NCBI GenBank assembly: GCA_965116925.1
Contig: OZ220744.1
Coordinates: forward strand, 3,360,001 to 3,424,000
Length of the DNA: 64,000 nucleotides
Reading direction: 5' to 3'
Source of the DNA: Candidatus Poribacteria bacterium
GTDB taxonomy: Bacteria > Poribacteria > WGA-4E > PCPOR2b
Of the stretch, positions 1 through 64,000 are shown in pieces; positions within the stretch are counted from its first letter, which is position 1; every line of letters starts with the position of its first letter. Both the position numbers and the translations under genes were made by a program. The notes beneath the pieces are model-generated. The model did not search any database and was not told the DNA's origin. It was given only the letters and a program-made list of their open reading frames with translations.

Positions 1-2
1 AT

Positions 3-3000
3 ACTATAAACGACTCATCATGGCTTTGGCTGAATTTCACACGTAAAAATTCATCTCAGGTTGTCCAACTGCTACAGCAGCTTGCTGTTGAAATAAGTAA
101 TCAATATTCACCAGTCAACATCGTCCTTGATGACCTGGACTTGCAGCCTCAAGAATTGCGAGGATATGAAGAAGTCTTAGGTGTTGTGGTTTATAGAGTA
201 CTGGAACGTGGTGCAAAATTGTTAATTACAAGTCAATATGAGCTGCCCGGCAGCCTCAGCCGTCTCCTCGGCATATCATCATCCGTAGCCATCCAAGTTC
301 CTAACTTTACCATATCCGAAATTGAGCAATTTGTGCAACAATTAGGTTGCCCTACTAATAACACAAAGACTTGGGCAAAATTGACTCAATTGCATACAAG
401 TGGGCATCCGAGGCTTGTACACGCTCGACTTGCCCGATTGCGTGAGAAAGGTTGGCAGCAAGATGGAGATGAAAGCATCTTTCAAACACCCCGAGAGGTG
501 ATAGAAGAACGCGAAGAAGCGCGACGATTGCTCACAGACCTGCCAGAAGATCAGCAGGAATTCCTCTACAGGTTGAGCTTGATGCCTATGGAATTCACGA
601 AAGATTGTGTGCTCAACATTGGCGACATACCAAAATCTATACTTCATCCAGGAGATATTTTTAGCCAGTTGGTTGGTCCTTGGATAGATGTAGTCGATGA
701 AAATTATTACATAGTTTCATCTTTATTAACTAACGCAACCAGTCAAGTTTGGTCCGAGAGCAAGATAAAAGGTCTTCATGCCCAGATTGCAAATGCGATC
801 CTCAAAGCAAAGGATCTGACCACGATAGAAGCACACGCGATTCTCTTTCATAGTATGTTTGGGCAGAATCAAACAGGTTTTATTACTGTTATTCAAGCAT
901 TGGTGACCGTTCCAGAGGACAACTGGAGAAAACTCAGCCAAGAATTCTCGTGGCTGATATATCTTAAAACCGATTTTCTTGATGGATTATTTCCTGGGGA
1001 GGACTTTGTAAATTATCTGTTTCGGTCATTCCAATATCGTATCGCCGTTGAGGTAGAACCAGAGTTTGCATCGAAGATACTTGAAATTTGGGATAAAGAA
1101 ACCACGCCACACCAACCACGTCAACTATATTTGCTGTCCCGTTTAATGCTGGCGATGCAGGCATTGATATACTATCAAGTGTCATTGCCAGTCAAGCAGA
1201 TGGTGGGCTATCTTAAAGAAATTATTGATATCACAGACAGCGATAAAGAGCTCCAAGAAATATATGGTAATCTCAGTGGATCGCCAAAAGAATATAAAAC
1301 TGATAAAACCAACAGTTTCAGTATCCTATTTAAATTTATCTGTGCGCGTCGTCCTTTTTACGCTCCATTCCTCAGCGATCTTATTGATGCGCTGGATGAG
1401 TTTGACCCAAAAATTAGGACTTTATTACTGGCTGATTTCGAGGATGGTAGTGTTGACTCTCGAATTTTGATCGATAGTGTCTGGTTGGCGGAAGCAAAAC
1501 TTGAAAATCCGGATTGGACCAGATGCCTTCAGGTATTTGACAGAGTAATTGAAAGATCTCTCGCGTGGGGTTATCCTCATATTGCTGCGGCATCAGCAAG
1601 GGGTAAAGCAATCATCCACGATGAATACTTGCATGCCCCTGATACTGCTCATAAGGTTCTTCAAGATATTTTATCAAAGCTGGAGCCATCACCGGTAATA
1701 GAGGAAGAACAAGCGGTAATACATTTTCACCAGAAACACTACACAGAAGCACTCAATATTTATGAACGGATTCTCCCTAAGTGGAATCCACCATTAGCAG
1801 AATTAGACAACGGTCCCTTAGACGGGTATCGTCAAGCCGCAATTTGCGCTGCACATTTGGACGATTGGGAGAAAGCGGCGGTCCTTTTTGAAGATGGAGT
1901 AAAAAGAGCTCAAAGAGTCAACCGCACTGAAGAATATATCGGTTTGTATGCCGATGCGGGATTTGCACAGTTTAAGGCAGGCAATATGTTGAATAGCATA
2001 AAGCTGTGGCATCTGACATTGCAAAAATTTGAGACGCTTCCTCAAGATAATACAGATGTCAAGTATTTTACCTTAAAGAAACGTTTAGGACACACTATAG
2101 GTTGGATGGCTGGACATGAGCGTGAAAGTTATCCTTTAGACTTTGAAGAACCGCCGGTAGGTTTCTGTAGCAATCTGGAGACAAATGAAAAATTTTTAAC
2201 CCTCCCTGATTTTCCAATGGGATATTCTTGGCTCCACCTAGCGCAAATTGAGTACAAATTTGGACATGAAACAACAGCTTTGGAGTACGCATTGCAGATC
2301 TCAGACCGGGAGGCATATCCAGAATTAAACTTCTTTCTTGTTTTACTTGAAGTACAGTATGACTTTAGAAACAAAACTTTTGATAATCTGCCACAACGTA
2401 TACATCAAATGACGAACGCGTGTGACTCAATACGAGAGAATAACCAAAGCGAAAGCATGGAAGAAAATAGCGAAGACGCAATTTATTCATCTATTACCCA
2501 TGTACCTAATTTCGCTTCTGTTGAGAACATTACTGTTATGTTGGTAGCAGCCCTTCTTGTTCAACTCCCAACAAGCATAGATACACATAAAATTCTGACT
2601 ATATGGCGTATAAATTCATCAGAGCTGCCTATAAATGACAATATGATTATTGCTCTTGATCTGATTGAATCAATGTTATACGGAGATAAGAATAATGCCC
2701 TGACAGTGATGAGAAAACCAGAATCAAAATATGAAGAACGACTCGCAGCAGCATTAAAAATTGTTCATGATATCGAAATGAATCCAGAAAACCTCTTTTA
2801 TGCACACACACTTATTGTAACCTTCTTCACTGGTCAGACATGGCTAGATCCTGTCATGACAGGTTTAGCAGAACTTCTTTCTGTGCAATGGCTTAAAAAA
2901 ATGAAATTTCGAGCTATGTTAAAAGCACCTATGATTACGGTGCCTCAGATAGAACAAGCCTGTAACAGCAGTGAGACCGGCAAGAAAAAAGTCGGTCAGA

Positions 3001-3080
3001 TTCTACTCGCAGCACGTCAAGCGGTTTCAATCAGAGTAGCACCTGAGACTTTACAGCAATTCCGCAGTTGGTCAGAATGA
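3..3080 (+). CDS. STAND (NACHT/NB-ARC-like) NTPase with C-terminal TPR-like helical region; 5'-truncated by window edge
   Basis: Frame is open from base 3 (TINDSSWLWLNF...VNIVLDDLDL): Walker B-like IVLDD, sensor LLITSQ, GxP motif TSGHPRL, then about 700 aa of helical/TPR-like sequence. Walker A would lie upstream of the window. Confidence 0.7.
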   Translation, partial: TINDSSWLWLNFTRKNSSQVVQLLQQLAVEISNQYSPVNIVLDDLDLQPQELRGYEEVLGVVVYRVLERGAKLLITSQYELPGSLSRLLGISSSVAIQVPNFTISEIEQFVQQLGCPTNNTKTWAKLTQLHTSGHPRLVHARLARLREKGWQQDGDESIFQTPREVIEEREEARRLLTDLPEDQQEFLYRLSLMPMEFTKDCVLNIGDIPKSILHPGDIFSQLVGPWIDVVDENYYIVSSLLTNATSQVWSESKIKGLHAQIANAILKAKDLTTIEAHAILFHSMFGQNQTGFITVIQALVTVPEDNWRKLSQEFSWLIYLKTDFLDGLFPGEDFVNYLFRSFQYRIAVEVEPEFASKILEIWDKETTPHQPRQLYLLSRLMLAMQALIYYQVSLPVKQMVGYLKEIIDITDSDKELQEIYGNLSGSPKEYKTDKTNSFSILFKFICARRPFYAPFLSDLIDALDEFDPKIRTLLLADFEDGSVDSRILIDSVWLAEAKLENPDWTRCLQVFDRVIERSLAWGYPHIAAASARGKAIIHDEYLHAPDTAHKVLQDILSKLEPSPVIEEEQAVIHFHQKHYTEALNIYERILPKWNPPLAELDNGPLDGYRQAAICAAHLDDWEKAAVLFEDGVKRAQRVNRTEEYIGLYADAGFAQFKAGNMLNSIKLWHLTLQKFETLPQDNTDVKYFTLKKRLGHTIGWMAGHERESYPLDFEEPPVGFCSNLETNEKFLTLPDFPMGYSWLHLAQIEYKFGHETTALEYALQISDREAYPELNFFLVLLEVQYDFRNKTFDNLPQRIHQMTNACDSIRENNQSESMEENSEDAIYSSITHVPNFASVENITVMLVAALLVQLPTSIDTHKILTIWRINSSELPINDNMIIALDLIESMLYGDKNNALTVMRKPESKYEERLAAALKIVHDIEMNPENLFYAHTLIVTFFTGQTWLDPVMTGLAELLSVQWLKKMKFRAMLKAPMITVPQIEQACNSSETGKKKVGQILLAARQAVSIRVAPETLQQFRSWSE

Positions 3081-3268
3081 AAAGCAAAGCAGAAACAGGA
3101 GCAAAAACAAAAAAGAATCCGATAGCACAACGCCTAATCACGGCGATGGAGAAACCCCCACACCTCACCCACGAAGATGTTGAAGCACTGCGTCAATCAA
3201 TTGAAGAAGGAAAATTGCCCGTAAGATTTGATTCATCCCTTGAGCCTGCTGAACGTCAAAAACAATGA
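3077..3268 (+). CDS. Small hypothetical protein translationally coupled to the STAND gene
   Basis: ATG at 3077 overlaps the upstream TGA (ATGA); 63 aa. Confidence 0.55.
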   Translation: MKSKAETGAKTKKNPIAQRLITAMEKPPHLTHEDVEALRQSIEEGKLPVRFDSSLEPAERQKQ

Positions 3269-3325
3269 ATGAAGTATCCCGTTTCTGCAACTTTGCATTG
3301 TATCAGTATGAAAATGGAGGAAATT

Positions 3326-4183
3326 ATGGCTGAAACGACTCTGCCAAGGTTACGTGTGAGTGAAAAAGAAGCACGGCAGAAAATAGAAGCACGAATTGAG
3401 GAGGGACAACAACTCTGTGGTCGTCCGATAAATTCAGAAGGTGAATTGGACCAAGCAATTATGGAATCCGATAATTGGTCAAGCTACAACACGGATCTCT
3501 TGATGGGACTATTTGATAGCTCGGCACCAGCTGATCAATACACAAACTTCTGTTATTCGCGTCTTGACGATGAGGAAATATATGATCGCCGTATGCTCGA
3601 TATGCCCGTCCCAGACTTGAAAGATGAAGTGAAAGAATATCAAGAGCGTATGGCACGTAGCATAAGTAGCCTAAAGGGAATCTGTGAACGATTTGAACTA
3701 TACGCTGACCCCTCAAAAACGTCTGAGTCCACCTTGGGCAACGAAGTATTTATCGTGCACGGGCACGACGATGAAGCTAAGGAAACGGTTGCTAGATTCG
3801 TAGAGAATTTTGGCATTGAGGCAGCCATACTTCATGAGCAAGCAAACAGAGGTCAAACAATTCCTGAAAAATTTGAAGAACATGCTAGTAAAGCAGCTTT
3901 TGCGATTATCTTGCTCACACCCGACGATGTTGGCGCATCAAAAGATGAGATAGACAACCCCAAACCGAGGGCGCGTCAGAATGTTGTCTTAGAACTAGGC
4001 TATTTTTGGGGTAGGCTGGGACGTGGGCGTGTATGTGTTCTCCACAAAGGAGGAGTTGAGCTGCCCTCAGATATGCAGGGATTACTCTATGTGCCCATGA
4101 ACAGCCCAGATGAATGGCAATTGCAATTAGCTAGAGAAATGAAGCAGGCAGAACTACCTGTCGATCTGAACAAACTTGCCTAG
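3326..4183 (+). CDS. TIR-like domain nucleotide-binding protein (Cap12/PycTIR-type TIR at C-terminus)
   Basis: VFIVHGHD...ILHEQ...EKFE...LLTPDD...RARQNVVLELGYF...ELPSD motifs; GGAGG RBS before ATG 3326 (longer start 3269 possible). Confidence 0.85.
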   Translation: MAETTLPRLRVSEKEARQKIEARIEEGQQLCGRPINSEGELDQAIMESDNWSSYNTDLLMGLFDSSAPADQYTNFCYSRLDDEEIYDRRMLDMPVPDLKDEVKEYQERMARSISSLKGICERFELYADPSKTSESTLGNEVFIVHGHDDEAKETVARFVENFGIEAAILHEQANRGQTIPEKFEEHASKAAFAIILLTPDDVGASKDEIDNPKPRARQNVVLELGYFWGRLGRGRVCVLHKGGVELPSDMQGLLYVPMNSPDEWQLQLAREMKQAELPVDLNKLA

Positions 4184-4219
4184 GACCAATAAACTTTAGG
4201 AACTCAAAGGAATCTCACC

Positions 4220-5905
4220 ATGCCCACACTCGACTTCAAAGGAAAACAACACATCTACGCCCACCATCTCACCGTCCCCTACCGACCAATCGTACCGGAT
4301 GAAAGCCGCTCCTGTAATCCCTCCGGTGCCGACGACAATCTCATCATCCACGACGATAACCTACACGCCCTCAAAGCCCTACTACCCTGCTATGCGAACC
4401 GTATCAAGTGTATCTACATTGACCCACCCTACAACACCGGCAGCCAGGCTTGGGTATACAACGACCGCGTGAACAGCCCGTTAATGCAGGAGTGGTTTGC
4501 TCAAAATAGCCCGGTTGATGGTGAAGACCTTGAGCGACACGATAAGTGGCTCTGTATGATGTGGACGCGCCTGCACCTGCTACGAGAGTTATTATCCGAT
4601 GACGGCGTGATTTTTGTGTCCATTGATGACCACGAGCAGCACCATTTGCGGATGATAATGGACGAAATATTTGGGGCTGAAACATTTATTGCATGTCTTG
4701 CGGCAGTTCTGAATCTAAAGGGGAGTAGGGACAATCGAGGTTTCACCACTACACATGAAAGCGTACTTGTTTATGAGAAGGTTGCCAGATCAGCAACCTT
4801 GCATGAAGTACCTTTGCGTGATGACGACATTGATGACTGGCTTCAAGACGATGTGGGTTGGTATAAAAAAGGCGCAAATCTGAAGTACAGTGGGGAAAAC
4901 GCACCTAGAGAGAGAAGGCCAAATCTATTTTATCCAATATATGTACATGAAGATGGTACTGTTGGAGTCGAACCGCAATCTGATACATCGGAAGAACTTT
5001 GGCCGATCGCAGATGGTGGTCGTGAAGTGACTTGGCGCTGGAGTCGAGATACAGTTGCAGCAAATCCGAATGAGATCCTTGCTATTCGATCATTAATAGG
5101 TTGGACATTACATAAGAAACAACGACCACCGGTTGGGGTTGTTCCATCGAAAAAGCCCAAGTCAACATTCTATTCGCCTAAGTACTCTGCTACTACTGCT
5201 ACAACCATTGTTAAAGAAATTTTCGACAATACCAGAACATTTGATTATCCAAAATCGCCATATTTCTTAGCTGACCTGATAAGTATTGCCGGTGTTGGTA
5301 CTGACGACATAGTCCTTGACTCCTTTGCCGGCAGCGGCACCACCGCCCATGCTGTCTTGGAACTGAACAAGGAAGATGGTGGCAATCGAAAGTTTATCCT
5401 CATTGAGTGCGAGGATTATGCCGACACCATTACTGCCGAGCGGGTCCGCCGGGTCATCAATGGCGTTCCCAATGCCCGCGACGCTTCACTGCGCGAAGGC
5501 TTGGGCGGTTCCTTCACCTACGGCAGATTGGGCGAATCTATTGAAATGGAAGGTATGCTCACCGGGGAAGCACTTCCGTCTTACGAATCACTCGCTGCCT
5601 ATCTACTGTATATAGCTTCTGGAGTTTCTATCGGACCGAATGCGTTGGGACCAAGAAACGATGATGGACTCTTTCACAGCAATGATGGAACTGACTACTA
5701 CCTGCTCTACAAATCCGATCTCGAATACTTACGGAGCGACGAGGCGATGCTTAACCTTGAACGAGCGGAACGTATACGCGACGCTAACCATCAGAACGGG
5801 AGTAAAGCAATCGTTTACGCACCGGGCAAATACATCGGTCAGCGCGAACTCACAGGGATGGGCATTACATTCTGTCAACTTCCCCATGCGCTGCATGAAA
5901 GGTAA
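4220..5905 (+). CDS. mod: Type III restriction-modification methyltransferase
   Basis: DPPYNTG (motif IV) preceding LDSFAGSGTT (motif I), beta-class order; adjacent to res. Confidence 0.92.
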   Translation: MPTLDFKGKQHIYAHHLTVPYRPIVPDESRSCNPSGADDNLIIHDDNLHALKALLPCYANRIKCIYIDPPYNTGSQAWVYNDRVNSPLMQEWFAQNSPVDGEDLERHDKWLCMMWTRLHLLRELLSDDGVIFVSIDDHEQHHLRMIMDEIFGAETFIACLAAVLNLKGSRDNRGFTTTHESVLVYEKVARSATLHEVPLRDDDIDDWLQDDVGWYKKGANLKYSGENAPRERRPNLFYPIYVHEDGTVGVEPQSDTSEELWPIADGGREVTWRWSRDTVAANPNEILAIRSLIGWTLHKKQRPPVGVVPSKKPKSTFYSPKYSATTATTIVKEIFDNTRTFDYPKSPYFLADLISIAGVGTDDIVLDSFAGSGTTAHAVLELNKEDGGNRKFILIECEDYADTITAERVRRVINGVPNARDASLREGLGGSFTYGRLGESIEMEGMLTGEALPSYESLAAYLLYIASGVSIGPNALGPRNDDGLFHSNDGTDYYLLYKSDLEYLRSDEAMLNLERAERIRDANHQNGSKAIVYAPGKYIGQRELTGMGITFCQLPHALHER

Positions 5906-5917
5906 AAAGGTGCTGAC

Positions 5918-8464
5918 ATGATGGAATTGAAAACGTATCAACTCCGTACACTTGATACCTTTAGCCATTGGCTTGAGACACTTAAAGACGCACAGAATGA
6001 ATCAGATACTGCGATTGAGGCGTTGAGAGGGACGGGGATTGATATTTCAATCCTCAATGAAGCCCGTAATTATCCCAAAACGGCGTGGGAAAAACTGAGG
6101 GCAGATGGTGGTGTGGCAGAAAGTGCGAGCGAATATATCGATCGCACCGACGGCGCGGACCGTCCGATTCCGCATATCTGCTTCAAAGTACCGACAGGTG
6201 GTGGTAAAACCTTGCTCGCCGCCGCCGCTCTGGAACGCCGTCATCAGCAAACCGGACTGATATTGTGGGTTGTACCGAGCAAGGCTATCTACGCACAAAC
6301 AAAAGCCGCCCTGTGGAATCGGGAGCATCCCTATCGTCAAATGTTAGAGCGGGCAAGCGCGGGGCGCGTCAAAATGTTGGAAAAGGATGATTCATTCAAC
6401 AGTAACGATACTGCCAATTATCTGTGTGTTATGTTGCTAATGTTACCGGCGACAAACCGACAGAGAGGCAGAGAGTTTCTGCGTATGTTTAAGGATTCAG
6501 GGCGTTATCCAAGTTTTTTCCCTGATGGCGATGATCTCCTCAGTGACGGCCGCATGATGGAAACCTACCCCGATTTGGAGTGTAATTTTGAAGGCGGCAC
6601 AATCAAGCACAGTCTGTTTAATGTGTTTAAGATACTACGTCCCGTCGTCGTTCTCGACGAAGCACATAAAGCGTATGGAGCGAAAAGGAGGGAGGCAAAC
6701 GAAGAATTTGCCCGTTCCATCAATCGTCTGAACCCCCGGCTGGTTATTGAACTCTCTGCGACCCCGAACCGCGGCATAAGCAATCTTCTCGTCGATATCG
6801 AAGGACCCGACCTGAAAAAGGAGGAGATGATCAAACTGCCTGTGCAGGTGACATCATTTCCTAATGCTGAGTGGGGGTTAACGCTGGGGCAAGCGGTTGA
6901 AGAACTAGACCGCTTGGAAGCAGAAGCCAGATCCCTTGAGCACAGCACGGGCCGTTATATCCGTCCGATTGCCGTTGTGCGCGTTGAGCGGACGGGAAAC
7001 GATCAAAGAGATAATGAGCATATCCACGCAGAGGATGTGCGCGAATATCTCACGCAAAATTTACACGTGCCTTCGGATACAGTTCGCGTCAAATCTGCCA
7101 CAAACGATGAGCTCGGCAGAGAAAATCTACTCTCTGAATATTCAGAGGTGCGATGGATCATCACAAAATCCGCGCTGATGGAAGGTTGGGATTGTCCCTT
7201 TGCTTATCTGTTGGTGATGTTGGACAATACGCAAGCGCAACGCGCTATCACGCAACTGGTGGGGCGGGTGATGCGGCAACCGGGCGCGCAACTTACTGAT
7301 AGGGAATTACTTGATCAGTGTTATGTCTATTGCAATAACGTTGAGGTGGGCACTGTCGTCGAGCAGGTCAAAAAAGGCTTGGAAGCGGAGGGGCTAACGG
7401 GCTTGGGCGACGAAGTAATGGGTGGGTTGGGCTCACAGCAACAACAGGACGAGATGCAGCAACAGACCGTGTGCCGCCGCGAGCAGTTTCAAGGGCAGGA
7501 TATCTTTCTGCCGATGGTGCTCCATAAAAACGGCGACGATTGGGTGCAACTCGATTATCAATCTCATATCCTACCACATATAGATTGGTCAAAAATTAAA
7601 CCACCCGACCCAGAAGCATCAGCACCCGATGGTACAAGACAGCAATCCGCAGCAGTTAATTTCGATGAGATACCAGTTTACCATGCCGACCAAGCTTTGG
7701 ATATTGACAGAACGGTCAAAGTTTCCCACTTCACCCGTCATTTGTCCGACATTCTGCCCAATCCGTGGCAAGCTGCCCGAATTGTAGAGCAGCTGATTGA
7801 GGGCCAAAAACAGGAGGACAAAACTGACGCAGATATTTACGACCGACGTGCTTATCTCGCACATCTGCTGCGGGAACATGTCAAAAATGAACTGGAAACA
7901 CAGGCAGAGCAGGTCTTTCACGAAAAACTGAGGCAAGGCGAAATCCGCTTTGATTTGGAGGTCGGACAACCCAATTTCCGCATGAAACACCACTATGAGA
8001 TACAGGTTAGCTCCGATGATAGGCCATTATTAAGAAATTATGAACCTGTGCAGCTCACTCTATTTGAACCGATCTTTGAACGAGATTTCGCTAACGAATT
8101 GGAAAAGAAATTTGCCTGTTATCTTGATGAGCAGAGAGCAGTGCAATGGTGGCATCGAGTCGCAGCACGTCAACAGGGGGAGTATTATCTGCAAGGCTGG
8201 AAGAAGGGACGGATTTACCCCGACTTCGTTGCGATGGCGAGCGAAGAGCGTCTGCTAATTTTCGAGACAAAAGGCGAACACTTACTTTGCAACCCTGACA
8301 CCGAGTACAAGCGAAAGGTGTTGAAGGCACTTGAGGGGGCGTTCAATGAGGTCGGCACAATGAGGCTAGGCGAGTCACCCAACAGCATTTTTCGATTGGT
8401 ATTCAGCGAGCACGATTTCCCACAGATAGGCGCACAGTTGGGCGAACAATATTCGCATAGCTAA
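5918..8464 (+). CDS. res: Type III restriction endonuclease subunit (SF2 helicase + PD-(D/E)xK)
   Basis: VPTGGGKT, LDEAH, LSATP, EGWD, QLVGRVMR, C-terminal YPDF...FETKG. Confidence 0.9.
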   Translation: MMELKTYQLRTLDTFSHWLETLKDAQNESDTAIEALRGTGIDISILNEARNYPKTAWEKLRADGGVAESASEYIDRTDGADRPIPHICFKVPTGGGKTLLAAAALERRHQQTGLILWVVPSKAIYAQTKAALWNREHPYRQMLERASAGRVKMLEKDDSFNSNDTANYLCVMLLMLPATNRQRGREFLRMFKDSGRYPSFFPDGDDLLSDGRMMETYPDLECNFEGGTIKHSLFNVFKILRPVVVLDEAHKAYGAKRREANEEFARSINRLNPRLVIELSATPNRGISNLLVDIEGPDLKKEEMIKLPVQVTSFPNAEWGLTLGQAVEELDRLEAEARSLEHSTGRYIRPIAVVRVERTGNDQRDNEHIHAEDVREYLTQNLHVPSDTVRVKSATNDELGRENLLSEYSEVRWIITKSALMEGWDCPFAYLLVMLDNTQAQRAITQLVGRVMRQPGAQLTDRELLDQCYVYCNNVEVGTVVEQVKKGLEAEGLTGLGDEVMGGLGSQQQQDEMQQQTVCRREQFQGQDIFLPMVLHKNGDDWVQLDYQSHILPHIDWSKIKPPDPEASAPDGTRQQSAAVNFDEIPVYHADQALDIDRTVKVSHFTRHLSDILPNPWQAARIVEQLIEGQKQEDKTDADIYDRRAYLAHLLREHVKNELETQAEQVFHEKLRQGEIRFDLEVGQPNFRMKHHYEIQVSSDDRPLLRNYEPVQLTLFEPIFERDFANELEKKFACYLDEQRAVQWWHRVAARQQGEYYLQGWKKGRIYPDFVAMASEERLLIFETKGEHLLCNPDTEYKRKVLKALEGAFNEVGTMRLGESPNSIFRLVFSEHDFPQIGAQLGEQYSHS

Positions 8465-8490
8465 AGGATAACAAGACACAATTGGTATTT

Positions 8491-8523
8491 GAAACCGAGT
8501 TTTTTCTTCAAAACTCGGTTTCT
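8491..8523. repeat. GAAACCGAGTTTT-N-AAAACTCGGTTTC palindrome family (also about 56292, 57874, 61130)
   Basis: Perfect stem, dispersed in 4 intergenic regions; may also act as a terminator. Confidence 0.75.
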
Positions 8524-8568
8524 TTGCACGATGAGCAAACTGCTTGATTCGCTCCTGGAGAAGCAACA

Positions 8569-10320
8569 ATGCTAACCAAATTGATTTGCCGTAATTTCAA
8601 AAACTTTGAGGACGTGGAAATTGAATTGGGAAATCCCGTCGTCTTCATCGGACCGAATAACTCCGGCAAAACAACCGCGTTACAGGCACTCGCTCTATGG
8701 GAAGTTGGTCTCAAACGTTGGAACGAATACCGTAGAGGAAGACCGCAGGCGGAAAGACGACGGAGCATTACTGTCAACCGTCGCGATCTCATATTTGTTC
8801 CTGTTCCAGATGCAAAATTGCTCTGGCGAAATTTACAAGTCCGAGATATTCAGAGGGAAGAGGGTAAGCAACAGACACAAAACGTTCGTATAGATATTAT
8901 TGTTGAAGGTGATACCACAGGCGAAAAATGGGAATGCGGTTTGGAGTTTGATTATGCCAATCAGGAATCCTTTTACTGCCGTCCCCTTCGATTATCAGAA
9001 GCGGAGGGTAAGGTGTTGGAACGAATGCCTTTTCCTGATGAAGCGTCAAACCTCAATGTCGCCTTTCTTCCACCGATGTCAGGACTTGCCTCCAATGAAA
9101 CCCGCCTTGGTACGGGTGCGATCAATGTCCGTGTGGGCGAGGGGCGGACCGCGGAGGTCCTCCGCAATCTCTGCTATCAGGTTTTACAAGAGAGAGAAGG
9201 CAACGAAAAATGGAAAACAATCTGTCAACAGATTAAAGATCTGTTCGGTGTTCAGCTTGACAAGCCAAATTACATCCTTGAGCGTGGGGAGATTGAGATG
9301 AGCTATCAAGATAGATTGGGGATCTCTCTCGACCTCTCTTCATCGGGACGTGGGCTGCAACAAACGCTACTTCTGCTCGCATATATCGTGTCCCATCCGG
9401 GATCAGTCCTCCTGCTAGATCCCGATGCACATCTGGAGATTCTTCGGCAAAGGCAGATTTACCAGAGACTTACTCAGTGGGCGGAGAAACATAACAGTCA
9501 AATTATCGCTGCCAGCCACTCTGAAGTCATTCTAAACGAAGCTGCCCAGCATGGTACTGTCATCGCCTTTTTTGGGGCACCCCATCCTATTCACGGTCAT
9601 GAGGACGAGGTTTTGAAATCGCTTACAGAGATTGGCTTTGAGCATTACTCTCAGGCGGAGCAGAAGGGCTGGGTCCTCTATCTTGAGGGTTCGACAGATT
9701 GGGCTATCTTAAAGGTATTTGCTGAAAAATTACAACACCCCGCGAAGGATATACTGGAACGTCCTTATATAGACTACGTTGGAAATCAACCGGGCAAAGC
9801 CCGCGAACGCTTTTATGGATTGCGAGAGGCAAAGCCCGATTTGGTCGGATTCTGTCTCTTTGATCGGATTGGGTCGGAGCTTCAAACAACTCCCGAATTA
9901 AGGGAGTATCAGTGGAAACGGCGCGAGATTGAGAATTACCTTTGCCAAAGAGAGGTGTTAATGGCATGGGCAGAAGCAGAAGGAAAAAAACACAGCACTG
10001 GATCACTATTTAATCAATTTACGAATCAATGGCAATGGTTGACTGCAATGGAAGAAGCAATTGATGAGGTTGAAAACGCTCTAGCAACACTTGGCAAAGG
10101 TTCACCTTGGTCCCCGGATACCAAAGTGAGCGATGATTTTCTGGATCCACTTTTTGATTCCTTTTACAAAAAATTGGGATTGGAGAATCTGATGCGAAAA
10201 ACTAATTATCACACCCTCGTCCGATATGTTCCCACAGATCAGATTGATCCAGAGGTATCCGAAGTACTTGATGGGATTCTGGAGATAGCAGAGCAAGCGA
10301 AACCGATGGGCGATGGGTAA
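8569..10320 (+). CDS. ABC/AAA_21 ATPase fused to TOPRIM-like domain (OLD-like)
   Basis: GPNNSGKT Walker A, SSGRG signature, LLLDPDAHL Walker B/D-loop, ASHS H-loop, YLEGSTD TOPRIM, REIENYL. Confidence 0.8.
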   Translation: MLTKLICRNFKNFEDVEIELGNPVVFIGPNNSGKTTALQALALWEVGLKRWNEYRRGRPQAERRRSITVNRRDLIFVPVPDAKLLWRNLQVRDIQREEGKQQTQNVRIDIIVEGDTTGEKWECGLEFDYANQESFYCRPLRLSEAEGKVLERMPFPDEASNLNVAFLPPMSGLASNETRLGTGAINVRVGEGRTAEVLRNLCYQVLQEREGNEKWKTICQQIKDLFGVQLDKPNYILERGEIEMSYQDRLGISLDLSSSGRGLQQTLLLLAYIVSHPGSVLLLDPDAHLEILRQRQIYQRLTQWAEKHNSQIIAASHSEVILNEAAQHGTVIAFFGAPHPIHGHEDEVLKSLTEIGFEHYSQAEQKGWVLYLEGSTDWAILKVFAEKLQHPAKDILERPYIDYVGNQPGKARERFYGLREAKPDLVGFCLFDRIGSELQTTPELREYQWKRREIENYLCQREVLMAWAEAEGKKHSTGSLFNQFTNQWQWLTAMEEAIDEVENALATLGKGSPWSPDTKVSDDFLDPLFDSFYKKLGLENLMRKTNYHTLVRYVPTDQIDPEVSEVLDGILEIAEQAKPMGDG

Positions 10321-10343
10321 GTCTATCACTACCTCACCGTCCC

Positions 10344-10967
10344 CTACCCGCCAAGTGGAGCGGACGAACGGAATCCACGGTAACCTCCAGCGTAGATTGT
10401 TATCATACCTGTCTTGAGGTGAAAAACCTTCGTCAAGACTGCTTCCGTCAACGCAGCAGCGGCTGATGTATCCGTTCCCAAGTCTGCCTCAAGGAATATA
10501 TGTGGTTCTGTTTTCGGATATGGGACTTCCCGCTCCGGTGCATCTTGGAGGGGTACAATCTGCGCCAGTTGTTCCTTTTCCCAAGAAGTTAGTCTGATAG
10601 TGTAGTATCGCTTTGATAGGAGAATAAGTCTAAACAGGGTGGTGGAGGAGATGTGTGGAACCGATGCAAATACTGGAACCTTTGCCACAAGACTACCATC
10701 TGCGCGGACTCGAAAAAGGACAAATCCCTTGCCGCCTTCAAAGACTACCTCACCTCCGCCAAACTGTTGTAGTTTTTCCAGCGTTGATTTAAAGCGGGAA
10801 AGACGTTGAGTTTTTGTTGAACGAAAGATAGTGGAATCCGTCTCATAAACCTGAGTTTTCTCTTTTTTGGGCGCATCGTATGTTTTTACAGCAAGGAGAT
10901 ACGCCAGTACGAGAAACACAACGGCTAGCATACAAACGATCAGCGCACGTTTAATATATTTGAGCAT
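10344..10967 (-). CDS. Hypothetical protein with N-terminal membrane anchor
   Basis: GGAGG RBS before ATG 10967; hydrophobic N-terminus. Confidence 0.6.
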   Translation of the reverse strand: MLKYIKRALIVCMLAVVFLVLAYLLAVKTYDAPKKEKTQVYETDSTIFRSTKTQRLSRFKSTLEKLQQFGGGEVVFEGGKGFVLFRVRADGSLVAKVPVFASVPHISSTTLFRLILLSKRYYTIRLTSWEKEQLAQIVPLQDAPEREVPYPKTEPHIFLEADLGTDTSAAAALTEAVLTKVFHLKTGMITIYAGGYRGFRSSAPLGG

Positions 10968-11072
10968 CTCAATTCCTCCATTTCTGTGACCTCTGCATAC
11001 GTATAGATAATAACAAAACACACTTCAAGCGACAACGCAAAAAACGGAAGCGGGGCAGCGTTGCCACTTGAC

Positions 11073-11250
11073 AAATGTAGCGCAAACTGTTAGTTTGCGA
11101 CCTGAGATCACAATCTAAATGAGATTTAAGTATTTAAATCGGTAATCCCGATTTTCCTCGAAACACACGGTAGGCGCGGTTTTCAACCGCGCCGGTGTCC
11201 ATAACAAATTACCGAATTATTTTTTTAATCTTCATACAGATTGTGCTACA
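11073..11250. mobile_element. Double-hairpin REP element A carrying a 117-bp TIR element B (11119-11235)
   Basis: GTAGCGCAAACTGTTAGTTTGCG...CACAATCTAA[ATGAG...CTTCAT]ACAGATTGTG; empty A copies at about 16508, 18778, 21913, 28227, 63641. Confidence 0.8.
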
Positions 11251-11472
11251 AACGAACACTTTTATGAAATAAAAACTGTAGGTCGATTTTCCAAAATCGA
11301 CGATGTCTATATATGAATCTCGACTACTTACACACGAACCAGTGAACCAGCGAACCAACATAAGATTGGGTAGAGCGAGCAAAACCCAACAATCCTCTTA
11401 CGCATTACGTATTACGCCCTGTTCTTCTTACGCATCACGTTTCACTACTAATGCACCCATGAACTCTCGACA

Positions 11473-11985
11473 ATGGCACACGCATACATCGGATTTGGAT
11501 CCAACATCGACGACCGCCTCAATTATATCACACAAGCGTTGCAGATGCTGTTAGAACCAGATAGCGTCTCGCTGATACAGATCTCCTCCCTCTACGAAAC
11601 CGAACCTGTCGGCTATGAAGAACAGGCTTGGTTTCTGAACGGTGTCATCGCTGTCGAAACCCGGCTGTTAGCATATCCGTTGTTAAGATTTCTGAAAGCA
11701 ATTGAAGGGCTTGTTGGACGGCGGGATCGGACGCGTTGGGCACCACGAGAAGTAGACTTGGATCTCCTAATCTACGATCAAGATTGCATCAATACGCCGG
11801 ACCTGATCGTGCCGCACCCCGAAATGCACCAGCGCAGCTTTGTCCTTGTCCCGTTTGCCGAGATCGCCCCAGATGTCCGCCATCCAATCCTTGGACAAGA
11901 TATCCGAACCCTGCTCTCCAACCTAAACGACGAGAAAACCGTCAAACTCGCAGCACCTCCACCAAAAATTGATGCAAGGATTTGA
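11473..11985 (+). CDS. folK: 2-amino-4-hydroxy-6-hydroxymethyldihydropteridine diphosphokinase
   Basis: AYIGFGSN, SSLYETEP, FLN, PREVDLDLL, PHPEMHQRSFVL. Confidence 0.96.
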   Translation: MAHAYIGFGSNIDDRLNYITQALQMLLEPDSVSLIQISSLYETEPVGYEEQAWFLNGVIAVETRLLAYPLLRFLKAIEGLVGRRDRTRWAPREVDLDLLIYDQDCINTPDLIVPHPEMHQRSFVLVPFAEIAPDVRHPILGQDIRTLLSNLNDEKTVKLAAPPPKIDARI

Positions 11986-11988
11986 TCG

Positions 11989-13698
11989 ATGCCATACAAC
12001 CCACAAAACCCGTTAATCGTCCAGAGCGATCGGACAGTGCTCCTTGAAGTTGACAGCCCACTTTATGAGGGGGCGAGGGACGCACTCGCCAGCTTTGCAG
12101 AACTGGAAAAGAGCCCCGAACATATCCACACCTACCGCATCACACCCCTTTCGTTGTGGAATGCCGCCGCTGCGGGGATGGAAGTCGGGGACATCTTGGA
12201 CGCACTCGATGAGTATACCAAATATGATGTGCCACAAAACATAATTGCCGAAATCATCGATTATGTGTCGCGCTACGGACGGGTTAAGTTGATGAAGCAC
12301 ACCGACCTGAATCCCGATCGCGCTGAGGATAACGACCTAGTCCTGCACGCCGAAGATCCGGTGCTCATGGCTGAAATTGCTCACAGCGAATCGGTGAAAA
12401 ATCTGCTGGGGGAGCAGATCGACCCCCAGACCATCTCCGTCCCCTACCAGCTTCGCGGACACATCAAGCAAGCGTTAATCAAAATCGGCTTTCCCGTTGA
12501 AGACCTTGCGGGCTACGTCACCGGAAGCCATCTGGAGATTGCCCCCCGACCGATAACACTATCGGGGGCTGCCTTCGACCTACGCGACTACCAACGCGAT
12601 GCAACAGAGGTCTTTCATCTGGGAGGCGACGTGCGCGGCGGCAGCGGCGTAATCGTTCTCCCCTGTGGCGCGGGGAAGACCATCGTTGGGCTTGGCATTC
12701 TGTTCGAGACCAGGTGCCACACGCTAATCCTTTCGACAAACACAATCGCTGTGCGCCAGTGGATCGATGAATTCCTTGACAAGACGACGATTGCGCCGGA
12801 GGAGATCGGCGAATACACCGGCGACCGTAAGGAGATCCGCCCAATCACAGTGACCACCTATCAGATCCTAACCTATCGCAAGCGCAAATCGGAAGACTTC
12901 GTTCATCTAGGGCTTTTCGCTGAAATGGATTGGGGCTTGATTATCTATGACGAGGTTCACCTGTTACCCGCCCCCGTCTTCCGGATGACTGCGGAGATTC
13001 AAGGGAAACGGCGCCTCGGATTGACCGCAACGCTGGTACGGGAAGATGGCAGAGAGGACGATGTCTTCAGCCTGATTGGACCAAAAAAGTATGATGTCCC
13101 GTGGCGAGAATTGGAGCAGCAGGGCTGGATCGCGACCGCCGAGTGCACCGAAATCCGCGTAGACCTACCCGAACACCTGCGAATGAGTTACGCCGTCGCC
13201 GGTGCGAGACAGAAGTTCCGCATCGCTTCCGAGAATCCGGATAAGTTTCCCGTTGTGTGCGAACTGATTAATCGACACGAAGGGGATCAGATCCTTGTGA
13301 TTGGACAGTATATTGAGCAACTCAAGGGGATAGCCGCGAGCCTGAACGCGCCGCTAATCACGGGGCAAACCCCGAACCTTGAGCGTGGCAAACTGTACGA
13401 CCAGTTTCGGCAAGGCGAGATTAAGTTGCTCGTCGTTTCCAAAGTTGCCAACTTCGCGATTGACCTCCCCGATGCAAACGTTGCGATTCAGATTTCCGGC
13501 ACCTTCGGCTCACGCCAAGAGGAGGCACAACGTCTCGGACGCATCCTCCGTCCCAAAACCGACGGTTCACTCGCGCACTTCTACTCAATCGTCACCCGCG
13601 ATTCACGCGATCAGGAGTTCGCAATCAACCGCCAGCTCTTCCTCACCGAACAAGGCTACCGCTACACCATCCGCTACGGTGATGAGTATAATCCGTGA
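11989..13698 (+). CDS. Bacterial XPB/Ssl2-like DNA repair helicase
   Basis: LEKSPEHIHTYRITPLSLWNA, LPCGAGKT, DEVH, GLTAT, QRLGRILRPK. Confidence 0.93.
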   Translation: MPYNPQNPLIVQSDRTVLLEVDSPLYEGARDALASFAELEKSPEHIHTYRITPLSLWNAAAAGMEVGDILDALDEYTKYDVPQNIIAEIIDYVSRYGRVKLMKHTDLNPDRAEDNDLVLHAEDPVLMAEIAHSESVKNLLGEQIDPQTISVPYQLRGHIKQALIKIGFPVEDLAGYVTGSHLEIAPRPITLSGAAFDLRDYQRDATEVFHLGGDVRGGSGVIVLPCGAGKTIVGLGILFETRCHTLILSTNTIAVRQWIDEFLDKTTIAPEEIGEYTGDRKEIRPITVTTYQILTYRKRKSEDFVHLGLFAEMDWGLIIYDEVHLLPAPVFRMTAEIQGKRRLGLTATLVREDGREDDVFSLIGPKKYDVPWRELEQQGWIATAECTEIRVDLPEHLRMSYAVAGARQKFRIASENPDKFPVVCELINRHEGDQILVIGQYIEQLKGIAASLNAPLITGQTPNLERGKLYDQFRQGEIKLLVVSKVANFAIDLPDANVAIQISGTFGSRQEEAQRLGRILRPKTDGSLAHFYSIVTRDSRDQEFAINRQLFLTEQGYRYTIRYGDEYNP

Positions 13699-13789
13699 AA
13701 GATGAATCAGGTCGTGTATCTTGATAGTTTCATCTCTGTTTATCTCCTTGACTAAATTGCCACTATGACACTATAATTGCCCAAATTAA

Positions 13790-13980
13790 TAGTAGTAGGC
13801 ATACTCCGTATGCCGTAACTTGCACACACCCCCGTAGGTTGGGTTGAGCACCAGCGAAACCCAACACCGATGAATCACAAGTAACCAGAATGAACCAACG
13901 TAGCCCCAGCGGGGCGACATGTTTATAGCACACGGGATGGACAAATATCCTAAAGCCCCAGCGGGGCGACATGTGCAACT
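13790..13980. repeat. Cluster of GTAG-type REP hairpins
   Basis: GTAGGCATACTCCGTATGCC, GTAGGTTGGGTT...AACCCAAC, 2x GCCCCAGCGGGGCGACATGT (pair also at about 50210-50280). Confidence 0.75.
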
Positions 13981-14031
13981 GGTTTAGTTGACATCTGAGG
14001 TTCCTGTGTTGATTGCGGGAGGAGACATTGA

Positions 14032-14310
14032 ATGGGAACGCACCTAACATTTCAGTATGACCGTGAAGCGGATATTCTATACATAAATACCTGTGCCCCG
14101 TATCCAGAACAGGAGAGCGAAGAACTTGAGGATGAAGTCATCGCACGATTTAATCCTGAGACCGACGAAATCGAAAATCTTGAGGTTCTGTTTTTTTCCA
14201 CGCGATTATTGCGTCAGGAACTTTTTCAATTACCAATTTCGGCTCATCTGTGGAAGCAATCAGCAGATAGGTCAACCCAAAATCAAACCTTACATAACGC
14301 AAGTTGCTAG
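14032..14310 (+). CDS. DUF2283 family protein
   Basis: YDREADILYI...EELEDEVIARFNPETDEIENLEVL. Confidence 0.75.
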   Translation: MGTHLTFQYDREADILYINTCAPYPEQESEELEDEVIARFNPETDEIENLEVLFFSTRLLRQELFQLPISAHLWKQSADRSTQNQTLHNASC

Positions 14311-14615
14311 GGCGTGTTGACATTTGTGTGAAATTGTTCGTAATCGTAGGGGCGAGGTTTCCTCGCCCATCGCCAACGCGGATTGGGTGCCTCAAATCAT
14401 ACAGGTTAAGTCAATTGTAGGTCGAGATTCATATCTCGACAAAATACTAACAGTATATAATGGATTGAGCCAAAACTATCGCTAGGTATTGTCAATTTTG
14501 GAAAATCGACCTACAGAGGTCCAAACAAAGGGTTGGGAGACCCAACCCCTACGAAGGACGATACGTCTGTGCACCGTCCTTGATTATCTGGTTGTGATGA
14601 AATGTCAACAGAACC
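14311..14615. mobile_element. TIR-bounded (TGTTGACATTT...AAATGTCAACA) element containing nested REP doublets
   Basis: Outer doublet 14346-14552 and inner doublet 14417-14514; each also occurs alone (55989-56037; 55387-55485). Confidence 0.65.
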
Positions 14616-14729
14616 AATTAATAAACCAAGCGTCAGAAAGCAATAGTCGGGAATTGGAATTTCCTCCTACACATAACACACAGTAGGGGCGTCCCCTCCG
14701 AATCACGCCCTCTGACTCAGGAGCAAAAA

Positions 14730-15584
14730 ATGGATCAAGATATACAGGACTATCTATTTGATCTCCAAGGTTATCTGGTCTTAGAAAACGCAATCTCGGC
14801 GGAAGATCTGGACGAGATGAACCAGTGGATAGACGACCACGAGGCTTACGTCGAGGAGCCGTGGGTCGCCAATGCGAATCCCCGTGAAAGAAGCCGTTGG
14901 ATTGGGAATGTGGAAACGCACACCTACAACGAAGAAAACGGCGTCAACTTCCAGAATATCATTGAGGGCGGCTCCGTCTTTGAGCGATTGATAGACTACC
15001 CCGCTTGGATCGACTTGGTCAAGACGTACATCCACGCTTCCGTAAACGGGGTTTCCATCCACGAAAACTTTCTCAATATGCGTGGACCCGGTGGTTACAT
15101 CCACATTCACTGTGGCGGACATGTCCCGCTTAGTTATTTGACGTTCCGCCAGAACAATACCGGGGAATGGCTAGTGGGTCAAATTAACGTCCTGATGGCA
15201 CTCCACGATATCGGCGAAGGCGACGGTCCACCTGTCCTCATACCGGGCAGCCACAAGTGTACTGAAATCCACCCACGACTGCATGTAGACGGACGGGGCT
15301 TGGTGTATGACGGTGTGAGCGGTAAACCCGCTGGGACAGCTGTCGCTGTGAAAGAGATGTATCTGAAGGCGGGAGATGTTCTGTTTTTCACCGATGCGAT
15401 AACACACGGCTCCGCGGAACGCACCAATCCCGGCTACCGTCGGACAGTTGTTTACCGCTACTCCCCAAAATATGTGCGCGAGCGATTCAACTATCAGACC
15501 TCAGAAGGGCTGCTACAACGCTTGACCCCCGAAAGACGGACGATTATTGAACCCATGGCACCGCGACGACCGCCAACCGTATAG
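14730..15584 (+). CDS. PhyH-family Fe(II)/2-oxoglutarate oxygenase
   Basis: FDLQGYLVLENA, LIPGSHK, KAGDVLFF..AITHGS, RRTVVYRY. Confidence 0.88.
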   Translation: MDQDIQDYLFDLQGYLVLENAISAEDLDEMNQWIDDHEAYVEEPWVANANPRERSRWIGNVETHTYNEENGVNFQNIIEGGSVFERLIDYPAWIDLVKTYIHASVNGVSIHENFLNMRGPGGYIHIHCGGHVPLSYLTFRQNNTGEWLVGQINVLMALHDIGEGDGPPVLIPGSHKCTEIHPRLHVDGRGLVYDGVSGKPAGTAVAVKEMYLKAGDVLFFTDAITHGSAERTNPGYRRTVVYRYSPKYVRERFNYQTSEGLLQRLTPERRTIIEPMAPRRPPTV

Positions 15585-15596
15585 TGGTCCAGTTCA

Positions 15597-16070
15597 ATGG
15601 CAGAGACCGAACCGATGAGATATGGAATCAGTGCCGCTGCATTGATAGTACAGCAGAAACGACTGCTGTTAGTCAATCACAGGGAGCGTGGTCAGTACGA
15701 TTTTTGGGTGCCGCCGGGCGGGAAACTACAGGGGAGTGAATCCATCTTCGACTGTGCGCGGCGTGAGACGATGGAGGAAACAGGGCTATCCGTTGTGCTG
15801 GATCGTATCATCTACATCGTCGAATATGCCGAACCGAGCTACCACTTCTGCAAGTTTTTCATTCGGTGCAAAACGTTCGGCGGCAATCTCACCCTCGCCA
15901 ACCGGGAACAAGCGGAGACCTTTCTCGTCAGTGCACGTTTCTTTTTAAAGGCGGATATGGCAGGCTTGGATGTGCGCCCCACAATTCTGAAAGATCGCTT
16001 TTGGGACGACCTTGAGGCAGGATTTCCAGAGACTCGGTACTTGGGGCTTGAAAAGATAAAGACCCGCTAA
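15597..16070 (+). CDS. NUDIX hydrolase
   Basis: GGKLQGSESIFDCARRETMEETGL Nudix box. Confidence 0.92.
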   Translation: MAETEPMRYGISAAALIVQQKRLLLVNHRERGQYDFWVPPGGKLQGSESIFDCARRETMEETGLSVVLDRIIYIVEYAEPSYHFCKFFIRCKTFGGNLTLANREQAETFLVSARFFLKADMAGLDVRPTILKDRFWDDLEAGFPETRYLGLEKIKTR

Positions 16071-16161
16071 AATTACTGTCCCCAACCTATCGTTTCACGT
16101 TTCACGCATCACGTTTCACTTTTGGTCTTTGACCAGAGTGGTCGCAAACTAGTGCTATCAG

Positions 16162-16675
16162 TTATAGTGAATAATAAAAATAAACAGACACTTTCGCTCC
16201 TCATCTAGTAGGCGCTGTTTCCAACTGCGCCGATTTGCAGTGTCTCAGTAATTCTAAAATCTACTATAAATAGACATTAAAAGTAGTAGGCACACTCCGT
16301 GTGCCGTAACTCCGCGAACAAAGTCCTGACCTCGCTCGTTTACGGTGTCTAATTATGGTGAATGATAAAAATAAATGGACACTTTCGCTTCCCATGTTTG
16401 GTAGGCGCTGTTTCCAACTGCGCCGATTTGCAGTGTCCAATTAATTCTAAAATCTACCATAATTCTGAAATCTACTATAAGTAGACATTAAAAGCAGATA
16501 GTTTTTCGTACCACAATCTGTTAGATTGTGATCCCAGCCTGCAAACTAACAGTTCGCGCTACTTATGGCAGATTGTCCTTTACATCGGAGGCGGGCACCG
16601 TGTGCCGTAACCCTGCCAACAAGTTTCTGACCGTACTCGTTCATAGTGTCCAATTGATTCTAAAATCTACTATAA
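16162..16675. mobile_element. Cluster of miniature element C copies (TTATAGT...ACTATAA) and REP hairpins
   Basis: About 108-bp unit with internal GTAGGCGCTGTTTCCAACTGCGCC hairpin; inverted copies at 45201-45310 and 59712-59822. Confidence 0.75.
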
Positions 16676-16700
16676 ATGTAAAGTAAACTCAATAAATCCC

Positions 16701-18317
16701 ATGTCAAAGACCGGCGCAGAACTGCTGATAGAATCCTTGATTTCCGCGGGAGTCAAACATCTCTTCTCGCTCTCCGGCAACCAGATCCTCTCCCTATACG
16801 ATGCGATTATCGGGCGTGATATTAATCTCATTCACACACGCCACGAAGCGGCAGCAGTGCACATGGCAGACGGATGGGGACGCTTGACCGAACAGCCGGG
16901 CGTCGCACTGCTGACCGCAGGACCCGGTCACTGCAACGCCATCTCCGCGCTCTACGGCACGCTGATGGCAGAATCGCCGGTGGTGCTATTAAGCGGACAC
17001 TCCCCTTACGCACAGATCGGCAGCGGCGCGTTTCAGGAGATAGACCAAGTCGCTACCGCCAACCCGGTCACAAAAGCAGCATGGCTGGTAGAAGATGCCG
17101 ACCACTTGGACAAAGCAATCGCTACCGCCCTCTCTCTGGCGTGCGAGGGACGCCCCGGCCCAGTCCACCTCAGTCTACCCTCCGATGTCTTAGAAGCTGC
17201 CGTTTCTCCCCAACCCCCTCGTGGAACGGATAAAGATAATACCTCCACAGGTATCCCTCCAACAAGCGACGTGGACGAGATACTCCACCAACTGACCGAA
17301 GCAAAGTGCCCACTCATCTTAGCAGGTCCCGCAATGGGACGCCCCTTGCGCTGGACAGAGGTCGAGCAGCTATCGGAGGCGACAGGTATCCCCGCCCTCC
17401 CGATGGAAAGCCCACGCGGCGTCAATGATCCATGGCTGCATCAGGCGACGAATTGCTTGAGCAAAGCAGACCTTGTCCTGTTGGTGGGTAAGAAATTAGA
17501 CTTCTCGTTACAGTTCGGGCAGCCCCCCTTTTTCTCGGAAAGGTGCCGCTTCATCCAGATTGATGCCGATCCGTCCCAGCTACGTTCAGAAAAGCCGAGC
17601 GTCTTGGCGATACACGCCGAACCAACGGACACAGTGCGTCAGTTGACAGCCGCAGCACAAGCCCTTGAGGGTTCACAAGGGGAAGGACAACACGATCCTT
17701 GGCGGATGGAGGTTATGGCAGCGCGAAAAGCTACCCCTGCCGAATGGGAACAAATACGGACTTCTGTGGACCAGCCCATTCACCCGTTACGGGTATGCGA
17801 GGCATTTCAACCGTTTCTTGATGACGGTGCAGTATTTGTCAGCGACGGTGGGGAGTTTGGGCAGTGGGTACAGGCAGGCTTGGAAGCGCAGTATCGTCTC
17901 ATCAATGGACCCGCAGGCTCAATCGGTAGTGCTATCCCGATGGGACTCGCAGCGAAGCTAGCACATCCGCAACGTCCCGTCTTCGTTTTCCTAGGCGATG
18001 GCACATTCGGCTACCACGCGATGGAATTCGATACCGCGCTACGCTACCGTCTACCTATCATCACGGTTGTCGGAAACGACGCCCGTTGGAATGCAGAGCA
18101 TCAGTTACAGATTCAAAATTATGGGGAGGACCGCACGGTCGGTTGTGAGTTGTTGCCGTCACGGTACGACAAAATGATCGAGGCGTTAGGAGGGCATGGC
18201 GCGTTTGTCCAGCAGCCAGACGACCTCGCCCCAGCGATTGAGCGGGCACTGGCATCGGGATTGCCAGCGTGCATCAACGTTGCCATCGAAAGTGTAAGCG
18301 CACCAACATTCCGGTAA
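16701..18317 (+). CDS. Thiamine diphosphate-dependent enzyme (acetolactate synthase-like)
   Basis: TRHEAAAVHMADG, TAGPG, GDGTFG...VVGND ThDP motif. Confidence 0.92.
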   Translation: MSKTGAELLIESLISAGVKHLFSLSGNQILSLYDAIIGRDINLIHTRHEAAAVHMADGWGRLTEQPGVALLTAGPGHCNAISALYGTLMAESPVVLLSGHSPYAQIGSGAFQEIDQVATANPVTKAAWLVEDADHLDKAIATALSLACEGRPGPVHLSLPSDVLEAAVSPQPPRGTDKDNTSTGIPPTSDVDEILHQLTEAKCPLILAGPAMGRPLRWTEVEQLSEATGIPALPMESPRGVNDPWLHQATNCLSKADLVLLVGKKLDFSLQFGQPPFFSERCRFIQIDADPSQLRSEKPSVLAIHAEPTDTVRQLTAAAQALEGSQGEGQHDPWRMEVMAARKATPAEWEQIRTSVDQPIHPLRVCEAFQPFLDDGAVFVSDGGEFGQWVQAGLEAQYRLINGPAGSIGSAIPMGLAAKLAHPQRPVFVFLGDGTFGYHAMEFDTALRYRLPIITVVGNDARWNAEHQLQIQNYGEDRTVGCELLPSRYDKMIEALGGHGAFVQQPDDLAPAIERALASGLPACINVAIESVSAPTFR

Positions 18318-18896
18318 GTCCTTCATCGGTTCATTAATCTACCAATAATGCAATATGTGTCGATTCAAAAAACTCGACCTACAGATTATCTCGCAACTTG
18401 CGTTACTATAACGTAAGTTGCTAGTGGTATGCCTATTGCTCTGAATTCCAATTACAAGATTTCCTATCCCGTAACCGCCCTCTCGTAGCCACAGATTTCC
18501 TAATCTGTAATCTGCCCATACAGCCCGTACCCAATCTAACTAGGGAATGCTAATTTGCAATCACAGCATATAATTGGACACATGGGTTCGTAGTAGCGCA
18601 ATTCATTGCGCGTTACTTTTCGCTCAAGTCCGCGTGACAAATGGTGATTGCTCCCATTTCCATTGACTTGTGAGCACAGTTAAATCTGTAGGGATTGATG
18701 TTTTGCCTATAAGTAGCAACTTGCGTTACTATAGTGAATTTTAAAAATAAGCAGTCATTAAAAGTCGATAGTTTTTTGTACCACAATCTGTTAGATTGTG
18801 ATCCCAAGCCGCAAACTAACAGTTTGCGCTACAGTGTCTCATTAATTCTGAGATCCACTATAATTCTAAAATCTACCATTAGGAGGTAATTCCAAA

Positions 18897-19502
18897 ATGA
18901 ATCAACGCTTGGGCATCGTCCCTATAGTCGTGTTCCTTGCAGGTACATTTCTTGCGACTACTGTGCAGGGGTGCGGTCCCACTCCCTATGCTGCCGGAAA
19001 ACAACACTATGCAGCCGGCAATTATGATGAAGCGATCGCCGCCTATACCCAGGCGATAAAACGCCAGCCGGCGAATGCGAGGGCATATTTCGATCGGGGG
19101 TTAGCCTACTATGACAAGAAAGAGTATGACCGTGCGCTGAGCGATTATAACCGAGCGATAGAACTCCAGCTTGATGATGTAGAGGTTTATAAAATGCGTG
19201 CGTCTTTTTACCATGAAAGATCGGATTATGACCGTGCCATTGCGGACTATACGCAAGTGATAGCCCGGCAACCCGATGACGGCATGGTTTATTTTGGTCG
19301 CGGTATAGCCTACTACGACAAGAAAGAGTATGACCGTGCCATCGCAGATCTTACCCACGCGATTGAACTCAAGCCTGATTTTGCCACTGCTTATTCGATA
19401 CGCGGACTGGCTTACTTTGACAATGGCGATCCCGTCCGTGGTCAAAAAGACTTCGATAAAGCCGATGCGATTCAACACCCCCGGCAAGAAACGGACGATT
19501 AA
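18897..19502 (+). CDS. TPR-repeat lipoprotein
   Basis: Lipobox VQGC; repeated AYFDRGLAYYDKKEYDRA TPR units; AGGAGG RBS. Confidence 0.88.
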   Translation: MNQRLGIVPIVVFLAGTFLATTVQGCGPTPYAAGKQHYAAGNYDEAIAAYTQAIKRQPANARAYFDRGLAYYDKKEYDRALSDYNRAIELQLDDVEVYKMRASFYHERSDYDRAIADYTQVIARQPDDGMVYFGRGIAYYDKKEYDRAIADLTHAIELKPDFATAYSIRGLAYFDNGDPVRGQKDFDKADAIQHPRQETDD

Positions 19503-19534
19503 TTGCAATAACGTTTTATGAGGCTTGAGTCAAT

Positions 19535-20191
19535 ATGAAATGGCAGTCAACTAAGATGAAAGGAGACTCAAATAAAATGGCATACATCTTCGTTGTTATC
19601 GGGGTAATCTTGGTGCTGGTTGTTGCTTGGTTTTTAGTGGGTTGTATTCGAGTGCCGTCCACGTATGTAATTGATATTGATAAATTGCTGGACACTGAGC
19701 CGGAGATGTGCGATCAGCAGTTGACGAAAATAGCGGGCTGTCGGTTGTCCCATACAGATTACCGGCAGGAAGGGATCGACGATGCAAAGGGCACGACCGG
19801 CGATATTGCCACCATGACGTATGAGAAAGTTCGTGGCATTGTTAATAAATCCGGGAGTTACCCACGCATCGAGATCGGCTTCAATGCGGAGCAGCATTCC
19901 GAAAATATCACTGTGTACTTTGGCGAGTATGTTGACAGAATGGAAGCACTCCGGCGGGTGGGGTTTGAGGAGAAGGATCTTTTTGACTCAGGCTACGCAC
20001 CGTATAGACTGGAAACCTACACTCAGAAAAGCATCTACCTAATCTATGAAAACGCGGATTTTGCTGGCGGGATCTTTGCAGCACCATCCGTCGAGTGGAA
20101 AAAGCGCTACTGGATAAGTTGGGAGCAATTCGATGATGGCAGAACTACAGGGATAAACGTCCGTTTGTGGACTGGTACACCAGCCCGTTAG
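19535..20191 (+). CDS. Hypothetical membrane-anchored protein/lipoprotein
   Basis: Hydrophobic stretch ending LVGC; probable start at MAYIF. Confidence 0.6.
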   Translation: MKWQSTKMKGDSNKMAYIFVVIGVILVLVVAWFLVGCIRVPSTYVIDIDKLLDTEPEMCDQQLTKIAGCRLSHTDYRQEGIDDAKGTTGDIATMTYEKVRGIVNKSGSYPRIEIGFNAEQHSENITVYFGEYVDRMEALRRVGFEEKDLFDSGYAPYRLETYTQKSIYLIYENADFAGGIFAAPSVEWKKRYWISWEQFDDGRTTGINVRLWTGTPAR

Positions 20192-20228
20192 ACAGACCCC
20201 GCGCTAAAGTTTATAAAATAAGGAGGCG

Positions 20229-21803
20229 TTGATGGGAAAAATAGAGCCGATTGAGGACGTTGGCCGCAGACAAGAAATACGGCAAATTTATAAACGCCTT
20301 ATTAAGTCAATCAATCCTCTGGAGGTCTTGTTTCAGCCAGAAATTGAAGGGTGTATTATGTTTTATCCTTTTGTCGATGGTGCTAGGCTGGAAAAAGGTC
20401 AATATGAGGCTGTCACCGCGGCTGCAAAACTTTTAGGCGATGAAGGTTTTGTCCTGTCACAACTCTATGGTGATTCCGGGCATCGTAAGATCTCTCCTGA
20501 TTTTGAATACAAAGGATTTCCTCCGACAGATGACGATTGGGTTGAGATAGATGGAGAAACGGTTTCCGAGCCGCATTGGTGTGAATTTCCAACGTATAAA
20601 GATTACGGTGCCGTGGGATATGTTCCCCTACTCGACCATGTGCTTTACTCTATTAATGGTTCTTGGGCGGTCGTCTGTGCGTATGAAGAACATGCCCTTG
20701 TCGGTGGTTCCATTGACTTTATCAGAGCTGTTGACCAAATATATCCACAATGGCGAATTAGCATACTAAAAATGATTGATAATTTAAGCAGAATAGCGAC
20801 AAGAGAATGGCCGCAGGTTAAACTGCTGTTTGAACTGATTCAATACTGGAAAACGTATCCCGCAGATGCGTGGGTCGAGACGGTCACGGACAAGTTGAAT
20901 CGCAAATTGGACGGACGGAGTGAAATTCGTTACGCTAATGGCGCCCGCCCTCAGCAAGTGCCGATGGGAAAAATAGAGTCGATTGAGGACGTTGACCGCA
21001 GACAAGAAATAGCGAAAATTGGGCAAAGCCTTTTTCAGTCGCAAAATCCTCATAAGATGACTTTTAAGCCAGAGGTTGAGGCGTGTCTTATGTTTCATAC
21101 CCTTGATGCTGACGATCCTTATTATCCCAATTCTCCGCTTGACTATCTGACAAGGGATCAATACCAAGCAATCATCGCGGCTGCAAAACGGGCGCGTGAT
21201 ACCGGGTTTGTCCTGTCCGATCCCCACGGTAGCTTGATGAATGACACCGATTATTGGCGGCGTACAATCGCTCCTGGGGCTGCCGCAGACACAAATTGGG
21301 CGGATCTGGAGCATCACTGGTGGTGTGAATTCCCGACCTATGAAGATTACCTTACAATCGGACCGGTCGGCATACTGGACGTTGCCCTGTTTTCTATTCA
21401 CGGACACTGGGGCGTTTTCACTTCAACTGGAGGGTATACCGTTGTAGGTGGGAATATAGATTTTATTCGTCATGTAGACAAAATGTATCCCGCATGGCGA
21501 AACGAAGTGATGGAACGGATTGATAATTGGGAAGGACAGATCAAAAGAGATGATCCGAGGGTTAATCTGTTGATTGAACTACTCGAATACTGGAAACGGT
21601 ATCCCGCAGATGAGTGGGTCGAGACAGTCGCTGACAAGTTGAGTCGCAAATTGGAATATAGGGTCGCCCCTTTTTTCCGTGCATTTTATTTAACTGTGTC
21701 GCACGGTCTCTTAATCTTGACCGAGCAGAACTTTGTAGAATCTTTTCGTGGCTTGATGTGGTCCAAATCTATTGTCTCCTTTTTTCCCCGGTGCGACAAA
21801 TAG
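20229..21803 (+). CDS. Hypothetical protein made of two tandem paralogous domains of about 245 aa
   Basis: MGKIEPIEDVGRRQEI at start, repeated as MGKIESIEDVDRRQEI at 20964; shared WCEFPTY and YWKxYPADxWVETV. Confidence 0.7.
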   Translation: MMGKIEPIEDVGRRQEIRQIYKRLIKSINPLEVLFQPEIEGCIMFYPFVDGARLEKGQYEAVTAAAKLLGDEGFVLSQLYGDSGHRKISPDFEYKGFPPTDDDWVEIDGETVSEPHWCEFPTYKDYGAVGYVPLLDHVLYSINGSWAVVCAYEEHALVGGSIDFIRAVDQIYPQWRISILKMIDNLSRIATREWPQVKLLFELIQYWKTYPADAWVETVTDKLNRKLDGRSEIRYANGARPQQVPMGKIESIEDVDRRQEIAKIGQSLFQSQNPHKMTFKPEVEACLMFHTLDADDPYYPNSPLDYLTRDQYQAIIAAAKRARDTGFVLSDPHGSLMNDTDYWRRTIAPGAAADTNWADLEHHWWCEFPTYEDYLTIGPVGILDVALFSIHGHWGVFTSTGGYTVVGGNIDFIRHVDKMYPAWRNEVMERIDNWEGQIKRDDPRVNLLIELLEYWKRYPADEWVETVADKLSRKLEYRVAPFFRAFYLTVSHGLLILTEQNFVESFRGLMWSKSIVSFFPRCDK

Positions 21804-21893
21804 AAAGATCACCCCCACGATAAACAGCCCCAGAAACAGCCAATAGAAAGAACCGATACGAGTGGGTATAAAAGCGTTAAAATCAGAACTCAA
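21711..21893 (-). pseudogene. 3' remnant of a DUF805-like membrane protein
   Basis: Hydrophobic helix then PGKKGDNRFGP; 5' end lost at element D (21895). Confidence 0.55.
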
Positions 21894-21894
21894 T

Positions 21895-22071
21895 CTAGTA
21901 CATTGTCAGATAAATGTAGAGCAAACTGTTAGTTTGCGGACTCGGATCACAATCTAACAGATTGTGGTACAAAAGCCTCTGTTAGATACTTCCCCCCACA
22001 AAGCGGCTTGGCTATGGCTATCCAAGCCGAGCGGTGAGTGCCTTATCATGATTTATTTGACGGAGCACTAG
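21895..22071. mobile_element. Miniature element D (CTAG-bounded imperfect TIRs) with REP A and a second hairpin as cargo
   Basis: CTAGTACATTGTCAGATAAAT...ATTTATTTGACGGAGCACTAG; near-identical inverted copy at 28127-28302. Confidence 0.8.
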
Positions 22072-22187
22072 TGTTTTTATGTAATGATGCGTTTAAAAAT
22101 AAAAACAACACTAAAGGTAGGAGCGGAGGATTTGATTCAGATCAGGAAATTAGAGACACATCAACCGACAACGTAATGTCGAGATAA

Positions 22188-24569
22188 ATGGAGGTCAAAA
22201 TGCAAAACCGTAGACGGTCGTTCTTTTTGATGGGTATTATTATCTTTTTGGTGGTGGGTGCGCTTGAAGCGTATGTAGTGCGTCACTTTGAAGGGACAGA
22301 CGACACTCTGGATATCTTTATCCTCCGACTTGGTGATGAGCATGATCGTCAAGAAGCGATTGCGGCGATCAAAAGGTTGGATGTGCCTGATGACAAGATA
22401 GTGTTAGCGTGGGCGAATCTTGCGAGGTTATTAATTAAGAGTCGAATAATGGAGGAAGGGTCTGATCAACTCAGCCATTGGGAGCAAACGACAGATGCAG
22501 TTTTTGGGTTAATAGACGTTGATAAGGCATTGGCGGGATTGCTACATTTGTCGGAAAGTGGCAACAGAGATGAATCAATCCTTGCGCGGTATGCTATCAA
22601 GGTGATTACCGATAGACTGAGGAACGCTGCTGTGGAACCGGTTCCCGGCACGGTTTCACACTTTGAAGGCACCGGCGAAACTCTGGATAGCTTTATTCTC
22701 CGACTTGGTAGTGACCATGAGCATGTTCGTCAAGAAGCGATTGCGGCGATCGAAAGACTAGATGTGCCTGATGACAAGATAGTGTTGGCGTGGGCGAATC
22801 TTACGAGGTTATTAGGTAGAGGCGGGCTGCTCCCTTATCTCCGTTGGGAGCAGATAGATGGAGTTTTAGGTTTAATAGACCTTAATAAGGCATTGGCGGG
22901 ATTGCTAGATTCGTTGAAAGGTGACAACAGAGATGAATCAATCCTTGCGCGGTTTGCTATCAAGGAGATCGCCTTTGGACTGAGGAACGCTACTCTGGAA
23001 CCGCCCCCCGGCACGGTTCCGTTGCTCGTCGAGGCACTCCAAGATGAAGACGTGCATATCCGTGAAATTGTGTCTCACCTCTTAGCGGATATACCGAGCC
23101 ACGCTTTAGCGAACATACCGAGCGAGGCTAAAGCCGCTGTGCCGAAATTAATCCATGTACTGACCGATGAAAGTGAAGATGTCCGATCCGCTATTGTTTA
23201 CGCATTAGGAAATATTGCTGTCGCGACGCCGGGGGTTCAGCTTAAAATTACCGAGAAATTGATCGAAGTGCTGAACGCTCCCAACTTTGTTATCTACGGG
23301 CATCGCCAGGACAGCAACTTTCATGTCCGAGTGGCGGAGCACCTTGCATCTATTGGTCCTGCGGCGGTGCCATCGTTACTCAAGGCTCTGAACGCGACAG
23401 ACGCTGGCGTACGGCATCATGCGGCAATTGCTTTGGCAAAAATGGATTCCCAAACCGCTGAAGTGACCATGCCGATCCTCATTCAAGCATTGGCATCTCC
23501 CCATCCTTATACACGGTGGACAGCTGTCTACGCGCTGGTGAAGATGGCAAGGCAGCCGACGCGCGTTAATCAGATTGTACAAGCCCTCGGGCAGGTGTTA
23601 GCCGGACCTGAAGATACGGTTGAAAATCGGGTTGCCCGACCCGAGGCAGCTTACACATTAAGAGGGATTGCAGTTGAGATTCCAGCGGTTCAGCTTGAAA
23701 TTACTGAGAAACTGATTGCAGCACTCCACACGCCCAACTTTGTGTCGGGGCATTTCGGTGACGACCGTAGCGATCTGAGCAATTTTCACGTTGACGTGGC
23801 GAACAGACTTGCGTCTATACGGTCTACTGCGGTGCCATCATTACTCAAGGCTTTGAACGCAGCAGATGCTGGCGTGCGGCATCATGCGGCAATTGCATTG
23901 GCACACATCCATTCCCAAACCGATGAAAAGATCATTCCGATCATTCCGATACTGACCGAAGCATTAGCGTCGCCATATCTTCATACGCGGGCAGCTGCTG
24001 TCGCCGCATTAACAAGATTGGGAGAGCGACCAACGCTTGTTGGTCAGATTGCGCCAATTTTTGTGAAGGTGTTGGAAACTACGATAGATACGGAACCGAT
24101 ATATTACGATTTGACGTTTCATGACATCGTTGCAGATGCCTTGGTTTCCATAGATCTATCAGAAACAATCAAGGTGCTTCGGTCTGAAAACCCTTATGTG
24201 CAGGGACCCGTCGTTGCTGCTATCGCGCCGAAGAACGGTCCGGCGGTGGACGAGGCGGTGCCGATAGTCATCGAACTGTTATGTAGTGATAATAGATATG
24301 TCCGTCAAGCAGCAGCTGAAACCCTAATTCAGTTGCGCCAATTTTCGACCGATGATTTGATTGCCGCCCTCACCGACGAAAACGGATGTATTCGCACACG
24401 GGCAGCGATAGTTCTCGTTGAAATGGGACCGCAGGCGATGGCTGTGCTAGCAGCGACACTGCCAAATCAATCACCAGAGACCAATCGGCAAATCATAGAA
24501 ATCCTTGAAACAGTTGCGACGCCAGCAGTTCGGAAGGCGATTTCTGCCCTCCAACGCTCTGGGCAGTAA
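22188..24569 (+). CDS. HEAT/PBS-lyase repeat protein with signal peptide and internal duplications
   Basis: Repeated AVPxLxxAL...VRxxAAxAL; duplicated blocks HFEGTxxTLDxFILRLG and AVPSLLKALNAxDAGVRHHAAIALA. Confidence 0.85.
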   Translation: MEVKMQNRRRSFFLMGIIIFLVVGALEAYVVRHFEGTDDTLDIFILRLGDEHDRQEAIAAIKRLDVPDDKIVLAWANLARLLIKSRIMEEGSDQLSHWEQTTDAVFGLIDVDKALAGLLHLSESGNRDESILARYAIKVITDRLRNAAVEPVPGTVSHFEGTGETLDSFILRLGSDHEHVRQEAIAAIERLDVPDDKIVLAWANLTRLLGRGGLLPYLRWEQIDGVLGLIDLNKALAGLLDSLKGDNRDESILARFAIKEIAFGLRNATLEPPPGTVPLLVEALQDEDVHIREIVSHLLADIPSHALANIPSEAKAAVPKLIHVLTDESEDVRSAIVYALGNIAVATPGVQLKITEKLIEVLNAPNFVIYGHRQDSNFHVRVAEHLASIGPAAVPSLLKALNATDAGVRHHAAIALAKMDSQTAEVTMPILIQALASPHPYTRWTAVYALVKMARQPTRVNQIVQALGQVLAGPEDTVENRVARPEAAYTLRGIAVEIPAVQLEITEKLIAALHTPNFVSGHFGDDRSDLSNFHVDVANRLASIRSTAVPSLLKALNAADAGVRHHAAIALAHIHSQTDEKIIPIIPILTEALASPYLHTRAAAVAALTRLGERPTLVGQIAPIFVKVLETTIDTEPIYYDLTFHDIVADALVSIDLSETIKVLRSENPYVQGPVVAAIAPKNGPAVDEAVPIVIELLCSDNRYVRQAAAETLIQLRQFSTDDLIAALTDENGCIRTRAAIVLVEMGPQAMAVLAATLPNQSPETNRQIIEILETVATPAVRKAISALQRSGQ

Positions 24570-24745
24570 CATCGTCTTAACCGATGATAACCAGAACGTC
24601 CTGGTCCGCTATGAATATGAAGTTTTTGGCGCAATACGCAACCAAACAGGCACAAGCGATAACACCCGCAAGTTCACCGGCAAGGAATGGGACGCCGGTA
24701 GCAACCTATACATACTACGCCGCTCGACAGTACGACCCATACATC
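24553..24745 (+). pseudogene. RHS repeat-associated core fragment 1
   Basis: NALGSNIVLTDDNQNVLVRYEYEVFGAIR...RKFTGKEWDAGSNLY (+1 frameshift) YYAARQYDPYI. Confidence 0.88.
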
Positions 24746-24758
24746 AAGGAGAAATACA

Positions 24759-25430
24759 ATGAAAAATTGTCAAATAACCTGCACCCTCGTGTTGTTGATG
24801 TTGATAGTGTTGATAACAGCCTGTGGTGACGAGCAGGTTGACGACGATGATGTTGTCTATGACTTTTGCCCAGAGGGCGATTCGGAGGGCGAATTAAGTT
24901 CCATTGAAATAGGATTACTGAAAGCACTAGAAGCAGATAGGTGTGCCAAGATCACAAGAACCGACTTGGCGAATATAACTCATCTTGATGCATCTGTGGA
25001 AGGTTTTGTTGGTGCTTGGGGCGGCGTGGACATAGAGTTGTTGCAGTATTGTATCAACCTCCAAGTGTTGGATCTGAGTGGTATCCAGCTTAGTCGCTTC
25101 TGGGTACTAGATAAACTAAAGTCTCTACAGGAATTATACCTGCAAGACAACTTCATCTCTGACATCGACTCCCTCGGTGTTGTGCCCCAGCTCCGAAGAC
25201 TAAATCTTGCATCTAACCGCATCTGCGACATCTTTCCGCTTCAACAGTTGGTTCAGCTAGAGTACCTTAATCTCGTCGAAAACAAGGTTACGGATATAGA
25301 GCCGTTAGTAAATAATGTTGGGTTGTCTCAGGGGGACATTGTAATACTGGAAGATAATCCGTTGAGTGAGGTTTCGGTTGAACAACACATTCCCGCCCTA
25401 GAGGCACGAGGGGTCATTGTGAAGTGGTGA
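24759..25430 (+). CDS. Leucine-rich repeat (internalin-like) lipoprotein
   Basis: Lipobox ITAC; LxxLxLxxNxIxDI repeats; AAGGAG RBS. Confidence 0.9.
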   Translation: MKNCQITCTLVLLMLIVLITACGDEQVDDDDVVYDFCPEGDSEGELSSIEIGLLKALEADRCAKITRTDLANITHLDASVEGFVGAWGGVDIELLQYCINLQVLDLSGIQLSRFWVLDKLKSLQELYLQDNFISDIDSLGVVPQLRRLNLASNRICDIFPLQQLVQLEYLNLVENKVTDIEPLVNNVGLSQGDIVILEDNPLSEVSVEQHIPALEARGVIVKW

Positions 25431-25631
25431 GCCTCCTCTTCTTATCTGACACACAATTATGGTAGATTCTAAGATCCACTATAGATATGATGACCTTCCA
25501 CGACAAATGCCCTGGGATGAAGCACCAACAATGTTACAGCATTTCGGTCCTTTGCTCAATAATTTACACGATCCAATCAAAGAACTTCCGTTGGGAGCTA
25601 TTAAAGCGGGAATCGAATAATCGAAAGGTAA

Positions 25632-26399
25632 TTGACAATGAACTTAGTTAGGAACTGGAGGCAGATGAGTCTATATCCGTTACATATTTCTTCAATTGCA
25701 CTCCTCCTGCTCATAATCGCAAGCTGTGCAGAAACAGATGATAAAACAGTAAAGATTCAAGAGACAACAGATAACGACATGCTGCAGGTGACGGAAATCC
25801 ATATGCTGCAGGTGACGGAAATCCAGCCAGAACCTGGCACCTGGATTGGACCAGAAGAACAATTCACGGTTCGGTTTAGTACGCCAATTGTGCCTAATTC
25901 AGGCAATATCACATTCGGCGATTGGTCATTCAAACTCCCATATACCGAACCATCTGCCACAATTACGTGGAATAGATGTTTTACCCGATCTATACCATTT
26001 GACGAGCAGGTCACTTTAACGGTAAGTGGTTTTGAAGATGTTGACGGCAGCATACAAGCTGAACCATTTCAAGCATCTTTCCACCAAGCTGGTGTAGACA
26101 TTGCTCCCCCCGAAATTGTAACGTATCAGCCAATGGGTGACAAAGTAGATCCTGCGATCACAAGGGCAATTCGTGTGACGCTTAACCGTCCAGTGGCGCC
26201 AATCAATTTTGAGATTTCCCCGCATATAAATGGCACAATTCAAATCGCTAACGATGAGATTCAGTGCACAAGTATAGTCATTTACCATTTCATGGCTGAC
26301 GAGCAATTACAGGCTGATACGGAGTATCATATTGTATTACCTCTTGTCGATATAGTCGGCAATCAAATCACACACGATTTTCGCTTTGCGACACAATAA
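25632..26399 (+). CDS. Lipoprotein with Ig-like (Big_5-type) domains
   Basis: IASC lipobox; FTVRFSTP, IRVTLNRPV, DIVGN...FRFAT; short tandem duplication MLQVTEI x2. Confidence 0.7.
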   Translation: MTMNLVRNWRQMSLYPLHISSIALLLLIIASCAETDDKTVKIQETTDNDMLQVTEIHMLQVTEIQPEPGTWIGPEEQFTVRFSTPIVPNSGNITFGDWSFKLPYTEPSATITWNRCFTRSIPFDEQVTLTVSGFEDVDGSIQAEPFQASFHQAGVDIAPPEIVTYQPMGDKVDPAITRAIRVTLNRPVAPINFEISPHINGTIQIANDEIQCTSIVIYHFMADEQLQADTEYHIVLPLVDIVGNQITHDFRFATQ

Positions 26400-26570
26400 T
26401 AATCCGGGGGTTATTGCCGTGAATAACCAATGGTGCTAGTTTGCAGCTGTTGATAACGTAAAACGTGATGCGTGCAACGTAAAAATCATTGGTCCAGCGA
26501 TTCATTTAGCCCCAGTTGCTCTGAATCCCGATATTTCTTAACATGAGCCAGAACAGTAAGGAGGCATTCG

Positions 26571-27344
26571 ATGCGTTATAGGAGATTGAAATTGAGATTC
26601 GTGATTCTCTGTTGGTGTCTATTTCTGCTGATTGGCTGTCAGGGGGATTCGGGTGTCGAGATGCCTGTCGTTGACGAGATGCCTGTCAACGAAATCGAAC
26701 CGAAACCGACACAGCTTCTCGGATTCTCCCGATTTAGCCTGCTTCAACATCTGGCATTGGGGTTTAAGGACCCTGTGCTGAAGGTCAGTGTAGCTCTTGA
26801 GACAGAACGCCGGGGGGTGAGCCCCACCATTGATGCCATCCCCGCGTCCGTGCCCCCTGTCAAGCAGTGGAAAGTCCTGCGTAAGGATTTGCAGGTGGCT
26901 GCGAGCTATCTGGGACTATACCCCTACTACCGCAAACTCACCCCCCAACCCCTTAATTTAATCGTTTTTTATGAGGACGCCGTTGGCGTCCATCAACGAG
27001 TCATTCGCACGCAGACAGACCACATAAACGTAGATAGATTCCAGTTACACATCATCGCATCCTCCGTCGGTGATGGCAAAAACGTGTCCGTTGAACCGCT
27101 GAATCGGGACGGCATCCGTATCGACTTCACCGATCCGGTGATTGGTCAGGTTAGCATCAGACCCCTTGGTGGCGAGCCTCTCAATTGGATTTCCAAAGTG
27201 GAGGGGCAGACTGCGCTTTTGATTCCCCAAGCAGGCGAGGAGCTTGTTGGTGGAACCGTCTACATCATTACGATTAATGTTGAGACAAGTGGCGGAGTCA
27301 CTTTGGAACCAAATTGTAATCAAATCATATTTATTACAGCGTAG
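26571..27344 (+). CDS. Hypothetical lipoprotein
   Basis: LIGC lipobox; GGAGG RBS. Confidence 0.65.
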   Translation: MRYRRLKLRFVILCWCLFLLIGCQGDSGVEMPVVDEMPVNEIEPKPTQLLGFSRFSLLQHLALGFKDPVLKVSVALETERRGVSPTIDAIPASVPPVKQWKVLRKDLQVAASYLGLYPYYRKLTPQPLNLIVFYEDAVGVHQRVIRTQTDHINVDRFQLHIIASSVGDGKNVSVEPLNRDGIRIDFTDPVIGQVSIRPLGGEPLNWISKVEGQTALLIPQAGEELVGGTVYIITINVETSGGVTLEPNCNQIIFITA

Positions 27345-27504
27345 CCCGTATTGAAGGCGGTAAAAGTAATGTCAAAGAAACCTCTCCCATTATCGAGCAA
27401 GGAGTCGCAAGATGCGGGAGTAAATTGTAGGTCGAGATTCACATCTCGACAAAACACCCGGACTCTACGGAGAGTCGCAAGATGCAGGAGTAGGAGGAAG
27501 ACTG

Positions 27505-28035
27505 ATGGTTCGTCAAAAAATTGGAATTTTGCTGTTAATCTGTCTCTTTTTGCTTTTTATCAAACAAGAGATAGCTGCTGAGACAGATTCAAGCCAAAAG
27601 GATGGAGCATTCGTCATCGCAGGTCAAATAGGCGGTGGGTTTCTCGCACAAGGTACTGGCAGCTTGATTGGTGTAACCCTCGTCTTTCCTTTTCTTATGA
27701 TGCTAGACGAACCAGAAGGCGCGGTATTGCCCTTCTTCTGGTTCGGCATAGGAACAGGCGGCATATTTGGATGCGCTGGTGGTGTTTATGCAGTTGGGGA
27801 GATATTTGGTAGCGGAGGTGGCTCTTTTAAGGAAACCTTAAAATGGTCATTATTGACGCCTATCGGTGCCACAATCGGCTATCAACGGTCAAAGCGGAAG
27901 CAGCCGCCCAGCGTTTCATTGGCTAACGGTAAATTCACACTCCACTTGCCAGCGGTGAGTATACAAAGTTCACGGCTCCCCTATCATCAGCCCCAAACGG
28001 ATTACATGGTACGGTTGGTCAATGTTAGATTTTAG
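27505..28035 (+). CDS. Glycine-rich membrane protein
   Basis: Signal peptide and Gly-rich hydrophobic helices; AGGAGG RBS. Confidence 0.65.
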   Translation: MVRQKIGILLLICLFLLFIKQEIAAETDSSQKDGAFVIAGQIGGGFLAQGTGSLIGVTLVFPFLMMLDEPEGAVLPFFWFGIGTGGIFGCAGGVYAVGEIFGSGGGSFKETLKWSLLTPIGATIGYQRSKRKQPPSVSLANGKFTLHLPAVSIQSSRLPYHQPQTDYMVRLVNVRF

Positions 28036-28126
28036 AATGTGCGATGTATGCTGTTGAGGTATAGAGAGGTTCCAAATGAAATGGATGAATGACTTTAACA
28101 TTTCGGCAGCGATTTTCAAAGCGATT

Positions 28127-28302
28127 GTAGTGCTCTATCAAATAAATCATGATAAGGCACTCACCGCTCGGCTTGGATAGCCATAGCCAAGCCGCTTTGT
28201 GGGGGAAGTGTCTAAAGGAGCCTTTTGTACCACAATCTGTTAGATTGTGATCCGAGCTCGCAAACTAACAGTTTGCGCTACATTTATCTGACAATGTAAT
28301 AG
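28127..28302. mobile_element. Miniature element D, inverted copy
   Basis: Reverse complement of 21895-22071 with few mismatches. Confidence 0.8.
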
Positions 28303-28354
28303 TCAAGTCGGTGACTTTGGAATTGGAGGTAACTCGGAAAAGGGAAGTGATTCT

Positions 28355-28786
28355 ATGGTATTGATAAAGAGACTGTTTGTTATTTTGGTCTTGATAGCAG
28401 GGCAAGGGTGTTATATCGAAGAAGAAATTTATCTTCAGACTGAGCTTCCGCCTAAGTATCTCCCTGTTTTTTTGATAAGCAGGGATGAGAATTTTCAGAG
28501 CCCCGGTGCGATAACCTATCTGCGGGTATATGTTCGCGGGGACGAGCCGTTGGAGGATAGAATATATTGGGATATTTCGGTGCCTTTAACGGGACCGCGT
28601 CACCGTGGATTTGGGAAACGAACACCCATGGAGGTCTCAAGAATCACTTACGGCATTCCACCATACTGGGAATTTGAGGAGGAGACCCCACCTCGAAAGC
28701 TGGAGCGCGGTGTTGAATATTGCGTTACAATATGGGGGCATGGTGCGTCTGAAAATCCAATTGACTGTTTTATCTATCGCCCTTAA
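28355..28786 (+). CDS. Small lipoprotein, paralog 1
   Basis: GQGC lipobox; LRVYVRGD, SRITYG, GVEYCVTI shared with next gene. Confidence 0.75.
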   Translation: MVLIKRLFVILVLIAGQGCYIEEEIYLQTELPPKYLPVFLISRDENFQSPGAITYLRVYVRGDEPLEDRIYWDISVPLTGPRHRGFGKRTPMEVSRITYGIPPYWEFEEETPPRKLERGVEYCVTIWGHGASENPIDCFIYRP

Positions 28787-28810
28787 TCCGTGTAAAAGGG
28801 AACAGCTGAA

Positions 28811-29236
28811 ATGGTATCGATAAAAAGACTGCTCGCTGTTTTGGTCTTGATAGCCGTTCAAGGCTGTAGTGAAGAAAATTATCTTCAGGTCGCGCTTCAC
28901 CCTGACTATCTCCCTATTTTTTGGGTGAGCGAGGATGAGGATTTTCAGTCCTACGGTTTTATAACCTCTCTGCGGGTATACGTTCGCGGTGATGGTTCGA
29001 TAGCTGATAGAACATATTGGTATATTGAGGTGCCATACAGTGGACCGCATGACCCTCCTGGGAGTCGCACACAAACCCCCGTGAAACTCTCAAGAGTTAT
29101 TTACAGCGTTGTACCACAAGGATTTAACCAGAAGATCTCCGCTCGACCGCTGGAGCCTGGGGTTGAATATTGCGTCACAATACGGGGGCACCCAACCACG
29201 GAAGATCTGGTTGAGTGTTTTATCTATGAACCGTAA
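28811..29236 (+). CDS. Small lipoprotein, paralog 2
   Basis: VQGC lipobox; tandem paralog of 28355-28786. Confidence 0.75.
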   Translation: MVSIKRLLAVLVLIAVQGCSEENYLQVALHPDYLPIFWVSEDEDFQSYGFITSLRVYVRGDGSIADRTYWYIEVPYSGPHDPPGSRTQTPVKLSRVIYSVVPQGFNQKISARPLEPGVEYCVTIRGHPTTEDLVECFIYEP

Positions 29237-29257
29237 TCCAAAGTATTTCTAACAATC

Positions 29258-29302
29258 AAAGGCAAGCCGCAGAGACGCTTGGACTTGTGGCTTGCCTTTT
29301 TT
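29258..29302 (+). terminator. Rho-independent terminator
   Basis: AAAGGCAAGCCGCAG...TTGTGGCTTGCCTTTTTT stem with U-tract after lipoprotein pair. Confidence 0.65.
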
Positions 29303-29331
29303 GGTTGTGGTAGGCGTGTCGCCCCTACATC

Positions 29332-29493
29332 AACGCTTTGGGGGGTAACATCGTCTTAACCGATGGCAACCAGAACGTCCTTTAGCGAATTGGAGGATCT
29401 TGCCACCTCGAAAGGCTGGACAAAATCACAATCGTGTGCGGGGCCAAAAATACGCCGTGATAAGAATGGCACCAAGCGACTCAAAACAGGGTA
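29332..29493 (+). pseudogene. RHS core fragment 2 joined to a putative toxin-tip fragment
   Basis: NALGGNIVLTDGNQNV (29332-29381), then FSELEDLATSKGWTKSQSCAGPKIRRDKNGTKRL in another frame. Confidence 0.7.
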
Positions 29494-29587
29494 GCCCGCA
29501 AACTCTTGGCAATCACACGCCTTGCAGTGGGATTTATAGTGAATTCTAAGATCTGCCATAGATTGACTTAAAAAAGACATAAAGAGG

Positions 29588-29968
29588 ATGGAGCAGATGA
29601 AACAGTACTACGAATTCCATAGCCTTGAGCATGTTTATCTAGAAGATAGTTGGGTACTTGATATTCAAACTGAACCTGACTCCGTGGAAATAATCCTTGA
29701 GACAGTTCTCACGGCAAATCATCCGCAGTATAGTGCCCCGCTGCCGAATGAGCAATACTGCTATCGAAACGGGCGAATCCGCTTTCAAAATGCGAAGAGT
29801 GTCACTTGGGTCAATAAGAGTATGATTCCTAATCTCGAGCCGGGGAGTCCACCTGACTATGGAAATATAGACGTATTTTACTTCTCTGAAGGTAGCTACC
29901 ACCTGATTGGAGAGTGGGGAGAGTTAGAGATTGTCTCATGCGAACCGCTGTTTGAATTGGTCGAATAA
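29588..29968 (+). CDS. Acidic hypothetical protein, putative toxin immunity protein
   Basis: YLEDSWVL...HPQY..P..EQYCYR; lies directly after the Rhs/toxin remnant. Confidence 0.55.
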   Translation: MEQMKQYYEFHSLEHVYLEDSWVLDIQTEPDSVEIILETVLTANHPQYSAPLPNEQYCYRNGRIRFQNAKSVTWVNKSMIPNLEPGSPPDYGNIDVFYFSEGSYHLIGEWGELEIVSCEPLFELVE

Positions 29969-30012
29969 CACGAAACAGGTCGCTAATCACTTTGAGCCTC
30001 CCCGTCGTTTAG

Positions 30013-30196
30013 CACACCAATGCTTTGGGGGGTAACATCGTCTTAACCGATGACAACCAGAACCCCTCGTCCGGTATGAGTACGGTGTCTGCGGCGCTAT
30101 CCGACAACGAGCACAACCCTGACCGCCTCTAAAAATTTTACACCATTGCCCTATGATCTCAAGAAGTTACCCATACCAAATCAAGATGGAGGATAA
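30013..30196 (+). pseudogene. RHS core fragment 3 plus short C-terminal tip
   Basis: HTNALGGNIVLTDDNQN (frameshift) LVRYEYGVCGAIR; tip ...KKLPIPNQDGG* stops 2 nt before the next ATG. Confidence 0.75.
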
Positions 30197-30198
30197 AA

Positions 30199-31266
30199 AT
30201 GGACAAACCGCATAGATGCCGTCTGTCTCAAATCCATGTGATAATTTTCCTGATCAGTTGCTTCATTTTAAGTGGGTGTGAAAAACGCTCCGATTGGGCG
30301 GATAAAGATGTAAATTTCCTGATTACCCAACTCAAAAGTAACCGATCCGACGGTAAACGGGGTTGGGCGGCTTACTGGTTGAGAAAAAAGACTGAGAAAC
30401 GAGATAAAGTGATACCCGCATTGACACAAGCGTTATTAAACGATGAGAATCGACGGGTTCGAGTAAGGGCGGTTTGGGCGTTAGGAGACATGAAACCGCC
30501 GGCTGTCTCTGCCATTCCTGCAATGATGGAGGCGTTGCAACACGAAGATACGGGCTGGCTAGAGCCGACAGCGAGTGAAGAGTGGGATCTTCACTGGGAG
30601 GTGGTCAAAGCATTGGGCGACATGGGAACCGAGGCGATACCCGCATTGATACAGGTTTTGCATAGTGACCTGAAGATTTGGCGCAACGCGGGCGTGGAAA
30701 TCTGCCAAATTGACCCTTCTATGCAAGACACTGTCATCGAGGCGATTGTTGGAAAACTGAGTCATGAAGACGGGGATATCCGCTCAAGCGCAATCTATGC
30801 ATTACAGAAGATTGACGAGTTGGCTCTACAGGAGATTGATGACTCGTTTCTGATCTCCATTTTTATTAAAGCGTTTAATGACCCGCACGCCGAGGTTCGC
30901 TGGAGAGCCATCAATGCGTTACAGAAATTTAATGATGTGTCTCTGGTTCCTGTTTTTGCCAAAGCGTTGAGCGACCCGGACCGTAACATCCGCAAACGTG
31001 CGATTGATGCTTTAGAAGAGATCGAACCGGCGGCGACAAAAGCCGCGGTGCCGGCGTTGATAGTAGCACTCAACGATGAATATCCTAGGGTTCGTCGTCA
31101 AGCGGCTAGAGCGTTAGGGAAGATTGGAGACCCTGCCGCTGTACCAATGCTGATAGAGAACTTGACTCATCAGGATCAATGGGTCCGCGAAGCGACGATT
31201 GACGCACTCAAAAAGATTGGCACCCCAGAAGCCCTGAAAGCCGTTCAGGAATTTGATAGCAAATAA
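30199..31266 (+). CDS. HEAT-repeat lipoprotein
   Basis: LSGC lipobox; VRxxAxxALxxI repeats. Confidence 0.88.
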   Translation: MDKPHRCRLSQIHVIIFLISCFILSGCEKRSDWADKDVNFLITQLKSNRSDGKRGWAAYWLRKKTEKRDKVIPALTQALLNDENRRVRVRAVWALGDMKPPAVSAIPAMMEALQHEDTGWLEPTASEEWDLHWEVVKALGDMGTEAIPALIQVLHSDLKIWRNAGVEICQIDPSMQDTVIEAIVGKLSHEDGDIRSSAIYALQKIDELALQEIDDSFLISIFIKAFNDPHAEVRWRAINALQKFNDVSLVPVFAKALSDPDRNIRKRAIDALEEIEPAATKAAVPALIVALNDEYPRVRRQAARALGKIGDPAAVPMLIENLTHQDQWVREATIDALKKIGTPEALKAVQEFDSK

Positions 31267-31477
31267 CAGGATTGAGACAACCCCCGCTGTGCCCTTAATT
31301 CCTGAAAGACTTTATACCGCTTTTATTGGGGACAACTCAAAACGGTCGGCGGGGCTTGTGTTGTTTATCATCCGCTCATCTGACACCGGTAGCCCTATAA
31401 AATTGGAATATAGTATCGACCCTATTCATTATCACGGTGTTCGCATCATAAATAATCGAGGGGGAACAGACCAATGA
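31253..31477 (+). pseudogene. C-terminal fragment of the PLIPER/FIIR lipoprotein family
   Basis: PAVPLIPERLY...FIIRSSDTGSPIKLEY matches C-termini of 35650 and 36207; no signal peptide. Confidence 0.65.
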
Positions 31478-31546
31478 AGTACGCTATCGTTTATGTCATC
31501 TGTATTATTTGTTTAATTGGAGTGGGTGTGTTAATGTGGCGCGTAG

Positions 31547-31763
31547 CTAGTACTCAGTCATATAAGTTTTGGAATTATTATATATGTTATCGTTTGCTTT
31601 CAATCAGGGCTCATGTAGAAAGTGCAAAGCACGAAAATAAATTGTAGGGGCGGGGTCTCCCCGCCCTTATTTGCCAGTGCGGGGGTCGGGTGACCCGACC
31701 CCTACGAAGTATTATGAGTCTCGATCCATATAGACAATCATAATTTGCCTGACAATGTACTAG
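31547..31763. mobile_element. Element D-type shell with a different REP doublet cargo
   Basis: CTAGTACTCAGTCA...TGACAATGTACTAG ends; internal GTAGGGGCGGGGTCTCCCCGCCC...GGGTCGGGTGACCCGACCCCTAC. Confidence 0.7.
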
Positions 31764-31788
31764 ACCTACCCCCCATTCAGAAAGGGGA

Positions 31789-32502
31789 TTGACAATAACG
31801 CTTCAGACGCTAGTCGAAAGCTGGAAAACGTCAGGAGCGTATAATAGCGTAGTGGACCCAGCGACCAAAGCAGACGTTAAAAAAGCGGAGACGACAATCG
31901 GCGCACAACTACCGACTTCATTGCGTGAAGCCTATCAGTTATTCGATGGAGGTTGGATGTGGGATTTAGATTTTTATCAACTTGACTTCAATGAACACGG
32001 TTTCGGACTGGTCAATGCCAATGAGAAATATATCGAATGGGGCTGGCATATCCCAAAAGAGATTCGATTATTTGCAGGGGACGGTGGTGGAGGTATGTTT
32101 GGCATCTGGCTACCCGAAACGGACAATCCGATTTATAACCACCCGATTATTGAGGTAGGGGAGTTGCCGGGTGAGGAAGGCTGCATGGGTATTGCAGGGA
32201 CTAACCTGTTGTCTTTCTTGCGCGGATGGAGTGCCTACCAGATGATGGGGCAGCACGCAATACTGGAAAAAGTTGACAAATCGAAAGAATCGGAATTTCT
32301 GGATAAATTGCAAGTTCCACGATGGCTAAGGTCTGAACACTTCGATCAGAGCCAATATGACGCAACCCACGCCTGGGACGATCCCCACTTTACACAACTG
32401 AGAAAATGGGCAGATCCTCAGTTGTCTGATCCGTCCGGCAGTTCCTATAACCAAGAATACACTATAGCCGACCTCAAGCGGATTTTCGGTGAATCAAAGT
32501 GA
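31789..32502 (+). CDS. SMI1/KNR4 (SUKH) family immunity protein
   Basis: PATKADVKKAETTIGAQLPTSLREAYQLFDGG...FAGDGGG. Confidence 0.85.
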   Translation: MTITLQTLVESWKTSGAYNSVVDPATKADVKKAETTIGAQLPTSLREAYQLFDGGWMWDLDFYQLDFNEHGFGLVNANEKYIEWGWHIPKEIRLFAGDGGGGMFGIWLPETDNPIYNHPIIEVGELPGEEGCMGIAGTNLLSFLRGWSAYQMMGQHAILEKVDKSKESEFLDKLQVPRWLRSEHFDQSQYDATHAWDDPHFTQLRKWADPQLSDPSGSSYNQEYTIADLKRIFGESK

Positions 32503-32509
32503 ATTAAGG

Positions 32510-32631
32510 TATGAAACGGATAGTAACCTCTATTACTACGCTGTCCGCTCCTACGACCCCGACATCGGCAGGTTTACCCGGCGAGATCCCATTGGCGATG
32601 GCGTGAATTGGTATGTTTATTGCACAACAAC
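32510..32631 (+). pseudogene. RHS core fragment 4
   Basis: YETDSNLYYYAVRSYDPDIGRFTRRDPIGDGVNWYVYC. Confidence 0.9.
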
Positions 32632-32759
32632 GGACAACTATGGTGAATTAGAGAAATAAGTAGACACTTGCCCCCTCGGTAGGTGCGGTATCCTAACCAC
32701 ACAGTATAGGTGCAGCTGGAAACAGCGCTTACCAAACGGGGGAACGGTATTGTGGAGGC

Positions 32760-34310
32760 TTGAAAATGTACAGACGAACGATGATTCTTGTCGCTTTAAT
32801 TATGTTACCTTTTCTGAATTTCAATTGTATTATTGATGAGGAGTCCCTGAATTGCCCATCTTGGTCAAAAAAGAATATCGAGTTCTTGGTCAAAAAGCTA
32901 TCGAGTTCAAAGAATGTAGAGCATCGTGCATGTGCTGCGCTAAAGCTCGGTTGGATAGGTGAACCGGCGGCGAAGCAAGGAGTTCCTGCATTGATACAGG
33001 CACTGACCGATGAACACTATCTGGTGCGCTCTTACGCTGCGTCGGCTTTAGACGATATGGGCGCAGCGGGGGTGCGAGCTGTTCCCGCATTGATAGAAAG
33101 GTTAAATAACGATAAAGATGGAAGGGTCATCAACGATGTGGCTCGGACATTGGGTAGAATCGGACCAGTGGCGAAAGACGCGGTCCCCGCTTTGGTAAAG
33201 TTGGCGCAGGAAAATCGGTCAGATCTCTATCTTCCGCCGATCGTTCTGGCAGTATTTCAGATTGACCAGACTGCATTTTATCAAATCGAGTTACCCACTC
33301 AAGCACTTGTCGTGATGATGGTGGAAGAGTTCATAAGGTTTAATTATGATAGCGCATTACAGGTCGTTGATGACGGGACAGTGGTATCGGTTTTGATAGA
33401 GGCACTGGGGGATGAAGATTCGTTGGTTCGCTATGACGCTGCTAGAGCGTTGGCGCGGATGACCCCAACAGCTCAGGCGGCGGTCCCAGCGTTGACAGTC
33501 GCTTTGAACGATACATCTGAGTATGTGCGCAGTTATGCCACGATTGCACTGGGGGAAATTAGAGAAAATGTGCCGTTACAGGCATTGATAGCAGTCTTAA
33601 GGGATGTAGATACGGACCTTGCTATAGACGCTGCGGAAGCACTTGGAAAGATTAGGGATCCGGCAGCGGTGCCTGCATTAATAGAGACGTTGGGGAATGA
33701 AAGTCAAGCAATTGATCTAACGGTCGCAGCAGCTTCGGCTTTAGGTGAGATTGGTGATCCCAGTGCGACACAACCGCTGCAAAAAACCTTGCGTGAAACA
33801 CAATCACCAAAACTTCGTATTTCTGCAGCTTTGGCTTTGTATCGAGTCAATAGGTCTCAGAGGGATACGATCATTCATACCCTGAAAGACGAGTTACAGC
33901 CGGGCAAACACAATTTGAATCGCGTCAACGCTGCGGCTGCTCTGTATCGAGTAGATCCATCTCAACGTGATGTCGTGGTTTCCCTACTTATTGACCTTGT
34001 TCTGACAAAGCCGAAACGTCGAGCAGGTTATGATCATCGAAGTAATGCTGCAAAGGCTTTGGGTGAGATGGGCGAAGCCGCCCACGAGGCAGCACCGGTG
34101 TTAATTGATCTCATCATGAATCCACGCGATTATATTCCGATTCGTACAATAAAGGATGCGATTGTTCGCATTGGTGAACCATCCGTTCCAAAGTTGATAG
34201 AAACATTGACGGATAAGAGATGGCCCTTTTACACCAAGTCCTTTCACCTGCTGAAACGGATTGGCACACCTGAAGCGATGAAAGCAATCGAAGGGTTTGA
34301 AGGGAGATGA
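32760..34310 (+). CDS. HEAT-repeat protein, probably exported
   Basis: Many AVPALIxAL.D....VR..AA.ALG repeats; N-terminal signal. Confidence 0.88.
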   Translation: MKMYRRTMILVALIMLPFLNFNCIIDEESLNCPSWSKKNIEFLVKKLSSSKNVEHRACAALKLGWIGEPAAKQGVPALIQALTDEHYLVRSYAASALDDMGAAGVRAVPALIERLNNDKDGRVINDVARTLGRIGPVAKDAVPALVKLAQENRSDLYLPPIVLAVFQIDQTAFYQIELPTQALVVMMVEEFIRFNYDSALQVVDDGTVVSVLIEALGDEDSLVRYDAARALARMTPTAQAAVPALTVALNDTSEYVRSYATIALGEIRENVPLQALIAVLRDVDTDLAIDAAEALGKIRDPAAVPALIETLGNESQAIDLTVAAASALGEIGDPSATQPLQKTLRETQSPKLRISAALALYRVNRSQRDTIIHTLKDELQPGKHNLNRVNAAAALYRVDPSQRDVVVSLLIDLVLTKPKRRAGYDHRSNAAKALGEMGEAAHEAAPVLIDLIMNPRDYIPIRTIKDAIVRIGEPSVPKLIETLTDKRWPFYTKSFHLLKRIGTPEAMKAIEGFEGR

Positions 34311-35452
34311 TTATCATGGCTAAGTATCTTTTGCTTCTATTTACACTGATAAGTCTAGAGTGGCACAAAAAGGATGTTGCGTTTTTGATTGAAAAGCTAG
34401 AGAACAGTGATATAAGCGATCGCGATGTGGCGGCAACTGCGGTGGGTATGATTGGTGAACCCGCTCAAGCTGCGGTTCCTGCGTTAATTGGAGTCTTGGA
34501 AGATGAGATTGCTTGGACGCGGCGCAATGCAGCAGGGTTGTTAGATCCAAAACCGAAGGGATTTAGAAAGGAGGAGTTTAGCAGGGAGATGGTTCGGTGC
34601 GCTGTGACATGGGCGTTCGGTCAGATTGGACCCCCTGCGATAGACGCAGTTCCAGTGCTGCTGCTGGCTCTCAAGGATCCAGATAAAACCGTGCGTAGCA
34701 ATGCCGCGAAGTCGTTGGGTCAAATTGGGAAGCAGGATATAGCACTTCTACCGGATTTAATTCGAGCCATGAACGATGAGTCGTGGGGAGTCCGGGTCAG
34801 CGCAGCGTATGCCGTGTATCGAACCGATCGCTCAAAGTGGGATATAGTACTTCCGCTATTGACGGAGGCTATCAACCATAAAAATTATGATGTTCGTTCT
34901 GATGCTGTTCGTGTCTTAGGCGATATTAAGGCACCGATTCAGGACGTGATGCCGCTGTTGGTTCAGGCATTCAACGATGAAAACGCCTCTGTTCGTCGCG
35001 GCACTCCGGAGGCTCTGGGCAAGATTGGAGACCCTGTTGCGGTGCCTGTGTTGAGAGAAGCCTTGCAGGATGAGGACAGTAGCATGGTGAAAAGAGTAGC
35101 GATCGCGCTGACACAGATTGATGCGCCTGAAGCGTTGCAAACTCTCATCTCCGCGTTGAATGATCCGGATAGTACGGTCCGTTACCATGTCTCTGATGCC
35201 TTGGAAAAAATGAACCCGTCACCGAAAGACGCGGCTGAGGCGTTGATAGCGACACTCAACGATACAGATCCCTCAGTTCGTCGTAATGCGGCTAGCGCAT
35301 TAGGGCAGATTGGAGACCCTGCCGCTGTCCCCATGCTAAGAAAGAACTTGACTCATCGGAATCCATGGGTCCGTAAAGCGGCGATTGACGCACTCAAGAA
35401 GATTGGCACCCCAGAAGCCCTGAAAGCCGTTCAGGAATTTGATGGCAAATAA
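34307..35452 (+). CDS. HEAT-repeat protein
   Basis: HEAT repeats; ATGA overlap with previous gene; C-terminus nearly identical to that of 30199-31266. Confidence 0.88.
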   Translation: MIIMAKYLLLLFTLISLEWHKKDVAFLIEKLENSDISDRDVAATAVGMIGEPAQAAVPALIGVLEDEIAWTRRNAAGLLDPKPKGFRKEEFSREMVRCAVTWAFGQIGPPAIDAVPVLLLALKDPDKTVRSNAAKSLGQIGKQDIALLPDLIRAMNDESWGVRVSAAYAVYRTDRSKWDIVLPLLTEAINHKNYDVRSDAVRVLGDIKAPIQDVMPLLVQAFNDENASVRRGTPEALGKIGDPVAVPVLREALQDEDSSMVKRVAIALTQIDAPEALQTLISALNDPDSTVRYHVSDALEKMNPSPKDAAEALIATLNDTDPSVRRNAASALGQIGDPAAVPMLRKNLTHRNPWVRKAAIDALKKIGTPEALKAVQEFDGK

Positions 35453-35645
35453 CAGGATTGAGACAACCCCCGCTTTGCCCTTAACCCCGGAGAGACTTCA
35501 TTACGTTGCTATTGAACGTGAAGATGCCACCACGGACGCGATGATATTTTTTATCATCCGCTTGGATCCGACGGGTAGACCGGTCAAAATAGAATATACT
35601 TCTTCAAACCACGACGCACACAATGTTAAAGTGATAACGAGGTGA
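35439..35645 (+). pseudogene. C-terminal fragment of the PLIPER/FIIR lipoprotein family
   Basis: PALPLTPERLH...FFIIRLDPTGRPVKIEY. Confidence 0.65.
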
Positions 35646-35649
35646 CAAA

Positions 35650-36201
35650 ATGAGACGAGTGATTGTCGTTTTTCTCATCTGTGTCGGTTGTTTGGGTTCG
35701 GGTGGGTGTAATACGCTTACTCTGGAGCATGGCTATACACACCCCCATTCCGCAGTGACGGCACCGACTTTTTGTTTCTACGAGGGTTGGGATGAACATT
35801 CACAACCGATCCCAATCTACGAGATGATCATTGCTAGACAGGAGAAATTCAGTGGAGATGAGCGATTCGAGTGGAACAATTGGCGATCGTGGAGCAAGGG
35901 CCGATACGCTGACCAAGTGACATGGAGAATCCAATATGTGCCTGATGACCACGACCAGGCTTTGACGAAACCGTTGTCTTGTATTACCTACGGCAAAGCA
36001 CCGCCGGGGTATGACGAGCCAATCCCTCCATTGCCTCTGATCCCTGAAAGAATTTATGACGTCTCGATTCGGTCGAAGCACCGGGTCTGGGGGGTGTACT
36101 TTATCATCCGTGCAGATTCAACGGGGCACCCCACTCAATTGGAAGTTAATCACGTTGATCGCTACGGACGTGATGACATTCACATCATAACTCAGGAGTA
36201 G
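35650..36201 (+). CDS. Lipoprotein (PLIPER/FIIR family)
   Basis: SGGC lipobox; HPHSxVTAPTFC, SCITYGK, PLIPER, YFIIR. Confidence 0.75.
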   Translation: MRRVIVVFLICVGCLGSGGCNTLTLEHGYTHPHSAVTAPTFCFYEGWDEHSQPIPIYEMIIARQEKFSGDERFEWNNWRSWSKGRYADQVTWRIQYVPDDHDQALTKPLSCITYGKAPPGYDEPIPPLPLIPERIYDVSIRSKHRVWGVYFIIRADSTGHPTQLEVNHVDRYGRDDIHIITQE

Positions 36202-36206
36202 ATAAA

Positions 36207-36854
36207 ATGTATAAAGCGAAAATACGAATGCTGCGAGCCATTGCCGTTTTGCTTATCGGTATCAGTGCTCTGTTTTCGAGTGGCTGTGAGAGCAAGCTCA
36301 AGCTGCACGGCTTCGCACATCCCCATTCAGACGTGACGGCACCGACATTCTGTCTGCACGAGGGGGAGGCACACGACAAAAATGCACCGCCCTTTCCAAT
36401 CTACCGGATTATCGTTCTTCGGGATAAGCAAGAGAGAGGCAATCAACGCTTAGAGTGGCGCAATTGGATCTTGTGGCGAGATGGGCGACGCGGTTACCCA
36501 ATGGCATGGGAGATAGAATACGGAGATCCAGTGGCAGAGGCGAGATTGAACCGATACACTGACCAAGTCGCATGGGTGATGGAATACGCGCCGGATCCCG
36601 AAGCGCAACCCTCGCCGAGACCGTTCTCTTGCATCACCTATGGCAAAGTACCGCCGGGGTACATCGAGAAAATCCCTGCTGTGCCCTTAATCCCGGAAAG
36701 GCTTTACGCGGTTCTGCTTGAAACCCAAGAAGTCACTGCACGGGGTGGGGTGTATTTTATCATCCGCTTAGATTTAGCGGGGCACCCGACTCAATTGGAA
36801 TACACTATCAAACCGACACGACTTGACCAGATTCGCGAGATTACCCAAGAGTGA
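36207..36854 (+). CDS. Lipoprotein (PLIPER/FIIR family)
   Basis: SSGC lipobox; paralog of 35650-36201. Confidence 0.75.
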   Translation: MYKAKIRMLRAIAVLLIGISALFSSGCESKLKLHGFAHPHSDVTAPTFCLHEGEAHDKNAPPFPIYRIIVLRDKQERGNQRLEWRNWILWRDGRRGYPMAWEIEYGDPVAEARLNRYTDQVAWVMEYAPDPEAQPSPRPFSCITYGKVPPGYIEKIPAVPLIPERLYAVLLETQEVTARGGVYFIIRLDLAGHPTQLEYTIKPTRLDQIREITQE

Positions 36855-36868
36855 AGGGATATATAAAA

Positions 36869-37567
36869 ATGACCATTCAGACACTTTTAGATGCTTGGAA
36901 GGCATCTGGCGTACATACCTCGATTGAAGCACCTGCCACTGAAGCAGAAATCCAAGCAGCGGAGAACAAAATCGGGGCGACGCTGCCTAATCTCTTGCGC
37001 GAAGTGTATCCGTTATTCAATGGAGGCTGGGCTTGGGAATTGGATTTTTTGCCGCTTGAACCTACGCCCAAAAGTTATGGACTGACTCGTGGAAATGAGC
37101 AGTTTATTGAATATGGGTGGGATATACCAAAAGAGATTCGCCTGTTTGCACTTGAAGGGGGCTCGGATCTTTTTGGTATCTGGCTGGCTGAAGCAGGCAA
37201 TCCGATTTATAACCACCCGATTATTGAAGTTGGAATGATATTTGAGGCGGGCTGCATGGGACTCGCCGGCACGAACTTAATCTCATTTTTGCGCGGCTGG
37301 GCAGCTTTCCATCTTGTGTATGATGAACGCGATAAATTGTGGGCAGTCGAGTTAGGAGAGGATAAAGACGCGCCGAATCGATTAAAGCGAATACAGACCG
37401 CACTGGACATGCTACAGGTCCCACAATCTCTCAAAGGTGAGAACTTCGATGATGAAATGCCCCCTTTCAAAAAGTGGGCGGATCCCCAGTTGCCAGATCC
37501 TTACGGCACTTCCTATAGCCAGCGATACACCATTGGAGACCTCAAGAAATTGTTCGGTGTAACTTAA
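36869..37567 (+). CDS. SMI1/KNR4 (SUKH) family immunity protein
   Basis: PATEAEIQAAENKIGATLPNLLREVYPLFNGG; paralog of 31789-32502. Confidence 0.85.
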   Translation: MTIQTLLDAWKASGVHTSIEAPATEAEIQAAENKIGATLPNLLREVYPLFNGGWAWELDFLPLEPTPKSYGLTRGNEQFIEYGWDIPKEIRLFALEGGSDLFGIWLAEAGNPIYNHPIIEVGMIFEAGCMGLAGTNLISFLRGWAAFHLVYDERDKLWAVELGEDKDAPNRLKRIQTALDMLQVPQSLKGENFDDEMPPFKKWADPQLPDPYGTSYSQRYTIGDLKKLFGVT

Positions 37568-37653
37568 CTGTATCAGCATAGAGACAACCAAGACTGAGCG
37601 CGTTGCTTGCCTTTTTCGTTTAAGGTCATAACAACGCGTATAAGGAAACCGTA

Positions 37654-38259
37654 ATGACGCCAACCGCCGAATACAATCAACGTCAATATCAACTGATGGC
37701 AAAATTTTTGGACGAGGTCGATTACTCTAATGTCGAGGGCTTAGGTCAATTGGTTGATAGTCTCTCAGCATTACTGGGGACTCTCGAAGAACCGGATGAA
37801 GTTTGGGAGGCAGATTTCATAAGCGCGTGGGCAACGTTAGAGTTAATTTACGCCGTTGCTCGTGTCAACTATGAGGAGGCTCCTGATGATTTTACAAACC
37901 AATTGTCCGTTGAATCTATAAACCGAGCCGAGGAAGCCGTAAAACAGTTAAAAGAGATGGTGAAGGCTGTTAGCTCAATTGAGATTACCAAAGCGGCAAA
38001 AAAAAAGTTAGAAACCATCGCCCAGAAGTTTGGTAGGACCACGGATGATATGTTGTCAGAAGCCCTCGCTTCAAACTCGACATTTCGGGATACAGACACA
38101 GGAAACCTCAATATATGGATTTCCCGTCCGGACAATTCGTCGGGGCTAATTCGAGTGATACTCAATCCTTCGGGGGAACGGGTTATATCCGGCGGGCTTA
38201 ACCACGGAAAAGACATACGAAATATGCTGAAAAAAGAACGTTTCATTTACATTTCGTGA
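37654..38259 (+). CDS. Hypothetical protein, possible immunity/toxin-tip chimera
   Basis: Acidic helical N-half, basic C-half (TGNLNIW...RVILNPSGERVISGG...RF). Confidence 0.5.
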   Translation: MTPTAEYNQRQYQLMAKFLDEVDYSNVEGLGQLVDSLSALLGTLEEPDEVWEADFISAWATLELIYAVARVNYEEAPDDFTNQLSVESINRAEEAVKQLKEMVKAVSSIEITKAAKKKLETIAQKFGRTTDDMLSEALASNSTFRDTDTGNLNIWISRPDNSSGLIRVILNPSGERVISGGLNHGKDIRNMLKKERFIYIS

Positions 38260-38284
38260 AAGCAGTCTATCAAAAGGAGCAACC

Positions 38285-38608
38285 GTGGACTATCTAGCTG
38301 TATTACAGGGTATGGTCACTCGTCTATTAGATGGTACTTGGACCGTGTCAGAATTCCATGACCATTTCTATACGTTCTTTGTTGATGAAGTTCCAGATAA
38401 CGTGCTTTCAGACACAGATTTTTCATTTTTCTGTGAAATCCACGAAAAACTGGACTGGACGGCTGAGGCTCCGGATTCGGCAAGTCGAAGTGATGGTTGG
38501 ATAGATGAGGGGGCATACTTGAATTGGATTCGGAAAATATACGCTTTATATATGAAAGGTGAATGGAGTGAAAGGTGTAGATGGGGATCCACTGAGGCGG
38601 CTCAATAA
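38285..38608 (+). CDS. Small acidic helical protein, putative immunity protein
   Basis: AAGGAG RBS and GTG start; LLDGTWTVSEFHDHFY pattern reminiscent of colicin-D-type immunity proteins. Confidence 0.5.
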   Translation: MDYLAVLQGMVTRLLDGTWTVSEFHDHFYTFFVDEVPDNVLSDTDFSFFCEIHEKLDWTAEAPDSASRSDGWIDEGAYLNWIRKIYALYMKGEWSERCRWGSTEAAQ

Positions 38609-38673
38609 CGGATAAGATAGGGTATTGGGACAAGTAGCATGTTCCTGCTCTGCTGCACTACTGAACCAATGAG

Positions 38674-39453
38674 CTACCACGTATTGCGGATTGGCACCCC
38701 TTCGCTCTCAAGGTAACGCTTGATATGCTCAATTGAGAATTCGCCGTAATGGGTAATCGAAGCGACAATGGCTGCGTCGGCATTGCTCTCGACGAAGACA
38801 TCGCGGATGTGTTGTGGATTGCCAGCCCCGCCAGATGCAATGACAGGCACCGGGACGAGTGCTGCGATCGCTCCTGTCAGTTCTAGGTCGTATCCCGCTT
38901 TCGTTCCGTCTTGATCAATGCTGTTTGCCACGATTTCACCCGCACCCAATTCCACACCGTGTTGTGCCCACTGGAGCGCGTCTAACCCCATTGGACGACG
39001 ACCTCCATCGATGTAGATTTCAAACCCACTTGGGATTTCATCGCTTTTCGGGACCCGCTTGACCTGCATACTCAATACAACGCACTGACTCCCAAACGCC
39101 TTCGCACCCTCTGCGAGGAGTTGCGGATTCCTCACCGCGCCGGAGTCGATGCTCACCTTCTCCGCTCCCGCAAGGAGGACGCGGCGCATATCATCTAAGG
39201 TTCGAAGCCCACCGCCCACCGAGAAAGGGATGAAGATCTCTGCCGCGACCGCTGAAACGACATCAATCATAATGTCGCGTCTCTCGTTGCTGGCGGTGAT
39301 GTCATAAAACACAAGTTCGTCCACCCCGCCTTCATAGTACGCACGCGCCATCGCGACCGGATCGCCGACATCAATATTGCCTTGAAAAGCAACTCCCTTT
39401 GTGACCTTGCCCGCTCGAACATCGAGACACGGGATAATTCGTTTCGTAATCAT
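38674..39453 (-). CDS. hisF: Imidazole glycerol phosphate synthase cyclase subunit
   Basis: [51 protein letters not shown]. Confidence 0.97.
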
Positions 39454-39484
39454 GAAATAATTCTCAATCGTCGATTGGTTATTT

Positions 39485-40951
39485 TCAGTTATCGGTCTTC
39501 AACGTGGACTGATAAATTTTGAACACGCGCAGCTGGTCGATAGCCCGGATAATCCGCGGATCATATTCGTACTCATCTATGTCGTTTTCCGTCTCACGTG
39601 CGATTGCGAGTTTCAATCCAACATCGCTCAAGATAATCCCTTCCGCTGTCAGTGAATCGACCAGCCGTTGGTATTTCCTCAACAGTGAAGCGGCTTCGGT
39701 ATCATCCTTAGAGGCGTGCCGTGCCTTCTCCAACTGAGCGAGGATGTCATCCCCATTACTTTCAATAAAGGCTTGGATCTCTTTATGTTTTCGGAGTTTC
39801 TGCAACATCTGAATTTCAGAACGACTGAACCATGGATCTTCAATGTCAGGGACGATGCCAATTTTATGAATATCAACCCCATTTGGGCTGTAGTAGTGTG
39901 CGACTGTCAGTTTGACGGCGGCACCACCGCTCAGTGTAAAAATTTGCTGTACAGAGGCTTTCCCGAAGGTCTTTTCTCCCATCACCAAGCCACGCCCATG
40001 ATCTTTGATCGCACCGGCAACAATCTCGGACGCGCTTGCGCTGCCACCGTTGACAAGGACGATCAGGGGATAACGTTTTTGCTGTTTGCCTTTCTCTGCG
40101 TTGTATTCTTCGCGCGGTGTCTTGCCTTGCGTATAAACGATCAATTGTCCCGGTCCCACAAAGTCGCTGGCGATCTCAACTGCGGATCGCAGTAAGCCGC
40201 CTGGGTTAGATCGGAGATCTAAAATGAGCCCCTCTATTTCCTGTTGGTTAAAGGTTTCAAACACCTTATCCACATCATTAGCGGTGTTAGCGCGGAATTG
40301 GTTAATCCGTATGTATCCGATATTTTCCTTGAGGACCTTTGATTCGACACTAGGGAATTGGATAACATCACGTGTCAATGTGACTTCCAGCGGTTTCAAT
40401 TCACCTTCGCGAACAATCGTGATGGTGACCTGTGTCCCCGGCTCCCCTCGAAGATGTTCAACAGCATCGGTCGTTGTCATGTTCGTTGTCGATTTGCCTT
40501 CGATTTGGCTAATAATGTCGCCGCTCTGGAGCCCCGCTTTATCGGCGGGCGTTCCCTTGAAGGGGGAGATGATTGTTAGCTGATTATCTCGGATACCGAT
40601 CTCCATGCCGAGTCCACCGTAAGTGCCACGACTCTCCGTGCGAAAGTCCGCATAGTTTTCTGGAGGAAAAAATTGGCTGTATGGATCGAGCGTCCGCAGC
40701 ATCCCTCGAATTGCACCGTACATAAGTGGTTCGGAATCAGGAGAATCTAAGTGATTCTGTTGGATGTGCGCCAATACTTCTGAGAGCAACGATATATTTT
40801 CTAATAGTTTGTCATCTATTATATCTTTGGACGCATTGTTTTCCTCCTGTGTAAGCCCTAGGGTCGGTTGCAACAGCAGGATGAAAACCCAAGCGATGAG
40901 ACACGTCAGTAAATTAAATCTATAGCGTTGATACGATTTCTGCCTTTTCAT
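39485..40951 (-). CDS. ctpA: C-terminal processing protease, S41 family with PDZ
   Basis: [38 protein letters not shown]. Confidence 0.92.
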
Positions 40952-40959
40952 GGTGACTG

Positions 40960-41439
40960 TTATCCCGTCCTGAAAAAAAAGTGATATAAACGTCTGCTGT
41001 AGGATACACGAAACGCAATGTATGCCGAAACCACATAAAAGAGCAGGTCAATCCACTCCATGCGTTGGCGCATGAGTTGCCACACTGATGCGTCGTATCC
41101 AGTCGTCTCAACCATTTTTGGTTGATCTAACGGTGTATTCTCGATGATTGCGACCGTTACTGTTTGAGGGGCGTTCCATTGAACATCGAGATATTTGCCG
41201 AGCAGGATGCCAACAACAGCAAACAGTGCAGCAACTAGGCTGATAGAGACTTGCCGCGACCTGCCTACCAGTAACACGCCGATTCCTGTGAAGATACCGA
41301 TAGCAAGCGCAACCCACCCGGCAGTAAGCCCGGTCCATTGAATATATTTAGCCCAAAGCGCGCCCCCCAGCAACGCACCAACTAGCCCACCTAACGGTGC
41401 GAATGGGAGATGGCGTGGGGATTTATATGTATTGTCCAT
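40960..41439 (-). CDS. Hypothetical membrane protein
   Basis: About 4 hydrophobic helices; in operon context. Confidence 0.7.
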   Translation of the reverse strand: MDNTYKSPRHLPFAPLGGLVGALLGGALWAKYIQWTGLTAGWVALAIGIFTGIGVLLVGRSRQVSISLVAALFAVVGILLGKYLDVQWNAPQTVTVAIIENTPLDQPKMVETTGYDASVWQLMRQRMEWIDLLFYVVSAYIAFRVSYSRRLYHFFFRTG

Positions 41440-41493
41440 TGTGCTTGACCTTTCTGAGGAGAATCAGATACACAGATCTACCATTCTGCTTAT

Positions 41494-42312
41494 CTAGCTA
41501 TCCTCGTCCTGTGAGGCAGCCAGTTGTGCACGGAGTTGTTCTAATTCCAACTCTACCTGTTGGCGGCGGTGTGCTTCCTGTTGGGCGCGTGCTTCTGCCT
41601 CGTGTCTGCGCTCGATTTCTGTTTGGGCAAGTGCTTGTGCCTCCTTTCGCAGCTGCATCTCCTCTGCGGAGGTGGTGATTGGAGTCCCATCAGGTAGATA
41701 GGGTCGTAAAAGCCGCACGTTGCCGATGTAGTCTTCCCAACGGAGCCATAGATTCAAACTATGACTAAATAATCCCCCTTCGGCATCGGGTTGGATACCT
41801 TCAATCTCACCGGCGGGACTTCGACGCCAACCGTGAAATTCTGGCGGTTTGTCTCCTTCGGGTTGATGGATAAAATACTCCGCTACTCCGATGTCAACGA
41901 GGTATTGCTTTAGCTTTGCCCCACGGTCCTGCGCGGCGGTGGAATCGGAAAGGAACTCAAACACGACCGTCGGCAAAGCCCCCTCTGCCCAGGTGTAGAA
42001 ACTGCGTCGCTCTGGATACTTCTCCGCACCCAAGACAACGTAGATGTCCGGGGCAACGAATTTGGTTCGGTTCCCTTCGTAATAGTAGATAAAACTGTCA
42101 ATACCGATGTAGACAGCCGATTCGGTGCTAAAATAACGCGCAAGTTGGTCGCTGAAGGTCCGAATCTGCACGCCGTGGAATCCGGTTGCAGCCATTGGCT
42201 CATCGTCCTCCGAGGGATAGCCCTCAATATAAACCGTGGGCTTGCCGGTGGCTCTTGGAAAGACCGGCATATATTTCTTTCGCTTGAAATTAAAATCCTT
42301 TACGGTGTCCAT
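41494..42312 (-). CDS. Uma2 (DUF820) family PD-(D/E)xK endonuclease-like protein
   Basis: EPMA, APDIYVV, VVFEFLS, AEYF; coiled-coil tail. Confidence 0.88.
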   Translation of the reverse strand: MDTVKDFNFKRKKYMPVFPRATGKPTVYIEGYPSEDDEPMAATGFHGVQIRTFSDQLARYFSTESAVYIGIDSFIYYYEGNRTKFVAPDIYVVLGAEKYPERRSFYTWAEGALPTVVFEFLSDSTAAQDRGAKLKQYLVDIGVAEYFIHQPEGDKPPEFHGWRRSPAGEIEGIQPDAEGGLFSHSLNLWLRWEDYIGNVRLLRPYLPDGTPITTSAEEMQLRKEAQALAQTEIERRHEAEARAQQEAHRRQQVELELEQLRAQLAASQDEDS

Positions 42313-42490
42313 GAGTCCCCTCCATGTTCACAAATCCCCCATCAAGTTGAGGGCGAATTTGGTCGCTTGCGATAGTGAGACACAATTGGTATTTGAAACC
42401 GTAGAGACGTGGCTCTACGTGACAAAAACTCGGTTGCGTTGTCCGCCTTTTTTCCATGAGCGATCCTATCTATGCACACCCTTAGCTTGT

Positions 42491-43372
42491 CTAGCTGGTC
42501 TCGTCTTTTAAAGCAGCGAGTTGTGCACGGAGTTGTTCTAATTCGGACTCTATCTGTTGGCGGCGTTGTGCTTCCTGTTGGGCGCGTGCTTCTGCACGTT
42601 GTCGTCCCTGTGCTTCCTGTTGAGCGCGCGTTTCTGCCTGTTGCGCTGTAAACTCTGCCTCGTGTCTGCGCTCGGTTTCTGCTTGGGCAAATGCTTGTGC
42701 CTCCTCTCGGAGCTGTACCTCCTCTGCGGAGGTGGGAATTGGTGTCCCATCAGGTAGATAGGGTCGCAAAAGCCGCACGTTGCCGATGTAGTCTTCCCAA
42801 CGGAGCCATAGATTCAAACTATGACTAAATAATCCCCCTTCGGCATCGGGTCGGATACCTTCAATCTCACCGGCGGGACTTCGACGCCAGCCATGAAATT
42901 CTGGCGGTTTATCCCCTTCGGGTTGATGGATAAAATACTCCGCCACCCCGATGTCAATGAGGTATTGTTTCAGTTTCGCTCCACGGTCCTGAGCGGCGGT
43001 GGAGTCGGAAAGGAACTCGAACACGACCGTTGGCAGAGCCCCCTCTGCCCAGGTGTAGAAACTCCGTCGCTCTGGGTACTTCTCCGCACCCAAGACAACG
43101 TAGATGTCCGGAGCAACGAATTTGGTTTGATCTCCTTCGTAATAGTAGATAAAGCTGTCAATACCAATATGGACAGCCGATTCGGTGCTAAAGTAACGCG
43201 CAAGTTGGTCGCTAAGGGTCAGAATCTGGACGCCGTGGAATCCGGTTGCAGCCATTGGCTCATCGTCCTCCGAGGGGTAGCCCTCAATATAAACCGTGGG
43301 CTTGCCGGTGGCTCTTGGAAAGACCGGCATATATTTCTCTCGCTTGAAATCATAACTGTTTAAGACATCCAT
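42491..43372 (-). CDS. Uma2 (DUF820) family protein, tandem paralog
   Basis: Near-identical to 41494-42312 with a longer coiled-coil tail. Confidence 0.88.
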   Translation of the reverse strand: MDVLNSYDFKREKYMPVFPRATGKPTVYIEGYPSEDDEPMAATGFHGVQILTLSDQLARYFSTESAVHIGIDSFIYYYEGDQTKFVAPDIYVVLGAEKYPERRSFYTWAEGALPTVVFEFLSDSTAAQDRGAKLKQYLIDIGVAEYFIHQPEGDKPPEFHGWRRSPAGEIEGIRPDAEGGLFSHSLNLWLRWEDYIGNVRLLRPYLPDGTPIPTSAEEVQLREEAQAFAQAETERRHEAEFTAQQAETRAQQEAQGRQRAEARAQQEAQRRQQIESELEQLRAQLAALKDETS

Positions 43373-43402
43373 GAGTCCCCTCCACGTTCTACAGAGTCCT
43401 TA

Positions 43403-44872
43403 TCAAGTTGAGGATAGATCCGGTCGCTTTCGATGGTGGTCGGTATTCTGCTCAAAAGTATACGCCACCCGTAGGATTTTCTCCTCCTCAAACGGGGCGG
43501 CAAGGATTTGCAAGCCGATCGGTAAATCGTCCTGCGTCAAACCGCACGGTATGGAAATCCCCGGTAGCCCTGCGAGGCTCGCCGGCGTTGTCAGGACATC
43601 GGAGAGATACATCTGCAACGGATCCGCTGTCCGTTCCCCAATCTTGAACGCTGCTGTCGGTGAGGTCGGTGTCACGACCACATCGACCTGCTCAAAGGCG
43701 TTATCAAAATCGGATTTAATCAGCGTTCTTACCTTTTGTGCCTTTAGGTAGTAGGCATCGTAGTATCCCGAACTGAGCGCGTAAGTGCCGAGCATGATAC
43801 GGCGCTTAACCTCTTCGCCAAAACCTTCGCTCCGCGTCTTTCTATACATATCACCCAATTCTTCAGCGTTTGTTGCACGGAAACCGTATCGGACGCCGTC
43901 GTACCGCGCTAGATTCGCACTCGCTTCAGCGGGAGCGATAATGTAATATGTTGCCATTGCGTAGTCGGTATGGGGCAGAGAGACCTCTTCAATAATCGCT
44001 CCACCCGCTTGAAGTACCTCAATCGCACTCCGGACGCTTTCCTCTACATCTGGATCAATTCCTGCCGTGAAATACTCTTTTGGGATACCAACTTTGACCC
44101 CTTCAAGGTCGTTAATCAAGGATTTGGTAAAATCTGGGACGGGTAGATTTGCTGAGGTCGAATCCATCGGATCATGTCCGCAGATTGCGTTGAGCAGTAG
44201 GGCGCAGTCGGTTACATCCTTTGAGAACGGTCCAATCTGATCCAAAGACGATGCGAACGCCACCAACCCAAACCGTGAGGCGCGCCCGTAGGTTGGCTTC
44301 ATCCCCACGACGCCGCATAGGGCAGCAGGCTGCCGAATCGAGCCGCCGGTGTCTGATCCGAGCGAGCAGATCGCTTCGCCTGCAGCGACAACCGCCGAGG
44401 AGCCGCCGCTTGACCCACCGGGAATCGTTTCCAGATTCCACGGATTACGCGTGTTCTGGTACGCCGAGTTCTCCGTTGATGACCCCATCGCGAACTCGTC
44501 CATGTTCGTTTTGCCGAGCATCACGGCTCCCTGCTGATGGAGTTTCGTCATCACCGTTGCATCGTAGGGGGAGACGAAATTTCCCAAGATTTCGGAGCCG
44601 CACGTTGTCAACACGCCTTTGGTGCAGATCACATCCTTAATCGCGATCGGGATGCCTGCCAACGGAGGCATTTCATCGCCGCGCTGAAAGCCTGCGTCCA
44701 CGGCTGCGGCACTCTCAAGCGCAATATCTTCGGTCAGTGTTAGGTAACCTTTTATCTGTTCTTCGACCGCACCGATTCGGTCATACATCGACTGCGTCAG
44801 TTCGAGGGCGGTAATCTCCCGCTCTTTCAATTTCTCATGAAGTTCGTGGGCTGTTAGTTCATATAACGGCAT
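43403..44872 (-). CDS. gatA: Asp/Glu-tRNA amidotransferase subunit A
   Basis: [47 protein letters not shown]. Confidence 0.97.
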
Positions 44873-44888
44873 GAAACATTTGCTCCTT

Positions 44889-45179
44889 TTACTCAATCAC
44901 CTTCGGCACCTCAAAGTATCCCTCTTCCACACTCGGAGCCCCTTCCAAAACAGTGTCTCGGTCGTATGAGGACTTAGCGAGATCTTCTTTGACGACATTG
45001 CGGAGTGGGAGGGGGTGCGACGTCGGCGGCACATCCGTCGTATCCAATTCGTTCAATTTTCCGATATAGTCCAAAATCCGAGCGAGTTGATGCGTGAACT
45101 GCTCTATATCTTCCTCGTTAAATTCGAGACGTGCAAGGGTTGCAACGTGCTGCACGTCGTCGGTAGTAATTGTTGCCAT
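44889..45179 (-). CDS. gatC: Asp/Glu-tRNA amidotransferase subunit C
   Basis: [10 protein letters not shown]...LNELDT..VPPTSH...FEVPKVIE; directly upstream of gatA. Confidence 0.95.
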
Positions 45180-45200
45180 TTGATCCTCCCTATTCCTGCA

Positions 45201-45310
45201 TTATAGTAGATTTTAGAATTAATGGGACACGCCGAACCGGCGCAGTTGGAAACAGCGCCTACCAAACATGGGGGGCGCAAGTGTTTCTTTATTTTTTGAA
45301 TTCACTATAA
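45201..45310. mobile_element. Miniature element C
   Basis: TTATAGTAGATTTTAGAATT...GGCGCAGTTGGAAACAGCGCCTAC...GAATTCACTATAA. Confidence 0.78.
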
Positions 45311-45342
45311 ATTATGTTTAGGCTAGATGGGCTTTCCTTGCT

Positions 45343-47484
45343 TCAACCCACCCGCTGCAACCGCGCATGTGCCGCAGCGAGGACTTTCTCGGATCCGCGT
45401 TCAAACCGCACGGTGATCCGCATATCAAATCCATACCCACTGATAGCAGTAATCTTTCCTCTCCCAAACTGCCCGTGATATACAACGTCCCCAACGTCGT
45501 AAGGGAATGAAACTTCCTCCTCAAAATCGGGTTCATCGGGATCATAGGACGAAACCACCGGTCGCCGCGGCGATTCATGGGGAGTCCCCTGATCAATCAG
45601 TTCAGTTGGAATCTCCTCAATGAAGCGCGAAGGGATACGATAATCGATGTCCCGATACAACCGCCGTGAACGGGCGTAAGTCAGGTAGACATGCTCCTGT
45701 GCGCGTGTAATTCCAACGTAACACAGTCTCCGCTCCTCCTCAAGTTCGGCTTCGCTGTCGTAAGAACGTTGATGCGGTAGCAATCCTTCTTCGATTCCGA
45801 CCATAAAGACAATCGGAAATTCCAACCCCTTTGCGCTGTGCAGCGTCATCATTGTCACCACATCGCTCTTATCCTCCATACTGTCGATATCGGAAGCCAA
45901 CGTAATCTTTTCCAAGAAACCCGCCAACGTCGGCTCTGGTTCACTTTCCTCGTATTCCGCAACCGCGGCCATTAACTCTTGGAGGTTCTCTTCGCGGCTC
46001 TGTGCCTCAATGGAGCCTTCGCTTCGCAAGGTGCGTAAGTAGTCAGAACGATCGAGTAAATCTTCCGCTGTGCGTGCTGGCGGATCGTTTGGACTGAACG
46101 ACGCGATTAATTCAGCGAATGCCCTTACCTTGTTTTTCGCCCCATTGTTGAGTGTCGATACCTCCCCAACCCGCTGAATCGCTTCAAATAGCGGGATACC
46201 TTCTTCATAAGCAAAATCCTCGATTTTCTGTATCGTCGCAACACCGATCCCACGGCGCGGCACATTGATGATACGCTTGATGCTTACCGTATCGGCGGGA
46301 TTGACAATCACCCGCATATAAGCGATGATGTCTTTGACCTCCATCCGTTCATAGAATCGGATGCCGCCCACGATCTGATACGGGATATTTGCGCCGCGTA
46401 GCGCGTCCTCAAATGTACGGGATTGGGCGTTAATCCGATAAAAAATGACGCAGTCGCCGTATTTCCGCCTACGCCCTCGCCACTCCCGAATCTGCCGCAG
46501 CACATAGTCCGCCTCGCTGAGGTCTTCCGTCGCTTCATGGAGGGTGATTGCGTTCCCTCTCTTGTTCTCTGTCCACATCTGCTTTTCCTTGCGTCTCTGA
46601 TTGTTGTGGATGACATGATAGGCGGCATCAAGAATATTTTTCGTGGAACGATAGTTCTGTTCTAAGCGCAAAACCTTCGTGTTTGAATAGTCCTTCTCGA
46701 AATCAAGGATGTTGTTGATATCCGCGCCCCTAAATGCGTAAATGCTTTGGTCGTCGTCCCCCACGACGCAGATGTTCTGGTGTTTCTGTGCCAACGCATT
46801 GACAAGCAGATATTGACCACGATTGGTGTCCTGATACTCATCAACGAGGATGTACCGAAACTTGTCCTGATAGTACGCCAATACATTCGGGTTTGACTCA
46901 AACAACTCGACGGTCAACTTGATCAGGTCATCAAAATCGAGAGCGTTGTTTTCGCGGAGGAAATCTTGATACACCGGATAGATCTCTGCGACGGCTGCCT
47001 CGAAAAACCCGACTATGCGCTTCGTATAATCTTCAGGCGAGATAAAATCGCTCTTGGCTCTGCTAATCTCTCCGATGACGGGTCCCGGATTATTCAGTGA
47101 AAGTTGAAGCGTCTTGATTAGTTCTTTAATCAGGGTTCGCTGATCTGAGGTATCGTAGATTGTAAATGAGCGTTCATAGCCGAGATGATGAATGTCCCGT
47201 CGTAGAATCTGAGCACATGTCGAATGGAAGGTTGCCACCCACAGCTGGCTCTGACCGATGAGATTTTCAAGACGGGTTCTCATCTCTTCCGCAGCTTTGT
47301 TTGTGAACGTCACCGCGAGAATATTATATGGGGAAACGCCGTGGTGACGGATGAGGTAGGCAATTCGATGGGTAATCACGCGGGTCTTACCGCTGCCCGC
47401 ACCGGACAGGATGAGCAGTGGTCCTTCGGTGTGCTGTACCGCTTCGCGCTGAACGGGATTCAAGGATTCGAGGAGATCGGTCAT
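45343..47484 (-). CDS. pcrA: ATP-dependent DNA helicase PcrA/UvrD
   Basis: GAGSGKT, VTFTNKAA, VDEYQD, VGDDDQSIY, LEQNYRS, TLHSAKGLEF, EERRLCYVGITRA. Confidence 0.96.
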   Translation of the reverse strand: MTDLLESLNPVQREAVQHTEGPLLILSGAGSGKTRVITHRIAYLIRHHGVSPYNILAVTFTNKAAEEMRTRLENLIGQSQLWVATFHSTCAQILRRDIHHLGYERSFTIYDTSDQRTLIKELIKTLQLSLNNPGPVIGEISRAKSDFISPEDYTKRIVGFFEAAVAEIYPVYQDFLRENNALDFDDLIKLTVELFESNPNVLAYYQDKFRYILVDEYQDTNRGQYLLVNALAQKHQNICVVGDDDQSIYAFRGADINNILDFEKDYSNTKVLRLEQNYRSTKNILDAAYHVIHNNQRRKEKQMWTENKRGNAITLHEATEDLSEADYVLRQIREWRGRRRKYGDCVIFYRINAQSRTFEDALRGANIPYQIVGGIRFYERMEVKDIIAYMRVIVNPADTVSIKRIINVPRRGIGVATIQKIEDFAYEEGIPLFEAIQRVGEVSTLNNGAKNKVRAFAELIASFSPNDPPARTAEDLLDRSDYLRTLRSEGSIEAQSREENLQELMAAVAEYEESEPEPTLAGFLEKITLASDIDSMEDKSDVVTMMTLHSAKGLEFPIVFMVGIEEGLLPHQRSYDSEAELEEERRLCYVGITRAQEHVYLTYARSRRLYRDIDYRIPSRFIEEIPTELIDQGTPHESPRRPVVSSYDPDEPDFEEEVSFPYDVGDVVYHGQFGRGKITAISGYGFDMRITVRFERGSEKVLAAAHARLQRVG

Positions 47485-47685
47485 GAAAAGTTCCTTCCGA
47501 ATAAAGAAGTATGGCACGATTTTTTCAAGTGTTAAGTATAAACGATCCGCTGCATATTGGCAAGGTAGAAATTCATAGAGTGTAGTGAGATTTAATTCTC
47601 TACTTTAACACAGGGAATCAGGTGTGATAAAATAAGGTAGTAGGCATACTCCGTATGCCGTAACTCGCGTAAAAAGGGCAGAACC

Positions 47686-50085
47686 ATGAAATCAAATCTC
47701 TCAAAACACCTCAAACCTACCATAAAAAGCCTCATTATCGTCTCAGGTCCCCTGATAACAGCGTTCGCTCTGCTGCTGTTGCACGAAGTCCACGATAGGA
47801 GCAAATTGGTTTCACCGCCGGCGACACCGATTTTTACCGATCGATACGGCACCTTCTTGGCAGAGGGAACTGCCGACGAGGACGCACCACTCGGCTTTTG
47901 GGATCCGCCGGAGGCTTCGCCCAAGCGGATCGTTTCATGCCTGTTAGCGGTCGAGGACAAGCGGTATTACGAGCATTTTGGCGTCGATTTCCGTTCCCTT
48001 CTTCGGGCATTGGTGAATAACCTCAGCGGTGGACCGCGGCAGGGTGCCTCGACGATTGCGATGCAGGTGGCGCGACTACAACGCCCCGGAAAACGAACCC
48101 TCTGGAAAAAAGCGTGTGAAATGGGCACGGCGGTATGGCTCAACCGAAAGTTCGGTCATGAAAACGTGCTGCGGCACTACCTGAAAATTGTCCCTCAAGG
48201 TAATCGTATTCACGGCGTTGCCTATGCAGCGAGACGGTACTTCCAGAAACCCTTAGCAGATCTGAGCTGGGCGGAAGCGGCGGTATTGGCGAGCCTCCCC
48301 AGAGCACCGGGCAGAATGAACCTTTACCAGTTTGAGGGGCGGCGAAAAGCGTTTGAGCGTGCGAAACTGATTCTCAATCTGCTCCATAAGAGCGGGACAC
48401 TCGATGCAGCCAACCTTGCAATCAGCCAGCGCCAGCTAAAGTCCTTGAAAATCCCCGTTAAGGAATCGCGACCGTACCACAGCTACCACGCTATTCTACG
48501 TCTCCAAGAAGCGGTCAACGGAGCTGCAGTCTATACCAAACCGGTATCCACTACTTTAGACCTTCCCCTTCAGGAAGTGGTGGATAGCATTGCCGGCGAA
48601 GCGATGGAGCATCTCCGTCAACGCGGCGCGGGCAATCTGGCTGTTATTGTGGCGGAGCGAGAGACGGGTGCGATTCGGAGTTATCTGGGCTCCGATTTTT
48701 ACGCCGATGAGGACTTCGCCGGTGCCATCAATTATGCGACAACCCCACGATCTGCCGGCAGCACCCTGAAGCCTTTTATCTATGCTTTGGGTATGGAGAC
48801 CGGAGCGTTCTCCCCCGCCAGCGTCTTGGGGGATCTCCCGTTCAATCTATCGCATTCGACGGGTCAGTACAGCGTGGCCAACTATGATGAGCGTCATCTC
48901 GGACCGATGCTCTATCGGAAGGCACTTGCCAATAGCCGAAATGTCCCGGCAGTTCATGTCCTGAAGACGGTAGGGCTAGCGAAGACATACGATCTGTTTC
49001 GTCAGTTGGGACTCGCAAAGGACGACAGATCTGCCAGTGTGTATGGGCTTGGTTTGGCAATTGGTGGGCTTTACGTCACTTTGGAGGATCTTGTCGCCGC
49101 TTATGGCGTGTTAGGGGTCGATGGCAGGGGGTTTAGGTTGCGCTGGTTTGAAACCGCTGATGAAGAGGCACCGTCGCAGCTTATCCCTGAAGATGTGGCT
49201 CGGCAGATCACCCTCTTTCTCTCCGACCCGCTAGCACGGTTGCCCACTTTCGCTCGCATGGGACCGTTGGAGTATCCCTTCCCCGTGGCGGTGAAAACTG
49301 GCACATCTCAGGGATTCCGAGATGCGTGGGCGGTGGCTTACAGCTCAAAATACATCGTCGGTACGTGGATTGGGCACCCGAATCATGATCGGATGAAACA
49401 GGTGAGTGGCCTTGACGCAGCGCAGCTGGTAAAAGGGATTCTACTCTTCTTGCACCCCAAAGAACGGCGGGGTGTAGACGAAAAGCCGTTTCCACCGCCC
49501 CAACTGCGTCAGGATTCAGAGGATTCTGTGGACTATCAGTTGGTGAAACTCTGTCCGCTGTCGGGGGAGCTTACAACTGAGGCATGTTCTGAGGTTGTTC
49601 CGGAATATCTCCCCCTTGGGACCGAAGCGAGGACCGCCTGCCGCGTCCACCAATCCTTTGCAGTTGACCGACGAACAGGAACACTGGCGGGTCCCATGAC
49701 ACCTCCAGAGTGGGTCGAAATTAGGAGTTATGCTGTCCTACCGCCACAGCTCGCGGCTTGGGGGGCAATACACGGCTACGGTCCCTCGCCATCGCCCTCC
49801 TCCGAATCGCCATACGCTGGCATCGCCATTGAGGAGCCGATTGATGGGAGTGTCTTTCGGTTTCATCCAGATACCCCACAGCAGTTGCAGAGCATCGCAC
49901 TCAGAGCCAACGTTACCCCCGCTGTTCCTGAGATTATCTGGTATGTGGATGGGGAACCCTTTCAAAAGGTGGCATATCCCTACACAACGCGATGGCAGCT
50001 TCGCGCAGGTTCGCACGCGCTGCAAGCCCGTTTCCCTCACGCCGATATACAGAGCGGTATTATCACGATTACCGTTGCTCCGTAG
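47686..50085 (+). CDS. pbpC: Penicillin-binding protein 1C
   Basis: Transglycosylase EDKRYYEHFGVD and GASTIAMQVAR; transpeptidase STLK, SRN, KTG; C-terminal WYVDG domain. Confidence 0.88.
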   Translation: MKSNLSKHLKPTIKSLIIVSGPLITAFALLLLHEVHDRSKLVSPPATPIFTDRYGTFLAEGTADEDAPLGFWDPPEASPKRIVSCLLAVEDKRYYEHFGVDFRSLLRALVNNLSGGPRQGASTIAMQVARLQRPGKRTLWKKACEMGTAVWLNRKFGHENVLRHYLKIVPQGNRIHGVAYAARRYFQKPLADLSWAEAAVLASLPRAPGRMNLYQFEGRRKAFERAKLILNLLHKSGTLDAANLAISQRQLKSLKIPVKESRPYHSYHAILRLQEAVNGAAVYTKPVSTTLDLPLQEVVDSIAGEAMEHLRQRGAGNLAVIVAERETGAIRSYLGSDFYADEDFAGAINYATTPRSAGSTLKPFIYALGMETGAFSPASVLGDLPFNLSHSTGQYSVANYDERHLGPMLYRKALANSRNVPAVHVLKTVGLAKTYDLFRQLGLAKDDRSASVYGLGLAIGGLYVTLEDLVAAYGVLGVDGRGFRLRWFETADEEAPSQLIPEDVARQITLFLSDPLARLPTFARMGPLEYPFPVAVKTGTSQGFRDAWAVAYSSKYIVGTWIGHPNHDRMKQVSGLDAAQLVKGILLFLHPKERRGVDEKPFPPPQLRQDSEDSVDYQLVKLCPLSGELTTEACSEVVPEYLPLGTEARTACRVHQSFAVDRRTGTLAGPMTPPEWVEIRSYAVLPPQLAAWGAIHGYGPSPSPSSESPYAGIAIEEPIDGSVFRFHPDTPQQLQSIALRANVTPAVPEIIWYVDGEPFQKVAYPYTTRWQLRAGSHALQARFPHADIQSGIITITVAP

Positions 50086-50581
50086 CAATATGTGTGGGAC
50101 AAAGGCGATTGTTATAGCGCACCCCTTTGTATAGTAGTAGGTATACGCTGTAGGCCGTAACTCCAGCAGTGTGCAGTGTAGAGGAGCCATCAGCTCAATC
50201 AACCAACATAGCCCCAGCGGGGCAACATGTATATAGCAATGCTGCATCCCTATACACCCAAGCCCCAGCGGGGCGACATGTGTAAGTAACGGTGCTGCCT
50301 CCAATAGGTTGGAAAACTATGGTGAATGCGAAAAATAAATAGACACTTTCACCCCTCAGTTTCGATTCCCCTGACAAATCGGGGTAAACTAATTATCGGG
50401 GCCGGTAGGTGCGGTTTCCCCCCGCACCGGACATCGCTCGGAAATTACCGAATTAATATTTTAATCTTCATACAGATTGTGATACAAAGGCGGTTAGGTT
50501 GCGGTGTGTAAACGCAAAATGGGCGAGGTGACCTCTCTCCTACGAGATTGTGGGTTCACTTACAGAAAGGGAACATTCTAT

Positions 50582-51709
50582 ATGAAAATAATGGCGATGG
50601 TACTTATGCTTTTGGTTCTATTTTTACCGAACACTTTTGCCCAAGAATACACACGGATGATTCTGCCCGAAGCTACGATTGTGCGTTTCGACCAGAGCAG
50701 TGTAATGCGGGTGCTGTATTCTCCGGACGGAGCACGGCTCGCTGTTCTGAGTGTCAACAGCCCTAAGGTGCCCATCGGTATTTGGCTCTACGACATAACG
50801 ACCTATCGAGAGGTTGTCCAGCTCGTCGGGCCAGATTGGGTCTATGGCATAGCGTTCAGCCCGGATAGCACCACGCTTGCCAGTGGTGGGAGTCGGGACG
50901 GGACGGTGTGGTTGTGGGATACCGAGACGGGTGAACAGAAGGGTAGCCTCACCGGGCATACGGAGGGGGTCACAAGCGTGGCGTTCAGTCCAGATGGCAA
51001 GACGCTTGCCAGTGGGAGTTATGACGGCACAGTGCGTTTGTGGGATGCCGAGACGTGGGAACCTAAGGGTACACTCACTAGGGATATGAGGGTAGTCTAT
51101 GACGTAGCGTTCAGTCCAGATGGCAAGACGGTCGCCGGTGGGAATTGGGACGGCACGGTGCGATTGTGGGATGCCGAGACGGGTGAACAGAAGGGTAAAC
51201 TCACTGGACATACGACAGCGGTCTATAGCGTCGTGTTCAGCCCAGATGGCAAGACGCTTGCCGGTAGAAGTGAGGCAAATACGCTGTGGCTGTGGGACAC
51301 CGAGATGGGTAAACCTAAGGGTACACCCACCGAGAGGATCTCAAGGGTAGTGTTCAGTCCAGATGGCAAGACGCTTGCCGGTGGTAGTTATGACCATACG
51401 GTGCGATTATGGGATGTCAAAACAGGTGAACCTAAGGGTACACTCACCGGTCATAGGCACACGGTCAATAGCGTAGCGTTCAGTCCAGATGGCAAGACAT
51501 TTGCCAGTAGTGGTAGTTATGACCATACGGTGCGGTTGTGGGATGCCGAGACGTGGGAACCTAAGGGCACACTCAACGGGCATACAGAGAGGGTCATAGA
51601 CATCACGTTCAGTCCATGGGTCACAGGCGTAGCGTTCAGTCCAGATGGCAAGACGCTTGCCAGTGGGAGCACGGACGGGACGCTGCGGTTGTGGAAAGTC
51701 CCTGATTAA
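50582..51709 (+). CDS. Secreted WD40-repeat protein
   Basis: Signal peptide; GHT..V.SVAFSPDGKTLASGS.DGTVRLWD repeats. Confidence 0.93.
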   Translation: MKIMAMVLMLLVLFLPNTFAQEYTRMILPEATIVRFDQSSVMRVLYSPDGARLAVLSVNSPKVPIGIWLYDITTYREVVQLVGPDWVYGIAFSPDSTTLASGGSRDGTVWLWDTETGEQKGSLTGHTEGVTSVAFSPDGKTLASGSYDGTVRLWDAETWEPKGTLTRDMRVVYDVAFSPDGKTVAGGNWDGTVRLWDAETGEQKGKLTGHTTAVYSVVFSPDGKTLAGRSEANTLWLWDTEMGKPKGTPTERISRVVFSPDGKTLAGGSYDHTVRLWDVKTGEPKGTLTGHRHTVNSVAFSPDGKTFASSGSYDHTVRLWDAETWEPKGTLNGHTERVIDITFSPWVTGVAFSPDGKTLASGSTDGTLRLWKVPD

Positions 51710-51757
51710 ACCGCCAAGTCTGGTAGGGGGCGTACCCTCCGAATCCCGACTCCTAAT

Positions 51758-51935
51758 GTAGCGCAAACTGTATGCAATTAAAAAAATAATTCGGTAATTC
51801 TACGACGGACGATTCTCAATCAAGAAGTGGCTCTAACCTTGTAAATCCTTGAATTCCTGTAAATTCTGATCCAGACAATCAATACCACACATTACCGAAT
51901 TAATAAATCAATCTTCATACAGATTGTGGTACAAA
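51758..51935. mobile_element. REP A with a B-type TIR element (51772-51918) replacing its centre
   Basis: GTAGCGCAAACTGT[ATG...CTTCAT]ACAGATTGTGGTACAA. Confidence 0.7.
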
Positions 51936-51974
51936 GGAATATTTTATGGAAATAATTTAATGAAAGGAGGCACT

Positions 51975-53171
51975 ATGAACCGCGTCGCACCAGAACTGAC
52001 AGACGTGCACCATATCAAACTCTGCTACAGCAAAGGCACCTACTGCGGGCATCCTCGACAATGTCCAATCTACAATTACGGGGACGGCGAAATTGTCGTA
52101 ATCCACCACCATGCACCCGCCACCTATCAAACAAAAGAAAACATCCGGCACGGTCAAACCGGCTACAAAGGTCGGGCGAAGATCTTGCTTCAGCGATCGT
52201 ACGATCACGGTCAGACCTGGTCCCACGAAAACGAGGTGGTGATCTGGGACGACTCACGCCCTTTGGAGGAGAAACGCGCCATCTTGTGGCAGGCTGATGA
52301 ACCGGGGATTACCCGCGAACAAATCGACCTCGCTAGCCCGGACGCAGCGATCTACTTCCCGCGTCCACAGACGGGTCCCGCAGATGCCGACGGACATCCG
52401 ACGCTGGAATGCTTTGCCTTCCGTTCCGCCGATCGGGGGCACACATGGGAGACCATTCCGACGCGAGTGGCACCACCGCCGCCGCTCAAGTATGTCCATG
52501 TGGACGGAGCGCCCTTGGTACAGTTTGCCGACGGCACACAGATGGTAGCGGCGACCTTCGGACCAAGTGCTAATGACAACTTCGTGGGGATATACGGCAC
52601 CGACGACAACGGTTTGTCTTGGGAATATTTAGGGGAAGTCGCTCGCGATCCCACCGGTCTAGGACGACCGACCTACGCGAACTTACTGCTGCTGCCGAGC
52701 GGACGGTTGCAGTGCTATACCCTCAACATCGGCGGCCTCCGGAACGCAATCCAGATGGCGTATTCTGACGATGGCGGATACAGTTGGAGCGAACCGAAAC
52801 CGATTGTAGCGTGGGGGCAGTCACCGTGGACGGCGGCACGTCGTGAGGAGTACATCTGGGAAGGAGCAAGACGGAACGGTGTCCACTACCGCTCACCTTG
52901 GTCGCTGCGGCTGCGTGACGGGCGGATTGTGGTGCTGTTTGGTCGGCGGAAAGCACCATTTGGAATCGGCGTCATCGTCAGTGAGGACGACGGGGATTCT
53001 TGGTCGGCTGAGGGGATCGTCCGTGCGGACGCCAGTGATTGGGATCTTGGCTACCCCGTCGCCACGGAACTTGACGATGGCCGTATTTTTACCGCTTACT
53101 ACTACATGGAGAAAGACGGGGGCAACTTCGGCGGCGTACGCCATATCGCAGGCAGTTTCTTCCACTTGTGA
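51975..53171 (+). CDS. BNR/Asp-box (sialidase-like) beta-propeller protein
   Basis: SYDHGQTW, SADRGHTW, TDDNGLSW, SDDGGYSW, SEDDGDSW; AGGAGG RBS. Confidence 0.85.
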   Translation: MNRVAPELTDVHHIKLCYSKGTYCGHPRQCPIYNYGDGEIVVIHHHAPATYQTKENIRHGQTGYKGRAKILLQRSYDHGQTWSHENEVVIWDDSRPLEEKRAILWQADEPGITREQIDLASPDAAIYFPRPQTGPADADGHPTLECFAFRSADRGHTWETIPTRVAPPPPLKYVHVDGAPLVQFADGTQMVAATFGPSANDNFVGIYGTDDNGLSWEYLGEVARDPTGLGRPTYANLLLLPSGRLQCYTLNIGGLRNAIQMAYSDDGGYSWSEPKPIVAWGQSPWTAARREEYIWEGARRNGVHYRSPWSLRLRDGRIVVLFGRRKAPFGIGVIVSEDDGDSWSAEGIVRADASDWDLGYPVATELDDGRIFTAYYYMEKDGGNFGGVRHIAGSFFHL

Positions 53172-53478
53172 TAGAACGTGAAACGTGATGCGTGAAACGT
53201 GAAAAATGTAGTGTGTCCCGTCCTAAATAGGGTTGGCATGAGCGAGATAAAACTTTCCCATTTTTCCCGCGAAAATGCAAACTTTCCCATTTTTCCCGTC
53301 AAAATGGGGAAATTGTCCCTATTTCAGCATGAAGCGTTTTGTCATCAACCGTCGGTTGTATCACAAACAGATACAAACAATTACATTTCTATAGTCGAGA
53401 ATTGTTCCCTACAACGTGAAGCGTGAAACGTGAAACGTGACAAATGAACTAGTGAACTAATGAACCAAAAACAGGAGG

Positions 53479-55269
53479 TTGCAAATGGAGACACAAACAA
53501 TTGACCGAATTGGCGACGGTTGGTTGAGCCAACAGCCCATCTATCGAACGGATCTGGATCGCTGCACCCCCGCAGACGCGCTTGCCACAGAACCCCGTCT
53601 GCGTCGCTGGCGGACGTTGACTTACGAGATCGACTCGCTATCCGGCACCATGTTGCTAGCAGGACCGGAAACGGCGGCACCCACTATCACCTATCCGTTG
53701 AACCTTCGCGGTTTATACGCGGTGTCCGTTGGCGTCTTGCCGATTACAAGTTCCGAAGAAGGGCACCAGCTGGCAGTGCTTCTCAAACGCAGCGGAGCTG
53801 AGACATTTACAGCCCTCACGCTGCCGCCGCAAAGCGATGGCGGACCCCACCATCATGAGATCGTCGAGATGTTCTGGCGGATCACTGACCTGACAGGTCA
53901 CGATTTGCAGATTGGGCAGATTAGCGCACGGGTGGCACCCGGTGATAATGCCGGTTCGTTTGAGTGTGCGCCGGCGCGGGTGGCTTACTTCAAACTTATA
54001 CCCTTGACAGATGCGGAAGCACGCGCCTTTCAATCAGATCAGCAAAGTTCTGATACCAAGCGGTTGTTCGCTCACAATGATGCCCATGGACCGCACTACC
54101 AGTATCGTTTGACGACTCCTGACCATGTGAGGCGCGAGATTGAGCCGTATCGCGACACAGATTTCTCGCGCATCTATTGGGAGGCAGGGGGCGGCGACCA
54201 GACCTCATATCTCAGTCAGATTGGGCGGCGGCACACGATTGATCTCGGCGATTTCGGTCGGCGTGGGGATCGGCTGCACGTAGAAAGTTGGCATGAGTTT
54301 GAAAGACAGGGGATAGATCCATTCGATGTCGCGCTTGAGCATACACACGAGATCGGGCTTCAGTTTCACGCCAGTTATCGGGTGGCTGGTTTCCATTACC
54401 CACCGCCGCTTGACCATTTCAATACAGGCGATACCTTCTATAAGAGACATCCGGAGTGGCGCGGTGTAGACCGGACGGGTCGGCACACGCCACGAATGGC
54501 ATACAGCTTTCCAGAGGTTCGCCGGTTCGTTATCTCGTTGCTTCGCGAGATGGCACAACGACCGATCGATGGCGTCTGCCTGCTCTACAACCGCCGAATG
54601 CCTTTGGTGGAGTACGAGCCACTAATCGTAGAGGGGTTCAAGGGGCAGTTCGGCGACGACCCGCACCAATTAGACCCGGACGATCCGCGCTGGCTGTCGT
54701 ATCGAGCGGGCGTTCTGACGGAGTTCATGCGAGAGGTTCGTGCCGCGATGGATCAAGAGGGGCACGCACAGGGGCGTAGCAAACGTATCGAAATATCGGC
54801 GATCGTCGGCGGCACTGAGCGGGAGAACCTCATCAACGGGATGGACTTGGCGGCATGGATAGGCGAAGGTTTGGTGGACACGCTCATCCCCTATACGTCA
54901 GGACCGAACTACGACAGCAGCGTGACGGCTTGGACGGATCCGAAACAACTTGAGCACTTCGTTGATCTGGTTCGCGGAACATCATGTGTGCTTGCGCCAA
55001 ATCTCATGCCGCGCCACATGACACCGGAGGAGTTTCGACGACGTGCCGCAACAGTCTATAGTGCCGGTGCTGAGCACATGTTCTTTTGGGATTGTGCGGG
55101 GGGATCGGGACGCGCCAACTGCCGCGATATGTGGAACGCACTACGGCGGCTCGGCCATCGGGACGAGATCGATGCGTGGCGAGCGTCAGGCGAGTCAGAC
55201 CTGTCGAACCCGCGCATGGATCTACGTAAACTCGGCGATTGGGATCTGTCTTACGTCACGCCCGGATAG
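53479..55269 (+). CDS. Glycoside hydrolase-like TIM-barrel protein (GHL10-like)
   Basis: DPFDVALEHTHEIGLQFHASYR, FYKRHPEW, YSFPEVR, DGVCL. Confidence 0.65.
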   Translation: MQMETQTIDRIGDGWLSQQPIYRTDLDRCTPADALATEPRLRRWRTLTYEIDSLSGTMLLAGPETAAPTITYPLNLRGLYAVSVGVLPITSSEEGHQLAVLLKRSGAETFTALTLPPQSDGGPHHHEIVEMFWRITDLTGHDLQIGQISARVAPGDNAGSFECAPARVAYFKLIPLTDAEARAFQSDQQSSDTKRLFAHNDAHGPHYQYRLTTPDHVRREIEPYRDTDFSRIYWEAGGGDQTSYLSQIGRRHTIDLGDFGRRGDRLHVESWHEFERQGIDPFDVALEHTHEIGLQFHASYRVAGFHYPPPLDHFNTGDTFYKRHPEWRGVDRTGRHTPRMAYSFPEVRRFVISLLREMAQRPIDGVCLLYNRRMPLVEYEPLIVEGFKGQFGDDPHQLDPDDPRWLSYRAGVLTEFMREVRAAMDQEGHAQGRSKRIEISAIVGGTERENLINGMDLAAWIGEGLVDTLIPYTSGPNYDSSVTAWTDPKQLEHFVDLVRGTSCVLAPNLMPRHMTPEEFRRRAATVYSAGAEHMFFWDCAGGSGRANCRDMWNALRRLGHRDEIDAWRASGESDLSNPRMDLRKLGDWDLSYVTPG

Positions 55270-55557
55270 TTCAGGGCGATTTTCTTATCCTAGCCCAAGT
55301 GTTTTGGGCAGGCACAAGCCCCACGCTCAACCTGCCCTCACATTGGATTGATTCCTGTAGGGGCAATCCCTTGTGGTTGCCCTGTTGTAGGTCGATTTTC
55401 CAAAATCGACATTCTTTCGTAGGCATCCCGATACATTGGGAGGATCATAGCGTATGAGGAGGTCGAGATATGAATCTCGACCTACAGACTGTATAGGGTA
55501 TGTTGACATTTTGATGTTGCTAATTCGGCAAACGCTGTAATCATTGGGTAATGTACC

Positions 55558-55735
55558 AAATGTAGCGCGAACTGTTAGTTTGCGAGATGGATCACAATCT
55601 AAATGAAGATTAATTTATTAATTGGGTAATTTCCGAGCGATGTCCGGTGCGGTTGGAAACCGCACCTACCGGGTCTGGGGAAATATAGAATTACCCGTTT
55701 AATTTCTTAAAACCCATACAGATTGTGGCACAAAA
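55558..55735. mobile_element. REP A with element B (55603-55717) inserted
   Basis: CACAATCTAA[ATGAAG...CCCAT]ACAGATTGTG. Confidence 0.8.
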
Positions 55736-56401
55736 TCACAGACATACAGCAAATTGTAAAATCAACTCAACCCGCCTGATTTTATCCTATCATTCCTTTA
55801 ATGGTCGTATCCTCTTGGCTCCGGTTAAAATCTCCTCAGAAATCTTAGACATTCTTGAAAAAGAGTTGAGACCGTGATATGATAACCCAAGTTTCTCAGG
55901 CGTATCGACATTTATATGAGGTGTATCCGTAATTCAAGGCCTGGTATTGCTGGATACTGATGTTTACCCAATCGTAGGATCTTTTTTCGTAGGGGCGAGG
56001 TTTCCTCGCCCAATGGGTTGGGAGACCCAACCCCTACGCATTCAACAGGTGTCCAGACAGTTTTTTCGCAGATGGAACACTCTCGGAATAGAGACATATT
56101 ATTCCTCTTTAGCCTCAGCGGGGCGATATGTATATAGCAAACTAGTTGTTGTTCTGGTGTTTGTCTGAATCGTGAGACGAAGCGTAATAGGTAATGCGGG
56201 CATCGCAGATTAGGCAATCTGCGCCACGATTGGCATCATTTGCACGACTACTGGGATTCTATAACATAAACCAAGTCGTTAGAATCAGACAGAAACCGAG
56301 TTTTGAAGAAAAAACTCGGTTTACAGTGCTTGGTCTATCAACTAGCAACTTGCGTTAATATACAAGATTCACCATCTCAATGTACCAATGAACTAACGAA
56401 C

Positions 56402-56699
56402 TGTAGTGGATCTTAGAATTAATGAGACACTCCAAACCGGTGCGGTTGCATGAAGTTTAATTTATTAGTTCGGTAATTTGCTAGCGACATCGGCGCGGTT
56501 GAATGAAAATTAAAAAAATAATTCGGTAATTTGCTAGCGATGCCGGCGCGGTTGAAAACCGCGCCTACCGTATGTTTCGAGGCAAATCGGGATTACCGAT
56601 TTAAATACTTAAACTTCATAAAACCGCGCCTACCGTGTGTTTCGAGGGAAATCGGGATTACCGATTTAAATACTTAAATCTCATCAAACCGCACCTACC
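56402..56699. mobile_element. Triple nest: B (56503-56619) inside B (56450-56684) inside a C-type element hairpin
   Basis: GGTGCGGTTGC[ATG...GGCGCGGTTGA[ATG...CAT]AAAACCGCGCC...CAT]CAAACCGCACCTAC. Confidence 0.85.
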
Positions 56700-56734
56700 A
56701 TCTCAATGAACCAACCATATAAAGGAGTATAATC

Positions 56735-57670
56735 ATGGGTCAAACAATGCGGTATTTGCCTGACGGTCGTATTGAACTTATTGGACAGGACGTGCCCGAT
56801 CCGGGTGCGAATGAGGTGCAGGTCACAGGGGGCGCGTGCGGGATCTGTTCGTGGGATTTGGTGACAGCTAAGCTGGGCGATAAGATGTCTCCCATGGCAC
56901 CGCCCGGACACGAAGGGGTCGGTTATGTGAGCAAGATCGGCGCGGAGGTCACCGGCGTGAAGGAAGGCGACCGCGTCGCAGGTGGCGGTTTTGCGACGGT
57001 GCGAAATCTGTCAGCGGAAAGGTTGTACAAGATCCCAGAATCTGCAAAGCCCGATGAACAGTGGATTGTGGAGCCTGTATCTTGTGCGGTCACGGGAGTT
57101 GATCACTGCCAGATCAGAGGTGGAGATCGGGTTGCTGTTGTCGGCTGCGGGTTCATGGGCTTACTGATTACGCAAGGTTTGCTGCACCACCCACTTGACC
57201 AACTGATCGCAATTGATGTGGTGCAGAACCGTCTGGAGGTGGCAAAGCAGTTTGGTGTGGACGAGGTGTATAACACAACCGAAGTCGATACGACTGAACT
57301 GGCGGCAGACCTGAAAGCGCGGGAGATTGATGTGGTTGTGGATACGTCGGGACATCAGGGCGGGCTGGATCTCGCCACCGATATTGTCAAGCGGGGTGGA
57401 CGGATCAATCTGTTCGGATGGCTCAAGGGCGATACTGCGACCTTTGATCCGACCAAATGGCACATGGGCGGGTTTACAGTTGTCAATTCGTCGCCATCAT
57501 CGAAGATCCGTGACACCTTTGAAGCCGCTATCCGAATGATACATAACGGCGTGTTCGATCTCGAACCGTTGGTCACGCACACGGCGACGTTGGAGGAGTA
57601 CCCGAATCTGATGCAACGGCTTGTAGCGGGCGATTCAAGCTATATTAAAGGTGTGATTACACTCGGATAG
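56735..57670 (+). CDS. Zinc-binding (MDR) dehydrogenase
   Basis: CGICSWD, GHEGVG, EPVSC, GCGFMG. Confidence 0.9.
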   Translation: MGQTMRYLPDGRIELIGQDVPDPGANEVQVTGGACGICSWDLVTAKLGDKMSPMAPPGHEGVGYVSKIGAEVTGVKEGDRVAGGGFATVRNLSAERLYKIPESAKPDEQWIVEPVSCAVTGVDHCQIRGGDRVAVVGCGFMGLLITQGLLHHPLDQLIAIDVVQNRLEVAKQFGVDEVYNTTEVDTTELAADLKAREIDVVVDTSGHQGGLDLATDIVKRGGRINLFGWLKGDTATFDPTKWHMGGFTVVNSSPSSKIRDTFEAAIRMIHNGVFDLEPLVTHTATLEEYPNLMQRLVAGDSSYIKGVITLG

Positions 57671-57961
57671 TTCGTGCCGATTTAGTTTACTAGCAGGAAT
57701 TACGCACTTCAGATTGTAGGGAACGCAGATCTGCGTTCCCTACGAATTACAAGGGCTGAATCATCATTACGAAGCGTTAACGTATCCAACTGCATAAGTC
57801 CTAACTAGTTCATTAATGAACCAATATACGTTTTGCACTTTCTTTTTACACTCATGTTAAGAAATTGTGCAACAGAAACCGAGTTTTGCCGAAAAAACTC
57901 GGTTTCTCTTCGTGTTTTGCACTTTCTTTTAACATGAACTGAATCAAAAAGGTACTATGCT

Positions 57962-59014
57962 ATGACAGCGAAGACATTTCCGAAAGTGGAGTGGGAGGTT
58001 GCTCTCCCTTCCGACGTGGGGATAGATGCTGAGAAATTGAACCTGGCCAAGGGGTGGCTCGATTCAAAGTTTGCAGATGACAGATACCGCATAGCGATTG
58101 TGCGGGACGGCTATCTCGTGGCAGAATGGACACATAATATCCTAAGTGGGGAAAAGCATCACATCGCCTCTGCCAATAAGTCGATCCTGTCCAGTATGCT
58201 CGGCATAGCGGTTGAGGAGGGCAAAATCGGAAGTGCCGACGATCTCGCTGTGGACTACTATCCTGAGCTGATGGAGGTGCCGGAGGGCGAAGGTCCCAAG
58301 GAGGGGCGGTGGGCATTTGAGGCGAATCGTGGGATGACGCTTCGACATCTGATCTGCAATGTATCGGGATATATGAAACCGGGTGAAGCACCGGGACAGG
58401 TGTTCAATTATCAGACCAACGGGATGTGTGTGCTTTCGCACTGCATCGAGAAAGCGTATGGGTTGTATGATGTCAATCGTCCGGAGGAATCACCGAAGAT
58501 TTCACCGCTTTACAAGGAGAAGATCGCTGATGTGATTGGTGCGGATTGGGAGTATAGATCGAGATCCCAACAGATGCACGATAAAGCGCGGCTCCACATC
58601 TTTGGGTGGGGTTCGGAAATTCTCACCAGTCTGCGAGCGTTGGCACGGTTGGGTTGGCTCTGGTGCAACTGGGGCAGGTGGGAAGGGAGGTCCGTAATCC
58701 CCGAAAGCTGGCTACGCGAGGCAACTGCTGTCGCGCCCGATATTCTGGCGAACAGTCCTGAGAATATGTGGCGGTACGGACACGGATTTTGGACAAATCA
58801 AAAGGGCAAACTCTGGCACGATCTGCCAAGAGAGGGGTATGCCGCTTGGGGTGCGGGTGGGCATTATGTGGTTGTGTTTCCGAGCTACGAACTTGTCGTA
58901 GTGATGAATCCCACGCCCTATCCGGGATCGTCGCAGCCTTACGAGACGCATACCGTCACATGGTTACAGCAGCAAGAGGTTTTGAGGCTGATCCTCGATG
59001 CGTGTGAAGCGTGA
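57962..59014 (+). CDS. Serine hydrolase, beta-lactamase/AmpC-like family
   Basis: SANK (SxxK), TLRHLI, FNYQT, GAGG. Confidence 0.85.
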   Translation: MTAKTFPKVEWEVALPSDVGIDAEKLNLAKGWLDSKFADDRYRIAIVRDGYLVAEWTHNILSGEKHHIASANKSILSSMLGIAVEEGKIGSADDLAVDYYPELMEVPEGEGPKEGRWAFEANRGMTLRHLICNVSGYMKPGEAPGQVFNYQTNGMCVLSHCIEKAYGLYDVNRPEESPKISPLYKEKIADVIGADWEYRSRSQQMHDKARLHIFGWGSEILTSLRALARLGWLWCNWGRWEGRSVIPESWLREATAVAPDILANSPENMWRYGHGFWTNQKGKLWHDLPREGYAAWGAGGHYVVVFPSYELVVVMNPTPYPGSSQPYETHTVTWLQQQEVLRLILDACEA

Positions 59015-59094
59015 AACGTGAAACGTAACGCACTAAGTAGATACTGATTTACTGCACAAGAAACGGATTAAGTATTTAGCCAGTGGATAAATGC

Positions 59095-59427
59095 TTAATC
59101 TGAATCCTTACTTTTACGATCTGGTATAAGCTTATTCAGAATCAATCGAATGTCCGCTCGAATCTCATCAAATCGTCTATCAATAGCATCAAATCGTCTA
59201 TCAATAGCATCAAATCGTTTATCGATAGTCTCAAATCGCCTATCGATAGTCTCAAATCGTCTATCAACAGCCTCGAATTGTTTATCAACAGCCCCGAATC
59301 GTCTATTAACATCATTACGGAAATCATCAATGCGTTTGTTGGTTTGTCGGTTGACATATATCACAATGCCCCCAACACCAACAACAATTGACACGATGAT
59401 TGTAAGTGTCTGTCCCCAATCATTCAT
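59095..59427 (-). CDS. Membrane-anchored coiled-coil protein with heptad tandem repeats
   Basis: TM helix then DRRFxAI/DRRFETI 7-aa (21-bp) repeats; AGGAGG RBS. Confidence 0.8.
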   Translation of the reverse strand: MNDWGQTLTIIVSIVVGVGGIVIYVNRQTNKRIDDFRNDVNRRFGAVDKQFEAVDRRFETIDRRFETIDKRFDAIDRRFDAIDRRFDEIRADIRLILNKLIPDRKSKDSD

Positions 59428-59711
59428 GTGTTTACCTCCTTATTAACTTTAACAATATACATCAATTATATCCTACTGTCAAGAACAAAGATAAGTCCAC
59501 TTCTAGTGTCGTAGGTTGGGTTGAACGACAGTGAAACCCAACATCGTTGGTTGAAGTCCTAACTCCGTTGGGTTTCACTCAAATCTATTTATAAGTAAAG
59601 TATTGTTGAAAGACGAGACCGTTATTTTCTTTGATAGGGATTGGGGTAGAACCGTTCAACCCAACCTACGGGCTCGATGCGTGTGAAACGTAATGCGTAA
59701 AACGTGAATGA

Positions 59712-59822
59712 ACTATAGTAGATTTTAGAATTAATGAGACACTCAAAATCGGCGCAGTTGGAAACAGCGCCTACCAAGCATGGGGAGCGAAAGTGTTTAT
59801 TTATTTTTTGAATTCACTATAA
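59712..59822. mobile_element. Miniature element C
   Basis: Same ends and hairpin as 45201-45310. Confidence 0.78.
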
Positions 59823-59857
59823 TGAACCAATGAACCAGCAGAATGAGGAGGTTAGCG

Positions 59858-61054
59858 ATGACCGAATCAAGGAAGCGAGAGCTACAAGCAGAACTAGATA
59901 GCATGACCGTCCATCAAGAAACGCGGGTTGGGTGGGATGAAAATACGCCGCCCAATGAAACCTTAGATCAATATGGCAACCTCTTGGCGAGAAATCGGGG
60001 GGTGGTGCCGGTGCCGGACAATCGATCCCCCAAGCGTCGGGTGTACGATGATCCGAGCGTCGAGGCACTACGGGCACACCTCCGAGAACATAACGGGATT
60101 CGCGGTCTCGAAATCTGCGACCCCAGCGAGGTAGAGCGTGCCGCTCGGATTTTCCGTCGAGACGGCTTCGTGGTGGTGCGCGATCTGCTCAACGCGGAAC
60201 AGCTAGCGACTTGGAGGGCAGGCTGCGCCGAGGCACTGAAACAGATCTTGGAAACCCCCGGTCCGGGAGAGCGGAAATATATGACCGAAACCGGACGGCT
60301 GCCACACCGATACAGCTACGGCACCTGTTCCGCTTCGAGGCAGATGCTCCACCATCCCGCCTGGGCGCATATGATCGACCTGCCGACGACCACGCCCATT
60401 GTCACGGAGATCTTCGGTTCTTCCGATTACCGCGTTTGGGGTTCTGGTGGCGATCTCTGTCTGCCCGGCGCAGTCGAATATCAACACCTCCACTCCGACG
60501 GCAGAGACGGACAGCACCTCTCAGAGGCGCGCATCGAGCAGGCACGACGGGTGGGGGTTGAGTTCGATACCGACAGCTCGGGCAACTTGGATGTGCCGAC
60601 AATCAAGTTGATTATGGAGATGACACCGCCGACGGTAACCATCAACTTCTTGATGGCGGACCTCACGTGGGAGAACGGTCCAATTCGTCAGATTCCGGGG
60701 ACGCATACCGCGCAGCAGCCACCACCGATAACCGACGATGAACCCGATTGGATGCGACATTCAACGCTCGTCGGTGCCCCCGCGGGTGCCGGTGTTTTCC
60801 GCGATAACCGAGCGTGGCACGGTGCAACCCCCAATCTGTCCAAAGAGGTCAGGTCGCTGCCAAACGTCGAGTATGCCGCCCCGTGGCGCACGCGGGACGG
60901 GTTTAAGGTGGTCATGCCCCATGAGATGTGGGAAACAATGACACCGCACGGCAAGAAATTGTGCGACTGGATCAAGGCGGAGCCGGGCGTTTGGCCCCCC
61001 GGTGCCGGTATCATGCACCCGCTCGCAGGTGCGCGCGAAGAGGCAGCAAAGTGA
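59858..61054 (+). CDS. PhyH-family Fe(II)/2-oxoglutarate dioxygenase
   Basis: FRRDGFVVV, LHSD, QIPGTH, AWHGATPN. Confidence 0.88.
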   Translation: MTESRKRELQAELDSMTVHQETRVGWDENTPPNETLDQYGNLLARNRGVVPVPDNRSPKRRVYDDPSVEALRAHLREHNGIRGLEICDPSEVERAARIFRRDGFVVVRDLLNAEQLATWRAGCAEALKQILETPGPGERKYMTETGRLPHRYSYGTCSASRQMLHHPAWAHMIDLPTTTPIVTEIFGSSDYRVWGSGGDLCLPGAVEYQHLHSDGRDGQHLSEARIEQARRVGVEFDTDSSGNLDVPTIKLIMEMTPPTVTINFLMADLTWENGPIRQIPGTHTAQQPPPITDDEPDWMRHSTLVGAPAGAGVFRDNRAWHGATPNLSKEVRSLPNVEYAAPWRTRDGFKVVMPHEMWETMTPHGKKLCDWIKAEPGVWPPGAGIMHPLAGAREEAAK

Positions 61055-61232
61055 GTGATGCGTGAAACGTGAATCAACTGATGCACTAATGAACTTGGTT
61101 CATATCAAAAGAAAGTGCAAAATGCAAAGAGAAACCGAGTCTTTTCGGAAGTACGGGCGGGGTAACCCCGCCCCTACGGTTTCTTTGCACTATTTCTTAA
61201 CATGAGCCATGAACTTATTTAGGAGGCAACCC

Positions 61233-62273
61233 ATGTTAAACTGGGGCGTTATGAGTGCCGGCGGCATCGCCTACGTCTTCTGCAATGCGATGCGCTTTAC
61301 GGACTCTGGGGGTATTCTTGCGGTCGCGAGTCGTACCCAATCCCGTATGGACAGGTTGGTGGACGATTTTGATATCCCCCGACAATACACCAGCTATGAG
61401 GCACTGTTAGAGGACGACGAGATCGATGCCATCTATATCGCAACGATCCACCCACTCCACGCCGAATGGGCGATTAAATGCGCCGAAGCCGGCAAGCACA
61501 TCCTCGTCGAGAAACCGATTAGCATGAACCACGCCGAAGCCGCGGCGATGGTTGACGCTGCACGGGAAAACGATGTGTTCCTTATGGAAGCCTTTATGTA
61601 TCGGTGCCATCCGCAGATCCAACGGGTGGTTCAGCTTATACAGGATGGCGCTATCGGCGATGTCCACATCGTTCGGGCAACGTTCGGTGGGCAGGTCGGT
61701 TTCAACCCGCAAAGCCGGATTTACAACCGCGAAATGGGCGGCGGGGGTATCCTCGATCTGGGATGCTATACCGCTTCAGCCGTCCGCCGCTTCGCCGGTG
61801 CTGCCGAAGGGAAGCTGTTTCTGCATCCGACTGTGGTAAAAGCGACCGGGAAGGTGGGCCCCACGGGGGTAGACCACATCGCCGCAGCCGCACTCAAGTT
61901 TGAAAACAACATCGTTGGGGATATAGTTGCTGCGGTCGAGGGGAGCGTTGGGAGGGGTGTCTCCATCCACGGCTCGGAGGGGGTTATCACGATCCCGAAT
62001 CCGTGGCTGCCTTCTTCGCCGTGTCGGGGTGCGAAGGAACCGCTGCCGCTTGATACCGTCTTTCCGTCATCGACGATCATCGTTCAACCCCATGGTGAGG
62101 GCGAACCCACTGAGATTGAGGTCACTGTTGACCGCGACCTCTTTACCTATGAAGCGGACATGGTCGCCAATCACATCGACGCACGGCAAGCCCCTGCAAT
62201 GTCTTGGGACGATACGCTTTCAAATATGCGACTGTTGGACACTTGGCGGGAACAGGTTGGGGTGGTTCATTAA
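61233..62273 (+). CDS. Gfo/Idh/MocA family oxidoreductase
   Basis: WGVMSAGGIA, GKHILVEKP, GGGGILDLGCY. Confidence 0.92.
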   Translation: MLNWGVMSAGGIAYVFCNAMRFTDSGGILAVASRTQSRMDRLVDDFDIPRQYTSYEALLEDDEIDAIYIATIHPLHAEWAIKCAEAGKHILVEKPISMNHAEAAAMVDAARENDVFLMEAFMYRCHPQIQRVVQLIQDGAIGDVHIVRATFGGQVGFNPQSRIYNREMGGGGILDLGCYTASAVRRFAGAAEGKLFLHPTVVKATGKVGPTGVDHIAAAALKFENNIVGDIVAAVEGSVGRGVSIHGSEGVITIPNPWLPSSPCRGAKEPLPLDTVFPSSTIIVQPHGEGEPTEIEVTVDRDLFTYEADMVANHIDARQAPAMSWDDTLSNMRLLDTWREQVGVVH

Positions 62274-62401
62274 CGATAATATGTAGGAATGAGGAGGCGA
62301 GGAAGCGGGGAAGCGAGGAGGCGGGGAAAGATACTCGCTCCCTCACCCCCACGCTCCCTCGTTCACTCCCTTACGCACTGTTCTTCTAAGGAGATTAGTC
62401 T

Positions 62402-63619
62402 ATGCGAAAAGCTAACATTGCATCGGTCGGTTTGGGCGCGGTGGCACAACGCTGGCATCTGCCGACCATCGCTGAGTTGACAAAAAAAGGAGATCTGAAT
62501 TTTATCGCCGTATGCGATATCGATGAAGCGAAGGCGAGCGAGACCGGGAAACAGTACGGTCTGCCGTACTATACCGATGTCGAAGAGATGTTAGAAAAAC
62601 ACAAGGATATCGATGTCGTAGACGTTTGCGCTGGCGATTATGAGCATCATACGGTCGCGAAGATTGCCGCGGAACATAAGATGCACCCGATCGTCGAAAA
62701 ACCGATGGCACCGACCCTGCCCATATGCGATGTAATCATAAACGCCTGCAAGAAAAACGGCGTCCACTTCGAGGTCGCCGAAAACTACTTCCGGATGCCG
62801 AACGATCGGATCCTCATCAAGCTAATCACCGAGGGTGTACTCGGTGACATCATGCGAGTCCACTTTATCGAACCGTCTGGGCGAGGCAGACAGTTTGTGC
62901 ACGGGGCGAAACCGCAAGGGATCGCTCGCCCGGTCTCGACGTTTGGCTCCCACTCCGGTGTCTGTATTGATATGGGTGTGCATCGGATGTCTCAGCTCCG
63001 GTTTTATGCCCAGAGCGAGCCGAAACGGATAGCGGGAATCACCAAGCAGTTCGTCCCGAACACCGAGAGGGTATACGAGGATTGGGGGCACGCACTGATC
63101 GAGTTTGAAAGCGGTGCGGTCGGTGTCTACGAGGCGTCGCAGGTCGGTGAGGAAACGATCCGGTACAACCAGGTCATGGGAACAAAAGGGGTGATGACAA
63201 ACGCCAATTATTGGACCTCCGATTTCCCACTCCGTGCGATGGTGGACGGCGAGATGCAGGATATTCCGATCGAGAGGGAGCGGCATACCGTCGATGGGGT
63301 TGATGTCCTGTCAAGGATAGTTGTCCACACCGATCCGCAGATTGTATATGAGAATCCGTTCCGAGAATATGCGATAGATGATTGGAACGTCGGGACCGCT
63401 GAGGAGATCATGAGCATCGCCAACGCCGCGCTGTATGACCGTGAACCGGAATACGGGATTGGTGGACGGAAAGATGTGGAGATGTGTATCGCGCTCTATG
63501 AATCTTCGCTTACGGGGATGACACCTGTCGATCTGCCGATAACGGAGATCACCAATTATGAGCAGATGGTCCACGACGAGTATCGTGAAGCGTTTGGTCA
63601 CGCCCCCGACGAAATTTGA
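62402..63619 (+). CDS. Gfo/Idh/MocA family oxidoreductase
   Basis: VGLGAVA, IVEKPM, DMGVH. Confidence 0.9.
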   Translation: MRKANIASVGLGAVAQRWHLPTIAELTKKGDLNFIAVCDIDEAKASETGKQYGLPYYTDVEEMLEKHKDIDVVDVCAGDYEHHTVAKIAAEHKMHPIVEKPMAPTLPICDVIINACKKNGVHFEVAENYFRMPNDRILIKLITEGVLGDIMRVHFIEPSGRGRQFVHGAKPQGIARPVSTFGSHSGVCIDMGVHRMSQLRFYAQSEPKRIAGITKQFVPNTERVYEDWGHALIEFESGAVGVYEASQVGEETIRYNQVMGTKGVMTNANYWTSDFPLRAMVDGEMQDIPIERERHTVDGVDVLSRIVVHTDPQIVYENPFREYAIDDWNVGTAEEIMSIANAALYDREPEYGIGGRKDVEMCIALYESSLTGMTPVDLPITEITNYEQMVHDEYREAFGHAPDEI

Positions 63620-63802
63620 GTTAGTTCACTAGTGCTGCCAAATGTAGCGCGAACTGTTAGTTTGCGGCGTGGGATCACAATCTAACAGATCGTGGTACAA
63701 CAGACTTCTATGAAATAAGTTTGGGTGTCAAGATATGAATCTCGACCTACAATTGGCTAGTTGATTTAATGAACCGATGAACAAATATGGGAGGGAATAC
63801 CG

Positions 63803-64000
63803 ATGCCAAAAGATGAGATTTTTCAGGAAACTGTTACTCGTGTCGAAAAGCCGTCATCACACTTTACGCTACTTCGTGCGCCCAGTGGGGATTACCTCGG
63901 CGCGTCCGATGATGGATTTGCGACCTTTGACTATGTGGACGATCAGGCGATATGGGACGCCGACGGAGAGGGCTATCGTCATGTAGCAACGGGCCTCACC
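63803..64000 (+). CDS. 5' part of a gene running off the window
   Basis: GGGAGG RBS; MPKDEIFQETVTRV... open to the end. Confidence 0.55.
   Translation, partial: MPKDEIFQETVTRVEKPSSHFTLLRAPSGDYLGASDDGFATFDYVDDQAIWDADGEGYRHVATGLT

Follow-up and report, generated by a model that had tools for sequence, protein, structure and literature searches.

Nested copies of a miniature element

The window – the whole 64 kb stretch of DNA that we analysed – belongs to a genome (G000) made of one contig of 6.47 Mb. On its plus strand, positions 56404..56436 hold the left part of an element termed MITE C, which carries the host REP and whose right part is missing at this place. The 5′ arm of the host hairpin, with the first two loop bases GC, follows at 56437..56449 (plus strand). 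There a second element, MITE B, has entered the loop: the outer copy of B spans 56450..56684 on the plus strand, with GC|CA at its joint, and the hairpin resumes at 56685..56698 (plus strand) with the duplicated C (C56449 being its other copy), the last loop base, the 3′ arm and the CTAC tag. This outer copy is split at its own internal hairpin by another B, hence a length of 235 bp, that is, 117 + 117 + 1. The inner copy (56503..56619, plus strand, 117 bp, joint GA|AA) has 28-bp imperfect TIRs flanking a GTAG-type REP hairpin, GCGGTT-GAA-AACCGC-CTAC. It lies between the duplicated A at 56502 and 56620, and its folding z is -3.47 when compared with 200 shuffles.

Further copies occupy a target that has no sequence kinship with the GCGGTT one. 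A B of a 115-bp subfamily (55603..55717, plus strand, joint AA|AC) fills it as CACAATCT-AA[B]AC-AGATTGTG at 55593..55727 (no strand assigned), and a 117-bp B on the minus strand (11119..11235) fills a second CACAATCT-AAC-AGATTGTG hairpin, AA|AC again when read on the plus strand. Two remnants are each followed by AC-AGATTGTG: a partial B with one TIR and the hairpin (50402..50471, minus strand) and a solitary B-type TIR (51891..51918, no strand assigned). The initial annotation of the window had described four copies of a 117-bp element, each repeating the central base of a 3-nt loop. All four lie where it placed them and repeat that base; the length is right for three, the outer one counted as 117 + 117 + 1, while the copy at 55603-55717 has 115 bp. 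The empty hairpins that it reported are present as well, CACAATCT-AAC-AGATTGTG for example at 21948..21966 (plus strand, family D9) and GCGGTT-GAA-AACCGC within the inner B. Its view that B is non-autonomous, with the mobilising enzyme encoded outside the window, agrees with searches of the 64 kb for IS630 and Y1 transposases, which gave no match. An Rfam search of the window gave none either.

At the scale of the genome, a scan of G000 with six 40-base end probes, allowing at most 9 mismatches, gave 231 B ends, i.e. 103 pairs and 25 unpaired ends. The element has ends ATG...CAT and 28-bp imperfect TIRs with a GTAG-type REP hairpin between them. It measures 115-117 bp in 94 of the 103 pairs, and none of the 103 copies lies inside an ORF of at least 150 aa. 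Short, non-coding, multi-copy and bounded by TIRs, B has the features of a MITE, including ends in common with an autonomous element. The 115-bp subfamily appears to have spread recently, because its 17 scored copies show a mean of 1.7 differences and 8 are identical. A B-type element at another locus (L253), 937 bp long, contains a two-ORF transposase-like insert that does not resemble the transposase described below.

The commonest host of B is MITE C, which has ends TAGTRGAT.../...TTCACTA and about 190 copies in G000 (one of its ends gives 187 matches genome-wide), duplicates TA and carries the GCGGTT REP; an intact copy lies in the region of G000:C1:3121734. Among 58 GCGGTT-type B sites retained by a crude flank filter, 43 are located in MITE C. 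G000 also has seven other IS630-like elements, with different ends and TA flanks; these and MITE C duplicate TA inside a known repeat. MITE C appears to go with them, as its ends resemble theirs.

Sites of insertion in the genome

We scored 102 of the 103 pairs, one pair with a decayed end being left out, and called a site palindromic when, in the exact dyad register, complementarity extended to 6 or more of the 8 flank positions. By this measure 96/102 copies of B mark the precise middle of a palindrome; with the register shifted, in six ways, the count falls to 0-2/102, and of 20,000 positions drawn at random 0.45% qualify. One base is repeated across the joint at 79/102 sites – 2,000 shuffles of the flanks gave a mean of 28.5 and a maximum of 43 – and this base is G in 29 cases, C in 26, A in 15 and T in 9; in all these counts, sites within one repeat family are non-independent events. 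Longer repeats are rare (2-bp at 4/102, 3-bp at 0/102), and TA on both sides is found at none of the 102 sites. When B and one base are taken out, the exact empty 20-mer exists elsewhere in G000 for 64/102 sites, as compared with 8/102 when B alone is removed and none when two or three bases go with it. Reading the ends as TG...CA with a longer duplication is ruled out by the paucity of 2-bp repeats, the lack of 3-bp ones and the lack of corresponding empty sites.

The annotation had asked whether insertion is always at the palindrome centre with a 1-nt duplication, and had seen palindromes related by structure rather than by sequence. As to the centre, the 96 sites bear it out, and the palindromes are indeed unrelated, since MITE and IS sites together comprise 28 distinct 5-base stems; the empty 20-mers allow empty and filled sites to be compared within G000. 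The duplication is less regular, being absent at 23/102 sites, 21 of which belong to the high-copy GCGGTT family. For 16 of these 21, each half is seen at normal sites, so that they would fit hybrids of two normal sites; the other 5 do not fit this. Two sites that seem non-palindromic are normal ones, later split by a TA-duplicating element, and four read GGTTA|C, with the left side one base short.

Direct traces of movement were sought in two ways. In reads over a region with six sites, where three sets of contigs break at the repeats, no clean joint of the 'element plus one base' kind was seen among the 15 joints listed (422 further ones were recorded). No orthologous empty allele was found in 11 genomes of the same genus, where the intergenic region has turned over completely. 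The region orthologous to window positions 55270-56734 measures from 230 to more than 1,400 bp in these genomes (L101-L111), no two of which have the same mosaic of REP-like repeats.

The partner element and its transposase

The ends of B match those of a 1,241-bp IS present elsewhere in G000, which has near-identical TIRs (28-bp, imperfect) and a 384-aa ORF, P0001, the single transposase gene that these TIRs bound. Over 89 copies of B, the left end agrees with that of the IS at a mean of 26.2 of 28 bases and the right end at 21.8 of 28. P0001 has only two copies in G000, both within B's own hairpin, where B pairs holding the IS measure 1,346 bp (G000:C1:1430374-1431719) and 1,359 bp (4122158-4123516). 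An A is repeated at one of these insertions and the flanks read GA|CA at the other. The 1,359-bp pair belongs to a three-level nest (L002, G000:C1:4122104-4123578), in which a 115-bp B holds a 117-bp B that holds the full IS, each at a hairpin tip. B therefore carries a usable target, as the annotation had supposed from the B-in-B nests, and an autonomous element with the same TIRs, which it had also suggested looking for, does exist in two copies; its enzyme is of the IS630 DDE type and not a RAYT/HUH protein or a resolvase. Having TIRs in common with a DDE element, B also departs from what is expected of REPIN/RAYT (HUH) systems.

P0001 scores 161 bits against the NCBIfam model transpos_IS630 (NF033545, cut-off 100) and matches DDE_3, with D191, D273 and E334 conserved. 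Its predicted model (pLDDT 91) has complexes of Mos1, i.e. transpososomes, as top structural matches (E 7.6e-10), so that P0001 is an IS630-family DDE transposase with a predicted Mos1-like fold. Two features set it apart from canonical members. The second D to E spacing in this family is typically about 35 residues, as it is in relatives L091, L093 and L191; in the P0001 clade it is 59-60. The canonical TA with its 2-bp duplication occurs at 0/102 MITE sites and at 1/75 sites of the full IS in related genomes, which places the element as an IS630-derived variant, outside the canonical members. Because its ends match the 1,241-bp IS alone, the other IS630s having other ends and TA flanks, B is best read as a MITE of that IS, and would be mobilised in trans. 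The most likely mover is thus an IS630-like transposase encoded outside the window in the same genome.

Protein features were compared with the target rule, and none of those checked tracks the switch. The insertion of about 25 residues between D and E fails as sole cause, being absent in L191, still at a REP centre; so does the change from DNW to DNR (W to R after the second D), since a subclade that lacks it has kept the one-base repeat. Plasmid matches to P0001 have 26-28% identity among the 40 listed, and all 1,466 fall below 60%. Five Y1_Tnp (HUH) matches in G000, candidate REP-associated transposases, lie at G000:C1:6296312, 701269, 328972, 5955107 and 6178252, two of them within about 1 kb of B ends. 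DnaA-domain matches number two on the one chromosome (G000:C1:4979157 and 6054295).

Relatives and a sister lineage flanked by TA

Close relatives of P0001 are found in Ca. Poribacteria genomes: 37 of 176 genomes of the phylum of the window match it at E 1e-40 or better, and a sample of 61 genomes from the order has the end motif in 45. We fetched 95 IS loci, 85 of which had callable ends; removing 5 of the sister lineage, 2 with mis-called ends and 3 duplicates left 75. These full-length IS show a one-base repeat at 56/75 sites (shuffle mean 20.7, maximum 33) and none at 19/75, a palindromic site in 60/75 and TA|TA once. A further sample of 29 paired elements from 7 other genomes, 28 of them of another family, taken from the first-listed rows of the order survey, gave 23 one-base repeats and 23 palindromic sites, with new stems. 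Four full IS (L058, L059, L061, L062) have symmetric flanks, GT|AC, and not GT|TT or AA|AC; copies may have recombined with one another, the ends may have been joined to two hairpins, or a template switch may have corrected the flanks.

The P0001 clade has a FastTree support of 1.00. Its sister lineage, at 35-36% identity, has the D35E spacing, homologous ends ATGAA...GGTAAT and CTA|TAG flanks in 5/5 cases, compatible with a 2-bp duplication or with a blunt joint. These homologous ends and CTA|TAG flanks fix the ends of B and of its IS as ATG...CAT, as does the fact that MITE C and the other IS630s of G000 duplicate TA inside a known repeat.

More distant relatives come from metagenomes, where both flanks were callable in 48 of the best 80 among 542 confirmed loci. 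Reading outward from the element in these 48, position +2 is A at 91/96 ends and position +1 is A in 36, C in 30, T in 27 and G in 3. The commonest joint is TG|AA (16), TA|TA occurring 6 times, and a one-base repeat fits 9/48, about 11 being expected from composition. Several relatives among the same best 80 lie at the centre of a GTAG REP, which in its empty state at the same loci (L137, L148) reads T-NN-A; this centre is found in the empty REPs of 13/17 viral-contig matches. With such centres in the empty REPs, blunt insertion into T-NN-A loops is the simplest account of these distant relatives. Flanks of different copies may be joined in short metagenomic contigs, and such chimeras could hide pairings; the scarcity of G at +1 is beyond what they could account for.

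What the targets have in common

Beyond their symmetry, the targets favour purines at positions +3 and +4, while all four bases occur at +5 to +7. Filled sites with perfect 7-bp arms begin the 3′ stem with RR, RY, YR or YY in 68, 4, 2 and 0 cases, against 537, 256, 211 and 479 among empty hairpins with a 3-nt gap; thus not one of these filled sites has purines 5′ of its loop, as 479 empty hairpins do. Targeting by the P0001 clade has a sequence bias too, pyrimidines 5′ of the loop being strongly preferred, and the annotation, which spoke of structure-guided targeting, was right about the unrelated stems and had missed this bias. The motif YYNNNRR occurs 422,188 times, so that by itself it is insufficient to explain the sites. 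Loop-closing bases are able to pair at only 5/135 sites. In d(GNA) loops, according to the accessible text of PMC3201870, closure by C:G is more stable than by G:C. The 5′-pyrimidine bias parallels this stability; direct readout would yield the same bias.

Hairpin families with even loops have received almost no insertions in G000, where a single 4-nt-loop insertion could be verified and 324 RR hairpins of that kind are empty. Within the clade, joints in 4-nt loops are blunt at L221 and L222, show an off-centre one-base repeat at L223 and are ambiguous at L219 and L220. Such joints reject, for the P0001 clade, a strict rule by which the duplication would equal 4 minus the loop length; taken with the GGTTA|C sites, they indicate a flexible stagger.

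A hairpin reading and its competitors

We think it likely, with some reserve, that this lineage derived from IS630 recognises a hairpin or cruciform in its target and that its attack falls, on either strand, two bases 5′ of the stem. The observed basis is the ends in common, an intact DDE ORF and the same target pattern in the MITE and the full IS. By analogy with the Mos1/Tc1 family, a transposase dimer would excise the element and join each 3′ end to a target strand. The target would be a short palindrome pairing within one strand, as hairpin or cruciform, its extrusion being inferred from the flanks; many unrelated hairpin sequences, none of them TA, are hit at their centre, which suggests choice by DNA shape, and the fact that pairing is conserved while sequence is not speaks for structure within a strand. 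Each end of the element would be joined two bases 5′ of where the 3′ stem starts, and the base that starts it would preferably be a purine. With a 3-nt loop the two joints would be staggered by 1 nt, so that repair doubles the central base; with a 4-nt loop they would be blunt or yield a 1-bp repeat off the centre. The joint would lie at the same distance from a usually purine base in all three groups, and what differs between them would be the half-site spacing: 2 bp for TA (if truly duplicated), 1 bp for the 3-nt loop and 0 bp for T-NN-A. The Mos1 target is bent by 147 degrees, with an adenine flipped and read and a dispensable thymine contact, in the accessible account (PMC5481204), and these features make such a half-site logic plausible. 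As REP-like repeats are intergenic, and one lies in B and another in MITE C, insertions would avoid genes and sometimes nest. The broader proposition, that hairpin-tip recognition replaced TA recognition in a widespread IS630/mariner lineage, target geometry setting a duplication of 2, 1 or 0 bp, seems to us evenly balanced between true and false. Several points stand against hairpin recognition: the stems, at 7-9 bp, have little length for a stable cruciform; cruciform tips are far apart, so that concerted joining of both ends lacks a geometric explanation; loop size is not a strict determinant of the stagger; and to these are added the sites without a one-base repeat and the lack of a protein feature that tracks the switch.

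A doubtful but serious competitor keeps the same enzyme and lets it act on duplex DNA, at a symmetric YY-NNN-RR with a bendable centre, to which a REP-binding protein (of Y1/RAYT type) or supercoiling would steer it. The strong RR bias at +3/+4 is what this would predict, and Mos1 does deform and unpair the centre of a duplex target, as far as the accessible text of PMC5481204 goes; the five Y1_Tnp matches offer candidate proteins, and the orientation of B relative to its target is biased, 66/86 in one sense. A single tethering protein should nevertheless favour one family, whereas insertions have reached 28 unrelated stems as well as several palindromes of single copy, and staggers of 0, 1 or 2 bases are ill-suited to one rigid duplex geometry. 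It is improbable that B seldom inserts by itself and that a small number of composites (REP+B or C+B) spread whole, through gene conversion, through RAYT or through the canonical IS630s, and so swelled the counts. The concentration of GCGGTT-type sites in MITE C, the fact that sites without duplication mostly belong to that family and the orientation blocks common to repeat families speak in its favour; yet near-identical copies of B and of the IS sit in many unrelated stems and loops, and full IS copies show the pattern without MITE C. That the palindromic flanks were made by or after insertion, through inverted copying of a flank or template-switch correction, is hardly credible: symmetric loop remnants such as GT|AC might be so produced, but the exact empty palindromes of 64/102 sites largely refute it, and the arms retain the asymmetric context of their repeat family. 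We give equally little credence to another mover, a TA-type IS630 of G000 or an HUH transposase: seven such IS630-like elements and five Y1_Tnp matches are at hand, and family f2 has B ends while its partner did not turn up in 11 genomes, but those IS630s differ in their ends and use TA, and B ends match the 1,241-bp IS only.

Comparison with known systems

IS630/Tc1/mariner elements integrate with a 2-bp stagger, strictly at TA, in the accessible part of PMC5481204. B and its IS resemble them by an IS630-family DDE enzyme with a Mos1-like fold, by TIRs and by ends common to MITE and IS; they differ by the absence of TA (0/102), a 1-bp repeat of any base, location at palindrome centres and 60 residues between D and E instead of 35. 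In the accessible literature, members of other IS families insert at hairpin axes, and RAG does so in vitro. The annotation had cited REP-targeting IS as sequence-specific; such elements exist, but insertion at the REP axis had already been described, ISPsy8 at the symmetry axis of a hairpin and ISRm22 at the palindrome axis of a REP, in the part of PMC1525189 open to us. The REP-targeting IS named there belong to families IS3, IS110, IS4, IS256 and IS5, and the same accessible text does not mention IS630 among them, nor does that of PMC3733652. ISPpu10 requires a stem-loop in its target besides its bridge RNA, in the accessible text of bioRxiv 10.64898/2026.03.19.712850. Like B, ISPsy8, IS1397 (IS3), ISRm22 (IS4) and ISPpu9/ISPpu10, ISPa11 and IS621 (IS110) use one fixed point of a REP; each of them, on the available accounts, has one target consensus and a 0-, 2-, 3- or 6-bp repeat, whereas the lineage of B uses at least 28 stems, with more in further genomes, and no single conserved REP consensus of the IS1397/ISPsy8/ISRm22 type was found.

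Two DDE systems read structure. IS1272, of the IS1182 family, targets inverted repeats by their structure and replaces the stem-loop (accessible text of PMC5678879); it thus removes the stem-loop without duplication, while B sits at the tip, both arms being kept in 96/102 sites and one base repeated in 79. The closest functional parallel, in the accessible literature, is RAG1/2 tip targeting. RAG prefers the tips of cruciforms in vitro, most events falling at most 4 bases from the tip, and the sequence of the tip matters while that of the stem does not (PMC1618415, in its accessible part). As described there, it differs in being a eukaryotic recombinase, acting in vitro and without a fixed 1-bp outcome. 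No report of hairpin-axis insertion by IS630 was found in the open literature, ISfinder, subscription papers and supplements lying outside this search.

The TA rule with its 2 bp is regarded as strict for IS630/Tc1/mariner, the family of Mos1 and Sleeping Beauty; staggers of 1 bp and apparently 0 bp, beside a TA-flanked sister with homologous ends, make the geometry of the stagger directly testable. The system also opens tests of whether short REP hairpins are extruded in vivo and of a compact transposase aimed at DNA shape. If the broader proposition held, nature would offer a structure-guided integrase made of a single protein, to which intergenic REPs of any sequence serve as safe landing sites. 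Annotation based on target-site duplications will miss elements of this type, and insertion of B helps explain the nested intergenic repeat mosaics of these sponge-associated bacteria.

Nesting, orientation and neighbouring repeats

The nested arrays foreseen by the annotation do occur, as a minority: four fully paired B-in-B nests among 103 pairs. The orientation of B along the chromosome comes in blocks (24 runs, 52.5 expected), tied to local GC skew (p 0.0003) and with no link to gene direction. Coupling of insertion to the replication fork might produce such blocks, but empty REPs share them, and insertions in the minority orientation divide 9:11. B, the hairpins of MITE C and a CGCTCC REP family lie in long common orientation blocks along a patchy GC skew, which suggests strand-biased spread and many inversions. 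One block boundary falls inside the window, B being on the minus strand at 11119 and on the plus strand at 55603. The window contains other repeats as well: a 21-bp tandem repeat, 7 copies in register (59147-59335), within a small minus-strand ORF (59095-59427), and an ORF (50504-51709) built with 126-nt repeats, which we take to resemble WD40 repeats.
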